64,000 nucleotides of DNA from the NCBI GenBank assembly GCA_030390025.1, contig CM059431.1, positions 135,286,001 to 135,350,000 of the forward strand, given 5' to 3'. The notes beneath the pieces were generated by a model. It saw only the letters and a program-made list of their open reading frames with translations. It did not search any database and was not told the origin of the DNA. The position numbers were made by a program, and so were the translations under genes. Of the stretch, positions 1-64,000 are shown piece after piece (the stretch's first letter is position 1; each line of letters starts with the position of its first letter). The stretch is from Squalus acanthias. Lineage: Eukaryota.

Positions 1-942
1 GGCAGGTATCCCATATGCCTTTTTAACCACCTTATCTACCTGTCCTGCTGCCTTCAGGGATCTATGTACATGCACGCCAAGGTCCCTCTGATCCTCTGTC
101 CTTCCTAGGGTCCTACCATTCATTGTATATTCCCTTGCCTTGTTAGTCCTCCCAAAATGCATCACCTCTCATTTTTCAGGGTTAAATTCCATTTGCCACG
201 TTTCTGCCCATCTAACCAACCTGTCTATATCGTCCTGTAGCCTGAGGCTTCCCTCCTCGCTATTTACCAACCCACCAATTTTCGTGTCATCTGCGAACTT
301 ACTGATCATACCTCCTACATTCATATCTAAATCATTAATGTACACTACAAACAGCAAAGGACCCAGCAGCGATCCCTGCGGTACACCACTGGACACAGGC
401 TTCCAGTCACAAAAACAACCTTTGACCATCACCCTCTGCCTCCTGCCACTAAGCCAATTTTGGATCCAATGTGCCAAGTTGCCCTGGATCCCATGGGCTT
501 TTACCTTCGTGACCAGTCTCCCATGCGGGACTTTGTCAAAAGCCTTACTGATGTCCATGTAGACCACATCAACTGCACTACCCTCATCCACACACCTAGT
601 CACCCCCTCGAAAAATTCAATCAAATTGGTCAGACATGATCTCCCCCTGACAAAGCCATGCTGACTATCCTTGATTAATCCTTGCCTCTCCAAGTGGAGA
701 CTAATTCTGTCCCTCAGCATTTTTTCCAATAATTTCCCTGCCACTGATGTTAGGCTCACTGGCCTGTAATTCCCTGGTTTATTCCTGCTACCCTTCTTGA
801 ATAATGGTACTACGTTAGCTGTTCTCCAGTCCTCTGGCACCTCCCCTGTGGTCATGATGCGGAGATGCCGGTGTTGGACTGGGGTGGACAAAATTGAGAG
901 GTCGCACAACACCAGGTTATAGTCCAACAGTTTTATTTGAAA

Positions 943-984
943 TCACAAGCTTTCGGAGCTATCGATTGCTCCTTCCTCAGGTGA
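943..984 (-). ncRNA. Minimal type I hammerhead ribozyme (mirror copy)
   Basis: Reverse complement of 1725-1766. Confidence 0.85.
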
Positions 985-1724
985 AGTAAATTAGATACAG
1001 AATCGCCAAAGCATATATAGATAGAGAACAAAGCATGTGTACCTTACAATTGCAGACCACTAAATTAAATCATCCTGACTATCTGCCGAGGTGTGATAAA
1101 GTTAATCAAGTCAGCCAGGAAGGTACCACATCAAAGACATAGCAAGATACAACTGAGACAATGAGGTGTAGTCGCAGGGGTTCTAACGTGTCAAAAGCTG
1201 CCGTCTGTATGTAAAACGAAAAGCTTTAAAATTTTTACTTTTTTACTGGGAAAATTTTTACTTTTTTACTGGGAATCACATCTGTGAACAAGCCAGCGAC
1301 GACTCGAGTCCGGATCACGTCATGTATCGTGACATAAACCCAAGATCCCGGTTGAGACCGGGATCTTGGGTTTATGTCACGATACATGACGTGATCCGGA
1401 CTCGAGTCGTCGCTGGCTTGTTCACAGATGTGATTCCCAGTAAAAAAGTAAAAATTTTCCCAGTAAAAAAGTAAAAATTTTAAAGCTTTTCGTTTTACAT
1501 ACAGACGGCAGCTTTTGACACGTTAGAACCCCTGCGACTACACCTCATTGTCTCAGTTGTATCTTGCTATGTCTTTGATGTGGTACCTTCCTGGCTGACT
1601 TGATTAACTTTATCACACCTCGGCAGATAGTCAGGATGATTTAATTTAGTGGTCTGCAATTGTAAGGTACACATGCTTTGTTCTCTATCTATATATGCTT
1701 TGGCGATTCTGTATCTAATTTACT

Positions 1725-1766
1725 TCACCTGAGGAAGGAGCAATCGATAGCTCCGAAAGCTTGTGA
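1725..1766 (+). ncRNA. Minimal type I hammerhead ribozyme (PLE-associated)
   Basis: tcac-CTGAGGA-a-ggagc-aatcgata-gctcc-GAAA-gctt-gtga: helix I tcac/gtga, helix II ggagc/gctcc, palindromic AAGCTT in place of helix III. Confidence 0.85.
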
Positions 1767-3341
1767 TTTCAAATAAAACTGTTGGACTATAACCTGGTGT
1801 TGTGCGACCTCTCAATTTTGACCTCCCCTGTGGCCAGAGAGGTTCTGAAAATTTGTGTCAGAGCCCCTGCAATCTCCTCCCTTGCCTCACACAGCAGCCT
1901 GGGATACATCTCATCTGGGCCTGGGGATTTATCCACTTTTAAGCCTGCTAAAACCGCTAGTACCTCCTCCCTCTCAATACTAATTTGTTCAAGTATATCA
2001 GAATCCCCCTGCCTGATTTCTATGCCTGCATCGTCCTTCTCCATAGTGAACACAGATGCAAAATATTCATTTAAAACCCCACCTACATCTTCTGGCTCCA
2101 CACACAGATTGCCACTTTGGTCCCTAATGGGCCCTACTCTTTCCCTGGTTATCCTCTTGCCCTTAATATACTTATAAAACACCTTGGGATTTCCCTTTAT
2201 TTTGCCTGCCAGAGTTATTTCATGCCCCCTCTTCGCTCTCCTAATTTCTTTTTTAAGTACCCCCCTGCACTTTCTATACTCCTCTGGGGCTTCCACTGTT
2301 TTTAGTCCTATGTATCTGCCAAAAGCCTCCCTTTTTTTCCTAATCCATTCTCGTATATCCCTTGACATCCAGGGTTCCCTCGGCTTGTTGGTCCCACCCT
2401 TGACCTTTACGGGAACATGTTGCCGTTGTACTCTCTCTATTTCCTTTCTGAAAGACTCCCACTGCTCTGATGTGGATTTTCCTACAAGTAGCTGATCCCA
2501 GTCCACTTTGGCCAGATCCTGCCTTATCATATTAAAATCGGCCTTCCCCCAATTTAGAACCTTTATCTCCGGTCCATCTTTGTCCTTTTCCATGACTACC
2601 TTAAATCTCACCTGAATTATGGTCACTGTCACCAAAATGCTCTCCTACTAACACTTCTACCACTTGCCCAGGCTACATTCCCTAGAATTAGGTCCAGTAC
2701 CGCCCCCTCTCTTGTAGGACTTTCTACATGCTGGCTCAAAAAGCTCTCCTGGATGCACTTTAAGAATTCCGCACCTTCTAAGCCTTTCACACTCTGACTA
2801 TCCCAGTTACTATTGGGGAAGTTGAAATCCCGTACTATTATTACCCTATTATTTCTACACTTCTCTGAGATTTGCCTACATATCTGTTCCTCTATCTCCC
2901 CCTGACTGTTTGGGGGCCTATAGTTTTTAAGTTCTACCCATATGGCCTCATTAGAGGAACCTGCTAAGATATCATCCCTCCTTACAGCAGTAATTGACTT
3001 TTTGATTAATATTGCGACACTCTCTTTTACACCCCCCTCTGTCTCGCCTGAAGATTCTATACCCCGGAATATTGAGCTGCCAGTCCTGCCCCTCCCTCAA
3101 CCATGTCTCTGTGATAGCAACAATATCATACTCCCATGTGTTCATCAACACCTTCCATTCATCTGCCTTACTCGCAAGACTCCTTGCATTAAAATAAATG
3201 CCATCCAGCCTTGCCATACTCCTTTGTGCCGTTACATATTTGCTCTGCCTTCCAGGCTGACTTGTTTTTTCCTCTATATTTGGCTGTGCATCACCCCCTA
3301 CTATAGCTCCACTCCGTATCCCATCCCCCTGCCAAGTTAGT

Positions 3342-4285
3342 TTAAACCCCCCCAACAGTACTAGCAAACCTCCCCGCAAGGATGTTGGTCCCATTCCGGT
3401 TCAGGTGCAACCCATCCAACTTGTACAGGTCCCACCTTCCCCAGAAACAGACCCAGTGATCCAGGAAACTAAAGCCCTCCCTCCTGCACGAACTCTTTAG
3501 CCACGCATTCATCTGCTCTATCCTCCTATTCCTATAGTCACTAGCACGTGGCACCGGGAGTAATCCAGAGATTACAACCTTTGAGGTCCTGCTTTTTAAT
3601 CTGCTACCTTGCTCCCTAAATTCTTGTTGCAGGACCTCATCCCTCTTTCTACCCATGTCGTTGGTACCAATGTGAACCACGACCTCTGACTGTTCGCCCT
3701 CCCCCTTCAGAATGCCCTGCAGCCGTTCAGTGACATCCTTGACCCTGGCACCAGGGAGGCAACATACCATCCTGGAGTCACGTCTGCGGCCACAGAAACG
3801 TCTATCTGTTCCCCTTACGATAGAATCCCCTATCACTATTGCTCTCCCACTCTTTTTCCTCCCCTCCTGTGCAGCTGAGCCAGTCGTAGTGCCATGGACT
3901 TGGCTCTTGCTGCATTCCCCTGAGAAACCATCTCCCCATCAGTATCCAAAACGGAAAATCTGTTGGAGAGGGAGATGGACCCAGGGGACTCCTGCACTAC
4001 CTTGCTAGTTCTTTTACTCTGTCTGGTGGTCACCCATTCCCTGTCTGCCTGTGCACTCTTTACCTGCGGTGTGACCACCTCGTTAAACGTGCTATCCACG
4101 AAGATCTCAGCTTCGCGGATGCCCCACAGTGACTCTAGCTGCAGCTCCAGCTCTGAAACGCGGATTTCGAGTAGCTGCAGCTGGAGACACTTGCTGCACA
4201 TGTGTTCGCCCTGGACACCTAAAGTGTCCCTGACTTCCAACATAGCACAGGAGGAGCACTCCACGTTGCCGAGCTGCCCTGCCAT
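3342..4285 (-). pseudogene. CR1 ORF1 (zinc finger/leucine zipper plus SGNH esterase), frameshifted
   Basis: Split between track ORFs 3836-4285 and 3342-3836; GDS and DGLH esterase motifs. Confidence 0.9.
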
Positions 4286-4574
4286 GTCCTACCCTGAATT
4301 TACTCCCTTTAAATTAAAGAATATTAAAAACACTAGGGACCTTACTTCCCTTTAAATACTACTTACTCCAAACTAGAGACCTTACTTTTACTTTAATGAC
4401 TAGAATGTAGAAATACTGTAGAAATACTCACCGCTGGTTCTCTGTCCCCTCTTCTGCAGCTTTTTAGCTCCTGCTCTCCTGGAAGCTGACAAAGATGGAA
4501 AAAGAAAGGAACACCACCCTTCCCTCCCCTCACTCCCTCACTCACCAAACTCACAGTTTAACACTCTGTTCCGA

Positions 4575-5570
4575 TCTGCACTTTTGCTGAATTCTAAAAT
4601 CCTCCCAATCCTCAGGCTTACTAATCTTTTTGGCAACATTACAAGCCTCTTCCTTTAATCTAAAACTATCTTTAACTTCTCTTGTTAGCCACAGTTGGAC
4701 CATTTTTCCCATGTAGATTTTATTCCTTGAGGGAATGTATATTTGTTGCGAATTATGATTTTTAAAAACAATTTGCCATTGCTTACCTACCATCATATCT
4801 TTTAATCTAGTTTCCCAACCTACCTTAGCCAACTCACCTCTCATACCTACATAGTTTGCTTTGTTCAGATTTAAGACCCTATTTTCAGATTTAATGAAAT
4901 CACTCTCAAACTCCACATAAAATTCTAACATATTATGATCACTGCTCCTCAGAGGCTCCTTTACTACAAGGTTATTAATTAACCCTGTCTCATTGCACAA
5001 TACTAGATCTAAAATAGCCTGTTCCCTAGTTCGTTCCTCGACATACTGGTCTGAAAAACTATCTTGAATACATTCCATGAACTCATCCTCTGCACTATTA
5101 CTGCAAATTTGGTTTGTTCTATATGAAATTTAAAGTCCCCCATGATTACTCTATTACCCTTGATACATGTACCTCTAATTTCCTGATTTATACTGTGCCT
5201 GATACTACAGCTATTGTTATGGGCCTAAAAACTAGTCCCACCAGTGTTTTCTACCCCTTGTTGTTTCTTAGCTCCACCCAAAAGTGATTCTACATTTTGT
5301 TTTTTTCCGAGCTAAGATCCTTTCTCTCTATTGTCTTTATCCAGTCCTTTATTATCAGGGCTAACCCTCTCCTTTTCCGTTCTGCCTATCTCTCTTAAAA
5401 GTCAAGTATCCTGGAATATTTAGTTCCCAACCGTGGTCACTTTGCAACCACGTCTCTAAAATGGCTATTAGATCAAATATCTATGCTATTTCTATCTCTG
5501 TTATTAATTCATCTATTTTGTTGCGAATGCTTCGTGCATTCAGACATAGGTACAAACAAACTATTAAAAA
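4575..5570 (-). mobile_element. CR1 ORF2 fragment (endonuclease region), decayed
   Basis: Track ORF 4551-5078: QYVEERTREQAILDLVLCNE...SDHN. Confidence 0.85.
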
Positions 5571-5616
5571 GAATGAAGTTGAGGACTAATGTCAGGAAGC
5601 ACACCTTCACACACTG

Positions 5617-5900
5617 GGGTCTATTCTGACTTGTGGGCGACTGACCGGCAGAATGCACTGGCCAGCCGGACATTCCAGCTGTGAAGATGCTCATTTAAAT
5701 CTGGCAGACAAGCTGCCGGGTGTCCAACATGCATTCCGGTGAGGCTTCAAAATCAGGTCAGGGCAGCCGCCAGCAAGGTAACTTGTGGGGCGCCGGTGGT
5801 CATGATTAGGGGTCCATCGCGGACGGATGGGGTACGGGGGCAGCAATGGTTCAGGTTTTTTTTGTGGGCCCTGGAGGAGCACTCCTGGTTTCCAAACAAT
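5617..5900. mobile_element. Partial GC-rich MITE-like end
   Basis: Begins ggggtctattctgac, resembling other Harbinger-type TIRs in the window; no partner TIR found. Confidence 0.35.
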
Positions 5901-6100
5901 AAGACAAATGAAATATATGATGAGCAAACAGTTAATCTCACTTTGACACAAAGTGAAGTAATAAATAATACCTCCTCCAGAGAAATGTTTTTGCTCTTGT
6001 TGGTGGTGAAGTCAAAACAACGGCTCTATGTCTGTCCTTGGACTTTATATAAATGTACTGCAATAAAAATAACAAGGTGGGGCAAAAATACAACTTCAGT

Positions 6101-6843
6101 GGGCCGAAAATTGATCCCGGGACGCGAGAGTACGCACTGCGTACTCTCGCGTATTCCCACTCCAATTGCCGGTTTTCTGCATGCCCTGCGCATGCGCTGA
6201 AAACCGGCAATTGCTCTTCTGAAAAGGGGGCGGGGCCTGGGTGCATCGCGTGCGCGCTACAGGCTGCGCGCACGCTGTGCACTTCATGCTTTGGACGCGC
6301 AGGTAAGTAGGGAAGATTTTGGAAATGTAAAAAGGAGGAGTAAGACCCGCTTTTAAGAAGGTAAGTAGTGAATTAAGTATTTTTTTGAATTTTTTTTTAC
6401 AGGTATATCTTTTTTAGAGACTTTAAAGACAGGTAAGTTTATTTTAATAACTTTTTAAAAGATTTTAAATTTTTTCAAAAATTTAATTTTTTATTTAAAA
6501 TGGTTAATTTAATTAACTATACTTATTTTATTAATGTGATGGTTTTTTTTTTATTTAATTGAGGTTTAGCTGTTATTTTGGGGGGGGTGTAAGATTCATA
6601 GATTTCACAGCCATGCTGTGAGACTTATGAATGGAAGATGGTGTGCTGCCATTGGCTCTAACTGAGTCACGTGATCCCACAGCTCGCACGAATTCACTAC
6701 GCCGCTGGGATACGCAAGCCCAGCACAGCTGATGTCTGGAACATCAATTTCGTGCGAGCTGGATCAGAAAAAGCACAAGCGAGGTGAGACATCGCGGGGA
6801 AGGCTTACCCCCGCGGGAACAGAGCGAGATCAATTTCTGGGCC
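6101..6843 (+). mobile_element. PIF/Harbinger-type MITE, family A
   Basis: TIRs gggccgaaaattgatc / gatcaatttctgggcc; 3-bp TSD agt; closely similar reverse-oriented copies at 31392-32118 and 53392-54135. Confidence 0.9.
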
Positions 6844-7691
6844 AGTATCTCAAAACATCTGTGTTGGGCTTGTGCTGGAGACCATCCTAACATCATTTAA
6901 AGCTGTTGGAGACAGACGTGCTGAACAATTTTAAAATTTAAATAATGCAGGGAGCATTAAGAGTATTTTTATAAGTTGAGTAAAAGCTACGCAAGAGTTG
7001 CGGATATTCACAAATGAAATATCTTGTATAAAATCATACCACATCAGCATTTGAATGGCTCTTATATTCTGCTTATGCATTACCTTTTTTGTGACAGATT
7101 TATTTCTGTAAACTGCAGTGGTCACCGACCAAGGTCACTCTTTTGCCTCCAAAGAACTGAACCCATGCAGTCTAATGGGATGTTTACAGCCTGGGTCACG
7201 TCCCAGGCTTCCAGTATAAATAATGCATCCTATTTTTCCGACAGTAGACTTCATACTTAATGGAGTGTAATGATGTGCTTTCAAGGGCACAACGTGAATA
7301 GGCCTTTTGAAATGAAAAGAAGATAAAAGCTTGTATGTTTTTGGCCCTGTTACCAGTTGTGTAGCATGAACCTATGTCAGAAAGATGATGTAATATATCA
7401 CAATTCTCTGTCATTTAGGGGTTAGGGCAGACTGCAGAACTGAAGGGAAAACACAGAGTGACAGAACTTTTTAATCTGAAGAAGCAAAACAATCTAACTA
7501 GTTAGAAAGGATGGTCTACATTAGCATCTTGGATTTTTTTAACTGAGAAAGACCAGTGGACCAGTTGGATATCACTTGAATTGATATATTAAAAATAGCA
7601 TAACTGCATTGCAAGATTATAGACCTCTTGGAGCTTCCATGTCCACGTATACCAGAAATGGATGACACCATATTCTATGTTGCATCTCATT

Positions 7692-8446
7692 GGCCCATAA
7701 TTGGCAGTCAAAATAACAGTGAGGCTAATGGCACTCGCCGTTATTTATGCACAGATGCTACAGCAACTTCGGGTAGGGGCAGATGTGTGGGTAAATGCGG
7801 AAATCCAAAAGTTGCTTCACGCAAACGGCACCTTGGTGTCTGCTTCACCATTGAAATGCGTTGAACGACGCGACGTTCTTATATTTGCATGGTAGATATG
7901 AACTGAACTCGCCTTAGAAAGTTAAGTCTTGTCCATTTCAGTCTAAGTACCCTTTTAATGATGTGATAAGTGTTAATTACTGCCAGTCAACCTCTCTGGC
8001 ACTGAAAATTTACTATTACATGTGTGGAATTTCATTCCTTCAGGTTTTAATTATTGTCGGAGATTTAAAAAATGTCAATTTTTAAATTTTTTAAATTTTC
8101 CTTTCTGTCTCTTTTTTCTTTCTCTCTTAATCCAATCTTTCTTTGCCTCTCTTTATTTCTCTTTCTGTACGTGATCTGGCATCGAATTCACCCACTCTAA
8201 TTTATACTTCCTTCTCAGTCCTTGCATAGTTAATTTCACAACCCTTCAATCTGATTAGTTAAGGAGATATGCAGTTGCTTACCCTGTTCGCTCATGTCCC
8301 AGATGCCCTGTTTCCATCGCCACGCCATTATCAGATCGCACTTTCAGCAACTTGCCACGCAAAAAAATTAAAAACCTAAACGTGAAAGGGCAAGTCAAAC
8401 TAATGACAAATGCCGTTAAATGCCCTGCCGCAGCAAATTATAGGCC
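7692..8446. mobile_element. Harbinger-type MITE, older
   Basis: Imperfect TIRs ggcccataattggc / gcaaattataggcc; flanks att and aat. Confidence 0.65.
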
Positions 8447-8714
8447 AATAACAGATTTGCTAAAGGTCGCGTTTATTTTCAACACCAGATCTCTGATTGG
8501 TCAACTTGAAGGCAACACCTGATTTCTGATTGGTCCCCTCAGAGGACAAGACACACCCAACAGTTTATCTGGAATGTATAATTGCCCTAAGTAATCAATT
8601 AGTTTACAAAGTGTAATTTGAGCCATCCTGACTGCCTTGCTCCAAACAGAACAGTGCTCACGTAGAACAGATAGGGCTCACCCTTGCGGGTTAAGACCTT
8701 CTCCTACCCCCCAA

Positions 8715-9050
8715 ACAAGTTCCTGCCCCCCCCAACAAGTTCCTAACCTTCCTTACACCCCCATGCTTCTGACCTTTTCACTCCCTAACAAGTTCCTGAC
8801 CTCCCCCTGTCCAAGTTCCTGACCTTCTCCCCTGCCCAAGTTCTTGACCTTCTCTCCCCGCCCAAATTCCTGACCTCACCCTGCCCAAGTTCCTCCCCCT
8901 ACAAGTTCCTGACCTACTCCCCCTGCCCAAGTTCCTGACCTTCTTCCCCCCACCCAAGGTTCTTGACCTTCTCCCCCTGCCCAAGTTCCTCCCCACCCCC
9001 CAGATTCCTGACCTTCTCGTCCCCAACACGTTCCTAATCTTCCCCCCCAC
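8715..9050. repeat. Degenerate minisatellite, about 25-bp unit (ccaagttcctgaccttctcccctgc)
   Basis: Unit repeated many times with variation. Confidence 0.85.
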
Positions 9051-9469
9051 CCTCCATAGATGGGGCATTGTGTGTGGGTCATGGATTGTTAACAGGTTTA
9101 TTGGGTATGAAGTGAATAGTGACAGTGTCATGACTTTCGGATTTCGTCCATTCCAATTATGTCACTTGCCACACATGAACTGAGCTTTCCGAGAATCAAC
9201 CAGGTCTAGGGGGAGGAGAGGGAGAATGTGATGCAGGTGGAAAGAGGTGGGGTAGGACGAAAGTGATCCATCTTACCATCTGGATCACGTTCTCGCTCTC
9301 ACCCCCACCTTTAGACCATGATCACGTTCTTCCTCCATCCCCACTGTGCACTCCATGCTCTTTACCACCCACCCGCCCCCCCCCCCTGAGTTCCTGACCT
9401 CCTCTCCCCGAGTTCCTGAGCTCCTCTCCCCTCCCCTCTGGTCCTCTTCCCCCTCCTCTAGCACTTCCT

Positions 9470-10075
9470 CTCTCTCTCCCCCCCTGAACCTTTCCCCCAC
9501 CCCTCCGATTCTCTCTTTTACCCCTCAGATCCGCTCTCTCCCCCCCGCCGATTCCCTCTCGCTCTCCCCCCTCCGATTCCCTCTCTTTCCCACTCTCTCC
9601 CCTCCCCTCTGATCCTCTCTCCCCCTCCTCTCTCTCCTCCTCTCTCTCCCCCTCTGATCCTCTCTCTCACCCTCCTATTCCCTCTTTCTCCCCCCTCCAA
9701 TTCCCTCTCTTCCCCCCTCTGATTCCCTCTCTCTCCCCCTCTGATTCCCTCTCTCTCCCCCCTCTGATTCCCTCTCTCCCACCTCCTATTCCCTCTCTCT
9801 CCCCCCTCCAATTCCTGGTCTCTCTCCCTTTTCGATCCTTTCTCCCCCCTTCGATTCCCTCTCTCTCCCCCCTCCGATTTCCTCTCTCTCCCCCCTCTGA
9901 ATCCCTCTCTCTACCCCCTCCGATTCCCTCTATCTCTCCCCTCCGATTCCCTCTCTCTCTCCCCCTCTGATTCCCTCTCTCCCCCCTCCGATTCCCTCTC
10001 CCTCTCCCCCTCCGATTCCCTCTCTCCCCCCCCTCCGATTCCTGGTCTCTCTACCCTTTCGATCCTTTCTACCCC
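9470..10075. repeat. Pyrimidine-rich minisatellite (ccccctccgattccctctctct)n
   Basis: Units of about 20-24 bp, directly visible. Confidence 0.9.
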
Positions 10076-10267
10076 CGCACCCGTCCCTGTCCAGCACGGA
10101 TCCAGTGATGGGCCTTCTCCCACGGAGCTGAGGAAAGTGTGCCCTACTGCAGACCACAACTGTTGGGTACTGTGTATGCATGGCCTCGGTAAACAGAGCA
10201 CATGCGCAAAAGGGGATCAGGTGCACATGGGCGGCTCCGGGATTCCGCGCACATACATAGAAACGTT

Positions 10268-13200
10268 GGCCCAGAAATTAAACAGTGAGGGTTCCCGCGG
10301 GGGTAAGGAATTCCCGCGATATCGCACTCCGCGCCTACCTTTTTGCTCCGGGCCCACACGAACTTTAGTTTGAAAGGCTCTCTCTCTTGGAACCGTGCAG
10401 TGCTTGCGTGACCCAGAGACGCAATTAGTTCGTGCGAGCTCTGGGATCACGTGATTCAGTTGGAGCCAATGGCAGCACACCATCTTTCATTCATAGTTTT
10501 GACAGGAAGACCTGTCAAAGCTATGAATACTACACACCGCCAAAAGAACAGCTAAACCTCAATTAAATTTTTTTTTAAAAGCCATCACATTAATAAAATA
10601 AGTATAGTTAAATAAATTAACCACTTTAAACAAAAAATTAAATTTTTGAAACAATTTAAAATCTTTTTAAAAGTTATAAAAATAAACTTACCTTTCTTTA
10701 AAGTCTCTAAAAAAGATAAACCTGTTGAAAAAAGTTTAAAATAACACTTAATTAACTACTTACCTTGTTAAAAGGGGGTCCTACGCCTGCTTTCTTTATG
10801 TGTAAAATCTTCACCACTTACCTGCGCGTCTCCAATTCAGTATCCCGTCCCCGCCTTCTCTCCGTAACCCTTAACCCCTTTTGCCTGTAGAAATATATCT
10901 AATTCCCTCTTAAATATATTTAATGAGCTGGCGTACACAGCCCTCTGTGGCAATGAGTTCCACAGGTTCACCACCCTCTGAGTGAAGAAATTCCCCCTCA
11001 TTTCTGTCCTAAATGGTTTAGCCCTTATCCTTAAATTATGTCCTCTAGTTCTGTTCTCACCCGCCAAGGGAAACATTCCTTCTGCATCTAGTCTGTCTAG
11101 ACCTGTCAGAATTTTATACACTTCTATGAGGTCCCCTCTCAATCTTCTAAACTCCAGTGTGTACATCCCTAAACTACATAGTCTCTCCTCATAGGTCAAT
11201 CCCGCCATTCCTGGTATCAGCCTGGTGAATCGCCGCTGCACCCCCTCCATGGCAAGAACATCTTTCCTCAGATGAGGCGACCAAAACTGTACACAGTACT
11301 CGAGGTGTGGTCTCACCAGTGCCCTGTACAGCTGCAGCAAGGTATCCCTGTTCCTGTATTCCAACCCTTTTGCTATGAAGGCCAGCATACCGTTTGCCTT
11401 CTTGATCGCCTGTTGCACCTGCATGCTCGCCTTCAGTGACTGGTGTACAAGAACACCCAGGTCTCTCTGTACTTCCCCCTCTCCCAATTTATTGCCATTT
11501 AAATAATAATTTGCCCTCCCGTTCCTGCACCCAAGGTGGATAACTTCGCACTTGTCCACATTATAGTGCATCTGCCATTTATCCGCCCAATCACCCAGTC
11601 TGTCCAAATCGCTCTGGAGCTTCCTGGTCTCCTCCTCTGAGCCCACCCCCCCTCCTAGTTTAGTGTCGTCTGCAAATTTGGAAATGCTGCATCCGACTCC
11701 CTGATCCAGGTCATTAATGTAAATTGTGAACAGCTGGGGACCCAGGACAGATCCCTGCGGTACCCCACTTGTTACTGCCTGCCATTCAGAAAATGAGCCG
11801 TTTATTCCAACTCTCTGTTTTCTATCTGACAGCCAGTTCTCTATCCACGTCAATACTTTCCCCTTTATCCCATGAGCTTCAATTTTCCCTGCTAATCTTT
11901 TATGTGGGACCTTATCGAAGGCCTTTTGGAAGTCCAGGTACACCACATCTACTGGCTCTCCCCCATCTATTTTACCAGTTACTCCCTCAAAAAATTCCAA
12001 TAGATTAGTCAAGCACGATTTACCCTTTGTAAATCCATGTTGACTCTGTCCTATCCTGTCCCCATTTGCTAAGTGCTCCGCTATTTCATCCTTAATGATG
12101 GACTCCAGCATTTTGCCCACAACTGATGTAAGGCTTACAGGTCTGTAATTACCTGCTTTTTCCCTACCCCCCTTTTTGAATAGTGGGGTAACGTTAGCTA
12201 CCCTCCAATCCATGGGCACTGTTCCCGAGTCTAATGAATTCTGAAAAATCATACTTAGTGCATCCGCTATCTCTAGGGCCACCTCCTTCAGTACCCTAGG
12301 ATGCATGTTATCAGGCCCTGGGGATTTGTCCGCCTTCAATCCCTTTAGCTTCCTTAACACCATATCCTTAGAGATATTGATTTGCGTCAGTTCCTCCTTT
12401 GCAAATGTCCCTATTTTTCCCGATATCCCAGGGAGGTTTTTTGTGTCTTCCTTCGTAAAGACTGACCCAAAGTATGCATTTAGTTGGTCTGCCATTTCTT
12501 TATTTCCCGTTATATATTCCCCCGTATCTGACTGCAATGGGCCAACTTTGGTTTTCACCAGTCTTTTCCTCTTGATATACTTATAAAAGCTTTTGGAGTT
12601 AGTTTTTATATTTTCCGCCAGCTTGCTTTCGTAAGCTATTTTGCCCCTCTTGATTAAGCCCTTTGTCCTCCTTTGCTCTATCTTAAACTGTTCCCAATCT
12701 TCCGCTCTGGCGCTTTTTTTGGCTATTTTATACGCCCTATCTTTGGATTTTATGCTGTCTCTAATTTCCCCTGTTATCCACGGTTGAGTCACCTTTTTAG
12801 ATTTCCTTTTATGACAGATTGGTATAAACAATTTTTGCAATTTTGTCATTCTATCTTTAAATGCTTGCCATTGTTTATCTACCTCCAGTCCTCCCAGGAA
12901 CGTTGTCCAATCATACCTACTCAGTTCCCGTCTAATGGCATCATAATTCCCCTTGTTTAAATTCAGGACCTTAGTATCTGAGTCAATTTCTTCGCTCTCC
13001 ATTTCGAGTGAGAAATCGATCATGTTATGATCGCTCTGCCCCAAGGGTCCCCGCACAACAAGATTACTAATTAGTCCCTTCTCATTGCACAGTACCCAGT
13101 CCAATATAGCCTGTTCCCGAGTTGGTTCCTCGACATATTGATCCAGATAACCATCCCTTAAACACTCAAGGAATTCCTCCTCCTCATTATTTTTACTGAT

Positions 13201-13534
13201 TAGGCTATTCCAATCTATATGTAAGTTAAAGTCACCTATGATGACAGCTGTGCTCTTATTGCACGCTTCTCTAATTTCCCTCGTGATGCCCTCCCCAACC
13301 TCTATTTTACTATTTGGAGGCCTATATACCACAAAGCTGAAATAATAACTAAGTGCACTGCGTGCGCACAGCCTGTAGCGCGCACACGGTTCACTTAGGA
13401 ACCGCCCCCTTTTGAATTCACGAAGTGCCGGTTTCCCGCGCATGCGCAGTGCATGCAGGAAACCGGCAATTCGGGATCGAATACGCGAGAGTACACAGTG
13501 CGTACTCTCGCGTATTAGGTCTAATTTTCGGGCC
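10268..13534 (-). mobile_element. Composite TIR element: diverged family-A Harbinger MITE carrying a CR1 ORF2 segment
   Basis: TIRs ggcccagaaatta / taattttcgggcc. 10268-10830 and 13332-13534 are colinear with MITE copies 31392-32118 and 53392-54135. CR1 sequence fills 10831-13331. Confidence 0.88.
10837..13331 (-). CDS. Uninterrupted CR1 ORF2 segment: C-terminal part of APE endonuclease, complete RT and C-terminal domain (part of the 919-aa track ORF)
   Basis: VVYRPP, GDFN, SDHN, NYRPVSLTS, QHGF, DFQKAFD, GVPQGS, KFADD, RDLGV, native stop GTGY*. No stops or frameshifts. First in-frame Met inside the CR1 part is at 13023 (728 aa). Confidence 0.85.
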
Positions 13535-14710
13535 ATAGAAACATAGAAGATAGGAGCAGGAGTAGGCCATTCGGCCCCTCGAGCCTGCTCCGCCATTCGA
13601 TAAGATCATGGCTGATCATCCAAACTCAGTACCCTGTACCTGCCTTCTCCCCATATCCCTTGATACCTTTAGCTTTAAGAAATATATCTAACTCATTCTT
13701 GAATATATTTAATGACTTGGCCTCAACTACCTTCTGTGGTAGAGAATTCCACAGGTTCACCACTCTCTGGGTGAAGAAATTCTTCCTCATTTCTGTCCTA
13801 AATGGCTTACCCCTTATCCTTAGTTTATGACCCCTGGTTCTGGACTCTCCGACCATCGGGAACATTCTTCCTGCATCTAGTTTGTCCAGACCTGTCAGAA
13901 TTTTATATGTTTCGATGAGATCCCCTCTCATTCTTCTATACTCCAGCGAGTATAAGTCCAATTGACCCAATCTTTCCTCATATGTCATTCCTGCCATCCC
14001 AGGTATCAGCCTTGTGAATCTTCGCTGAACTCCTTCCATGGCAAGAACATCCTTCCTCAGATAAGGCGACCAAAACTGCACACAGTACTCAAGGTGTAGT
14101 CTCACCAAGGCCCTGTACAACTGCAGCAGGACATCCCTGTTCCTATACGCAAACCCTTTCGCTATGAAGGCCAACATACCATTTGCCTTCTTCACCGCCT
14201 GCTGCACCTGCATGCTTACCTTCAGCGACTGGTGCACAAGGACACCCAGGTCTCGTTGCACTTCCCCTTCTCCCAATCTATTGCCATTCAGATAATAGTC
14301 TGCCTTTCTGTTTTTGACACCAAAGTGGATAACCTCGCATTTATCCACATTATACTGCATCTGCCACGCTTCTGCCCACTCACCCAACCTGTCCAAATCA
14401 TCCTGGAGTTTCTCGGTATCCTCCTCGCTGCACACACGCCCCCCCAGCTTTGTGTCATCTGCAAACTTGGAGATATTACATTTAGTTCCCTTATCTAGAT
14501 CATTAATGTATATTGTGAATAGCTGGGGTCCAAGGACCGATCCCTGCGGTACCCCACTAGTCACTGCTTGCCACTCGGAAAAAGACCCATTAATTCCTAC
14601 TCTCTGTTTTCTGTCCGCCAACCAGTTCTCTATCCAAGTCAATACCTTGCCCCCAATCCCATGTGCCTTAACTTTACACGCTAATCTCTTATGCGGGACC
14701 TTATCGAAGG
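13535..14710 (-). mobile_element. 5'-truncated CR1 with open RT C-terminal half, 3' UTR and (gtttctat)n tail
   Basis: Track ORF 13626-14642; 3' UTR 13550-13625; tail atagaaacatagaag on the plus strand abutting the MITE TIR. Confidence 0.92.
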
Positions 14711-14769
14711 TTGCTTATACGCAGAAGGCCTCAAAAATGTTCGTGCAGTTAATCACTCTGATTGCTAAA

Positions 14770-14890
14770 GCAGATGAAAAAATAGGGTGGGAAAGTGGAG
14801 TTGATGTAAAACTTCAGCCATGATCTTATTGAATGGCGGTGCAGGCTCGATTGGACGTATGACCTACTCCTGCTCCTATTTCTTATGTTT
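14770..14890 (+). mobile_element. Short CR1 3'-end fragment
   Basis: cagccatgatcttattgaatggcgg...cctactcctgctcctatttcttatgtt matches the CR1 3' UTR seen elsewhere in the window. Confidence 0.75.
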
Positions 14891-15573
14891 TTAATACTTA
14901 CATTTGTTACCTTAATTGAAGTTTCTGATTAACTATAGAAACTGGCAAATAATTATATATCTTGTAAAGCAAAATAATTTAAAAACACTAATCTATGTGC
15001 TAATTTTGTACTAAATATAAATTCATCATGTACTTTTTTGCCATTGTTTCACTTCAGAGTATCATTTACACATTATAATGTGTCTCATAATCCAATGTTA
15101 TGTTTCCCTACAGCTTTGTATGCTTTGCTTTTATATGTAGAATGATTCTTAAATCACTGATGGAGCTAATAATACATAGAGCACATATCAGCATCTTCCT
15201 AATAAAACTAAGCTTACTTTTCCTTTAATATGCAAATCTTCAGCAGTACTAGCATAAAAGTTATAAATTGTAATATTTCATTTCGATTTGTGACAATTCT
15301 GCTGTTGTAAAGTTGGTCGAAAGGAAGTGAAAGTTTTTCAATTATTATTTCATATATCCCCATAGATTTTTTTTCTGCAGGACAAGAAACAAAATCAAAA
15401 TGTTATCAAGCTAAATTGTGCCACAGTTGAGGGAGTACTATATAGGCACAGTGGTCTCTCTTATGGGGTCTAGCAGCAATCTAGAGATCCATTCAAGTGC
15501 CATAACAATAGCTTACTTTTCCATTTTTTAATAATAGTTTCATCCAAGTTCATTGTGCAGAGTGTAACAATTG

Positions 15574-16314
15574 GGGGTAGAGTTTCCACTAGGTTTTACC
15601 AGCCCAATTTGCCTGAAATCGGCTGAACCAGCATAAAAGATCGAGGAATTTCAAGCACAAGTTACATTCAGCGCAAATTGAGTTTCCGCGATCTTTTACA
15701 CTGGTTTAAAAAACATCGCGTTTGAAGCCGGACCCCCCAACAAAACCGGTCATGCCCCCAAATCTAATTAATGAGCATGGCGAGTTTCCGCTAATTGTGC
15801 CCATTTGCAGGCTCTTCAAATTAAGCTGCTTTTTTAAGGCGCAAAGGCACTAGTAAGCACCTTTTAAAAGTATTTTAATATTAAAAATATTTAATTTACT
15901 AAAAAACTAACTACTGTACACCAATGAAACTAGTACAAGGTTCTATATAATTTTTTAAAGTCATTTTCAGTTATTTAAAATCAGGTTACTCACAGGCAGT
16001 GGACTAGACACATTTATTAAATATGCTTATTTTTTGTGATAAACCCAATTTCAGCTGTATTAATAAAATACACCAGATTACCACTCTTAAATACATCAAG
16101 GAATATTTTTTTAATGCGACAGGAATAATAAATAAACAATTACGTTATAAAATGCTGCCAGATTGCGCTGGTTCATGGAAGATTTTACATTTGTGATTAC
16201 GCAAATGAATTTGAGTGGAAACTTGAACCATACCTTCATTTCTGAAAACTAATGCAATTTTGAGCACAATTTGCTCCCAAATTGCGATTGTATCCAAAGC
16301 AGAAACTCTACCCC
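15574..16314. mobile_element. Harbinger-type MITE
   Basis: 13-bp TIR ggggtagagtttc / gaaactctacccc; TSD ttg. Confidence 0.85.
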
Positions 16315-16454
16315 TTGATGTTCTAAACGCACAATGAACACAACACGGTGATTTTAATGGGTATGGTTAAGACAGTTGTATTGTAGTTTTACTGATGAAA
16401 AGGAACACAATAAGGAGTACTTCATTCAAAAATATGATGGGGTCATCCCCCTCA

Positions 16455-16700
16455 ATGGCTCCATGGGTAAATTTGCTGCATAGTACTGATCCATGCAAAC
16501 AGAAGATCCCACATTTGATCCCCAGTTTGTGCTGATTATCTTAATTCACCATGGTCAGTAGGAGTGCTAAAATTGGGTTCTGGACCCCTGGCCTAGGGGT
16601 AATGTCAGCTAAGATTCCTGTTCCTGCTCACTATCCAGTTACTCCTTTGAGAAAGGGTAAGGATAGGATCAGATTTGGCTGTACTTGTACACTGTCCTGA
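16455..16700 (+). mobile_element. Old tRNA-derived SINE remnant (LF-SINE-like)
   Basis: Degenerate B-box tttgatcccc followed by a tgtgctga...attgg...ttcctgttcctgctcactatccagt core, recognised from memory. Confidence 0.4.
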
Positions 16701-17727
16701 CTGATTATTTATGCTCACATGCTTGGAGTGGATAAAGGATTAAATATGAATGCTGGAGCAATGATTCTTTTATTGGAAGACTTTCCATGTCAGGAGCTTT
16801 GCCTCACAAGATGTACCCTTGTATGTTCACCCAAGTTCCTACTGCAGAGTGTAATGAAGACAACACAGTGGCTTTAATGGGTGTGATTTCAGTTATGCAA
16901 GGGAATACACGAAGGAGGAACTCATTCATAATGTGTTGAGTCGCTGTGTTTCTAAAACATTTCCAGTAAATATTCATTTTGCTGTGACATAAGCCATATC
17001 TTCCAAAAACCAAATGGCAGATGGAAGATTTGGCAGACTATAAATCTTCACTCAAACTAAAACAGTGATTTATTTTTTAAAAAGTAGTTAAGTGCATTTG
17101 AAACCACTAGTATTCTAATTGTGTATGTGCGTTGTGGGCCAAACTAACTGAAAGGATTACATTCTCCACCAAAATTAAAGGCTACATTGTTAATACTAAA
17201 GAAGAAAGTTTACAGATAGCATGACATGCATTTTTTATGATTAGGAAGAATTTTGTGAGGTGTCAGGTGCTAGAGGAAGAAACATAGCTTTAACACAGCA
17301 TTTCGTTTTTTTAATGGTCTATGTAGATGTAGGGCAATTTTAAATCCATTGGAAATGCATTATAAGTATATTCTGGTGGCATTTTCTTCAAACTGGTGGC
17401 AGCTCCGTTCTCTGGAGTGGTCTGAGATGCTTCAAGCAGCTTATTGATATGGATGATGACTTCCAATATTTTATCATTTGTGTAGCATTCCAACAGAGGT
17501 GAAGAGCAGTGGCAGCCTTTTCCTGCCAGTCTTGTTTCTTGTCATTTTGATCTGTTCATGGAGCAACATGAAGGGATTCATGGGATGCTTGTGTGCTCCA
17601 ACTCTCCAAATTGATTGATCTAAAAAACACTGCTCACACTGAATTCCCATACGCACTAACTCTTAAGAAAAATCAAAGTTAGTTTAGTACAAACTGGGAA
17701 GAGCTGCATAATAAAGGCAAACTATGG

Positions 17728-18225
17728 TATTACAAATAAAAACAGAAAATGCTGGAAATACTCAGCAGGTCAGGCAGCATCTGTAGAGAGAGAAACAGAG
17801 TTAATGTTTCAGGTCGATGACCCTTCGTCAGAACTGGAAAAAGTTGGAGGTGTAACAGGTTTTTAAGCAAGTGTAGGGGCAGGGAGAGGATGAAATGACA
17901 CGTGAGAGAGGAAAAAAAAACACCAAAAAATGATAGGGGCAGAGGTTATGGTCTGAAATTGTTGAACTCGATGTTGAGTCCAGAAGGTTTTTGTTTTATT
18001 TTTTATCATTTTTTTTCTCTCTCTCACATGGCAGCTGTTGATCATCCTGCCATTGCCATTTACACTTCATCTAAAGTCATGTTTTGTTTCTTAACTTGTC
18101 CCATTACCATCTCCTTTTGCCTTGCACCATCATCCCTTTTGTCTCTTAATCTCTCCTGCCTTCCATTCCTATCACAGACCTTCCTTTTTGTTCTTTCCTC
18201 CCCTCCCTCCTCTCCCTGCCCCCTT
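17728..18225. mobile_element. Second Penelope-like family: pLTR fragments, apparently in inverted arrangement
   Basis: Minus-strand pLTR end with a hammerhead (about 17728-17990), followed by a pyrimidine-rich plus-strand segment (about 18025-18225) of the same type. Confidence 0.65.
17799..17835 (-). ncRNA. Minimal hammerhead motif, helix III palindrome mutated
   Basis: Minus strand: agtt-CTGACGA-a-gggtc-atc-gacct-GAAA-catt-aact; AACATT where an AACGTT palindrome is expected. Confidence 0.7.
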
Positions 18226-18511
18226 GTTAAGAGCCTTGGGATATTTTGCTGTGTTAAAGACACTATATAAATGCAAGTTGTTGCTGTTGTTGGCACAGGC
18301 GTGTCAGGCCGAATGGACTCCTTCTGTGCTGTAAGATTCTATATTCTTCAATAAAAGTCAGCAAACTGTATGAACCAAGAAGAGACAGATGGTGAAGTTA
18401 AGCATGTCATTATGCACCCCATCAGTTTAAAGGCTTAAAACTCAAAAAAAAGAAGTGGTAATGGATATAAGTTCTATTTTCAATAAATAAAGTAAGTTCT
18501 TTCAGGGATAT

Positions 18512-20061
18512 TGTAGCAGTATTGTTCTGTATGTTTCTGCTTTCAAAGTATGGGTAAATTATGGTTTTAGTTAAGCATGCTTATATTGAAGGGATAATTA
18601 CAAGTCCTAGCCCTTTTCGGGCTTCCCCAGATCAGGCGTATTCCCCAGATGGTCACCTTCAATTAAAGTTAAAGATAGTCGAATTCTATAAGACGCTTAA
18701 TTGGGTCTAAAGGTCAGACCACCTCTCCCGAAAGGAAAGGAACGACGTGAAGATGTTACCGTCCTCCGGATAGCACTTTTAATAAGTTTAGCTAGACTGT
18801 AACCTTCCGGATATTATGAGGGTCCGGAATACCCCCCAGAATTCTGCAACTCCTTTGAGTATACAGAAATTGAGTTTGCGAGTTTATGCAGAAATACTCT
18901 GTGAGACAATTCTAAAAATATATAGATTTATTAAAGAACCGACATTTAGTTAACAGCTGTTATGGCAATCGCAACTTTAACCGTTCAAAATACAAATAGC
19001 TTACATTTCTTATCAGAGATCCTTATTCTCAAATCTTAACTTCGTTACATTTCCACACTTCTACTTATTTCTTAATCCAGAATATCCACCAAAATCAAAT
19101 ACCTTGATTACCCGAGACTCAGAGTTAAAAACTTACAGAGCGTGCCTGTGAAGTTGAGAAACGTTTGCCCTTCCAGCGACTTCTGACTTTTCATCTGAAA
19201 AGCTCTTATTTTTATACTCTTTTTTAGTGGTATTTTCTTTGAAGTATTCTGCTGATGTAAGCTATTTGTCTCTAGTGATACTCTATTGAATTGTTTTCTA
19301 TTCTTACTGTCATTTCAGCCGCCAACTCTTAGAATTCTGTCTGTACCTTTAGGTGTTTCAAAAACTTATCATTTTTATGGTTATTATCAATTTGATGCCA
19401 TTCTTAGGAAGTCTTTCTATTGAATTTCTAAATCACCTCTGCTGTTTGTAACACAGACTCCTGTCTCCTTATGTTCCAAGTTTAACACATAAACAATGTG
19501 ATTGCTTGGTGTCATCTATTGATGTAATATCTACAAAGTCTCTCTGTAGGTACTTCTTACAATTTGTAATTCAAAAACACTTCATCTAGGGTTTTCTTTG
19601 CATTTCTTATTTACTTCAATTGGTTATATTAAGAACCATGTCTCCTTGTTCTAAGTTTAACATAAAACTATTTTACAGCAGGTATTTCTTTTACTTGATG
19701 TCATTTTTTCAAGGCACTTGGTTTTTTTAATGTTCTGTGCACCTGTTCGCCGTGTTAGATTTTGACACTTTACTTGGGTCATTCCATTGTGTTGGTTCCA
19801 ATGTTCAGACATAGAGAAACCTCTAGCCTGCTGTTTCAATAGGGCCATGTCTTTGTATTTACAAACATTTCCCATTTCAAAGCTTGTGGTGTTTTACAGC
19901 TTTGTGTTAACAAACCATCTTATCTCAGAAGCCTGTATTTCTGTTTTACGGCTTGTGTCATTGAGGCTTTTAGATTTTTAACCCCAGTTTGTCATGTTTT
20001 AATATTATCAAATCTGTTTATAGGATGATGTATTTCTTGGAATATGGCTATTTCCTTCACA
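18512..20061 (-). mobile_element. Solo LTR, 1550 bp, retroviral-like (possibly spuma-like)
   Basis: TG...CA termini; 4-bp TSD atat (18508-18511 and 20062-20065); on the minus strand TATAAAA 19216-19210, GTAAGT 19136-19131, AATAAA 18932-18927. Confidence 0.75.
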
Positions 20062-20374
20062 ATATTAAAAAGCCAATAGCACTTTAATGGGCAACCAGCT
20101 GGAAAGATTCACTTTTTATAAGGTCACTTTCCTAAAGAATGAAAGGTTATAACAGCTTTAACATTGAAATCATGTTGTATCTATGTATGCAGCAAACTTA
20201 AATATACAGCGCACAGGATTTTTTCCACAAAATAAAATTTCCTGCGCTGACCAAGCCCTTGAATATAAAACTGGGATAATCATTTACTTTACTTTAGTTG
20301 ATGACACAAGATAGCTTCAAAAATTGACAGTTTGTAAACAGTCAAAATTTTCAAGTGCATCCCCAATTTTAGTC

Positions 20375-20820
20375 ATTCAACCATTGGCAGCTGTGCCTAC
20401 AACTGCCTAGGCCCTAAGCTATGGAATTTCCTCTGTAAACCTCTCTACCTCTCTTCCTCTCTCTCCTCCTTTAAGATGTCCTTAAAATATACCTCTTTGA
20501 CTAAGCTTCTGGTCACTTGTCCCAATATCTCCTTATGTGGCTCGGTGGCAAATTTTGTTTGATGGCGCTCCTACAGAGTGTCCCTATGGGACTTTTTAAT
20601 ACGTTAAAGGAGCTACCAACCCAAACACCCCACCCACCCGCCCCTTAACCACCGTCTGCCCCACCTGTGACAGAGACTGTAGGTCTTGCATTGGCCTCAT
20701 CAGTCACCTGAGAACTCATTTTTAATGTGGAAGCAAGTCATCCTCGGTTCCGAGGGACTGCCTAAGAAGAAGAGAAGAGAAGAAGAAGAAAGGAGCAACA
20801 TAAATGCAAGTTGTTGTCAT
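20375..20820 (+). mobile_element. L2-type 3' end, interrupted by an RTE fragment
   Basis: Matches the L2 tail at 37490-37747 (ggccctaagct...acctctttgac...taaatgcaagttgttg). Confidence 0.8.
20617..20788 (+). mobile_element. RTE-clade LINE 3' end with (aag)n tail
   Basis: Encodes CPTCDRDCRSCIGLISHLRTH, a C2H2-like C-terminus; aag-repeat tail; near-perfect TSD aaaggagc(t/a)ac. Confidence 0.75.
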
Positions 20821-21015
20821 GTTAGCCAATTGGTATTTCTTTTCTTCTGTTTTGAAATAGTGGGTGTTGTCATTTGTTGATTAATTTTAGAGTCTGAAAT
20901 TTCAAGCTCCTCTGGAGCGTAGCCGACTGACAACTAAATGCAAGTGAGCCACAGTGCTGAACATTCCGAGATTGTATTATTGTTAACAACCTGGTGGTGC
21001 TGACTATGTTCTGTT

Positions 21016-24000
21016 CATAGAATCATAGAATCATAGAAATTTACAGCGCAGAAGGAAGCCATTCAGCCTATCATGTCTGCGCTGGTGGAAAGAGCTGTCC
21101 AGCCTAATCCCACTTTCCAGCTCTTGGTCCGCAGCCTTGCAGTTTACAGCACTTCAAGTGTATATCCAAGTACTTTTTAAATGTGATGAGTGTTTCTGCC
21201 TCTACCACCCTTTCAGGCAGTGAGTTCCAGATCCCCACCACCCTCTGGGTGAAAAAAGTTCTCCTCAACTCCCCTCTAAACCTCTGACCAATTACTTTAA
21301 ATCTATGCCTTCTGGTTATTGACCTCTCTGCTAGGGGAAATAGGTCCTTCCGATCCACTCTATCTAGGCCCCTCATAATTTTATACACCTCAGTGAAGTC
21401 TCCCCTCAGCATTCTCTGTTCCAAAGAAAACAACCCCAGCCTATCCAATCTTTCTTCATAGCTAAAATTCTCCAGTCCTGGCAACATGCTCGTAAATCTC
21501 CTCTGTACCCTCTCTAGTGCAATCATATCTTTCCTCTAATGCAGTGACCAGAACTGTATGCAGTATTCTAGCTGTGGCCTAACTAGTGTTTTATACAGTT
21601 CAAGCATAACCTCTCTGCTCTTATATTCTATGCCTCGGCTAATAAAGGAAAGTATCCCGTATGCCTTCTTAACCACCTTATCTACCTGTCCTGCTACTTT
21701 TAGGGATCTGTGGACATATACTCCAAGGTCCCTCTGTTCCTCTACATTTCTCAATATCCTACCATTTATTGTGTATTCCCTTGCCTTGGTAGTCCTTCCC
21801 AAATGCTTCACTGAATTGAATTCCATTTGCCACTTTCTGCCCACCTGACAAGCCCATTGATATCTTCCTGCAGTTTAAAGCTTTCTTCCTCACTATCAAC
21901 CACATGGAAAATTTTTGTATCATCTGCAAATTTCTTAATCATGCCCCCTACATTGAAGTCTAAATCATTGATGTATACCACAAAAAGCAAGGGACCTAGT
22001 ACTGAGCCCTGCGGAACCCCACTGGAAACAGCCTTCCAGTCACAAAAACACCCGTCAACCAATACCCTTTGCTTCCTGCCGCTGAGCCAATTTCGGATCC
22101 AACTTGCCACTTTCCGTTGGACCCCAGGAGCTATTACTTTTCTGACCAGTCTGCCATGTGGGACCTTGTCAAAAGCCTTGCTCAAATCCATGTAAACTAC
22201 ATCAAATGCACTACCCTCATTGACCCTCCTCGTTACCTCCTCAGAAAATTCATTTAAGTTAGTCAGACATGACCTTCCCTTAACAAATCCATGGTGACTG
22301 TCCTTGATTAATCCGTGACTGTCTAAATGACGATTTATACAGTCCCTCAGAATTTTTTCCAATAATTTGCCCACCACTGAGGTTAAGCTGACTGGCCTGT
22401 AATTACTTGGTCTATCCCTTTCTCCCTTTTTAAACAATGGCACAATGTTAGCAATCCTCCAGTCCTCTGGCACCACACCTGTAGCCAGAGAGGATTGGAA
22501 AATGATGGTCAGGGCCTCTGCTATTTTCTCCCTTGCCTCTCTTAACAGCCTGGGATACATTTCATCCGGGCCTAGCAATTTATCTACTTTCAAAGATGCT
22601 AAAACTCTTAATACTTCCTCGCTCTCTGTGTTTATCCCATCTCATATTCCACACGCCTCCTCCTTAACTACAATGTCTGCATCGTCCCTCTCCTGTGAAG
22701 ACAGACGCAAAGTATTCATTAAGAACTGTACTCACGTCTTCCATCTCCACACACAGGTTATCTTTTTGGTGTCTAATAGGCCCTACTCTTACTTTAGTCA
22801 TTCTCTTGCTTTTTAGGTATTTATAAAACATCTTTGGGTTTTCCTTGACTTTACTTGCCAATATTTTTTCATGCCCTCTCTTTGCTTTCCTAATTTCCTT
22901 TTTAATTTCACCCTTGCACTTTCTATACTCCTCTGGGCTTTCTGTAGTATTGAGTTCTCGGATTGTGACAAAAGCTTCCGTTTTTTTCCTTATCCTACCC
23001 TGTATAGTCCTTGACACCCAGGGGACTCTAGATTTATAAGTCCCACCCTTTCCCTTTGTGGGAACATACTTACTCTGAACCCTCACTATCTCCTCCTTGA
23101 ATGCCTCCCACTGCTCTGGCGCTGATTTACCTTCAAGTCGCTATTTCCAGTCCACTTTTGCTAAATCACATCTCAGCTTAGTAAAATTGGCCTTTCCCCC
23201 AATCGAAAACTTTTACTCCCGGTCTATCTTTGTCCTTTTCCATAACTACACTAAATCCAACTGAATTATGATCACTACCACCAAACTGCTCTCCCACTGA
23301 TACCCCTTCCACCTGCCCAGCTTCATTCCCTAAAACTAAGTCCAGAACCGGCCCCCTCTCTTGTTGGGCTTGTTACGTACTGGCTAAAAAAGTTCTCTTG
23401 AATGCATTTTGAAAATTCTGCACCCTCTATTTCTTTTACACTAATTTTATCCCAGTTAATATTGGGGTAGTTGAAATCCCCTACTATTACTGCCCTATTG
23501 TTTTTGCACTTCTCAGAAATTTGCCTACATATTTGATCTTCTATCTCCCTCTGACTATTTGGGGGTCTATAGTACATTCCCAGCAGTGCGATTGCCCCTT
23601 TTTTGTTCTTCAGTTCAACCCATATTGCCTCATTTGATGATCCTTCTAACATATCATCCCTCCTCACAGCTGTAATTGTTTCCTTAACTAATATTGCGAT
23701 CCCCCCTTCCCTTTTTATACCCCTCTGTATCTCGTCTAAAAATCCTGTAACCAGGAATGTTGAGCTGCCATTCCTGCCCTTCTTTAAGCCATGTTTCAGT
23801 ATTAGCTATGATATCATACTTCCACGTGCCTATCTGTGCCTTCAGCTCATTTGCCTTATTCACTAGTCTCCTTGCGTTGAAGTATATACCACTGCCAAAC
23901 CCCTTTGTTGTCTATTTTCTAGCCTTTGCTTCCTCTGCCTTCCAAACTCCCTTACTAATTTACTGCCTTCCATTTCCAGTTTTCCTTCTCTCCCTACTAA

Positions 24001-25860
24001 ATCTACGCTCAGATTTCCATCCCCCTGCCAAGCAAGTTTAAACCGCCCCCAACAGCACTGGCAAACCTCCCTGTGACGATATGGGTCCCGACCCTGTTGA
24101 GATGTAACCCATCCGGCTTGTACAGGTCCCACCTCTCCCAGAACCGGCCCCAATGCCTCTGGAACCTAAAGCCCTCCCTCCTGTACCATCTCTCCAGCCA
24201 CGCATTCATCTGTTCTATCCTCCTGTTTCTGTACTCACTTGCACGTGGCACCGGGAGTAATCCGGAGATTACTACCTTTGAGGTCCTGTTTTTAATTTCT
24301 TTCCTAGCTCCCTAAAATCTACCTGCAGGACCTCATCCCTCTTTCGACCTATGTCATTGGTACTGATATGGACCATGACCTCTGGCTGTTCACCCTCCTC
24401 CCTCAGAATGTCCTGCAACTGCTCAGTGACATCCTCGACCCTGGCACCAGAGAGGTAACATACCATCCTGGAGTCACGTCTGTGGCCGCAGAAACGCCTG
24501 TTTGTTCCCCTAACTATTGAATCCCCTATCACTATTGCATTATTGACCTTCCTCCTCCCCCCTGTACAGTTGAGCCACCTGTGGTGTTGTGGTCTTGGCT
24601 CTTGCTGCACTCCCTTTAAGAACCATCGCTCTCACCAGTATTCAATACCGTTTAGAGAGGGAGATACACTCAGGGGACTCCTGCACTCCCTGCCTGGTCC
24701 TCCTTGTCTGTCTGACGGTCACCCATTCCCTCTCTGCCTGCACACTCTTAAGCTGCGGGGTGACCACCTCCTGAAACGTGCTATCCACATAGCTCTCAGC
24801 CTCATGGGTGCACTGCTGTGACTCCAGCCGCTGCTCAAGCTCTGAAACCTGGAGCTCGAGCTCCTCCAGCTGATGACACTTCCTGCATATGTGGTTGTCC
24901 AGGACATGAGAAGCATCCTGGACTTTCCACATGGCACAGGATGTGCATTCGATGGGACTGAGGAGCCCTGCCATGCCTTTATATATTGGACTACTAAATA
25001 AACTTCTTAGTTTAACCCACTGACCTAACGTAGAGAGAAAAAGGCAAAGGGGGAAAACTTGAGTCGCGCCCCCTTTTGGGCGCTAACTTCGCCGGGGCGC
25101 TACTTTTAACGCCCCAAAAAATTAGCAAGAGGGAAGCGGGGCACTACTGGAAGTGCCCCGCCTCCCTCTTGGGGCGCTGTGAGGGAATATCGCGCCGCTA
25201 CGTGCCGCGGTATTGCAGGCCTTCCTCCCCTTTTTAAAGGGGAGGGGCCTTCCGCTGCATGACCCGGGGCCCAGCTGGGCCACTGGAATCAAAGTGCCGA
25301 CAAAAGAGACCGGCACTCAAGAGAAGTGCCAGGCTCATGGAGCGCAGCTGGCACTCCACGGCGGGGGGGGGGGGTGCTCAGGAGGTCAGGGACGGCAATG
25401 GAGGCAGGTGCTGGCAGGCGGCCAGCAACAAAAATGGCTGCCCGGCACCTCGCCTTTAATTAGCGCCGCCCCGGCCGCAGGTAGGCCCCCCTGACCCTGT
25501 CGGACATAATGTCTGGCGGTAAGTCAGGGGGTGCTACCGAAGATCGCGGCTGGGTTGCTGCTCACGGCGATGATGTCATCGCCGGCGGCGCAGCGCCGCG
25601 GGGCGCTAATGGTTACCGCCACCACTAACCTCCCGCTGAATTTTGCGGGAGGCGTTGGCGGCGCCGCGCCCAGGCGCTTGTTGCTTTGCGCCCCGTTAGC
25701 ACCCTCTTAGGGCGCTGACGGGAGTTGTAAAGCAACCGAATTTCTCCCAACCAATCACCTACCTGCTGTCCTGTGACATCACTCCTTGATTGTTTTGTTT
25801 GTTTCGCTGTATATATACTGCCGGCTCCGCTGCTGCCGCCTCCTGCTCAGGTCTGCGCTC
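21016..25860 (-). mobile_element. Near full-length CR1, decayed, with a MITE in its 5' UTR
   Basis: (gattctat)n tail at 21016-21040; RT pieces 21104-22593; endonuclease 23323-23880; esterase 24009-24610; zinc finger 24642-24974. Confidence 0.93.
25049..25748. mobile_element. GC-rich Harbinger-type MITE, family B
   Basis: Ends gggggaaaactt / aatttctccc; internally similar to 38041-38656. Confidence 0.75.
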
Positions 25861-26031
25861 TGTTGATGTAGACTGAAGTCGAGCTATTAGACAGATTTCA
25901 TTTAGATTAATATCAATTGTTTCAAATCTGTGGGAGCAATGTTTTTCTTTCACTAATCTGGCAGTTTATTATTATCAACATAACACTTTCATTTGAGATA
26001 TGGTTATATATGAATTTAAACAAAACACTAT

Positions 26032-26598
26032 GGGGGAGAAATTGGCTACCTTTGCGCCTCCCATTATCACCTCCGGGGGGCAATAACGGGGCGCTAACCA
26101 CATACCGCCCGGATGCGGCGAGAATATCGCCTCCCGCTAAATTCAGCAGGAGGTTTGCGGTGGCGGTATGGCGTTGCGCACCGATCTTCTTCGCCTGGAG
26201 ATCATGACGTCATTGCCGTGCGCATCGCCCGGATCTGAACTTCAGTTTTGCCCCGTGCAGCATCTCCGGGCGAAAACACCGGCAGCTGCAGGAGGCGTTC
26301 ATCGGAAGGCCCAGCGCTTCAGGGGCCATACTTAAAGGTGAGGTGGCCGAGGTAAGTGCCTAAATTTTTCAAATCGTTTTGGTCATTTTTTCTTTCTTCT
26401 CCTGGGCCGTGATTGATCAGCCCAGCTCTTTGCTGGAGTGCATGGGGCTGATCGAGCTGAATCGTGGCCACCATCGGGGACTAACTAACTGGTCCCAATG
26501 CAGAGCCTGCAGCGATGGCCCTTCCCTTTAAGGGAGGGAGGGAGCCTCGGAATGCGGCAGCGCTGCACGGCCCATTGTGCATAATGAATTTCTCCCCC
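26032..26598. mobile_element. GC-rich Harbinger-type MITE
   Basis: TIR gggggagaaatt / aatttctccccc; flanks tat and cat. Confidence 0.8.
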
Positions 26599-26614
26599 CA
26601 TAATTTTCTAATCA

Positions 26615-26990
26615 CATATGCACATAGGAGCAGGAGTAGGCCATTCAGACCCTTGAGCCTGTTCCTCCATTTAGTTAGATCATGGCTGATTTATATCTCA
26701 ACTCCATTTACCTGCCTTTGATCCATATCCATTGATATCCTTACCTAATAAAAATCTGTTGATCTCAGTCTTAAACATTTAAATTGACCCAGCATCCACA
26801 GCCTTCTGGGGGAGAGAATCCCATATTTCCACTACCATTTGTGTGTCAAAGTGCTTCCTGATTTCACTCCTGAAGGGCCTATGTCTAATTTTAAGAATGT
26901 GCTCCCTTGTTTTGCATTCCTCCAGCACAGGAAACAGCTTCTCTGTATCTACTCTCCTGAATCCTTTTATCATTTTAAGCACCTCAGTTA
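26615..26990 (-). mobile_element. Old CR1 3' fragment
   Basis: Track ORF 26779-26982 (KLFPV...REHILKIRHRPFRSEIRKHF) plus 3' UTR. Confidence 0.8.
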
Positions 26991-27069
26991 AAGATGTTTA
27001 AATGTAATTTCTTTGTATTAGTTTTATACTATCTCTCATCTCTTTTGTTGACCAAGGCTAATAGTTTAA

Positions 27070-27545
27070 GAAAGTAAAAAAAAAAATTTCCACTGATTTA
27101 TCATTTTAAAATACTTTAAAGAAAGTTAAGTTTATTTTTAGCCCCGTTAAAAACTTTAATTATTTTTTTCAAAAATTAAAATTTTTGTTTAAAATAGTTA
27201 ATTTATGTAATTTATAGTCATTTTAAAAATGTGATGTTTTAAAAAAAATTATTTGAAGTTTTACTTATGTTTTGGGGCTGATCTCTATTCATAGATTTGA
27301 CAGGTCTTCCTGTCAAATCCATGAATGGAGATTCCCTGCTCTGATTGGCTCCCCATGGCCCACGTGATCCCAGGGACGCTGCGAACTACCTGCGCCCCTG
27401 GGATACGCATGCCCTGCACACCGGCAGTTTGAAGAGGCACAGCAACGGAATTCTGCGCCTCCCGGGAGCCCTCCGGTCCAGGTGCAGATCTTTCCGGATC
27501 GCAGCCTTCCGCCCGCGGGAGGGCTGCGAACAGAATTTCTGGGCC
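27070..27545 (+). mobile_element. Right half of a family-A-related MITE
   Basis: AT-rich core, attcatagatttgacagg dyad, attgg and cacgtgatccc motifs, end aatttctgggcc followed by att. Confidence 0.75.
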
Positions 27546-27585
27546 ATTGTTCCAGAAAACTGTCTTGAATGCACTCAAAGGATAC

Positions 27586-30500
27586 GGTAGCATCGTGGTT
27601 ATGTTACTGGACTAGCAATCCAGAGGCCTAGACTAAAAACCCCACCGGGGCAGCTGGGGAATTTAAATTCAGTTAATTAAATCAATCTGAAATGAAAAGC
27701 TAGCATCAGTAATGTGACCAAGAAACTATCGGATTGTTGTAAAAACCCATCTGGTTCACTAATGCCCTTTAGGGAAGAAATTCTGCCGTCCTTCCCTATA
27801 TGTGACTCCAGACCCACAGCAATGTGGTTGACTGTTAACTGCCCTCCGAAATGGCCTAGGAAACCACTCAGTTGTAACAATCCGCTACAGAAAACAATAA
27901 TAATAATAAAACTGGACGGACCACCGGCTACGGCCACGACAACGGCACACCAGCATGTCGACCTTGCAAAGTCCTCCTCACCACCTGGGGACTTGTGCCA
28001 AAAGTGGGAGAGCTGTCCTACAGACTAGTCAAGCAATTAGTCAAGCCTGACATAGTCATACTCACAGAATCATGCCTTTCAGCCAATGTCCCAAACTCCT
28101 CCATCACCATCCCTGGGTTTGTCCTGTCCCACCAGCAGGACAGACCCACCAGAGGTGGCGGCACAGTGGTATACAGTCGGGAAGGAGTGGCCCTGGGAGT
28201 CCTCACTGCTACCAATGCTATTGGCTCCGGACCCCATGAAGTCTCATGGCTTCAGGTCAAGTCAAGCATGGGCAAGGAAACCTCCTGCCGATTACCACCT
28301 ACTGCCCGCCCTCAGCTGATAAATCAGTACTTCTCCATGTTGAACACCACTTGGAAGAAGCACTGAGAGTAGCAAGGGCACAGAATGTACTCTGGGTGGG
28401 GGACTTTAATGTTCATCACCAAGACTGGCTCGGTAGCACCACTACTGTCCGAGCTGGCTGAGTCCTGAAGGACATAACTGGCAGTCTGGGCCTGTGACAG
28501 GGGGTGAGAGAACCAACACGAGGGAAAAACCTACTTGACCTCGTCCTCACCAATCTATCTGTCGCAGATGTATCTGTCTATGATAGCATTGGTAGCAGTG
28601 ACCACCGCACAGTCATTGTGGAGACGAAGTCCCGTCTTCACACTGAGGACACCCTCCATCGTGTTGTGTGACACTACCACCGTGCTAAATGGGATAGATT
28701 CAGAACAGATCTAGCAGCTCAAAACTGGACATCCATGAGGCGCTGTGGACCATCAGCAGCAGCAGAATTATATTCCACCACAATTTGTAACCTCATGGCC
28801 TGGCATTTCCCTCACTCTACCATTATCATCAAGCCAGGGGACCAACCCTGGTACAATAAGGAGTGTAGAAGAGCATGCCAGGAGCAGCACTACGCGTACC
28901 TAAAAAATGTGGTGCCAACCTGGGGAAGTTGCAACACAGGACTACATGCATGCTAAAAAGCGGAAGCAGCATGCTATAGACAGAGCTAAGCGATCCCACA
29001 ATCAACGGATCAGATCAAAGCTCTGCAGTCCTGCCACATCCAGTCGTGAATGGTGGTGGACCATTAAACAGCTAATGGGAGGGGGAGGCTCCATGAATAT
29101 CCCCATCCTCAATGATGGTGGAGCCCAGCATGTGAGTGCAAAAGACAAAGCTGAAGCGTTTGCAACCATCTTCAGCCGAGTGGATGATCCATATCGGCCT
29201 CCTCCAGTCTTCAGCCAATTCGATTCACGCCACGTGATATCAAGAAACAGCTGAGTGCACTGGATACAGCAAAGGCAATGGGCCCCGACAACATCCCGGC
29301 TGTCGTGCTGACGACTTCTGCTCCATAACTAGCCATGCCTCTAGCCAAGCTGTTCCAGTACAGCTACAACTGTGGCATCTATCCGACAATGTGGAAAACT
29401 GCCCAGGTATGTCCTGTCCACAAAAAGCAGGACAAATCCAACCCGGCCAATTACCGCCCCATCAGTCTACTCTCAATCATCAGCTAAGTGATGGAAGGTG
29501 ATGATTGATGTCATCGACAGTGCTATCAAGTAGCACTTACTCACCAATAACCTGCTCACTGATGCCCAGTTTGGGTTACGTTAGGACCACTCGGCTCCAG
29601 ACCTCATTACAACCTTGGTCCAATTATGGACAAAAGAGCTGAATTCCAGAGGTGAGGTGAGAGTGACTGCCCTTGACATCAAAGCAGCATTTGACTGAGT
29701 GTGGCATCAAGGAGCCCTAGTAAAACTTTAGTTAATGGGAATCGGGGGGGAAAACGCTCCACTGGCTGGAGTCACACCTAGCAAAAAGGAAGATGGTTGT
29801 GGTGTTTGGAGGTCAATCATGACATCGCTGCAGGAGTTCCTCGGGGCAGTGTCCTAGGCCCAACCATCTTTAGCTGCTTCATCAATGACCATCCTCCATC
29901 ATAAGGTCAGAAATGGGGATGTTCGCTGATGACTGCACAGTGTTCAGTGCCATTCACAACCCCTCAGATAATGAAGCAGTCCATGCCCGCATGCAGCAAG
30001 ACGTGGACGAACATTCAGGCTTGGGCTGATAAGTGGCAGGTAACATTCGCGCCTCACAGGTGCCAAGCAATGACTATCTCCAACAAGCGAGAGTCTAACC
30101 ACCGTCCCTTGACGTTCAACAGCATTACCATCGCCGAATCCCCACCATCAACATCCTGGGGGTCACCATTGACCAGAAACTTAACTGGACCAGCCACATA
30201 AATACTGTGGCAACAAGAGTAGGTCAAAGGCTGGGTATTCTGCGGTGAGTGTCTCACCTCCTGACTCCCCAAAGCCGTTCCACCATCTACAACGTACCAG
30301 TAAGGAGTGTGATGGAATACTCTCCACTTGCCTGGATGAGTGCAGCTCCAACAACACTCAAGAAGCTTGACACCAGCCAGGACAAAGCAGCCCGCTTGAT
30401 TGGCACTCCATCCACCACCTTAAACATTCACTCCCTCCACCACCGGTGTACCGTGGCTGCAGTGTGTACCATCTACAAGATGCACTGCAGCAACTCGCCA

Positions 30501-30819
30501 AGGCTTCTTCGACAGCAATTCCTAAACCCGCAACCTCTTCCACCTAGAAGGACAAGGGCAGCAGACGAATGGGAACACCATCACCTCCAAGTTCCCCTCC
30601 AAGTCACACACCATCTTGACTTAGAAGTATATCGCTGATCCTTCATCGTCACTGGATCAAAATCCTGGAACTCCCTCCCTAACAGCTCTGTGGGAGTCAC
30701 ACGGACCGCAGCTGTTTAAGAAGGCGGCTCACCACCACCTTCTCAAGGGCAATTAGGGATGGGCAATAAATGCTGGCCTTGCCAGTGACGCCCACATCCC
30801 ATGAATGAATTAAAAAAAA
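27586..30819 (+). mobile_element. Single-ORF APE-RT LINE (CR1/L2-related group) with tRNA/SINE-like 5' head, decayed
   Basis: tRNA-like start ggtagcatcgtggttatgttactggactagcaatcc. Endonuclease (DIVILTES, GDFNVHH, SDH); RT (NYRPISLL, ALDIKAAFD, FADD); 3' tail ending atgaatgaattaaaaaaaa. Confidence 0.85.
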
Positions 30820-30879
30820 GAAATTTACTGCCTTTGGGACTCAAGCTGTTCTGCTTCTCGCTGTCGATGTGAAAATTAA

Positions 30880-33145
30880 AGTCTCCCATTATAACCAAGC
30901 TGCTTTTTCAACAAGCTTCTCTGATTTCCGTGCTTATGCATCATTACTGCTATCAGGAGGTCTGCAGACACCTCCCACCAAAGTCTTGCATCTTTTTCTA
31001 TTCATCAATTCTACCCAGAGAGCCTGCTCACCCTTCCTGATGCTGTAATAGTGAGCTTTATCAATATTGCTACTCCTCCTTATTTTCCAATTTCCCTATC
31101 CTTTCAAAAGACCTTATAAGCTGGAATATGTATCTCCCAGTCATGCCCAGCTTGCAGTCAAGTCTCAGTGATGGCCACTACGTTATACCCTTTAAGCTGA
31201 ATTTTGCACTTCTAATTCACTTGTTTTATTCCTATGCTACGAGCATTTGTGTATAGAACTCTTATTTGGGCTATAGACACTATCCTGCCCTTTTGCCCTG
31301 ATGCTGTTTTCCACACACTTTTTAACTCATTTTACATCAGTTATTTTTTATTATTTCCTATATTTTTTTCTGAACCGTAAGTATTTATATTGGCCCAGAA
31401 ATTGATCTCGCTCTGTTCCCGCGGGGGTAAGGAGCAGGCGCGATCTCTCACTCCGCGTTGGCTTTTTCAGATCCAGCTCGCACGAACTTGATGTTCCAGA
31501 CATCAGCTGGGCAGTGCTTGCGTATCCCACCGGCGTAGTGAATTCGTGCGAGCTGTGGGATCACGTGACTCAGTTAGAGCCAATGGCAGCACACCATCTT
31601 CCATTCATAAGTTTCACATAAGTGCTGTGAAAGCTATGAATCTTACACCCCCCCAAAATAACAGCTAAACCTCAATTAAATTTTTTTTAAAAACCATCAC
31701 ATTAATAAAATAAGTATAGTTAAATAAATTAACCATTTTAAATAAAAAATTAAATTTTTGTTAAAAAGTTATAAAAATAAACTTACCTGTCTTTAAAGTC
31801 TCTAAAAAAGATATACCTGTTAAAAAAAATTCAAAAAAATACTTAATTCACTACTTACCTTGTTAAAAGTGGGTCTTACTCCTCCTTTTTCCATTTCTAA
31901 AATCTTCCGTCCTTACCTGCGCGTCCAAAGCACTAAGTGCACAGCGTGCGCGCAGCCTGTAGCGCGCACGCGATGCACCGAGGAACCGCCCCCTTTTCCA
32001 AAGACCAAGTGCCGGTTTTCAGCGCATGCGCAGGGCATGCAGAAAACCGGCAATTGGAGAGAGAATACGCGAGAGTACGCAGTGTGTACTCTCGCGCAGC
32101 GGGATCAATTTTTGGCCCATTATCTTTAACACTATTTATGACCTGGACTTCACTCTCATCCCTTTTTTCTTATCTTTAGGCTATTTTTACTTTTATTATT
32201 ATTTCTGCCTGAGCCTCGCCTGCCCCTTTATTGGTTTAAAGTCCTTTCTAGAGTCCTATTTATCCTTTCAGCGAGGACCTTGGTCCCAGACCAAGTGCAG
32301 CCTGTCCCAGCAGTACAATTCCCTCCTGCCCCAGTAGTGGTGCCATTGTCTTGTGAAATGGAACCCTTTTTTTTCACACCAATCTTTCAGCCATGCATTC
32401 ACTTTCCTGATCTGTTTGTCCCTCTGCCAATTAGTACGTGGTTCGGGTAATATTTGTGAGATTTCTACCCCCGAGGTCCTAGCTCCTGATACTCTCTTAG
32501 CAGGATTTCCTTCCTGTTCTTTCCTATGTCGTTGATCCCGACATGGACTACGACAACAGGTTTTTCACCCTCCCTTTCCAGGCACTTTGAGATAGCCCTT
32601 ACCAGATAGCACCAGGTAGGCATCACATCTTTTGGGACTCTTGATCAAGGCTGCAGAAAATGCTATCCATTCCACTAATTATTAAATCCCCTATAGCTAC
32701 AAACTTTCTATTCTGATCCCCACCCCCTTGAACTGCCTGTAGCTCCATGATGCCTTGGTCAGCATTCTGGCTGTCCTTCCCACAGCTCTCCTTATCCTCA
32801 CAAGTAGCCAGTACATCGTACTTGTTGGACAGGACCAGATTCTGCGATTCCTCCTTCCCTGTCTCAACTAGATTCCTTTTACCCTGCTGACTGTCAGTCA
32901 CACACTCCTCGACCTGTACCTGCCTCTCTCTACTTGGTATAACTGTGTTCTGGAGTAAACTATCCAGATATTCCTCCTGCTCCCTTATGTGTCGTAGTGT
33001 CTCTAACTCACAGTCCAGCTCAATGACTCTGAGCTGGAGTGACTCAAGGCAGAGACATTTGTAATCGATGTGGTCATCCAGGACAGACTCGCTGTCGACA
33101 AATTCCCAAATTCTGCCGTCCTGACACACTCCCTGTGCTGTCATT
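30880..33145 (-). mobile_element. Old CR1 5' portion (ORF1 and start of endonuclease), interrupted by a MITE
   Basis: Track ORF 32623-33144 (zinc-finger-like, leucine heptads, AIGD); esterase and endonuclease remnants. Confidence 0.75.
31392..32118 (-). mobile_element. Harbinger-type MITE, family A
   Basis: TIR ggcccagaaattgatc / gatcaatttttggccc; TSD att. Confidence 0.92.
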
Positions 33146-34319
33146 TTCTATTTTAAATTTCTTTACCTATTTACTGTTTATATAGCAGTTATTTATTTAT
33201 CTCTAGTGCTAACTGAATCCCCTAAAATGTCAATGGAAATAAAAATCGGGAGAGATGTAAAGCTGGCTACTGACTTGCTATCACCCGTGTAACACTGTCA
33301 CACAAAGTCAAAACCTACCTCACAGTATTCTAAGTTTAGCCTTGTTTTTGAAAATTTTATTGAAAGAAAATGCATTTAGTTGTGTTCCATAAATTGATAC
33401 TATATACATGAATATGTCAGTCATGAATTTTCCTGGCAGCTGGTTGCATCTGGTAATTATTCTCTTTTTCAAATTTCAAGCTAACTTTAACTGGGCATCT
33501 TAGCCAAGTATTAGGGCAGGGGGTGGCAGACTTCATTAACTTTAAATAGGTTGTACATTCAGAATAGGTGTCTATTGTACTCATCTGGAGTTATAAATCA
33601 TGCTCAGATCAGGCATTCATTTATACCAGCAGACTAAAAAGTCTCTGACAGAAGAAAACAAGTATGGCAAATGCAGGGTAACTCACCTTTAGATGAAAAA
33701 GAGTATAAAAGGAAGGCGTGGACAAGGGCAGAACATATGGGAGAAGCCCTTACCCTAGGGGTAAAGAATATATAGCTTCCCTAGGTCGACCAAAAAGTAA
33801 TGTGTACAGCACTTCAAGTTCTCCAGGGAAGCTTTGTCGGGGTTCATTGTGTGATGTGAAAACTCATTTAAACAGATCATCAGTAACTCAAACTGCTTTT
33901 ACTGTGATTATGAAAATGACAGAAGATATATATTATTTGTCTGCTGGGTCTCGCCAATCATCAGGAGATGATTTTTGTGAATGCCCACTTGTACTCAAGA
34001 GGTGACTACCCTCTTCCAGAAGCAAAGAGCCTACAACAGTTTTATGTTTCTGCTGGCTTCCTTAGAGTGTTGGGTGTTGCAGACTGTACCTATATAAAGA
34101 TACAAGCGCTCAGTTAACCGAGTGCCGCACATTAATTGTAATAACTTCCATTCCCTCTATTTGCCAGCATTCTCCAGGCAAATTTGCAATACCCATGATT
34201 AGTTCATCTATAGGCAGCTGTGTGTGCCTTGTTTGTTTGATTGGGATAACTGACTAGATGGCTGGGTTTTTTTTGGCCGTCATGGCAATAGCTGGAAACC
34301 ATGGTTCATGAAGACGACT

Positions 34320-34445
34320 AATTTGCAGGGTTATGGGGAGAAAGCTGGGGTGTGGGACTAAATTGGACAGCTCTTTCATAGAGTCTGCACGGGGGCGATG
34401 GGCCAAATGGCCTCCTTCTGTGCTATAAGATTCCATGATTCTATT
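34320..34445 (+). mobile_element. CR1 3'-end fragment
   Basis: tatggggagaaagctgggg...atgggccaaatggcctccttctgtgct followed by a gattc(c/t)at tail. Confidence 0.7.
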
Positions 34446-34689
34446 GCACCCTTTATAGATACCAGCAGAATACAGGCATAGCTGACCACATAAAGCAACG
34501 TAATCCAAAGCAAATGATAAGTTTTCTCAAACAGCAGTTTTGGTGCCTTGATCCTGTTGGAGGGTGAGAAGTGGGGAGCATGGCAAGTTATGTTATCCAA
34601 AATGTGTGCAAATTCTTTGTTGGTTGCTGTTTGCTGCAATACCTAGCAGCTTAGAAGGATAACCACCTCAACATCAGTAAGGAAGTTAG

Positions 34690-35010
34690 AAAGAACTTGC
34701 ATTTATATGGTACCTTTTATGTCCTCATGATGTCTTAAAGCGCTTCACAGTCAAGGAAGTAAGTTTGAAGTGTAGTCACTGTTGTAATGTAGGCAAATGC
34801 AGCAGCTAATTTGTGCACAGCAAGGTTCCACAACCAGCAATGAGATAAACAACTAGATAGACTATTTTTAATGAGATTGGTTGAGGGATAAATGTTGGCC
34901 AGGACTCCAGGGGAACTCTCCTGCTCTTCTTTCAATAGTGCCATAGGATCTTCTACATCCATCTGGGAAGCTGGGGTCTTAGTTTATCTACCCGAAAGGC
35001 AGCATCTACA
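34690..35010 (-). mobile_element. Deu-type SINE fragment
   Basis: Reverse complement resembles 63546-63830. Confidence 0.75.
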
Positions 35011-35263
35011 ACAATGAATTTTTTGAGCAGGTCACTAACGTGGTAGATAAGGGAGTGTGTATGGATGTTATTTATATGGGCTTCCAGAAGGCATTCAATA
35101 AGTTTCCACACAAGAGACTGTTAGGAAAAAAGAAATGCATGGAATTGGAGGCAACCTTTTGACATGGGTAGGGAATTTGTTCGGAGGTAGGAGACAGAGA
35201 GTAGGGATAATTGGTTTGCACTCCAATTGGCAGGATGTGGCTAGTGGTGTTCCCCAGGGATCT

Positions 35264-37747
35264 ATCCTCCCTTAATCTCTCTCTTCATGTAAACTCCCCA
35301 ACCCATATTCATGGCCACCCTCTCGACCTTGCCATCTCTCTTGGCCTCGCTACTCCCATCGTGTCAATTGCAGATAAGGCCATCTCTGACCATTTCCTCA
35401 TATCGCTCTCCACCCACATTCCCCTTCCACCCCCCCCTCCCCAACCCTACTTCCTTCTGTGTCCGTCCCTGGAAAAAACTCTCTCCCAACTCTCTTACAA
35501 CTGCACTTATGAAATTCCAACTGTCCAGCCTTTGGCCCTCCATTCACCATGACATTTCTGCAGCTACTGATCTGCTCAACCACACCCTCACCTCCACCTT
35601 TGATGCCCTAGTCCCTACTAAAACAATTACCCTCTCTCACCCTGGCCGCTCCCCCTGGTATGGCTCTCATCTTTGCTCCCTTAAGTCTAAGGGACGCAGA
35701 CTCGAACGGATATGGCAGACAACTGGTTTAGCCATTCACCGCCAGATCTGGCTGGACCACATAAAGCATTATCGGGCCCTGCTCTCATCTGCCAAAATTG
35801 CTCACTATTCCAGAATCATTCTGGAGTGCAAAGATAAACCCCGGCTAATATTCTCTACTGCTAACCGTCTTCTTAAACCCCTCTCCCCTGTCTCCTGCAC
35901 CCTCACCGCCGATAACAAGTGTGAGAAACTCATGGACTTCTTTGTCTCTAAACTTGAGACCATCCGTTCAGCTGTATTTGCCACTTCCCTTCCTTCCCCT
36001 AGCCCATCGGGCCAAACTTCCTCTAAGGTTCCCCCCTGCCCTAGCCTGGAACTCACATCTTTCTCCAGTTTCTCTCTGAACTCCCCTCATGACCTCTCTG
36101 TGCTCATCTTGTCCATGAGACCCACCTCCTGCTCCCTCGACCCTATTCCCACCAAACTGCTGACCAACTAACTTCCTTTTCTGGCTCCCATGTTAGCTGA
36201 TATTGTTAACGGTTCTCTCTCCTCAGGTACTGTCCCCTCTCCCTCAAATCTGCTGTCATCACCCCTCTCAAAAAAACAACCCTTGATCCCTCCGTCCTTG
36301 CAAACTACCGCCCCATCTCCAACCTCCCTTTCCTCTCCAAAGTCCTTGAAAGTGTTGTCGCCTCCCAAATCAGTGCCCATTTTTCACGCAATTCCATGAT
36401 TGAATCTCTCCAATCAGGTTTCTGCCCTTGCCACAGTACCGAAACGGCTCTCATCAAAGTCACAAATGACATCTTTTGTGACTGTGACAAAGGTAAACTA
36501 TCCCTCCTCGTCCTTCGTGACTTGTCTGCACCCTTTGACACGGTTGACCACTCCCTCCTTCTCCAATGCCTCTCCACCGTCGTCCAGTTGGGTGGGACTG
36601 CACTCGCCTGGTTCCATTCTTATCTATCTAATCATAACCAGAGAATCACCTGCAACGGCTTATCTTCCCGCTCCCGCATTGTTACCTCTGGTGTCCCCCA
36701 AGGATCTATCCTTGGCCCCCCCCCATTTCTCATCTACATGTTGCCCCTTGGTGACATCATCCGAAAACACAGCATCAGTTTCCACATGTACGCTGACGAC
36801 ACTCAGCTTTACCTCACTACCTCTTCCCTTGACCCCTCCACGGTGTCGAAATTGTCAGACTGCTTGTCCGACATACAGTTCTGGAGGAGCATAAATTTTC
36901 TCCAGTTAAATATTGGGAAGACCGAAGCCATTGTTTTCAGTCCCTGCCACAAACTCCGTTCCCTAGCCATTGACTCCATTCCTCGCCTTAACATCTGTCT
37001 GAGGCTGAACCACACTGTTTGCAACCTTGGTGTCATATTTGACCCTGAAATGAGCTTCTGACCACATATCCGCAGCATAACAAAGACCGCCTATTTCCAA
37101 CTCCGTAACATCGCCCGTGTCCGCCCTTGCTTCACCTCATCTGCTGCTGAAACCCTCATCCATGCCTTTGTTACCTCTAGACTTGTCTATTCCAACGCAC
37201 GCCTGGCTGGCCTGCCACATTCCACCCTACGTAAACTTGAGGTCATCCAAAACTCGGCTGCCCGTGTCCTAACTCGCATCAAGTTCCGTTCGCCCATCAG
37301 CCCTGTGCTCGCTGACCTATGTTGGCTCCCGGTTAAGCAGCGCCTCATTTACAAAATTCCTTGTTTTCTAATTCCTCTGTGGCCTCGCCACTTCCTATCA
37401 CTGTAATCTCCTTCAGCCCCACAACCCCCCGAGATATCTGCGCTCCTCTAATTCTACCCTCTTGAGCATCCCTGATTATAATCGCTCAACCTTTGGTGGC
37501 CGGGCCTTCTGTTGTCTAGGCCCTAAGCTCTGGAATTCCCTGCCTAAACCTCTCTGCCTCGCTACCTCTTTTTCCTCCTTTAAGGCGCTCCTTAAAACCT
37601 ACCTCTTTGACCAAGCTTTTGGTCACCTGCCCTAATTTATCCTTATGCGGCTCGGTGTCAAATTTTTTATCTTAAAATACTCCTGTGTTGCACCTTGGGA
37701 CATTTTACTATGTTAAAGACGCTATATAAATACAAGTTGTTGTTGTT
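35264..37747 (+). mobile_element. L2 LINE, 5'-truncated, frameshifted
   Basis: HGHPLDL/ISDH endonuclease end; QSGF...HSTETAL, GVPQGSILGP, YADD; (ttg)n tail; TSD gatct. Confidence 0.92.
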
Positions 37748-37850
37748 GATCTGTACTGGGGCCTCAGCTTTTCACTATATTTATAAATGACTTAGAGAGA
37801 CATATATCCACGTTTGTTGAAACACCAAGTTAGGTGGCACAGTTAATAAT

Positions 37851-39029
37851 GGGCTGTATTTTGCGACCCCTACGGGTGCCTACGAGGTGTGCATACGCCC
37901 GTAGGGACCGTGCAAGTTCCGGGTTTAGGCATGCGAAGCGCATGTGCTAAAATCCGGAACTTGCGATCTGTCAATCCTCTTGACAGATCCTCCGCATCCC
38001 CGGGAGAAGGGCCTCTGCGTGTGGAGAGTTGCGCTATTTAGTTAGAAAATGTTAGAGCCCCCTGCGCCCGAAAGTCAATGATAACACTCCAAGCAGGAGG
38101 CGGGGCGCTACTGGAAGCGCACCCCCTCCCTCTTGAGCCGCTGTGAGTGAATATCGCGGGGCTACGTGCAGCAGCGCCACACGCGTCGGTACGTAGCACC
38201 GCGGTACTTCAGGCCTCCCTCCCCTGATTAAAGGGGAGGGGCCTAGCGCAGTGGCACTAGGGCCCTGCTGGCCGACCAGGGAATGGGGTGCTGGCAAAAG
38301 AGCAGTGCCGGGCTGACGGATCGCGGCTGGCACCCCACAGCAGGTGGCCAGAGGGGGCAGGTGCTGGCAGGCGGCCCAAAATAAATGGTCGCCCGGCACC
38401 TGCCCTTTAATTATCGCTGCCCCGGCCGCAAAAACACCACCCTGACCCCGTCAGACATAGCATCTGGCTGGAGGTCAGGGGCGCGAGCCAAGTTTGCGGC
38501 CGGGACGCGAGCGGGCCGCTACGCATGCCGATGACGTCGTCGCCGGAGGCGCTAACGGCTACCACCGCCGCTAACCTCCCACTGAATTTTGCAGGAGGTG
38601 TTAGCGGCACCACGCGCGGGTGCTAGTTAGTGCAAAGCAACCGAATTTTTTCCCCCATAATTTTTTTCAAAAATTAAATTTTCGTTTAAAATATTTAATT
38701 AAATGGCATTGTAATTAATTTTAAAATGTAATGTTTTTTTAATTTAATTTGTTCGTGTATTTTTTAAGTGATCCCCATTCATACTTATGGGAGTTCTGTA
38801 CGTACGCAACTCCCATAAGTATGATTGGGGATTCCCTTCTTTTATTGGTTGGGCCGGCCCACGTGATCCCAGGGGCGCTCGCGAACCACATGAGCCCCTG
38901 GGATACGTGGGCCTCTGCCTGTGCGGACCCGGAGAGGCCCAGGATCGCAAGCCTCCGTACCTCCCAGGCCACCAGGTAAATGTGTAGATTTTTTACAGGT
39001 CGGAGGCATCCGATCGCAAATTTTGGGCC
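37851..39029 (+). mobile_element. Family-A-related Harbinger MITE with a nested family-B MITE
   Basis: TIR gggctgtattttgcga / tcgcaaattttgggcc; TSD aat. Confidence 0.85.
38041..38656. mobile_element. Family-B MITE, nested, left end damaged
   Basis: Colinear with 25120-25748; right end aattttttccccc. Confidence 0.75.
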
Positions 39030-39545
39030 AATGTATCTATGAGCAGAAATTTGATAGATTAAGTGAGTGGGAAAAACTCTGCAGATGGAGTTCAACATGG
39101 GGAAGTGCGACATCATCCACTTTGGACCTAAGAAAGATAGATCAGTGTATTTTCTAAATTGTGAGAAGTTAGGAACTGTGGAGGAGCAGCGAGATTTAAG
39201 GGTCCATGTATAAAAGTCACTGAAAACTAGTAGACAGGTACAAAAAATATTTTAAACGTGTTATGGAATGTTAGTCTTTATCTCAAGGGGGCTGGAATAC
39301 AAAGGGGTGGAAGTTATGTTACAGTTATATAAAGCTCTGGTTAAACCCCATTTAGAGCACTGTGTTCAGTTCTGGGCACCACACCTCAGGAAGAATATAT
39401 TGGAAATCTGGAACTCTCACCCCCAAAAAAGCCGTTGAGGCTAAGTCAATTGAAAATGTAAGAATTGAGATTGATAGATTTATGTTAGGCAAGGGTATTA
39501 AGGGATATGGAACCAAGGCGGGTAAATGAAGTTGAGATACAGAGA

Positions 39546-42288
39546 GACTTTCCCGGGCGAAGTGCGAGTATCTCGTGAACATGTTGAAGACGCATACCAT
39601 CGACGTCCTCACGCTCCAGGAAACCCATGTCTCCAATGATTAACAGGCCAGCCGCTGCTGTATCCATGGATACAACTTCACAATTAGTCACTACCACCCA
39701 AAATATGGCCTGGCCACATATGTGAAGAACACCATCACGGATTTCGACATCTTCCCCCCCCCAACTGAAGAAGAAGCCACCTACACCATTGCCATAAAGA
39801 TAGGGGAGCTGCACATTACCAACATGTACAAAGCCCCATAATTCAAAATGGCCCAAGTACACCAATACCAGCCATAGACGTTGGTGACTTTAACAGCCAC
39901 CACACTATGTGGGCTATGAAGCAAATGAAGCCGATGGTGAAGACTGGACTGGATGTCCATGGAAGATCTGCAACTGGTCTTCGATCCCAAACAGCAGGCA
40001 ACTTTCCACTCCACTTGCTGGCAACGCAACTACAACCCAGACCTTACCATCGTTTCCAAAGATCAAAGCGGAAACACGCTCCATGCATCCTGCAAAATAT
40101 TCCCCAATAGCCAACATAGGCCCATCATCACCCACGTCGGCATCAAAATCCCGATGATTCTGTCGAAACAAATCCCATAGTGGCCAAAGCCGACTGCGAC
40201 TGTTATAGTGAAGCCGTCAAAAAAGTGGTGATACGAATCCTCGTAACACTGGAATGTTATCATCGGTTTGTTGGCCTCCTTACCACCGCCAAGAAGCGTA
40301 TCCCCCAGGGCATCTGGGAAGAATACACTCCCTGCTGGACAAACGAGACCCAGGACTTGCTCTGGCAGTACAACCAGTCGGGCAGCTCACAGGTTGTGAA
40401 GGCTCTGCTCGAGTCTCTAGACTCAGTCAGACATCAGCGGTGGATTGAGTGTGTTGAAGGTCTGGACTTTATACACTCTAGTCACCGTGCCTGGGCCCTA
40501 CTACGATGTCTTGGAGCCATTAATCCAATAGAATATCAGAGCTCAAAAATCCGGCCCAACTCCATATCATCCAAATTGGTGGAGAGCACAAAAGGATAGC
40601 TCGACAAAAACATCAAGCAAGAGATCCATCATCAATCCATCCACAAGACCCCACCGCCATCAGCACACATGAAGTGAAGGAAGGTTTAGTTGCAATGAAG
40701 AAAGGGAATGCGGCTGGCGGGGATGGTATCCCCTGGAATTTCTTCATCAACTAGGCCCCGGGGGACTTCAATGGCTTGGGGAAACTGTACACCAAAACCA
40801 ATGGAATCCGGATGCATCCCAAAAGCATGGCGGGAGGCGATAGCCATTGCCATAGTCAAACAGGGCAAACCGACCAATGACCCGGGAAGCTATAGGTTGA
40901 TATCACTCCTGTGCACGACCTACAAACTCCTGGAACGTTTCATCCTCCGGGGAATCAGCCCTCTCGCTGAATCAGTGATCCCTGAAGAACAAGCAGGATT
41001 CTGGCCTAAACGCAGTTGCTGCAACCAAGTTTTGGACCTTGCAACGCACATCGAGGCCGGATTCCAGAAGAAATCTAAGACTGGCCCAACCTTTGGAGAC
41101 CTGACATCGGCCGATGACACAGTCTTGATTAAAGACCTGGTGCTGAAGATCGTAATGATGATCCCTGCCTCAAAATACTATGCCTGCCATGGATGATGCT
41201 GAGCAATAGGCGGCAACTGTGTCCATTTGGGCGACAAAGTCAGCTCACCCCGGTTCCTCAACAACAGACTGCCACAAGGCTCAGTACTCGCGCCGATGCT
41301 CTTCAATGTCTACACGAGCAACATGCCACCAACGAAGTCCCACAGATTTGCATATGTGGATGACCTTGCCCTGGCAACGCAAGCAGCGATCTTCAATGAC
41401 ATCGAGTCCACCGTGAACGGGGACCTAAACACCATGGAGGAATATTTCCAGAAATGGAAGCTCAAGCCAAACCCCCACAGAACAACAGTCACTGCTTTCC
41501 TTCTTGATAACAGGAACGCTAAGCGCACACTGAAAGTGACCTTCTGCACCGACATGACCCCATTCCGACCTATCTCGGGTTGAAGCTGGACCGCACACTA
41601 ACCTTCCATGATCACCTGAAGAATGTAGCTGCTGAGATGAAGATGAGGGTCAACCTGGTCCAGTAACCGGCAAGCACAAGCTGGGGAGCATCAGCATCAG
41701 TGCCACAGACATCAACGGACCAGAAGTAGCCACACTTGACTTGTTGAATTCCAAGTGAACACTTCAAATCGGTGCATCACTGGAACCCTCAAGTCGACTC
41801 CAACACACTGCCTGCCCGTGCTCTGGCACACCGCTCCCCTATCCATTTGCCACAATGCTGCAATCATCCGAGAAGTCCACAGAATCTTGGAAAACAACTG
41901 TCTCCCCATCCACCAGGATCTCAACAACGTTCCTTGCCACCATTTAAAGTCACGCAAACCCTTTTGGGCCCACGCGCCTAACCTTCAACATTACGATGTC
42001 AACCCTGCTGATGCTTGGAGTTCACAAGAAGTCACAAACAAACACCTCGTGAAAGACCCAATGTGGAAGATCCCTGGCTTCAACCTTCCGCAAAGCTTAT
42101 AGCCAACCCTAAACCACATCCGAACAAACCATGGCAGATGCGGATACTTGATGCACAAATGAAGAATTAAAAACTCTCCAGTGTGCGACTGTGGTCACCC
42201 AAAACAGACCATGGAACATATCTCAGTGTCCGATTCACAAATACGAAGGAGGCATCACAGCAATACACTCCACTACTCCTGATGCCTG
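39546..42288 (+). mobile_element. Vingi/Ingi-like LINE, nearly full ORF, decayed
   Basis: LTLQETH, GDFNSHH, NPDLT, SQHRP; SYRLISLLC, EQAGF, LPQGSVLAP, YVDD; C-terminal CDCG...TMEHI. Confidence 0.8.
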
Positions 42289-42394
42289 ACTCCTACTCAA
42301 TCTCTCTTCACACGACAACCTTATCATCCCAGGAATCAATCTGGTGAACCTTCGTTGCACCGCATCTCCTTCCTCAGATAAGGAGACCAAAACT

Positions 42395-42803
42395 TTTTTT
42401 TAATTTGTTTGTGGGATGTGGGCGTCGCTGGCAAGGCCAGCATTTATTGCCTATCTCCTAATTGCCCTTGAGAAGGTGGTGGTGAGTCGCCTTCTTGAAC
42501 CGCTGCAGTCCGATGGAAATGCCGCTGAATGTCATGGGGGGATGGATAGACTCTCGCTTGTTGGAGATAGTCATTGCCTGGCACTTCTATGGTGCGAATG
42601 TTACCTGCCACTTACGAGCCCATGCCTGAACGTTGTCCAGGTCTTGTTGCATGCGGGCATGGATAGCTTCATTATCTGAGGAGTTGTGAATGGTGCTGAA
42701 CACTGCGCAATCATCAGCGAACATCCCCATTTCTGACCTTATGTTGGAGGGAAGGTCATTGGTGAAGCAGCTGAAGATGGTTGAGCCTAGGACACTGCCC
42801 TGA
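42395..42803 (-). mobile_element. Internally deleted 3' fragment of the LINE family at 27586-30819
   Basis: Reverse complement matches about 29840-30100 and 30705-30815. Confidence 0.85.
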
Positions 42804-44558
42804 GGTACACAGTACTCCAGGTGTGGTCTCACCAAAGCCCTGTACAATTTGAGCAAGATTTCCTTACTCTTGTACTCCAACCCTCTCATTCTTCTAAACT
42901 CCAGACAGTATAGGCCCAATCTACTCAATCTCTCCTCATAGGACAACCCTCTCATCCCAGGGATCAATCTAGTGAATCTTGTAGCACCACCGCTAAGGCA
43001 AGTATGTCCTTCCTCAGATAAGAAGACCAAAACTGTGCACATTACTCCAGGTGTGGTCTCACCAGAGCCCTGTACAATTGTACCAAGACTTCCTTACTCT
43101 TGTACTCCAACCCACTTGCAATAAAGGTCAACATGTCATTTGCCTTCCTTATTGCTAACTTTCTGTGTTTCCTGTACGAGGACACCTAAATCTCTCTGAA
43201 CCCCAACATTTAATAGTTTCTCATCATTTAAAAAAGATTCTGTTTTTCTATTCTTCCTACCAAAGTGAATAACCTCCACGGTATACTCCATCTGCCACCT
43301 TACTGCACCTAATCTGTCTATATCCCTTTGCAGGCTCTTTGTGTCCGCTTCACAGCTTACTTTCCCACCTAGCTTTTTATCGTCAACAAACGTGGATACA
43401 TTACACTCGGTCCCTTCACCTAAGTCATTAGTATAAATTGTAAATAGCTGAGGCCCAAGCACTGATCCTTGCAGCACTCCACTAGTTACAGTCTGCCAAC
43501 TTGAAAATGACCTATTTATCCCTACTCTCTGTTTTCTGTCCATTAACTAATCCTCTATCCATGCTAATATATTACCCCCAATCACACGAGCCCTTATCTT
43601 GCTTAACAACCTTTTATGTGGCACCTTATTGAATGCCTTATAAAAATCCAAATACAATACATCCACTGGTTCCCCTTTATCTACCCTGCTAGTTACATCC
43701 TCAAAAAACTCTAATAAATTTGTTAAGCACGATATCCCTTTCATAAAACCATGTTGACCCAGCCTAATCATATTATGATTTTCTAAATGCCCTGTTACCA
43801 CTTCCTTAATAATGGATTCCAGCAGTTCCCCAGCAACTGATATCAGGCTAACTGACCTTTACTTTTCTCTGTCCCTCCATTCTTGAATAATTGAAACATT
43901 TGCTACCTTCAAATCTGCTGGGACCGTTCTAGAATCTAGGGAATTTTGGAAGATCACAACCAAAGCAACCACTATCTCTGCTGCCACCTCTTTTAGAACC
44001 CGAGGATGTAGGCCATCAGCTCCAGGGGATTTGTCGGATTTTAGTCCCATTAGTTTCTCAAGTACTTTTTCTCTACTGATCTTAATTACTTTAGGTTCCT
44101 CACTCTTATAAGCCCCTTGGTTCCCCACTATTTTTGGCATGCTTTTTGTATCTTCTACTGTGAAGACAGATACAAAATATGTTTAAAGTGTCTGCCATTT
44201 CCTTATTCCCCATTATAATTTCTCCTGTCTCAGCCTCTTAGGGACCAATGCTTACTTTTGCTACTCTCTTCCTTTTTACATACTTGTAGAAGCTCTTACA
44301 ATCTGTTTGTACAATCCTTAGGCTTACTATTATTCTTCGCAACATTATAAGCCTCTTCTTTTAATCTAATACTATCCTTATCGAAGGATCAATTTTCCCA
44401 TGGAGTTGTTATTTCTCAATGGAATGTATATTTGTTTAGAATTTCTTTAACTGTTTGCCACTGCTTATCTACTATCATACCTTTTAATCTAATTTCCCAA
44501 TCTACCTTAGCCAAACCGCCCCTCATACTTATGTAATCAGCTTTTTTAAGTTTAATTA

Positions 44559-45455
44559 GGGGGAAAAATTCAGTTGGTTGCGCCTCCCGTTAGCGCCTTA
44601 AGAGGGCGCTAATGGGGCGCAAAGCATCTAGCGCCCAGGCGCGGCGAAGTTTGCGGCGCTCGTGAAATTAACTAGACATTTTGCGGCGGCGCTAAACACT
44701 ACCGCCACGATCTCCTGCGCCGGCAGATCATGACGTCAGTCGAGTGCGCAATGCCCCGGTATCGTCCCGGAACAGATATTGAGTGGCGCCCCCTGCCTTA
44801 TCGCCTGACGCTAGCAACGACAGGTTGAGGGGAGCGTTTTGCAGTCATGAAGGGACTGGGGGAGCGCTATTTAAAGGTGACCGCTTCCTGCCTTTTATTA
44901 TTGGTGCCATTTTTGAACCACGCATTCTGAGAGAGAGAGAGAGAGAGAGACTTCTGGAGAGATTCAACGCTGTGTGAAGGAGTTTTGGGTACTGAGCAGC
45001 ACTTTGCAGGTTCATTTTGATTTGCCATTCCTTGTATCGATTTAGAAGAGACTGTGGGGGCTGCACTCTGAGCTCTTTCCCTGGTACTCTCCATTGTTCT
45101 TTCCAGCAGATTTGATGTGCAGGTCTCTCCAGGCCGGGATTCAAGGCTGCAATGAGCAGGATGTGGATGGAAAGCAAGATCAACCATCCCCTTTAAGAAC
45201 TGGCCGGTGCCATTGTGTGTGTGTTCCATTGCTGACTGACATCACATGAGCTTCGCCAGCGCTCTGAGGTAGCGCCTCGCTCCTCGGCCTTTGCGCCTTA
45301 AGACAGGTGTGAAGCGCCTGATTTAGCACTCCAATCACCTCCAGGGGTGATAAAAGTCAAGTTTGCAGTCGGTGGCGATAATTAGCGCCAGGCGCTAATC
45401 TTTGCGCCCGGCCGATAATTGCGCCCCAAATGGGGCGATACTGAATTTCTCCCCC
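44559..45455. mobile_element. Harbinger-type MITE, family C
   Basis: TIR gggggaaaaatt / aatttctccccc; flanks tta and taa; inverted homolog at 57915-58794. Confidence 0.88.
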
Positions 45456-46720
45456 TAAGACTCTAGTTTCGGATTGAAGTATTTCACTCTCAAACCCAAT
45501 GTGAAATTCTATCATATTACAATCACTCTTCCCCAGAGGTTCCTTTACTATGCAATTACTAATTAACCCTGTCTCGTTACACAATACAAAATCTAAAATA
45601 GCCAAGTTCCCTGGTTGGTTCCATGACATATTGTTCTAGGAAACTATCTCAAATGTATTCCAAGAACTCGTCCTCTAGCCTACCTTTGTCAATTTGATTT
45701 GCCCAGTCTATATGAAGATTAAAATCCCCCACAATTTTTGCATTACCTTTGTTACAAACTCCTATAATTTGTTGATTAATACACTGTTCAATGGATTAGC
45801 TACTTTTAGGGGGCCTATAAACTACTCACACCAATGTTTTCTGCCCCTTGTTATTTCTTATCTCTGCCCATACTGATTCTACTTCCTGAACTTCCAAGCC
45901 AAGATCATTTCTCACTACTGTCCTTATGTTATCCTTTATCATCAGGCCTGCCACCCCTCTATTTTCATTCTGTCTGTCTTTTCAAAACATCAAGTACCCT
46001 GGAATATTTAGTACTCAAACTTGGTCACCTTGCAACCAAGTATCTATAATGACTATTAGATCAAAGCTTTTTATCTCTAATTCATGCCATTAATTCATCT
46101 ATCTTGTTAGGAATGCTTAAAGTGCCTTTAACTTTAACTTTTTCTTTTTACCATTATTCCCTGCTTTCACTTTATTGCAACCACAGATGGAATTTTCCCG
46201 GTGCTGAGCATGTGGGTTTGGGGGCAGGTTGGCAGTGAAATCTGCAGAAACTGACAGGAACCCGCTGTCATTCTGCCGATTTCCGCATTTAACTTGGGCG
46301 CGTTTGGAGGCGTGCCATGGACCCGCTCGGGAGAGGCGGGCGACCTCATTAAAGTACTGAAATGCTTGTTGCAAGACCCTTAGGAGGGTTTTTAACAGCA
46401 GCTTTTGGCTTTAACTTCAGGAGCACAGGATTCATGCACCTCAGAAACCTCGCCTGTGAAGGGGAGGCGGAAGCTCAGTGGCCATTGTGCGAGTCCATTG
46501 AGAGCTGGGAAAAAACACATAAATGCTCCCACATTATACCTGATTACTTGACTAATGGAAAGGCTCTTGCTGACCCCATTTTGTGCGGTGATTTAGCTGT
46601 CATCAGTTTGCAGGTCATTCCTGCAATCCCGGAAGCCATTCACCACATTGCTAGTCACTATCAGAACATTGAGGGATTGGGCCTTTGATCTTCACTTTAC
46701 CTGCCATCTATTAGAACAGC

Positions 46721-47970
46721 ATGGGTGCTGCTTATACTATCTCACCTTGGGCCTCAGAATCGGACCAAGATGAGCCCCACCACCAACAACACCAGCCACA
46801 CCAGCAGCAGCAGCCACAACACCAGCCTTCTCCTCAACGACCTGCTGCTGCACAGGTGAAAGGGGGTCAGCACAGGGCTGCACCGCACCGGAGGCGATAC
46901 CCCAACACAGGGTATACAGGCAGAGGATGAGCTTCCTGGACATGACTGAGCAGTGCTTCAGGAGGCTCAGGCTATTGCGCCAGTTCATCGCAGACATTTG
47001 TAACTTGCTGGAACAAGACCTGCTGCCCAGAGGACCTGGTGGACATGCCTTACCAGTGGCTGTCAAAGCCAGCAATGCCCTCAATTTCTTCACCTCAGGC
47101 TCCTTCCAGGGATCTGCAGCAGACATTTGCAGGTTCTCGCAGTCGGCTGCCCACAGATGCATCACCCAGGTGACCAATGCCATGTTTCACAACTCAGCCA
47201 ATGATGTCAACTTTGCCACTGATGAAGCCAGTGTTACTGAGTGGGTGCTTGGCTTTGCGGCTCTGGCTGGCTTCCCACAGGTGCAGGGCGTGAGCAACTG
47301 CACACATGTGGCCATCAAGGCACCCCCAGATCACCCAGGAGTGTTCGTGAACTGCAAAAGGCTTCCACTTACTCAATGTGCAGCTCGTCTGCAACCATAA
47401 AAAGATCATCATGCATGTGTGCGCCAGATTCCCCGGCAGCTGTCATGACTCTTTCGTACTGCTGCATCAGCCCACCGTCCCTCAGCTCTCCGCACCTCCA
47501 AACAGACTTACAGGTTTGCTGCTTGGAGACAAGGGCTATCCACTGAAGCAGTGGCTGATGACACCCTTGAGGAGGGCAAGGAGCGTTATAATGAGAGCCT
47601 TATGTCCACCAGATGTGTCATAGAGCAATCAATAGGCCTGCTGAAGATGCACTTTAGATGCCTTGGCAGATCAGGAGGAGCCCTTCAGTACGCACCAGCC
47701 AGGGTCTCGAGAATCTTCATTGTATGCTGCGCACTGCACAACATAGCACAGCAACGAGGATTGGAGCTGCAGGAGGAGCAAGGCGCAGAGCGCACAGCCT
47801 CTTCAGAGGAAGACGAGGAGGAGGAACAAGTGGAAGACGAGGAGGAGGAGCAGCAACAGGTGGAAGATGAGGAGGAGGAGGACGAACCTGAGGTAGAGAT
47901 GGCACCAGCAGTGGTGCACATTGCTGCCAGGGAGGCCCGGGATGGCCTCATAATGGCCAGATTTACTTAA
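46721..47970 (+). pseudogene. Harbinger/HARBI1-like DDE transposase, frameshifted
   Basis: ALNFFTSGSFQ, GFPQVQGVSNCTHV (first catalytic Asp apparently lost), [34 protein letters not shown], acidic tail. Confidence 0.9.
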
Positions 47971-48272
47971 CTAGCTCCAATGCACCCATATGGCTGCCAC
48001 ATGGTGTACTAAGTCCCCCCCCCCACACCCCTGCCATCCCCAACAACACCTTAAAGCATCCCTACAATGACCAAGTCATTCCTGTCACCCAAAACCCCCA
48101 TTGCTTGAGGTTAATTAATGTCTCATCATTCACTCCAAGTGACAAAGCCACTTCCCAGGCAGCAGGCAAAAATGGAAAGTGATGCAAAGAAATACATTTA
48201 TCTGTGTCATAAAAATATCTGAAACTGATCACTAACATTTGTTCATACACCCATGTGCATACCCTTGTGCAT

Positions 48273-48640
48273 CTAGGGTTGTGTCTTTTTTCTTTTCCGA
48301 GTGCTTCTACGAGGTGTAACCCCTGTGGCTTCAGCAAAGGTAGAGGCAGGCTGCTCACTCCCCTGCTGTGACTGCTTAGACACTTTTGGCAGACGTCCTC
48401 TGGGTTTTGGAGCCTGTGATGGCCCCGCCAAAGACTGCTCCTCCTCTTGCAACTGTGCAGGGGCAGACTCGGCCATCGGGATACAAGGAAGCATGTGGGG
48501 CTCTGACTGAGAGGGAGGCAATGGGGGAGATGTGGGAGCACTTTGAGAGGAGCCCCCACTTCCATGTCCCCTCTCACCATCATCCGTTTCATGGGCCGCC
48601 TGCACTTCCCTGCTAGCAAGGGGTTGGAGAGCACCTTGCT
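48273..48640 (-). pseudogene. Probable C-terminal remnant of the Harbinger accessory (Myb/SANT-like) protein
   Basis: Convergent to the transposase; low-complexity P/S/Q-rich frame ending PRRSTRKRKK. The Myb domain itself is not visible. Confidence 0.55.
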
Positions 48641-48961
48641 GCACAGCAGTGGGACGATGAATGCCCAAGTCCACGTTTATATACCTCCTAGAGATGAGGT
48701 CTATGAGCGTCTGCCATCTGTTGTCCACAGCAAACTCGTGTGATTGGCGCATTTGCTGATCCTTGCAGGTGGCACCACCCTCCCTGCTTTCAAAAGTCTT
48801 TATAAAAACCCTTTCCTTCAAGCGTATTTTTGGTCCCCCCAAACATTGCTGTTTTCCGGTTCTCACTCCTGCTTCAAATCCACTTCTTTCCGTTGCCATG
48901 TAAAGTACTCTGAGATGTTTCTCACACAAGAGGAGCGCTATAGAAACACAAGTTGCAGTTG

Positions 48962-50580
48962 TCATAGAATCATAGAATCATAGAAAGTTACAGCACGGAA
49001 GGAGGCCATTTCGGCCCATCGTGTCCGCACCGGCCAACAACGAGCTATCCAGCCTAATCCCACTTCCCAGCTCTTGGTCCGTAGCCCTGCAGGTTAGCAG
49101 CATCCCAAGTGGACATCCAAGTACTTTTTAAATGTGGTTAGTGTTCCTGCCTCTACCACCCTTTCAGGCAGTGAGTTCCAGACCCCCACAACCCTCTGGG
49201 TGAAGAAATTTCCCCTCAAATCCCCTCTAAACCTTCCACCAATTACTTTAAATCTGTGCCCCCTGGTTTTTGACCCCTCTGCTAAGGGAAATAGGCCCTT
49301 TCTATCCACTTTATCTATGCCCCTCATAATTTTATGTACCTCAATAAGGTCTTCCCTCAGCCTCCTCTGTTTCAAGGAAAACAGACCCAGCCTATCCAGT
49401 CTTTCCTCATAGCTAAGATTCTCTACTCCCGGCAACATCCTTGTAAATCTCCTCTGTACCCTCTCTAGTGCAATCACATCTTTCCTGTAATGTGGTGACC
49501 AGAACTGCACGCAGTACTCTAGCTGAGGCCTAACTAGTGTTTTATACATTTGAAGCATAACCCCCCTGTTCTTGTATTCTATGCCATGGCTAATAAAGGC
49601 AAGCATTCCGTATGCCTTCTTAACCACCTTATCTACCTGGTCTGCTACCTTCAGGGGTCTGTGGACATGCACTCCAAGGTCCCTTTGTTCCTCTACACTA
49701 CTCAGTGTCCTACCATTTAATGTGTATTCCTTTCCTTGTTAGCCCTCCCCAAATGCATTACCTCACACTTCTCTGGATTGAATTCCATTTGCCGCTGTTC
49801 TGCCTACCTGACCAATTTATTGATATCTTCCTGCAGTCTACAGCTTCCTTCTTCAGTATCAACCACACAGCCGATTTTAGTATCATCTGCAAACTTCTTA
49901 ATCATACCCCCTATATTCAAGTCTAGATCATTGATATATACCACAAAAAGCAAGGGACCTAGTACTGAGCCCTGCGGAACCCCACTGGAAACAGCCTTCC
50001 AGTCACAAAAACACCCATCAACCATTGCCCTCTGCTTCCTGTCTCCGAGTCAGTTTTGAATCCAACTTGACACTTTGCCCTGGATCCCATGGGCTTTTAA
50101 CTTGGGGACCAGTCTGCCATGTGGAACCTTATCAAAAGCCTTGCTAAAGTCCATATAAACTACATCAAATGCACTACCCTCATCTACCCTCCTTGTTACC
50201 TCCTCAAAAAATTCAATCAAGTTTGTCAGACACGACCTTCCCTTAACAAATCCGTGCTGACTATCCTTGATTGATCCGTGTCTTTCTAAATGAAGATTTA
50301 TCCTGTCCTTCAGAATTCTTTCCAATAATTTCCCACCACCGAGGTTAGGCTGACTGGCCTGTAATTACTCAGTCTATCCTTTTCTCCCTTTTTAAACAAG
50401 GGCACCACATTAGCAGTCCTCCAGTCCTCCGGCACCACACCTGAAGCCAGAGAGGATTGAAAAATGATGGTCAGGGCCTCTGCTATTTCCTCTTTTGCTT
50501 CGCTTAACAGCCTGGAATACATTTCATCCGGGCCTGGGGATTTATCCACTTTTAAAGCTGCTAAACCCCTTTATACTTCT
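48962..50580 (-). mobile_element. 5'-truncated CR1
   Basis: (gattctat)n tail; RT ORF pieces 49094-50549. Confidence 0.93.
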
Positions 50581-50800
50581 GTCACCTGAATTCTCTTCTG
50601 CACTGGCTTACTTGGAAACTTACAGTTGTACCTTAGAAACGTCACAAATAATGAATTAGTGTATTATTATAACTCAGTGATACTCACTGTCACATTGAGA
50701 GTTACTTATTCTGACCTCCCTCGCCCTTCCAGGGATCCAAACTGTTAGCTAAGCAAATCTGCCACATGGAAGGCAAGATAATCACAACATAGAAGTATGT

Positions 50801-50987
50801 GGGAGTAATTTTGACATTGTGCGATACTGGAAAATGGGCAATAGCGAATCAGCAGCCAGTTTTACAATTCTCCTGATTTTTGATTCCACTGAAGTAAAAT
50901 AAACATCGGGAGAGATGTGCATTCACTATAAAGTGGCCCATTCGCTATCACCCAATTTACAATATCGAACAAAGTCAAATTTACCCC
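50801..50987. mobile_element. Short palindromic MITE
   Basis: gggagtaattttgac / gtcaaatttacccc; internal dyad symmetry; related half copy at about 33240-33320. Confidence 0.65.
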
Positions 50988-51851
50988 ATTGTGTGTCTGA
51001 GTGCCTCAGTAAAGTAATAAAAATAGAAGAAAGTGGAATAGGTGGAAGCCAGAGTGAAGAGAATTATTTAAAAATTGTTTATAAGTTTTTATTTTAACTG
51101 TATATTACAGAAATAAAAGCACCTTTGATATTTGAGTAACTTTAATTTTGTGAAGCGTTTGTTTCAGTGTGTAAGCAGAAAATTTAAGACAATAATTCCC
51201 CTGGTCCTACTAGCAATCTAACAGTAAAATTGTGCAATGAGAAAGGGTTAATTAATACGCTTGCAGTAAAGGGGAACTTTAGGGAAGAGGGACCATAATA
51301 TGATAGAATTTTATATTAAGTACGAAAGTGATTTAGTTAAATCGGAAACTAGGGTCTTAATACTAAACAAAGCAAACTACGTAGGTATGAGGGGTGAGTT
51401 GGCTAAGGTAGATTGGGAAACTACATTAAAAGGTATGACAGTGGACGAGCAATGGCTAGCATTTAAAGAATGCATACATAATCTACAACAAATATACATT
51501 CCTTTAAGGCACAAAAACCCCACAGGAAAAGTGATCCAACCGTGGCTAACAAGAGAAGTTAAAATAGTTTTACATCAAAGTAAGAGGCTTATAATGTTGC
51601 CAAAAGAGCAGTAAGCCTGAGGATTGGGAGGATTTTAGAATTCAGCAAAGGAGGACCAAGAAATTGATAAAGAAAGGGAACATAGAATATGAGAGTAAAC
51701 TAGTGAGAGACTTAAAAACAGACTGTAAAAGCTTCTATAGGTATGTAAAAAGGAAAAGATTAGTGAAAGTGATGATGGGTCCCTTAGAGGCTGAGACAGG
51801 AGAAATTATAATGGGGAATAGGAAATGGCAGAGAAATTAAACAAATCCTTT

Positions 51852-52612
51852 GGGCTGTATTTTGAATGACCCATGGAGTCGGGTTTGGAGGCGTGTGGGG
51901 GGTTAGATTTGCGGGGTCGGGGTTTCCGACCCCATCCTGACTCCATCCCGCCTCCACGCAATTTTGACAAAATCAGTCACAGGGTTCCCGACTCCGTCCC
52001 GCCTCCAAGAGGCGGGAGAGGCCATTAAAGCCCTTAACAAGCCCTAAATTGGCTCTGTAATGCCATTTTGAAACGTTGTAGCTAGTTTAACCCTTTTCTG
52101 ACGTGAAGTACGCCTGGTGTGAAACACTCCAGTGAAACCTGGTGGGAGCACAAGTGGATAGCTGACTATGAGCTGCAGGTCCACTATTACAACGGAGATG
52201 TGATGAAGGTAGTAGTAGTAGTATGTCTGAAAGTCGCCTCTGATGCTGCTGCATTGAATGTGTTCAGAGACTGCCGGCCTTTGCTGTGCGAGGACTTGGA
52301 TGCAAACAATTTTTTCTCTCTCTCTCTCTCTGTCTCTCTCTCTCTCTCTCCTCACATCAGAAGCAATGCAGACAGGTCCTCTCTCACCAGTAGCCAGACA
52401 ATCTCTGAGAGCAGGCAGTCATCATTGCTGACATCATCAGAGGTGGGTTTCAGACTCAAACCACTAATTAGTTCATGGGTTCCCACATGCTGCAACTCAA
52501 TTGCCCAATTAAGTGAAAATTGCATCAGGCACCCACATTAATCTGGAGTCGGGGGGGAACACAAAATGCGGATTACAAGACCCCAACCCGACCCCAAGAC
52601 AAAATCCAGCCC
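51852..52612. mobile_element. Harbinger-type MITE
   Basis: TIR gggctgtattttg / caaaatccagccc; TSD ttt. Confidence 0.88.
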
Positions 52613-53391
52613 TTTGTGTCTGTCTTCACGGAAGAAGACGCAAAAAACCTCCTGGAAATAGTGGAGAACCAAGGGTCTAGCGAGAATGAGAAACTGAAAG
52701 AAATTAGTATTAGTAAAAAAGGAGTACTGGAGAAATTAATGGGACTGAAAGCCGATAAATCCAATGGACCTGATGGCCTACATCAAAGGGTTTTGAAAGA
52801 GGTGGCTATAGAGATAGTGGATGAATTGGTTGCCATCTTCCAAAATTCCATTGATTCTAGAATGCGGATTGAAAGGTAGCAAATGTAACCCCACTATTTA
52901 AGAAAGGAGGGAGAGAGAAAATGGGGAACTACAGACCAGTTAGCCTGACATCAGTAATAGGGAAAATGCTAGAATCTATTATTAAGGATGTTGTAACAGG
53001 GCACTTAGAAAATAATAATAGGATTGGGCAGAGTCAACACGGATTTATGAAAGGGAAATCATGTTTGACGAATCTGTTAGAGTTTTTTGAGGTTGTTACT
53101 AGCAGAATAGACAAGGGGGAACCAGTGGATGTGATGTATTTGGATATTCAGAAGGAATTCAATAAGGTGTCACACAAGAGGTTATTAAACAAAATTAGGG
53201 CTCATGGGATTGGGGGTAATATACAAGCATGGATTGAGGATTGGTTAACGGACAGAAAACAGAGCGTAGGAATAAACGGGTCATTTTCGGGTTAGCAGGC
53301 TGTAACTAGTGGGGTACCGCAAGGACCAGTGCCTGGGCCTCAGCTATTCACAATCTACATCAATGATTTGGATGAGGGGACCAAATGTAAT

Positions 53392-54135
53392 GGCCCAGAA
53401 ATTGATCTCGCTCTGTTCCCGCGGGGGTAAGGCTTCCCCGCGATCTCTCACTCCGCTTGTGCTTTTTCAGATCCAGCTCGCACGAACTTGATGTTCCAGA
53501 CATCAGCTGGGCAGTGCTTGCGTATCCCACCGGCGTAGTGAATTCGTGCGAGCTGTGGGATCACGTGACTCAGTTAGAGCCAATGGCAGCACACCATCTT
53601 CCATTCATAAGTTTCACATACGTGCTGTGAAATCTATGAATCTTACACCCCCCCAAAATAACAGCTAAACCTCAATTAAATTTTTTTTAAAAAACCATCA
53701 CATTAATAAAATAAGTATAGTTAAATAAATTAACCATTTTAAATAAAAAATTAAATTTTTGAAAAAATTTAAAATCTTTTAAAAAGTTATAAAAATAAAC
53801 TCACCTGTCTTTAAAGTCTCTAAAAAAGATATACCTGTTAAAAAAAAATCAAAAAAATACTTAATTCACTACTTACCTTGTTAAAAGTGGGTCTTACTCC
53901 TCCTTTTTCCATTTCTAAAATCTTCCGTACTTACCTGCGTGTCCAAAGCATGAAGTGCACAGCGTGCGCGCAGCCTGTAGCGCGCACGCGATGCACCGAG
54001 GAACCGCCCCTTTTCAAAAGAGCAATTGCCGGTTTTCAGCGCATGCGCAGGGCATGCAGAAAACCGGCAATTGGAGTGGGAATACGCGAGAGTACGCAGT
54101 GCGTACTCTCGCGTCGCGGGATCAATTTCTGGGCC
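53392..54135 (-). mobile_element. Harbinger-type MITE, family A
   Basis: Perfect 16-bp TIR ggcccagaaattgatc; TSD aat; removing it restores the CR1 sequence tgtaatatatcc. Confidence 0.95.
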
Positions 54136-55723
54136 AATATATCCAAGTTTGCTGATGATACAAATCTAGGTGGGAATGTAAGTTGTGAGGAGGATGCAAA
54201 GAGGCTTCAAGGGGATATAGACAAGCTAAGTGAGTGGGCAAGAACATGGCAAATGGAATATAATGTGGAGAAATGTGAAGTTATCCACTTTGGTAGGAAA
54301 AATAGAAAAGCAGAGTATTTTTTAAATGGTGAGAGATTGGGAAAAGTTAGTGGTCAGAGGGACCTGGGTGTCCTTGTACATGAATCACTGAAAGTTAACA
54401 TGCAGGTACAGCAAGCAATTAGGAAAGCAAATGGTATGTTGGCCTTTATTACAAGAGGATTTGATATAAGAGTAAAGACGTCTTACTGCAATTGTATAGG
54501 GCTCTGGTGAGACCACACCTGGAGTATTGTGTACAGTTTTGGTCTCCTTACCTAAGGAAGGATATACTTGCCATAGAGGGAGCTCAATGAAGGTTCACCA
54601 GACTGATTCCTGGGATGGGGCGATTGTCCTGTGAGGAGAGATTGAGTAGACTAGGCCTATATTCTCTGGAGTTTAGAAGAATGAGAGGTGATCTCATTGA
54701 AACATACAAAATTCTTACAGGGCTTGACAGGGTAGATGCAGGGAGGATGTTTCCCCTGGCTGGGGAGTCTAGAACCAGGGTCACAGTCTCAGAATAAGGG
54801 GTCGGCCATTTAGGACTGAGATGAGGAGAAATTTTTTCATTCAGAGGGTGGTGAATCTTTGAAATTCTCTACCCCAGAGGGCTGTGGAGGCTCAGTCGTT
54901 GAGTATATTCAAGGCTGAAATCGATAGATTTTTGGATTATAAGGGAATCAAGGGATGCGGCTCGGCTCTCCCTAAAGAATCTGGTGTCCGCGGGGGGAGA
55001 AGAGGCGGGAGCGGGGTGCGGGGTAAGTGTAAGTACTCCAAAGAAAGACGGGGAGTTGGACATCTCGAAGAGCAGAAGGGGGCAAGACAAGGAGAGGTTG
55101 CAAGAGGCAGCAGGACGGGAGCTGGGAGACAAAGACACCAGAAGGGAGCAGGATAGGTGCAGGTGCGCCATTGTCCCAGAGAGAGAAGAAACAGGGAGCA
55201 AGGATCAACGGTAAAGATGAGGCCGAAGGGAGTAGCACTGTTGGAGAAACCGTGATAGCAGGAAGACTCTCTAAGGGATATTATGTATCTGACGGGGAGC
55301 AGGGACGGGAAGTTACAGAAGAGCTCGAGAGTGAGGGGGCAGAGGGGGACAGAGACATGGAAGTGGGGGGGTAGGGTGGGGTGGCATCGTGTGGAAAGGG
55401 AAAGGTTAGTGAGGGGCAGAAGGAGGGAGAAGGAGCAGATCCTCGGCCCAAACCTAATGTAAGGAAGAGGCTGAAACTGCAGGGAGAGTTCAAACAGGAG
55501 GTGAAAAAGAGCCAGAGGCTGCAGGAGAAAGTAACAGCTGCCCAAAAAGTTGGGAAGGAGCATGAGAGGAGGGAAGGGCCGGAGTTTAAATGATGGGGGG
55601 ATTATCAAGCACACTTCCCTTATTCGGAGCCATGATTACATTGATCTTGATTGATGTGAATGGACTGAGTGATGAGAAGACATTGTAGCAGTTGTTGTAG
55701 TGTTTTAAAGGCACTGACTTGTT

Positions 55724-56580
55724 GGCCGGGATCTTACCTGAAGAGGCGCGTTGGGGGCGGGACTGCTGCCTTTCGGGTTCTAGTCCTGCCCCCAGTGACG
55801 TCTGACGCACAGATGCTATTTTGCGTCAGTTGGCCTTGTTAAGCCCGCCCTGTGGGCTTGCCGGCCAATTAAGAGAAAGCCGGTGTCAGATGACATCAGT
55901 TGATGATGCGTCATCTGCCGGTTTTCTTAAAGGGGCCACCACCATTTCTTTTTGACAGATGATTTTTTCAGTGTTTGACAGCATTGAGGTGCTGTAAACA
56001 CTGACAATCACTGTACAAAGGTGAGCCCTTGCACCTTGGCTCTCCAGTGACTCTCTCCTTAGGCTAAAACAGATGGCAGCTGCAGGTGAGGTTACAGAAG
56101 CGACCTGTCACTGGTGAGAGATGTTCTCCCGATGAGGTGGGACTACACAAACACTTCAAAGCTTGTCACGTACAGAAAATTCTAAACACATTAAAAATTA
56201 CTTTCCCAACATTTTCTTACCTCTGCAACTGACCAGTGTCCCATTGGATCCTTCACACCACTTCTGCAGCTGTCATCTATACACAAACATTACAGTAGAC
56301 CCACAGTACACCACACTTACCCTGGCGGGGTTTCCCGATGTCGGGAAGCCCGCAGTAAAAATGTCAAAATTGGAAAAAGCCTCTTAACTGCCTGTTAACT
56401 ACCTGTTAACAAGCAGTTAAGTGGCTATAATCCTCTTCCCACTGTTAGTAGTCGGGTCCCTGTGCAAAATGGGGACCCGACTCCCGGAAATATTGATTGG
56501 AAGGTGGGTCGCAATCTTTTTGATTTTGCCCGCAGTCCCACCTTCAAACCCAACCCCTGAGTTCTGGCAAAATTGCCCCC
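55724..56580. mobile_element. Older Harbinger-type MITE inside the Tx1 endonuclease domain
   Basis: Splits the reading GTDL / LCLQET; degenerate TIRs ggccgggatcttacc / ggcaaaattgccccc. Confidence 0.7.
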
Positions 56581-57914
56581 ATTGTGTCTGCAAGAAACCT
56601 TTTGGGATGAGGATATCCTAGAAAGAATTTGGAAGGTTTGGAATGGAGAGGTGTTTGCAAGTTGTGCAAACAATAACTGTAGAGGGGTGGCTGTTTTGGT
56701 GAGTCCGTCCATAAAAGAGAACGTTGCCTTGGTGGACAAGGACACTGAAGGGAGATTTTTACGGCTAAAGGTAAAAATGGAGCAAATTAATTGCAATCTC
56801 TTTAATATCTATGCACCAAACAACCAATGCAAGCGTCACAAGTTTTTTCAGTGGTTATTCACTGAAGGGGCAGAGATGGAAAACCCTTGTACAGTGGGGA
56901 TTTTAATGTATTTTTTATCTCGGATAGACATTTCAGCCCAGATGACCTTTAAGGATGATAACTCCAGAGGGATGATTGTAAATATGATGGCAAATTTAAA
57001 TTTGAGAGACTTATGGAGGGATCGGAACCCCATAAAAAGGGAGTTCTCCAGAAGAGGTTGGGTAGGTGATGTTTTAAAACAGAGCCGAATAGATTTTGTG
57101 TTAATGCGGGAAGGGTTAAGATCTGAGGTGATGGAGATTTATTACAAAAAAGTATTTTTTAGTGACCACTTGGCTTTGGTTCTTAGAATTAGGAACAGCA
57201 GAGTTAAGATCAGCCCAGGGGTGTGGATTTTAAACAATCAATACCTGAAAGAAATTGCTTATAAAGGGATTTTAAATATAATAAAGAATGCTCGGAAGGA
57301 ACCTTTATTCTTGAAAGAAAGAAGAGATTCGTGGGACAATTTCAAATATGAGGTAAAAGTTGTTGGAAAGAGAGAGCAGCAGCTAACTGGCGTCGAGAAG
57401 AGAATATAAACAGAAGGTTTACGGATATCTGTAAAGCAGTTGATGGAGGGGATAAGGGAGCAGAGACTAAGTGGGTGGTTTTAAAGGAAGAGTGGGAATT
57501 ATTGCAAGCTGAAAAATTGCAAGGGGGCCATTCTCTGTGCAAAGGCGTTGGAGGGAGAAAGAGGCACTCGATATTTTCTAGAGCAAGAGAAGCTGTGACA
57601 GAGATTATCATTAATTGAAGAGTTGAAGGTTGGGGAGAAGATCATTAATGAATGTGGGAAGATTTTGGAGGCGGCTAGTAGCTTTTTATCGAGAGTTATA
57701 TACAAAAGAAGACATTTCCAAATTGGCGATGGAGAAGGTTAGTGCTTTTATTGAAGAGGGTTTAAAGGAGGATGAGAGAAGCATGTGTGACAAAGAAGTA
57801 GGATTAACGGAAATAAAAGTAGCAATAAGTGGAATGAAGCGGGGGGGGGGGGGGGGGAAGCCCAGGGTCTGATGGACTAAGTGCAGAACTTTATAAAGAA
57901 TTTTTAGAGATTTT

Positions 57915-58794
57915 GGGGGAGAAATTCGATATCGCCCCGTTTGGGGCGCAATTATCGGCCGGGCGCAAAGTTTAGCGCCTGGCGCTAATTATCGCCTCTG
58001 ACTGCAAACTTGGCTTCTATCACCCCTGGAGGTGATTGGAGCGCTAAATCAGGCGCTACACACCTGTCTTAAGGCGCTAACGTTGAGGAGCGAGGCGCTA
58101 CCTCAGAGCGCTGGCGAAGCTCATGTGATGTCAGTCAGCAATGGAACACAGACACAATGGCGCTGGCCAGTTCTTAAAGGGGAGGGTCGATCTTGCTCTC
58201 CATCCACATCCTGCTCATTGCAGCCTTGAATCTCGGCCTGGAGACACCTGTACATCAAATCTGCTGGAAAGAACAATGGAGAGTCCAAGGGAAAGATGTC
58301 AGAGTGCAGCCCCCATAGTCTCTTCTAAATTGATGCAAGTTAGATCAAATCAAAATGAACCTGCAAAGTGCTGCTCAGTACCCAAAACTCCTCAACACAG
58401 CATTGAATATCTCCAGAAGTCTCTCTTTCTCACTCAGAATGCGTGGTGCAAAAATGTCGCCGAAAAAAAAGGCAGGAACCGGTTGCCTTTAATTAACACT
58501 CCCCCAGTCCCTTCCCGACTGCAAAATGCTCCCCTCAACCTGTCGTTGCTAGCGGCAGGTGGCAAGGCAGGGGGCACCACTCAATATCTGGTCCGGGGCG
58601 CTACCAGGGCGTTGCACGCTCCACTGACGTCACGATCTGCAGGTGCAGGAGATCATGGCAGTAGTGTTTAGCGCCGCCGCAAAATGTCTGGTCAATTTTG
58701 CAGTTCGCCACACCCGGGCGCTAGTTGCTTTTCGCCCCATTAGCGCACTCTTAAGGCGCTAACGGGAGGTGCAAACCAACCAAATTTTTCACCC
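57915..58794. mobile_element. Harbinger-type MITE, family C
   Basis: TIR gggggagaaatt / aatttttcaccc; TSD ttt; removal restores E-I-L-S-P in the Tx1 frame. Confidence 0.9.
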
Positions 58795-61177
58795 TTTAAG
58801 TCCATTGCTCTTAGAGGTTTTTAAGGAGATTAAAATTGAGGGAAGCCTGGCCCCATCTATGAGGCGAGGTATCATAAGCTTAGCTTATAAAAATAAAGGG
58901 GATAGAAGGGATCTGAAGAATTGGAGGCCCATCACATTATTAAATGTGGATTATAAGATCTTGGCGAGGGTTATGGCAAATTGTATGAAGGAGGTGATGC
59001 TGCAGATAGTTTTGCCCTCTCAGTCCTAGTGAGTTATAGGCCGGGACATTGCAGACTCTGTGGTCTCAATCCGAGATGCGATCGAGCTCATGGAAGAGAG
59101 TGGGAGGGAGGCTTATGCGTTAAAGATAGATCAAGAGAAAGCCTTTGATAGGGTCTCTCATGAGTTTTTATTGATGGTTTTGGAAGCACTTTGTTTCAGG
59201 AAAAATTTCATTGAGTGGATAAGGATTTTTTATTCCAAACATATTTAGCTGTGTTAAATGTAATGGTTTTTTATCCAAGCATTTTCCGATACAGAGGTCA
59301 GTGAGACAGGGTTGTCCCCTGTCCCCATTGTTGTACACATTGGTAGCAGAACCATTAGGTTACATGATGCGAAAGGAACAAGGTGTAGTCGAGAGTGTGG
59401 TTCTCAGTTGCGGGCGGGTGTCGGTGATACATCAATATGCAGATGACACACCTTAATGTTGAGAGATGGAGAGTCAGTAAAGAAAGCTTTGAGTGTAGTG
59501 GAGGAGTATTGTAGAGCTTCAGGAGCCAGAATGAATTATAGTAAGTCCCATTGCCTGGTTGCGGGAAGGGGTAGGGGGGAATGGTTGGAGGAAAGTCCCT
59601 TTAAGGTGGTGGGGGTTTTGGAGGTTCTGGGGGTGCATATGGGGTGCAAGAAGGACAGGGATGAAGTGGATCGATTAAATTGGGAACCGAAGGTTATAAA
59701 AATTTAAAAGATTTTGGGAAGATGGGAAAGAAGGTGGTTGAAAGTGCAAGGAAGAGCGACAGTGGTGTCCGCTCTCCTGCTATCTAAACTATGGTACTTA
59801 TTGACGGTGGAGGATATTCCTGAGTGGGTGGAAAAGTCCATCTGAGAGGCTTGTGTGAGGTTTTTATGGGAAGGGAAACCAGCCTTGGTTGCTTACAATA
59901 CCATCATTGGACGGAGAAATCAGGGAGGACTCAATTTCTCAGATATTGATTTGAAGAAAAAATCCTTTAGAACCAAATGGGTGAAGAGATTTCTTCAGAA
60001 GTCAAATACAAGTTTTTGGAAGAGTTGTATTGAGCATTTTTAAAAACGAAGTGGGATAGGAGGACAGGGGATATTTTATATGGAATACAATAATATGTTC
60101 CTGAAATTGATTAAACCTCTCCCTAGGTTTTATAAGGGGGTTGTGGAGACTTGGGCCCAATTTTTAAAAAGTGTGCAGTTTATACCCAAGGGTGCTGAGG
60201 AATTTTTAGAACAGCCCTTATTTTTGAACAGGTGGGTCAACATTGAAGGAGAGGTATTATTTAATCAAGCTTTTATAAAAGCTGGTATTATACATGTGAA
60301 AGATGTATTATGTGAGGTAGTTCCAAGTTGGTTGCTGGAAGTGGTAGTGAAGGACATGATTTGTGAGGAGGATCAGGAGGTAGAGGAAAAAGCAATTATG
60401 ATCATGTATGAAAAGATTGTGAGGGCAATGCCGCAGGATTGGATGGAAGAAATAAATGCGCAAATTTCCAATGGAAGTAAAATGCGTCCCGCTTTTCCAA
60501 GCTTTCTGCTGGAGAAAGAGGAGGAGTTGATCCAGTTTGACAACTGTAATACTCGAGATTTCTATGGAGTATTAAGAGAATGGAAATTCAAGACACCTGC
60601 TGGTCAGGAGTTTTGGCAGAGTATATATCCACAGCTGGACTTCAACAGTATTTAGAAGGGAGTGTGGGTGAATTTTAAATGTCCAGATTGGATTGAACTG
60701 GATTTCAAATTGGCTCATAACCGGATTTTTACCATGATGGTCTTGTATAAGATTGGGCGAGTGGAGGTGGTAACTTGCCCAGTGTGTGGGACACGGGATG
60801 AGACTCTGTCCCATTTGCTGGTGTTATGTCCGCAGTTAAAGAATTTTAAGTACTATGTTCGACAGTTGTGTGAGTTTTTTTGCTGGTTGGGGACTGAAGA
60901 GTGAGAATGGGAATCCCGTGGAACTCAATTTTGAGATGGGGATTGCAGGAGTGTCTGGCCGAGTCTAGCGGAGTGGCAATTAATTTAATGTTCAGTTTGG
61001 CTAGATTCGTGATTGTGCAAAGAAGGAATGCTCTGTTTTTTAAGGGGAGGAGAATAAATCTAAAAGAGTTTTTTAAATATTAGCGAAAATAAGGCTCTGT
61101 GGATGTTTTATTCAGAAAGGAATTTAAAGATAGTATTTTATGATCAATTTTTAAAGTACAATAGATTAATAGATTAA

Positions 61178-62610
61178 TTCAAGAAGGGTAGTAGAGATAA
61201 ACCAGGGAATTACAGGCCAGTGAGCCTAACATCAGTGGTAGGGAAATTATTGGAAAAAATTCTGAGGGACAGAATTAGTCTCCACTTGGAGAGGCAGGGA
61301 TTAATCAGGGATAGTCAGCATGGCTTTGTCAGGGGGAGATCATGTCTGACCAATTTGATAGAATTTTTCGAGGGGGTGACTAGGTGTGTGGATGAGGGTA
61401 GTGCAGTTGATGTAGTCTACATGGACTTCAGTAAGGCTTTTGACAAAGTCCCACATGGGAGACTGGTCAAGAAGGTAAGAGCCCATGGGATCCAGGGCAA
61501 CTTGGCACATTGGATCGAAAATTGGCTTAGTGGCAGGAGGCAGAGGGTGATGGTTGAAGGTTGTTTTTGTGACTGGAAGCCTGTATCCAGTGGTGTACCG
61601 CAGGGATCGGTGCTGGGTCCTTTGCTGTTTGTAGTGTACATTAATGATTTAGATATGAATGTAGGAGGTATGATCAGTAAGTTCGCAGATGACATGAAAA
61701 TTGGTGGAGTGGTAAATAGCGAGGAGGGAAGCCTCAGACTACAGGACGATATAGATGGGTTGGTTAGATGGGCAGAACAGTGGCAAATGGAATTTAACCC
61801 TGAAAAGTGTGAGGTGATGCATTTTGGGAGGACTAACAAGGCAAGGGAATACACAATGAATGGTAGGACCCTAGGAAGGACAGAGGATCAGAGGGACCTT
61901 GGTGTGCATGCACATAGATCCCTGAAGGCAGCAGGACAGGTAGATAAGGTGGTTAAAAAGGCATATGGGATACTTGCCTTCATTAGCCGAGGCATAGAAT
62001 ATAAGAGCAGGGAGGTTATGATGGAGCTGTACAAAACGCTAGTTAGGCCACAGCTGGAATACTGTGTGCAGTTCTGGTCGCCACACTATAGGAGGGATGT
62101 GATTGCATTGGAGAGGGTGCAGAGGAGATTCACCAGGATGCTACCTGGGCTGGAGCGCTTCAGCTATGAAGAGAGACTAGACAGGCTGGGGTTGTCTTCC
62201 TTAGAGCAGAGAAGGCTGAGGGGGGACCTGATTGAGGTGTACAAAATTATGAGGGGCATAGATAGGGTAGATAGAAAGGAACTTTTCCCCTTAGTAGAGG
62301 GGTCAATAACCAGGGGGCATAGTTTCAAGGTAAGGGGCAGGAGGTTTAGAGGGGATTTGAGGAAAAACTTTTTCACCCAGAGGGTGGTTGGAATCTGGAA
62401 CTCACTGCCTGAAAGGGTGGTAGAGGCAGAAACCCTCACAACATTCAAGAAGCATTTAGATGAGCACTTGAAACGCCATAGCATACAAGGCTACGGACCA
62501 AGTGCTGGAAAATGGGATTAGAATAGACAGGACTTGATGGCTGGCGCGGACACGATGGGCCGAAGGGCCTCTTTCTGTGCTGTATAACTCTATGACTCTA
62601 TCTATGACTC
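61178..62610 (+). mobile_element. Young 5'-truncated CR1 with open RT frame
   Basis: Track ORF 61220-62521 (433 aa) without stops; (tatgactc)n tail; very similar to the CR1 at 1-850. Confidence 0.95.
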
Positions 62611-62768
62611 TAATATATGTTACGGGAGACACATTAAACTTTTTGATGTTAATATGTGGTGGTGGAATGGCTGTGCAGAGTGGCGGAATGGATTTGTATG
62701 ATACAATGGAATGATCATGATGCTGTAAATGTTTTTAATGTTCAATCAATAATATATTAAAAAAGACG

Positions 62769-63845
62769 GGTAGCACTCTCACCTCTGAGTCAGAAGGTTG
62801 TGGGTTCAAGTCCCACTCCAGAGACTTGAACACAAACATCTAAGGTGGACAGTCCAGTGCAGTGGTGAGGGAGTGCTGCACTGTCAGAGGTGCTGCCTTT
62901 TGGATGAGACGTTAAACTGAGAATTCTGTAGGTGGTTTGCTTTGGTGGTTCGAATCACCCCTCCTACTTAGTTCTATACGACAGGAATTACGGTGAACAG
63001 GATTGGGACACAGACAAGCTTTTCGGACTCAACCGTACGGTGTTTAATAAGGTTAACACACACACCCGCCTCCAGTACATAAAATGCCTGGTGGCGTAAA
63101 ACAAACAGTACAACAATACAACTTGGACCATCGAACAGGCCCCTGTCTCGTATTAAGACGCCTAAAATCACACTGTGTTGCAATACAGAGTATAACACGG
63201 ACTTGTCCCACAAACCCCGGAACATACACTATATAATACACACAGAACCTCCCCACTAAACCCCTCTGGCTTGGTTGGGATACATAACACCCCCTCACAC
63301 AGTACTGGTGGTCTTATGGATGCGTGGGCTTGGACAATGCTCACCCTGATTGTCCGTTTTCTTGCTCGCTGCTTCCCCGTGTAGAACGTGTCTCCTGGTT
63401 CCGTATCGCCGATGCAGTATCCAAGTCCTAGTTTCGAGGTTCGAAGAGCAAGGCGAGGCTCTTGTCGCTCGTGGTGGTTTAGAGCAAGCGAGAGAGAGAG
63501 AGAGAGAAAAATAGCCAAAGCTGCCTTCTCTGTATCATTCTAAAAGTCTGCTCTCTCAAGTGGACGTAAAAGATCCCATGGCACTATTTCAAACAAGAGC
63601 AGGGGAGTTATCCCTGGTGTTGTGGCCAATATTTATCCCTCAATCAACATAACAAAAACATATTATCTGATCATTATCACATTACTGTTTGTGGAAGGTT
63701 GCCGTGCGCAAATTGGCTGCCGCGTTTCCGACATTAGAACAGTGATTACACTTCATGATTACTTAATTGGCTGTAAAGCGCTTTGGGACATCCGATGGCT
63801 GTAAAGGCACTATATAAATGCAAGTCTTTCTTTCTTTTCTTTCTT
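62769..63845 (+). mobile_element. tRNA-derived Deu-type SINE split by an insertion
   Basis: B-box ggttcaagtccc at 62803-62814; body resumes at about 63546; L2-like tail ctatataaatgcaagtc(ttt)n. Confidence 0.8.
62927..63537 (-). mobile_element. Possible solo LTR inside the SINE
   Basis: TG...CA ends and ATTAAA on the minus strand near 63045; TSD not clean. Confidence 0.45.
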
Positions 63846-64000
63846 TGTACATTCACGACCCATTTATTTTCAGAACCTATATGATGCTAATTGTTTTAAT
63901 AATTTAGCATATGAATATTACAATAATTACACTAATGTATCCATTCACTGCCATGAAATGCTGTTTTTGGGAATATAATTATATTGAGTATCAATTATTA

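Follow-up and report, generated by a model that had tools for sequence, protein, structure and literature searches.

The insertion and its host element

The window (the whole 64-kb stretch of Squalus acanthias DNA analysed) contains, near its left end, a fold-back insertion that interrupts a LINE. Two head-to-head arms around a short loop, with an unpaired tail on one side, lie between the two copies of a target site duplication (TSD) and make up an insert of 969 bp. The features of the locus are as follows:

169-851, minus strand: host LINE of CR1 type, the ORF2 portion with the reverse transcriptase (RT), downstream of the insertion (RVT_1)
839-851, plus strand: left copy of the TSD, 13 bp (single-copy empty site, followed directly by the sequence from 1834, in 17 contigs of run X1 and 29 of run X2)
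852-888, minus strand (sense): one-sided tail of 37 nt that forms the element's 3' extension and contains an ATG (855-853)
889-1352, minus strand: left arm, comprising the ORF end of the element, its 3' region and the pLTR
943-984, minus strand: minimal type I hammerhead motif of the left arm, core 951-980
1315-1359, minus strand: 3' end of the parent ORF, 14 codons plus the stop (translation; frame stop-free upstream in the hand-translated loose-end consensus)
1349-1360, no strand: native dyad with a 4-bp stem and a 4-nt loop (1353-1356), the turning point (loose ends behind 1360; DNA hairpin -3.1 kcal/mol)
1357-1820, plus strand: right arm, inverted copy without the tail
1725-1766, plus strand: minimal type I hammerhead motif of the right arm, core 1729-1758
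1821-1833, plus strand: right copy of the TSD (8 of its first 11 bases are shared with the start of the tail)
1834-3938, minus strand: host LINE of CR1 type, upstream of the insertion, with the front of ORF2 in pieces and an esterase-type ORF1 frame at 3342-3938

The host frame to the left of the insert has a match to Pfam RVT_1 (E 3.3e-32); upstream within the same LINE, 3342-3938 is a frame of SGNH-esterase type. The RVT_1 match confirms the placement of the insertion within the ORF2 of a LINE, as given in the original prediction; the family, which we take to be CR1, was named from features of that family, together with the esterase frame. The nearest copy of the host LINE in the window differs from it at 32 of 802 sites. 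This copy (61177-61978) corresponds to the 3' part of the host LINE (1-802), is 96% identical and lies in the opposite orientation, and its match ends 37 bases before the target site.

Exact extension outward from the centre paired 464 bases of the two arms (889-1352 and 1357-1820) with 0 mismatches around a TGAG loop (1353-1356), and left the 37 nt of 852-888 with no partner in the other arm. The longest direct repeat found at the junctions was the 13-bp TSD (839-851 = 1821-1833). Arms, loop, tail and TSD were thus all reproduced as predicted; the predicted insertion length of 932 bp fits arms plus loop, whereas the whole insert between the TSD copies is longer by the tail. In each arm the sense strand of the element is directed outward, and the minus strand through the tip translates as G-L-N-R-D-L-G-F-M-S-R-Y-M-T-stop. 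Chance origin of a perfect inverted repeat of 464 bp is far out of reach. A second copy of the insert is absent from the 64-kb window by blastn.

An open frame of 228 codons (169-855, minus strand), which includes the RVT_1 match, starts with the ATG of the tail end and runs on in phase into the RT region of the host. If the left arm contained a promoter, an RT-only fragment could be expressed from this frame; a one-in-three coincidence is equally possible. Elsewhere in the window, a LINE frame of 922 codons is open on the minus strand (10837-13605, with endonuclease and RT matches), small palindromes recur in a dispersed repeat family (6122-6213, 13418-13516, 32005-32057 and 54023-54114), and two similar-looking repeat copies contain short imperfect palindromes (38771-38832, 90%; 27281-27332, 85%).

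Hammerhead motifs in the two arms

A strict hammerhead pattern, scanned on both strands of the 64 kb, gave 2 matches, one per arm. The motif has a helix I of 4 bp, a bulged A, a helix II of 5 bp that starts from a G-C pair and, where helix III would be, a palindromic GC. The relaxed scan gave 4 matches, namely the two arm motifs, one probable chance match and a minimal motif of different sequence at 17807-17831 (minus strand), which probably represents an isolated relic from a different Penelope-like family. The fold energy of the arm hammerhead is unremarkable (equalled in 15 of 200 shuffles), and the Rfam search returned no match to a hammerhead family up to E 5; its 6 hits, all hairpin or chance, lay below the gathering score. 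The miRNA hits among them, located at the tip, were rejected because they score below the gathering threshold and reflect only the perfect stem.

Twin hammerheads had been predicted for the insertion, and a minimal motif does occur in each arm; the two lie on opposite strands, so that they are never both in sense in one RNA. We therefore rejected a reading as a hammerhead dimer in cis. The presence of two motifs simply reflects the duplication of the arm. Read-through RNA would carry one of them in sense, buried inside the 464-bp stem, and we propose from the arrangement of the sequence that the predicted hammerheads were simply carried along with the terminal repeat when it was duplicated.

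Other copies of the element in sequencing-run contigs

Parts of the region are contained in 20 of the 24 listed sequencing runs. The contigs of four of these (X1, X2, X7 and X11) were compared with 560-1366, a stretch that comprises the left half of the insertion and the tip; the right junction lies beyond it. Contig depth is used below as a rough measure. The empty CR1 site, in which 851 leads straight into the sequence from 1834, is present in two of the four runs (the X1 and X2 contigs listed above). These contigs fix the TSD but not an allele of this locus, because the host LINE is multi-copy.

Contigs that match through 1360 and then diverge into a common upstream coding sequence were found in X2 (18 contigs), X7 (4) and X11 (2); among the X1 contigs listed, none diverges after 1360. 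Because contigs of three of the four runs continue past 1360, the sequence 1349-1360 is native and the 4-bp dyad is present in the parent element, which bears out the natural dyad of the original prediction. The sense strand of the X2 loose-end consensus, translated by hand, reads L-S-A-K-F-R-T-H-E in frame with the G-L-N-R-D of the window. The parent ORF is known here from the 14 codons in the window and about 9 more in this consensus, and this stretch together with the ORF end may resemble a GIY-YIG C-terminus. A tandem duplication of exactly 23 nt occurs once per arm (within 1228-1273, mirrored at 1436-1481) and is a feature of the family, since an X11 contig spans it without differences or gaps.

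At the outer end, the sequence before 854 is unrelated in 57 X1 contigs (agreement 0.39), and half of the 12 joints listed (6) enter at 853 or 855; from these loose ends and joints, the end of the tail is a terminus of the family. A second recurring terminus, at 884-888, comes from one joint seen in two of the four runs (X1 and X2), in which 847, within the CR1 sequence, is joined to 884 with 4 shared bases; it shows that other loci have an end without the tail at this point of CR1. This joint has a depth of 55 in X1 and 297 in X2, a joint from 847 to 930 has a depth of 13, and most other joints have depths of roughly 6-30. The CR1 sequence at 847-851 of the window is thus joined elsewhere to other points of the Penelope end (847 to 884, 847 to 930), and the repeated joints may mark either an insertion hot spot in the host LINE family or an amplified chimeric copy.

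One contig of X11, which comes from another organism and a related subfamily, departs at 958 and ends in a perfect loop-less palindrome centred on the hammerhead core; this single contig is probably another fold-back tip, located elsewhere. The tip at the end of the ORF, as originally predicted, is correct in position; it looks incidental. The X11 contig has its tip inside the hammerhead instead. Among the 32 pieces listed of about 44,000, none crosses the tip; the compared stretch ends at 1366, which leaves such a contig running off.

Identity and age of the insertion

Four of the five structural features of an endonuclease-bearing (EN+) Penelope-like insertion are present: an inverted terminal repeat (464 bp), a tail of 37 nt, a TSD of 13 bp and a minimal hammerhead motif. 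The inverted arms, the one-sided tail, the TSD and the hammerhead motifs support the Penelope-like identity given in the original prediction, and the locus is almost certainly a young insertion, truncated at its 5' end, of a Penelope-like element with an endonuclease. We rejected a MITE or another DNA transposon with terminal inverted repeats, because the tail at one end is unpaired and other copies pass the tip into coding sequence. The insert itself may best be regarded, as we propose, as non-autonomous debris. A pattern search of the viral, metagenome and prokaryote collections with 25 nt of the terminal repeat gave 0 matches in all three, from which the parent ORF was not recovered, and a protein search with the first 40 residues of the frame 172-942 returned two candidates, none at E 1 or better, which carries little weight. 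Neptune elements possess a linker zinc finger that is absent from Poseidon elements. These two are the widespread vertebrate clades according to the available text of a 2026 preprint (10.64898/2026.07.22.740005).

The insert is younger than the host LINE. The two arms show 0 differences in 464 positions (95% upper bound 0.64%), and X11 contigs are identical to the arm over 937-1016 (depth 253) and 1125-1293 (depth 343). In the host flank, more than 93% of the depth reads another base at positions 718, 740, 783 and 787 in both X1 and X2; among the arm positions listed, none shows another base at more than 93% of the depth in both runs. The very recent insertion of the original prediction is likely in view of the identical arms and contigs, although conversion between the arms could mask its age.

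How the palindrome may have formed

Two routes from an element RNA to this palindrome deserve most weight. We slightly favour two-ended target priming with a join at the dyad, which accounts better for the tail, and give it about an even chance of being right. The two strands of the CR1 target would be cut by the element endonuclease with an offset of 13 nt, and each target 3' end would prime reverse transcription on the element RNA. The left end would start at the distal site and so acquire the tail, and the right end would start 37 nt further in. The two cDNAs would then grow toward each other with the same sequence, could pair only at a self-complementary spot, and by annealing at the 4-bp dyad near the ORF end, followed by fill-in, would yield a perfect head-to-head palindrome within the TSD. 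The anatomy, the native dyad and the two recurring family termini were observed; every enzymatic step of the route is inferred. We favour two-ended priming because both outer ends of the insert fall at termini used by other loci (853-855 and 884-888). The position of the turn on a native dyad speaks for this route as well, and the loop-less tip of the X11 contig fits annealing end to end better than a hairpin turn.

The available text of the study on the Anolis Poseidon element (PMC11167929) describes a purified protein that cuts and extends both target strands, RT starts at two sites with a spacing equal to the tail, and a predicted dimer. Priming on both strands is thus the activity observed in vitro, and this counts against the other route, a snap-back of the cDNA, which had been put forward in the original prediction and which we consider a serious contender with somewhat less than an even chance. 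On this account one target end would prime from the tail, and after 509 nt the 3' end of the cDNA would fold on the dyad and copy itself back; the second arm would fall short by 37 nt through an endonuclease cut at the tail boundary, or through a strand jump to the target at an 8/11 match. The dyad is native to the family and the arms are perfectly symmetric around the 4-nt loop, as a snap-back would have it, and a cDNA that ends at 1360 gives exactly the tip hairpin (-3.1 kcal/mol; for 1340-1360 it makes up 92% of the ensemble). The tip dyad is the third most stable among the dyads with a listed energy. The 509 nt copied contain 19 dyads of at least 4 bp with loops of 3-8 nt (10.4 in shuffles), and a random stop would land on a dyad in about 4% of cases. 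The available text of PMC3846280 takes palindromes at the inverted junctions of rotifer Penelope elements as a sign of self-priming, which as an idea for palindromic junctions is therefore not new. A snap-back requires an extra step to halt the second arm at a terminus shared with other loci, and the loop-less tip, seen in one contig, would be hard to make by an intramolecular turn. The native dyad of the original prediction stands; the snap-back step is not established by it, because dual priming gives the same sequence, and for the same reason this locus cannot discriminate between the two routes.

A further point for two-ended priming is that the TSD matches the RNA just past the short end at 8 of 11 bases, a likeness noticed post hoc; matches of 8/11 or better occur at 5 of 4816 11-mers of the host LINE and at 204 of 127,980 11-mers of the window. 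There are also points against this route. The target-end base that adjoins the junction is one of the three mismatches, and the 8/11 match would equally help a snap-back strand to land on the target. Pairing between target and RNA is further weakened by the in vitro observation that the RT start requires no homology to the cut DNA (available text of PMC11167929), and Craig et al. ascribe the tail to resolution of an intermediate by the endonuclease (available text of PMC8557442).

An origin of the palindrome after insertion, by replication fold-back, by deletion between longer head-to-head copies or by conversion that homogenised the arms, appears improbable. Long near-perfect inverted repeats are generally known to rearrange and homogenise, which would speak for such an origin; one clean TSD, however, bounds the whole unit, the host is intact on both sides, and the layout is the standard pattern of primary insertion according to the available text of PMC3846280 and PMC8557442. 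A fold-back artefact of the assembly or of a read is more improbable still. It would agree with the lack, among the contigs listed, of any that spans the tip or the right junction and with an empty site that is not assignable to the locus in a multi-copy LINE. A read chimera, however, would also mirror the tail and the left flank, whereas the mirror here stops at 889, and the 13-bp duplication leads into the correct host continuation, which independent runs confirm as the sequence after 851.

Extending two-ended priming beyond this locus, we tentatively suggest, at rather less than even confidence, that fold-back Penelope insertions in general could be a regular product of symmetric priming at both target ends by a dimeric enzyme. 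The tail would be the offset between the RT start sites, identical cDNAs would be sealed at any short dyad, and partial pairing of the target ends with the RNA past each start site would bias the landing, including the repeated use of this CR1 site. We found no statement of two-ended priming for inverted Penelope copies in the literature searched (subscription papers, such as older Arkhipova and Evgen'ev reviews, and figure supplements lay outside the search).

Taken alone, the locus is one more Penelope-like stub and of little weight. For the question of how the inverted copy and the tail arise it makes a clean test case: the copy is young, its TSD is intact, it turns on a native dyad, and its target is similar to the RNA at the second start site. 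Cruciform extrusion and dsRNA from the insert are plausible, and a perfect 464-bp palindrome with a 4-nt spacer in a vertebrate genome bears on the tolerance of cruciform-prone DNA.

Comparison with known systems

The back-to-back layout with tail, hammerheads and palindromic junctions is already published for Penelope-like elements (PLEs), and the locus represents a known architecture. Inverted pLTRs, a 31-bp tail and TSDs of 8-10 bp were described for rotifer Penelopes (Arkhipova et al. 2013, PMC3846280), and an inverted copy with a 30-40-bp tail is typical of PLEs (Craig et al. 2021, PMC8557442). In the available text of these papers, Pen2a_Av of Adineta vaga (PMC3846280) and the general PLE scheme (PMC8557442) share with the insertion a head-to-head copy, a one-sided tail of 30-40 nt, a TSD around the whole unit, a palindromic junction and insertion into another retroelement. 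In contrast to Pen2a_Av, both halves are truncated here to equal arms of 464 bp, no ORF body lies between them and the arms are still identical; the TSD, at 13 bp, is longer than the 8-10 bp of the rotifer examples (PMC3846280).

The available text on minimal hammerheads of metazoan PLEs (Cervera and de la Pena 2014, PMC4209133) describes the same features, namely a helix I of 4 bp, a single bulged base ahead of helix II, a G-C pair as the first pair of helix II and a palindromic 2-nt remnant of helix III. Motif pairs on opposite strands, 100-700 bp apart, were recorded there as well; the cores here are about 750 bp apart and helix II has 5 bp. With PAc, the Poseidon element of Anolis carolinensis (Frangieh et al. 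2024, PMC11167929), the insertion shares a minimal hammerhead in the terminal repeat and two termini that lie a tail length apart. The ORF of PAc begins inside the hammerhead, whereas here the visible candidate ATG closes the tail; PAc has an AT-rich target, and the target here is C-rich on the plus strand; inverted copies are not treated in the available text of that study.

For L1, a named model combines dual priming with a join by microhomology (Meyer et al. 2010, PMC2837659). L1 twin or dual priming, as set out in the available text, has in common with the route favoured here that both target 3' ends prime, that inverted halves lie within one TSD and that microhomology is expected at the inner junction (PMC2837659). 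The halves produced by twin priming of L1 are different parts of the element, whereas here they are the same sequence, so that a join would be possible only at a dyad and its product would be a palindrome.

Follow-up and report, generated by a model that had tools for sequence, protein, structure and literature searches.

A CR1 fragment truncated at both ends inside a MITE copy of Squalus acanthias: a possible single, non-canonical insertion

To our knowledge, canonical target-primed reverse transcription (TPRT) always retains the 3' end of a LINE. Morrish and colleagues are said to have described, in 2002, endonuclease-independent insertions of L1 at DNA breaks. Among class II elements, the textbook TSD of PIF/Harbinger MITEs is TAA or TTA. 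For human endonuclease-independent L1 loci, Sen et al. (2007, PMC1920257) give target deletions in 18 of 21 cases. Pack-type elements, encompassing Pack-MULE and Pack-TYPE elements (PMC8903248) and Turmoil-1 of C. elegans (PMC2572040), are characterized by foreign coding sequence between the TIRs of a non-autonomous DNA transposon, an arrangement that recurs at the locus described here. We found no endonuclease-independent CR1 insertion in the literature by title or abstract, and do not claim that none is in print.

We analyzed a 64,000-nt stretch of Squalus acanthias DNA (assembly GCA_030390025.1, contig CM059431.1, positions 135,286,001 to 135,350,000; hereafter the window), in which a CR1 piece truncated at both ends lies inside an older MITE, constituting a single-locus nested insertion (Table 1). 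A preliminary description of this DNA had proposed that the TIR element at 10268-13534 is colinear with three shorter MITE copies of the window, and this was confirmed, with identities of 79-86% and the copy at 6101-6843 in the opposite orientation. The palindrome, the GC box, the splice-donor-like motif and the first in-frame methionine of the CR1 part (13023, giving 728 aa) were also located where they had been placed. The CR1 piece begins mid-endonuclease and ends 6-8 nt past its stop codon. Its domains, as identified with Pfam, are RVT_1 (E 1.8e-31) and the C-terminal part only of Exo_endo_phos_2 (E 4.9e-10, residues 2-105). The 922-aa frame that runs into it contains 831 CR1 codons (10840-13332), in agreement with the approximately 830 reported earlier, and an in-frame ATG at 13443, inside the palindrome of the shell, opens an 868-codon chimeric frame. 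The shell itself lies inside or adjoins the 3' UTR and microsatellite tail of the older CR1 copy at 13535..14714. The reverse nesting, of a MITE (53392-54114) in a CR1, is also seen in the window.

Table 1. Positions of the nested locus, its component features and related repeats, numbered along the window.
Feature	Position	Strand	Remarks
MITE shell with CR1 insert	10268-13534	sense on minus strand	765-bp TIR element without insert
5' arm of shell (element sense)	13332..13534	(-)	TIR starting GGCCC, subterminal hairpin, palindrome, GC box
TGCGCATGCGC palindrome	13448-13438	(-)	in 5' arm of shell
GC box GGGGCGG	13408-13402	(-)	in 5' arm of shell
CR1 ORF2 piece	10829..13331	(-)	endonuclease C-terminal part, RT, C-terminal region, stop, 6-8 nt of 3' UTR
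CR1 piece stop codon	10839-10837	(-)	
3' arm of shell	10268..10828	(-)	three AGGTAAGT motifs, AT-rich core, terminal TIR
AGGTAAGT motifs	10823-10816, 10765-10758, 10693-10686	(-)	splice-donor-like, 3' arm of shell
CAGGTAAGT splice-donor-like motif	10824-10816	(-)	3' arm of shell
Stop-to-stop open frame, 922 codons	10837..13605	(-)	from flank and shell into CR1 piece
Older CR1 copy	13535..14714	(-)	81% identical to young CR1 piece
Empty MITE copy, different subfamily	6101..6843	(+)	79-81% identical to shell
Empty MITE copy, different subfamily	31392..32096	(-)	79-86% identical to shell
Empty MITE copy, different subfamily	53392..54114	(-)	inside another, older CR1 (52612-53378 and 54139-54931)

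On either side of the insert, the shell aligns colinearly with each of the 29 empty copies compared, and the pre-insertion site was reconstructed from these paralogous MITE copies rather than from an orthologous empty allele. At this site, all 29 of the closest empty copies from the shell's subfamily have ...GCTTTG-AA-CGCGCAGG and not ...GCTTTG-GA-CGCG, so that the CR1 piece most likely extends over 10829/10830-13331 and ends 7-8 nt past the stop codon, the bases at 10829-10830 being ambiguous between CR1 and shell. This result shifts the boundary proposed earlier, which set the insert exactly between gctttg and gacgcgcag, while the accompanying claim that it lacks a TSD stands: comparison of the junctions with the empty MITE copies revealed no TSD around the piece. 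Relative to these paralogous copies, 1-2 nt of target were lost, and each junction shows a microhomology of at most 1 nt and no filler. For a CR1, the missing TSD carries little weight, as the TSDs of free copies with both flanks (n=5) are also short or unclear.

The 3' end of the piece was examined against the free copies of its family. All 12 free copies inspected have, beyond the stop codon, a 3' UTR of approximately 89 nt and a (ATGTATCT)n-type tail, and the piece lacks some 81-83 nt of this UTR and the entire microsatellite tail. The earlier account of an ORF2 that starts mid-endonuclease and misses both 3' UTR and tail is borne out by this comparison; the missing 3' parts and the clean junctions also uphold its contention that the piece does not derive from canonical CR1 retrotransposition. 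The locus resembles endonuclease-independent L1 insertions, as described in PMC1920257, in involving a young LINE that is 3'-truncated and has neither tail nor TSD, and in its clean, low-microhomology junctions and linear, non-inverted insert; three of the four features by which such insertions are recognized there (3' truncation, no TSD, no tail) are present, the fourth concerning a target unlike the cleavage preference of the element's endonuclease. It differs from the L1 loci of that study in that only 1-2 nt of target were lost.

The same anatomy could in principle result from ordinary TPRT of a 5'-truncated CR1 followed by deletion of exactly the UTR and tail. Truncation at the 5' end is normal in the free CR1 family, and the presumed deletion would have had the same one or two bases (A or GA) on each side. 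Such a deletion, however, must have stopped exactly at the boundary between the insert and a MITE that is colinear with every empty copy, and must have occurred in the little time that an insert with one near-private change has existed, making this sequence of events improbable. This reasoning is also applied in PMC1920257 against TPRT followed by deletion for L1.

The tail type and domain content indicate that the insert is probably a CR1-clade LINE. Many CR1-clade elements carry an esterase (GDSL/SGNH) domain in ORF1, and the ORF1 of one free copy, which lies outside the piece, encodes an intact GDSL esterase domain (Lipase_GDSL_2, E 2.3e-10). When compared with 41 free CR1 copies, five of them spanning the entire piece and 36 covering parts of it, the piece showed identities of 98.97-99.95% (median 99.55%). 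The five full-length comparisons gave mismatch counts of 1, 3, 4, 7 and 9 in 2501 nt, the nearest copy, with its single mismatch, being located on another contig. Only one of the 2501 positions of the piece is near-private, and this change, at 10939, affects the third position of an Ala codon and is uninformative for dN/dS. Over 2132 nt the piece has no singletons, whereas 29 free copies, among which the nearest are over-represented, have 0 to 9 (median 2).

Among the free copies, 5' truncation occurs at a wide variety of points; free copies also carry a complete N-terminal endonuclease, and three of them have a full open ORF2 of 988 codons; judging from these sequences, the family looks currently or very recently active. 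The open frame of the piece reflects its youth, not selection, because the free copies carry this 988-codon open ORF2; where cargo and active free copies share 99.9% identity, an uninterrupted ORF inside a transposon shell does not argue for selection. The locus is like ordinary LINE-into-MITE nesting in that a younger element lies in an older one within a repeat-dense region, and unlike it in that the inserted LINE has lost the 3' end that all 12 free copies keep.

The shell had been regarded as a distinct, diverged MITE subfamily, which holds true only with respect to the three in-window copies. In the genome, its subfamily is abundant (1956 first-look candidates in a genome search), and the median identity between the shell and 26 of its empty members is 96.7%; the 5' arm is 95-97% identical to empty copies from this subfamily. 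The shell is an ordinary copy of a PIF/Harbinger-derived MITE subfamily. Its nucleotides 1-116, or part of them, were found in 11 of 12 transposase loci, approximately 1.2 kb upstream of the DDE domain and in the same orientation, and a 382-aa ORF scores as DDE_Tnp_4 (E 2.1e-43). Open-frame transposase genes of Harbinger occur in very large numbers: all 150 scored hits, the best of 63,886 first-look candidates, exceeded the Pfam cut-off.

The GGCC-type TIRs of the shell, the 3-nt AT-rich duplications of its family and the terminal 116 nt common to DDE_Tnp_4-encoding elements all recall Tourist-like PIF/Harbinger MITEs. Identical 3-nt flanks were seen in 20 of the 26 empty copies, mostly AAT or ATT, unlike the textbook TAA or TTA; at the chimeric locus the flanks are GTT and ATA (+ strand), and no 3-nt TSD of the shell was found under several boundary choices. 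A further difference from Tourist-like MITEs is the shell interior, which has promoter-like and three splice-donor-like motifs. These are family-wide, present in 22/29, 25/29 and 27/29 copies, and partly common to the autonomous Harbinger 5' end, suggesting that they belong to the MITE family and do not constitute a new expression unit. Near-private positions amount to 9 of 765 in the shell versus 1 of 2501 in the insert (Fisher p = 1.6e-5), and divergence from the respective family is about 30 times greater for the shell than for the insert. On these values the shell is much older than its cargo, so the piece entered a MITE copy that was already resident rather than one in the course of transposing.

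Pattern scans of the window's own 3.7-Gb assembly, on which the uniqueness of the locus rests, returned one match for the 5' junction 30-mer and one for the 3' junction 30-mer (at most 2 mismatches), with no matches for either control pattern. In DNA similarity searches, which score the best candidates only and yield counts that are lower bounds, an 81-nt query detected the junction in 1 of 13 scored places, the other 12 matching the CR1 part only, and a 111-nt query in 1 of 40, the other 39 matching the MITE part only. No second locus with either junction 30-mer was found in the assembly that would indicate mobilization after acquisition. The preliminary description had entertained both a one-off passenger and a spreading class II element with an endonuclease-less RT, and had named junctions restricted to this locus and near-identity to an active free CR1 family as two of the three outcomes that would count against the latter. 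Both were obtained, the first in the pattern scans and the second in the single mismatch over 2501 nt; the one-off passenger fits these results and the spreading element does not.

On these sequence comparisons, the spreading of a Pack-type element appears largely refuted, and it is exceedingly unlikely that the RT was captured during transposition in a chimeric class II element that is Harbinger-mobilized and expresses an endonuclease-less RT from the MITE leader. Such an element could draw on intact TIRs, on the abundant open-frame Harbinger transposase genes, on an insert lying in sense downstream of family-conserved promoter-like motifs and on the in-frame ATG at 13443. Against it stand the unique junctions, a shell far older than its cargo, the lack of the 3-nt TSD found in most empty copies, the generic nature of the promoter-like motifs, an open frame accounted for by age, and a length of 3.27 kb, more than four times that of its mobile relatives. 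The locus is also unlike the Pack-type elements of PMC8903248 and PMC2572040 in that it is single-copy, lacks a TSD, has a cargo much younger than its shell and carries a transposon fragment instead of a host gene.

Errors of assembly such as collapse or mis-joining arise within homology. A chimeric join of repeat-containing reads must be considered in a region built of high-copy repeats, and in four Logan contig runs neither junction was bridged by an independent contig among the approximately 32 pieces listed of approximately 23,900. Unlike such errors, the two junctions here are independent and non-homologous, each with no more than 1 nt in common, and between them they leave one contiguous MITE copy that is exact or off by 1-2 nt; furthermore, both arms come from one subfamily, and the CR1 piece is in frame and colinear. 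We consider an artefact very unlikely. A joint of 10827 to 13332 in one DNA run, the shorter side of which is only 28 nt, reads as another empty MITE copy and not as an empty allele of the chimeric locus.

In two runs guessed to be RNA, contigs proceed from 13332 into sequence upstream in free CR1 copies, and because of this continuation they derive from free copies. It is highly doubtful that the chimeric locus is transcribed from the Harbinger-derived leader to give an endonuclease-less CR1 RT (868 aa from 13443 or 728 aa from 13023); if true, a free-standing, lineage-specific RT gene would have arisen very recently, and the locus would also be the first tail-less insertion of break-repair type on record for a CR1-clade LINE.

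With moderate confidence, we favor a one-time, non-canonical insertion that took place recently at a break and was either endonuclease-independent or internally primed. Alongside the observed anatomy, uniqueness, relative ages and family identities of the locus, we infer a break, an RNA intermediate and internal priming. A PIF/Harbinger-derived MITE copy would have long resided in or beside the tail of an old CR1 before a recent DNA break occurred in the region derived from the MITE 5' leader, 15 nt upstream of a GTAAGT motif, and was sealed by 2.5 kb copied from a CR1 family that is active now or was so until very recently. The template was most likely CR1 RNA: the exposed target 3' end (...GCGCGT-3', window + strand) may have primed reverse transcription inside the RNA, just past the stop codon and not at the 3' UTR or microsatellite tail; synthesis would then have halted mid-endonuclease, and the cDNA would have been joined to the opposite side of the break, where microhomology does not exceed 1 nt. 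The outcome would resemble the 3'-truncated, endonuclease-independent insertions of L1 known from mammals, except that the LINE here is a CR1. Tail-less priming by it would be unusual, since CR1-type RTs are generally considered to require their own 3' UTR, and CR1-clade LINEs to begin reverse transcription strictly from this UTR and the tail.

An RNA-mediated insert would be indistinguishable from a young genomic CR1 copied as DNA and joined to the break ends. We regard such a one-off, DNA-level capture, in which a break in the resident MITE was repaired with a genomic CR1 stretch by template switching or end joining and no RNA was involved, as possible but rather unlikely. The piece begins and ends within CR1, the low microhomology and lack of filler fit end joining, and near-identical genomic donors exist, including the copy on another contig. 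The 0-1 private differences, however, befit a fresh product of the active lineage, unlike an average genomic copy, and no donor flank is present in the insert; neither point is decisive.

The locus has little bearing on genome function, being one young nested repeat among many. The integration route could be endonuclease-independent, internally primed or mediated by break repair, and the value of the finding is modest and mechanistic, in suggesting that non-canonical integration also occurs for the CR1 clade in a cartilaginous fish.

Rechecking of the positions on the sequence upheld the preliminary description of a chimeric structure as accurate, together with its motif coordinates, the splice-donor-like site 15 nt past the CR1 stop codon and the internal methionine codon at 13023 (728 aa). 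The CR1 stretch forms a single open frame; the stop-to-stop frame spans 10837-13605 (922 codons), of which the CR1 share is 831 codons (10840-13332), and an in-frame ATG at 13443, within the palindrome and new to the list of features, opens an 868-codon chimeric frame. Pfam searches identified RVT_1 (E 1.8e-31) in the CR1 piece and, for the endonuclease, the C-terminal part only (Exo_endo_phos_2, E 4.9e-10).

Features of the chimeric element, a CR1 piece within a MITE shell
Feature	Position	Strand	Remarks
Whole chimeric element	13534 to 10268	minus	5'-to-3' order: TIR, hairpin, palindrome, GC box, leader, CR1, rest of MITE
Terminal inverted repeat (TIR)	5' end, element sense	minus	first bases GGCCC
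Subterminal hairpin	after TIR, 5' arm	minus	
Palindrome TGCGCATGCGC	13448-13438	minus	
GC box	13408-13402	minus	
Leader	between GC box and CR1 stretch	minus	about 70 nt
CR1 ORF2 stretch	between two MITE arms	minus	2.5 kb
MITE remainder		minus	three AGGTAAGT motifs (10816-10823, 10758-10765, 10686-10693), AT-rich core, second inverted repeat

The piece belongs to a CR1 family whose free copies, those outside the MITE, are common: a 632-nt query returned 143 first-look candidates, and the 40 matches that were scored, the chimeric locus itself included, all showed 99-100% identity. Free copies vary widely in where their 5' truncation falls, and they extend 1.4-1.5 kb or more upstream of the start of the piece; ORF1 of the family carries a GDSL esterase domain, and three copies have an open ORF2 of 988 codons. 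In 12 of 12 free copies examined, the stop codon is followed by a 3' UTR of ~89 nt ending in a (ATGTATCT)n-type tail. The piece differs from five free copies read over full length at 1, 3, 4, 7 and 9 of 2501 positions, its identity to 41 free copies covering all or part of it is 98.97-99.95% (median 99.55%), and across 2132 nt it carries no singletons, compared with a median of 2 (range 0-9) among 29 free copies, a sample biased towards the closest ones. An open frame of 830 codons is expected of so young a copy and is uninformative on selection. One 5'-truncated free copy (L044) is embedded at its upstream flank (C315) in a tandem repeat of ~67-nt period, with periodic BLAST hits, and the same repeat flanks another copy (L057). 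Public sequencing runs X6-X13 and X15, with labels of five other organisms (B-F) among them, contained a share of 0.75-0.77 of the 31-mers sampled from the stretch, roughly the CR1 share, and this young family may thus have near-identical copies in other taxa or samples.

The junctions were compared with the free copies and with 29 empty MITEs of the same subfamily. Free copies run from GGAG into TGGTATATAGG where the piece starts, and from TGAATTGGAGA into ATCAGCC past the stop; the empty MITEs read CAGCTTTG-AA-CGCGCAGGTAAGT at the site in 29 of 29 cases, and the chimeric locus reads CAGCTTTG/TGGTAT...AATTGGAGA/CGCGCAGG. The piece thus ends 7-8 nt past the stop codon, rather than the 6 nt first read from an in-window subfamily that has GGACGCG there, and the target lost 1-2 bases. 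Consistent with the original reading, this comparison revealed no target duplication at the junctions of the piece, and microhomology is at most 1 base at each. Searched with up to 2 mismatches, each junction 30-mer occurred once in the 3.7-Gb assembly (control pattern, zero), and looser DNA searches found a junction at one of the 13 places scored with one query and at one of the 40 scored with the other. Among contigs of public runs, which are short and of high-copy repeats, none of the pieces listed bridges a junction, and those listed from two presumed RNA runs derive from free CR1 copies. Misassembly is very improbable as the source of the chimera, because two non-homologous junctions rebuild one colinear MITE.

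The shell had been taken for a distinct, diverged subfamily. This holds against the in-window copies (6101-6843, 31392-32096 and 53392-54114), which share only 79-86% identity with its arms, but not genome-wide, where a closer, large subfamily is present (1956 first-look candidates with a junction-spanning 111-nt query). Both arms are 92-97.5% identical to fetched empty copies, and against 26 empty copies the shell has a median identity of 96.7%, equal to what these copies show among themselves (96.6%). The shell is thus one unremarkable representative of an abundant family; a special lineage was rejected on this basis. Identical 3-nt duplications, mostly AAT or ATT, flank 20 of the 26 empty copies. 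Such a duplication is absent at the carrier copy (+ strand GTT at 10265-10267 versus ATA at 13535-13537), which has three extra bases (AAC, element sense) adjoining one end and is located in, or adjacent to, the (ATGTTTCT)n microsatellite tail of an older CR1 (13535 to at least 14714). Reverse nesting also occurs in the window, where the MITE at 53392-54114 splits an older CR1 into halves (52612-53378 and 54139-54931) with 72-74% identity to the young piece. Elsewhere, a low-complexity purine-rich repeat (9488-10050) presents long Gly/Arg/Glu-rich pseudo-ORFs on both strands and no Pfam match.

A genome-wide search for PF13359, the Harbinger transposase domain, returned 63,886 first-look candidates; the 150 matches that were scored all exceed the Pfam cut-off, most of them in stop-free open frames of about 385-391 codons. 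Of 12 fetched loci (L081-L092), 11 carry all or part of shell nt 1-116, which contain the inverted repeat, the hairpin and the palindrome, in matching orientation and ~1.2 kb upstream of the DDE domain. A 382-aa ORF at a Harbinger locus matches DDE_Tnp_4 (E 2.1e-43). Termini common to DDE_Tnp_4-coding loci, together with the 3-nt duplications, identify the shell as a PIF/Harbinger-derived MITE, whose promoter-like 5' part is, partly if not wholly, the autonomous element's own 5' end. The abundance of the transposase and its open frames suggest that the autonomous family is recently or currently active and could mobilise MITEs.

Near-private positions (base in <10% of other copies) number 9 of 765 in the shell, by comparison with a sample of 26 MITE copies from among thousands, versus 1 of 2501 in the insert (Fisher p = 1.6e-5). 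Under similar neutral rates, the MITE would have been resident long before the piece arrived, which argues against acquisition during its own transposition; this age gap and the unique junctions argue against any later mobilisation. The earlier proposal of a spreading, RT-carrying class II element is contradicted by the same two observations, and a functional or mobile Pack-type chimera is the least probable reading of the locus, whereas the one-off passenger offered beside it fits a single nested insertion.

Canonical target-primed reverse transcription retains the LINE 3' end, and the piece, without the CR1 3' UTR and tail, is a genuinely non-canonical insertion. Target-primed insertion followed by deletion of the 3' end is improbable, since the deletion must stop exactly at the boundary between insert and MITE within the short life of the insert, an argument also used by Sen et al. 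for L1 (PMC1920257). Their account of endonuclease-independent L1 insertions uses four criteria, one of them an atypical target site; the other three, namely 3' truncation and the absence of both a tail and a TSD, are seen here. The non-canonical structure and these three likenesses favour, with roughly even confidence, an RNA-mediated event with internal priming and 5' end-joining: a break or nick in the resident MITE would expose a target 3' end, which would prime reverse transcription on CR1 RNA a short way past the stop codon, and end joining would then attach the 5' side of the cDNA. Capture of a fragment of genomic CR1 DNA at a break, which would produce an identical scar, is a possible but less likely origin; the very low private-difference count favours a fresh product of the active lineage only mildly. 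We conclude that an old MITE here received, once and recently, a nested fragment of an active LINE, which makes the locus a further case of a known event type and not a new kind of mobile element.

The promoter-like and donor-like motifs are family-wide, TGCGCATGCGC being conserved in 22, GGGGCGG in 25 and CAGGTAAGT in 27 of 29 MITE copies. The palindrome, which adjoins a conserved ~37-nt hairpin and is conserved between the MITE subfamily and the autonomous Harbinger, where it lies in the 5' subterminal region (L087:330-341), may act as a promoter element or as a binding site for the transposase or its Myb partner. The three consensus splice-donor-like AGGTAAGT motifs fall inside a 140-nt part of the MITE interior, 27 of 29 copies retaining the first, and thousands of MITE copies could supply cryptic splice donors to host transcripts.
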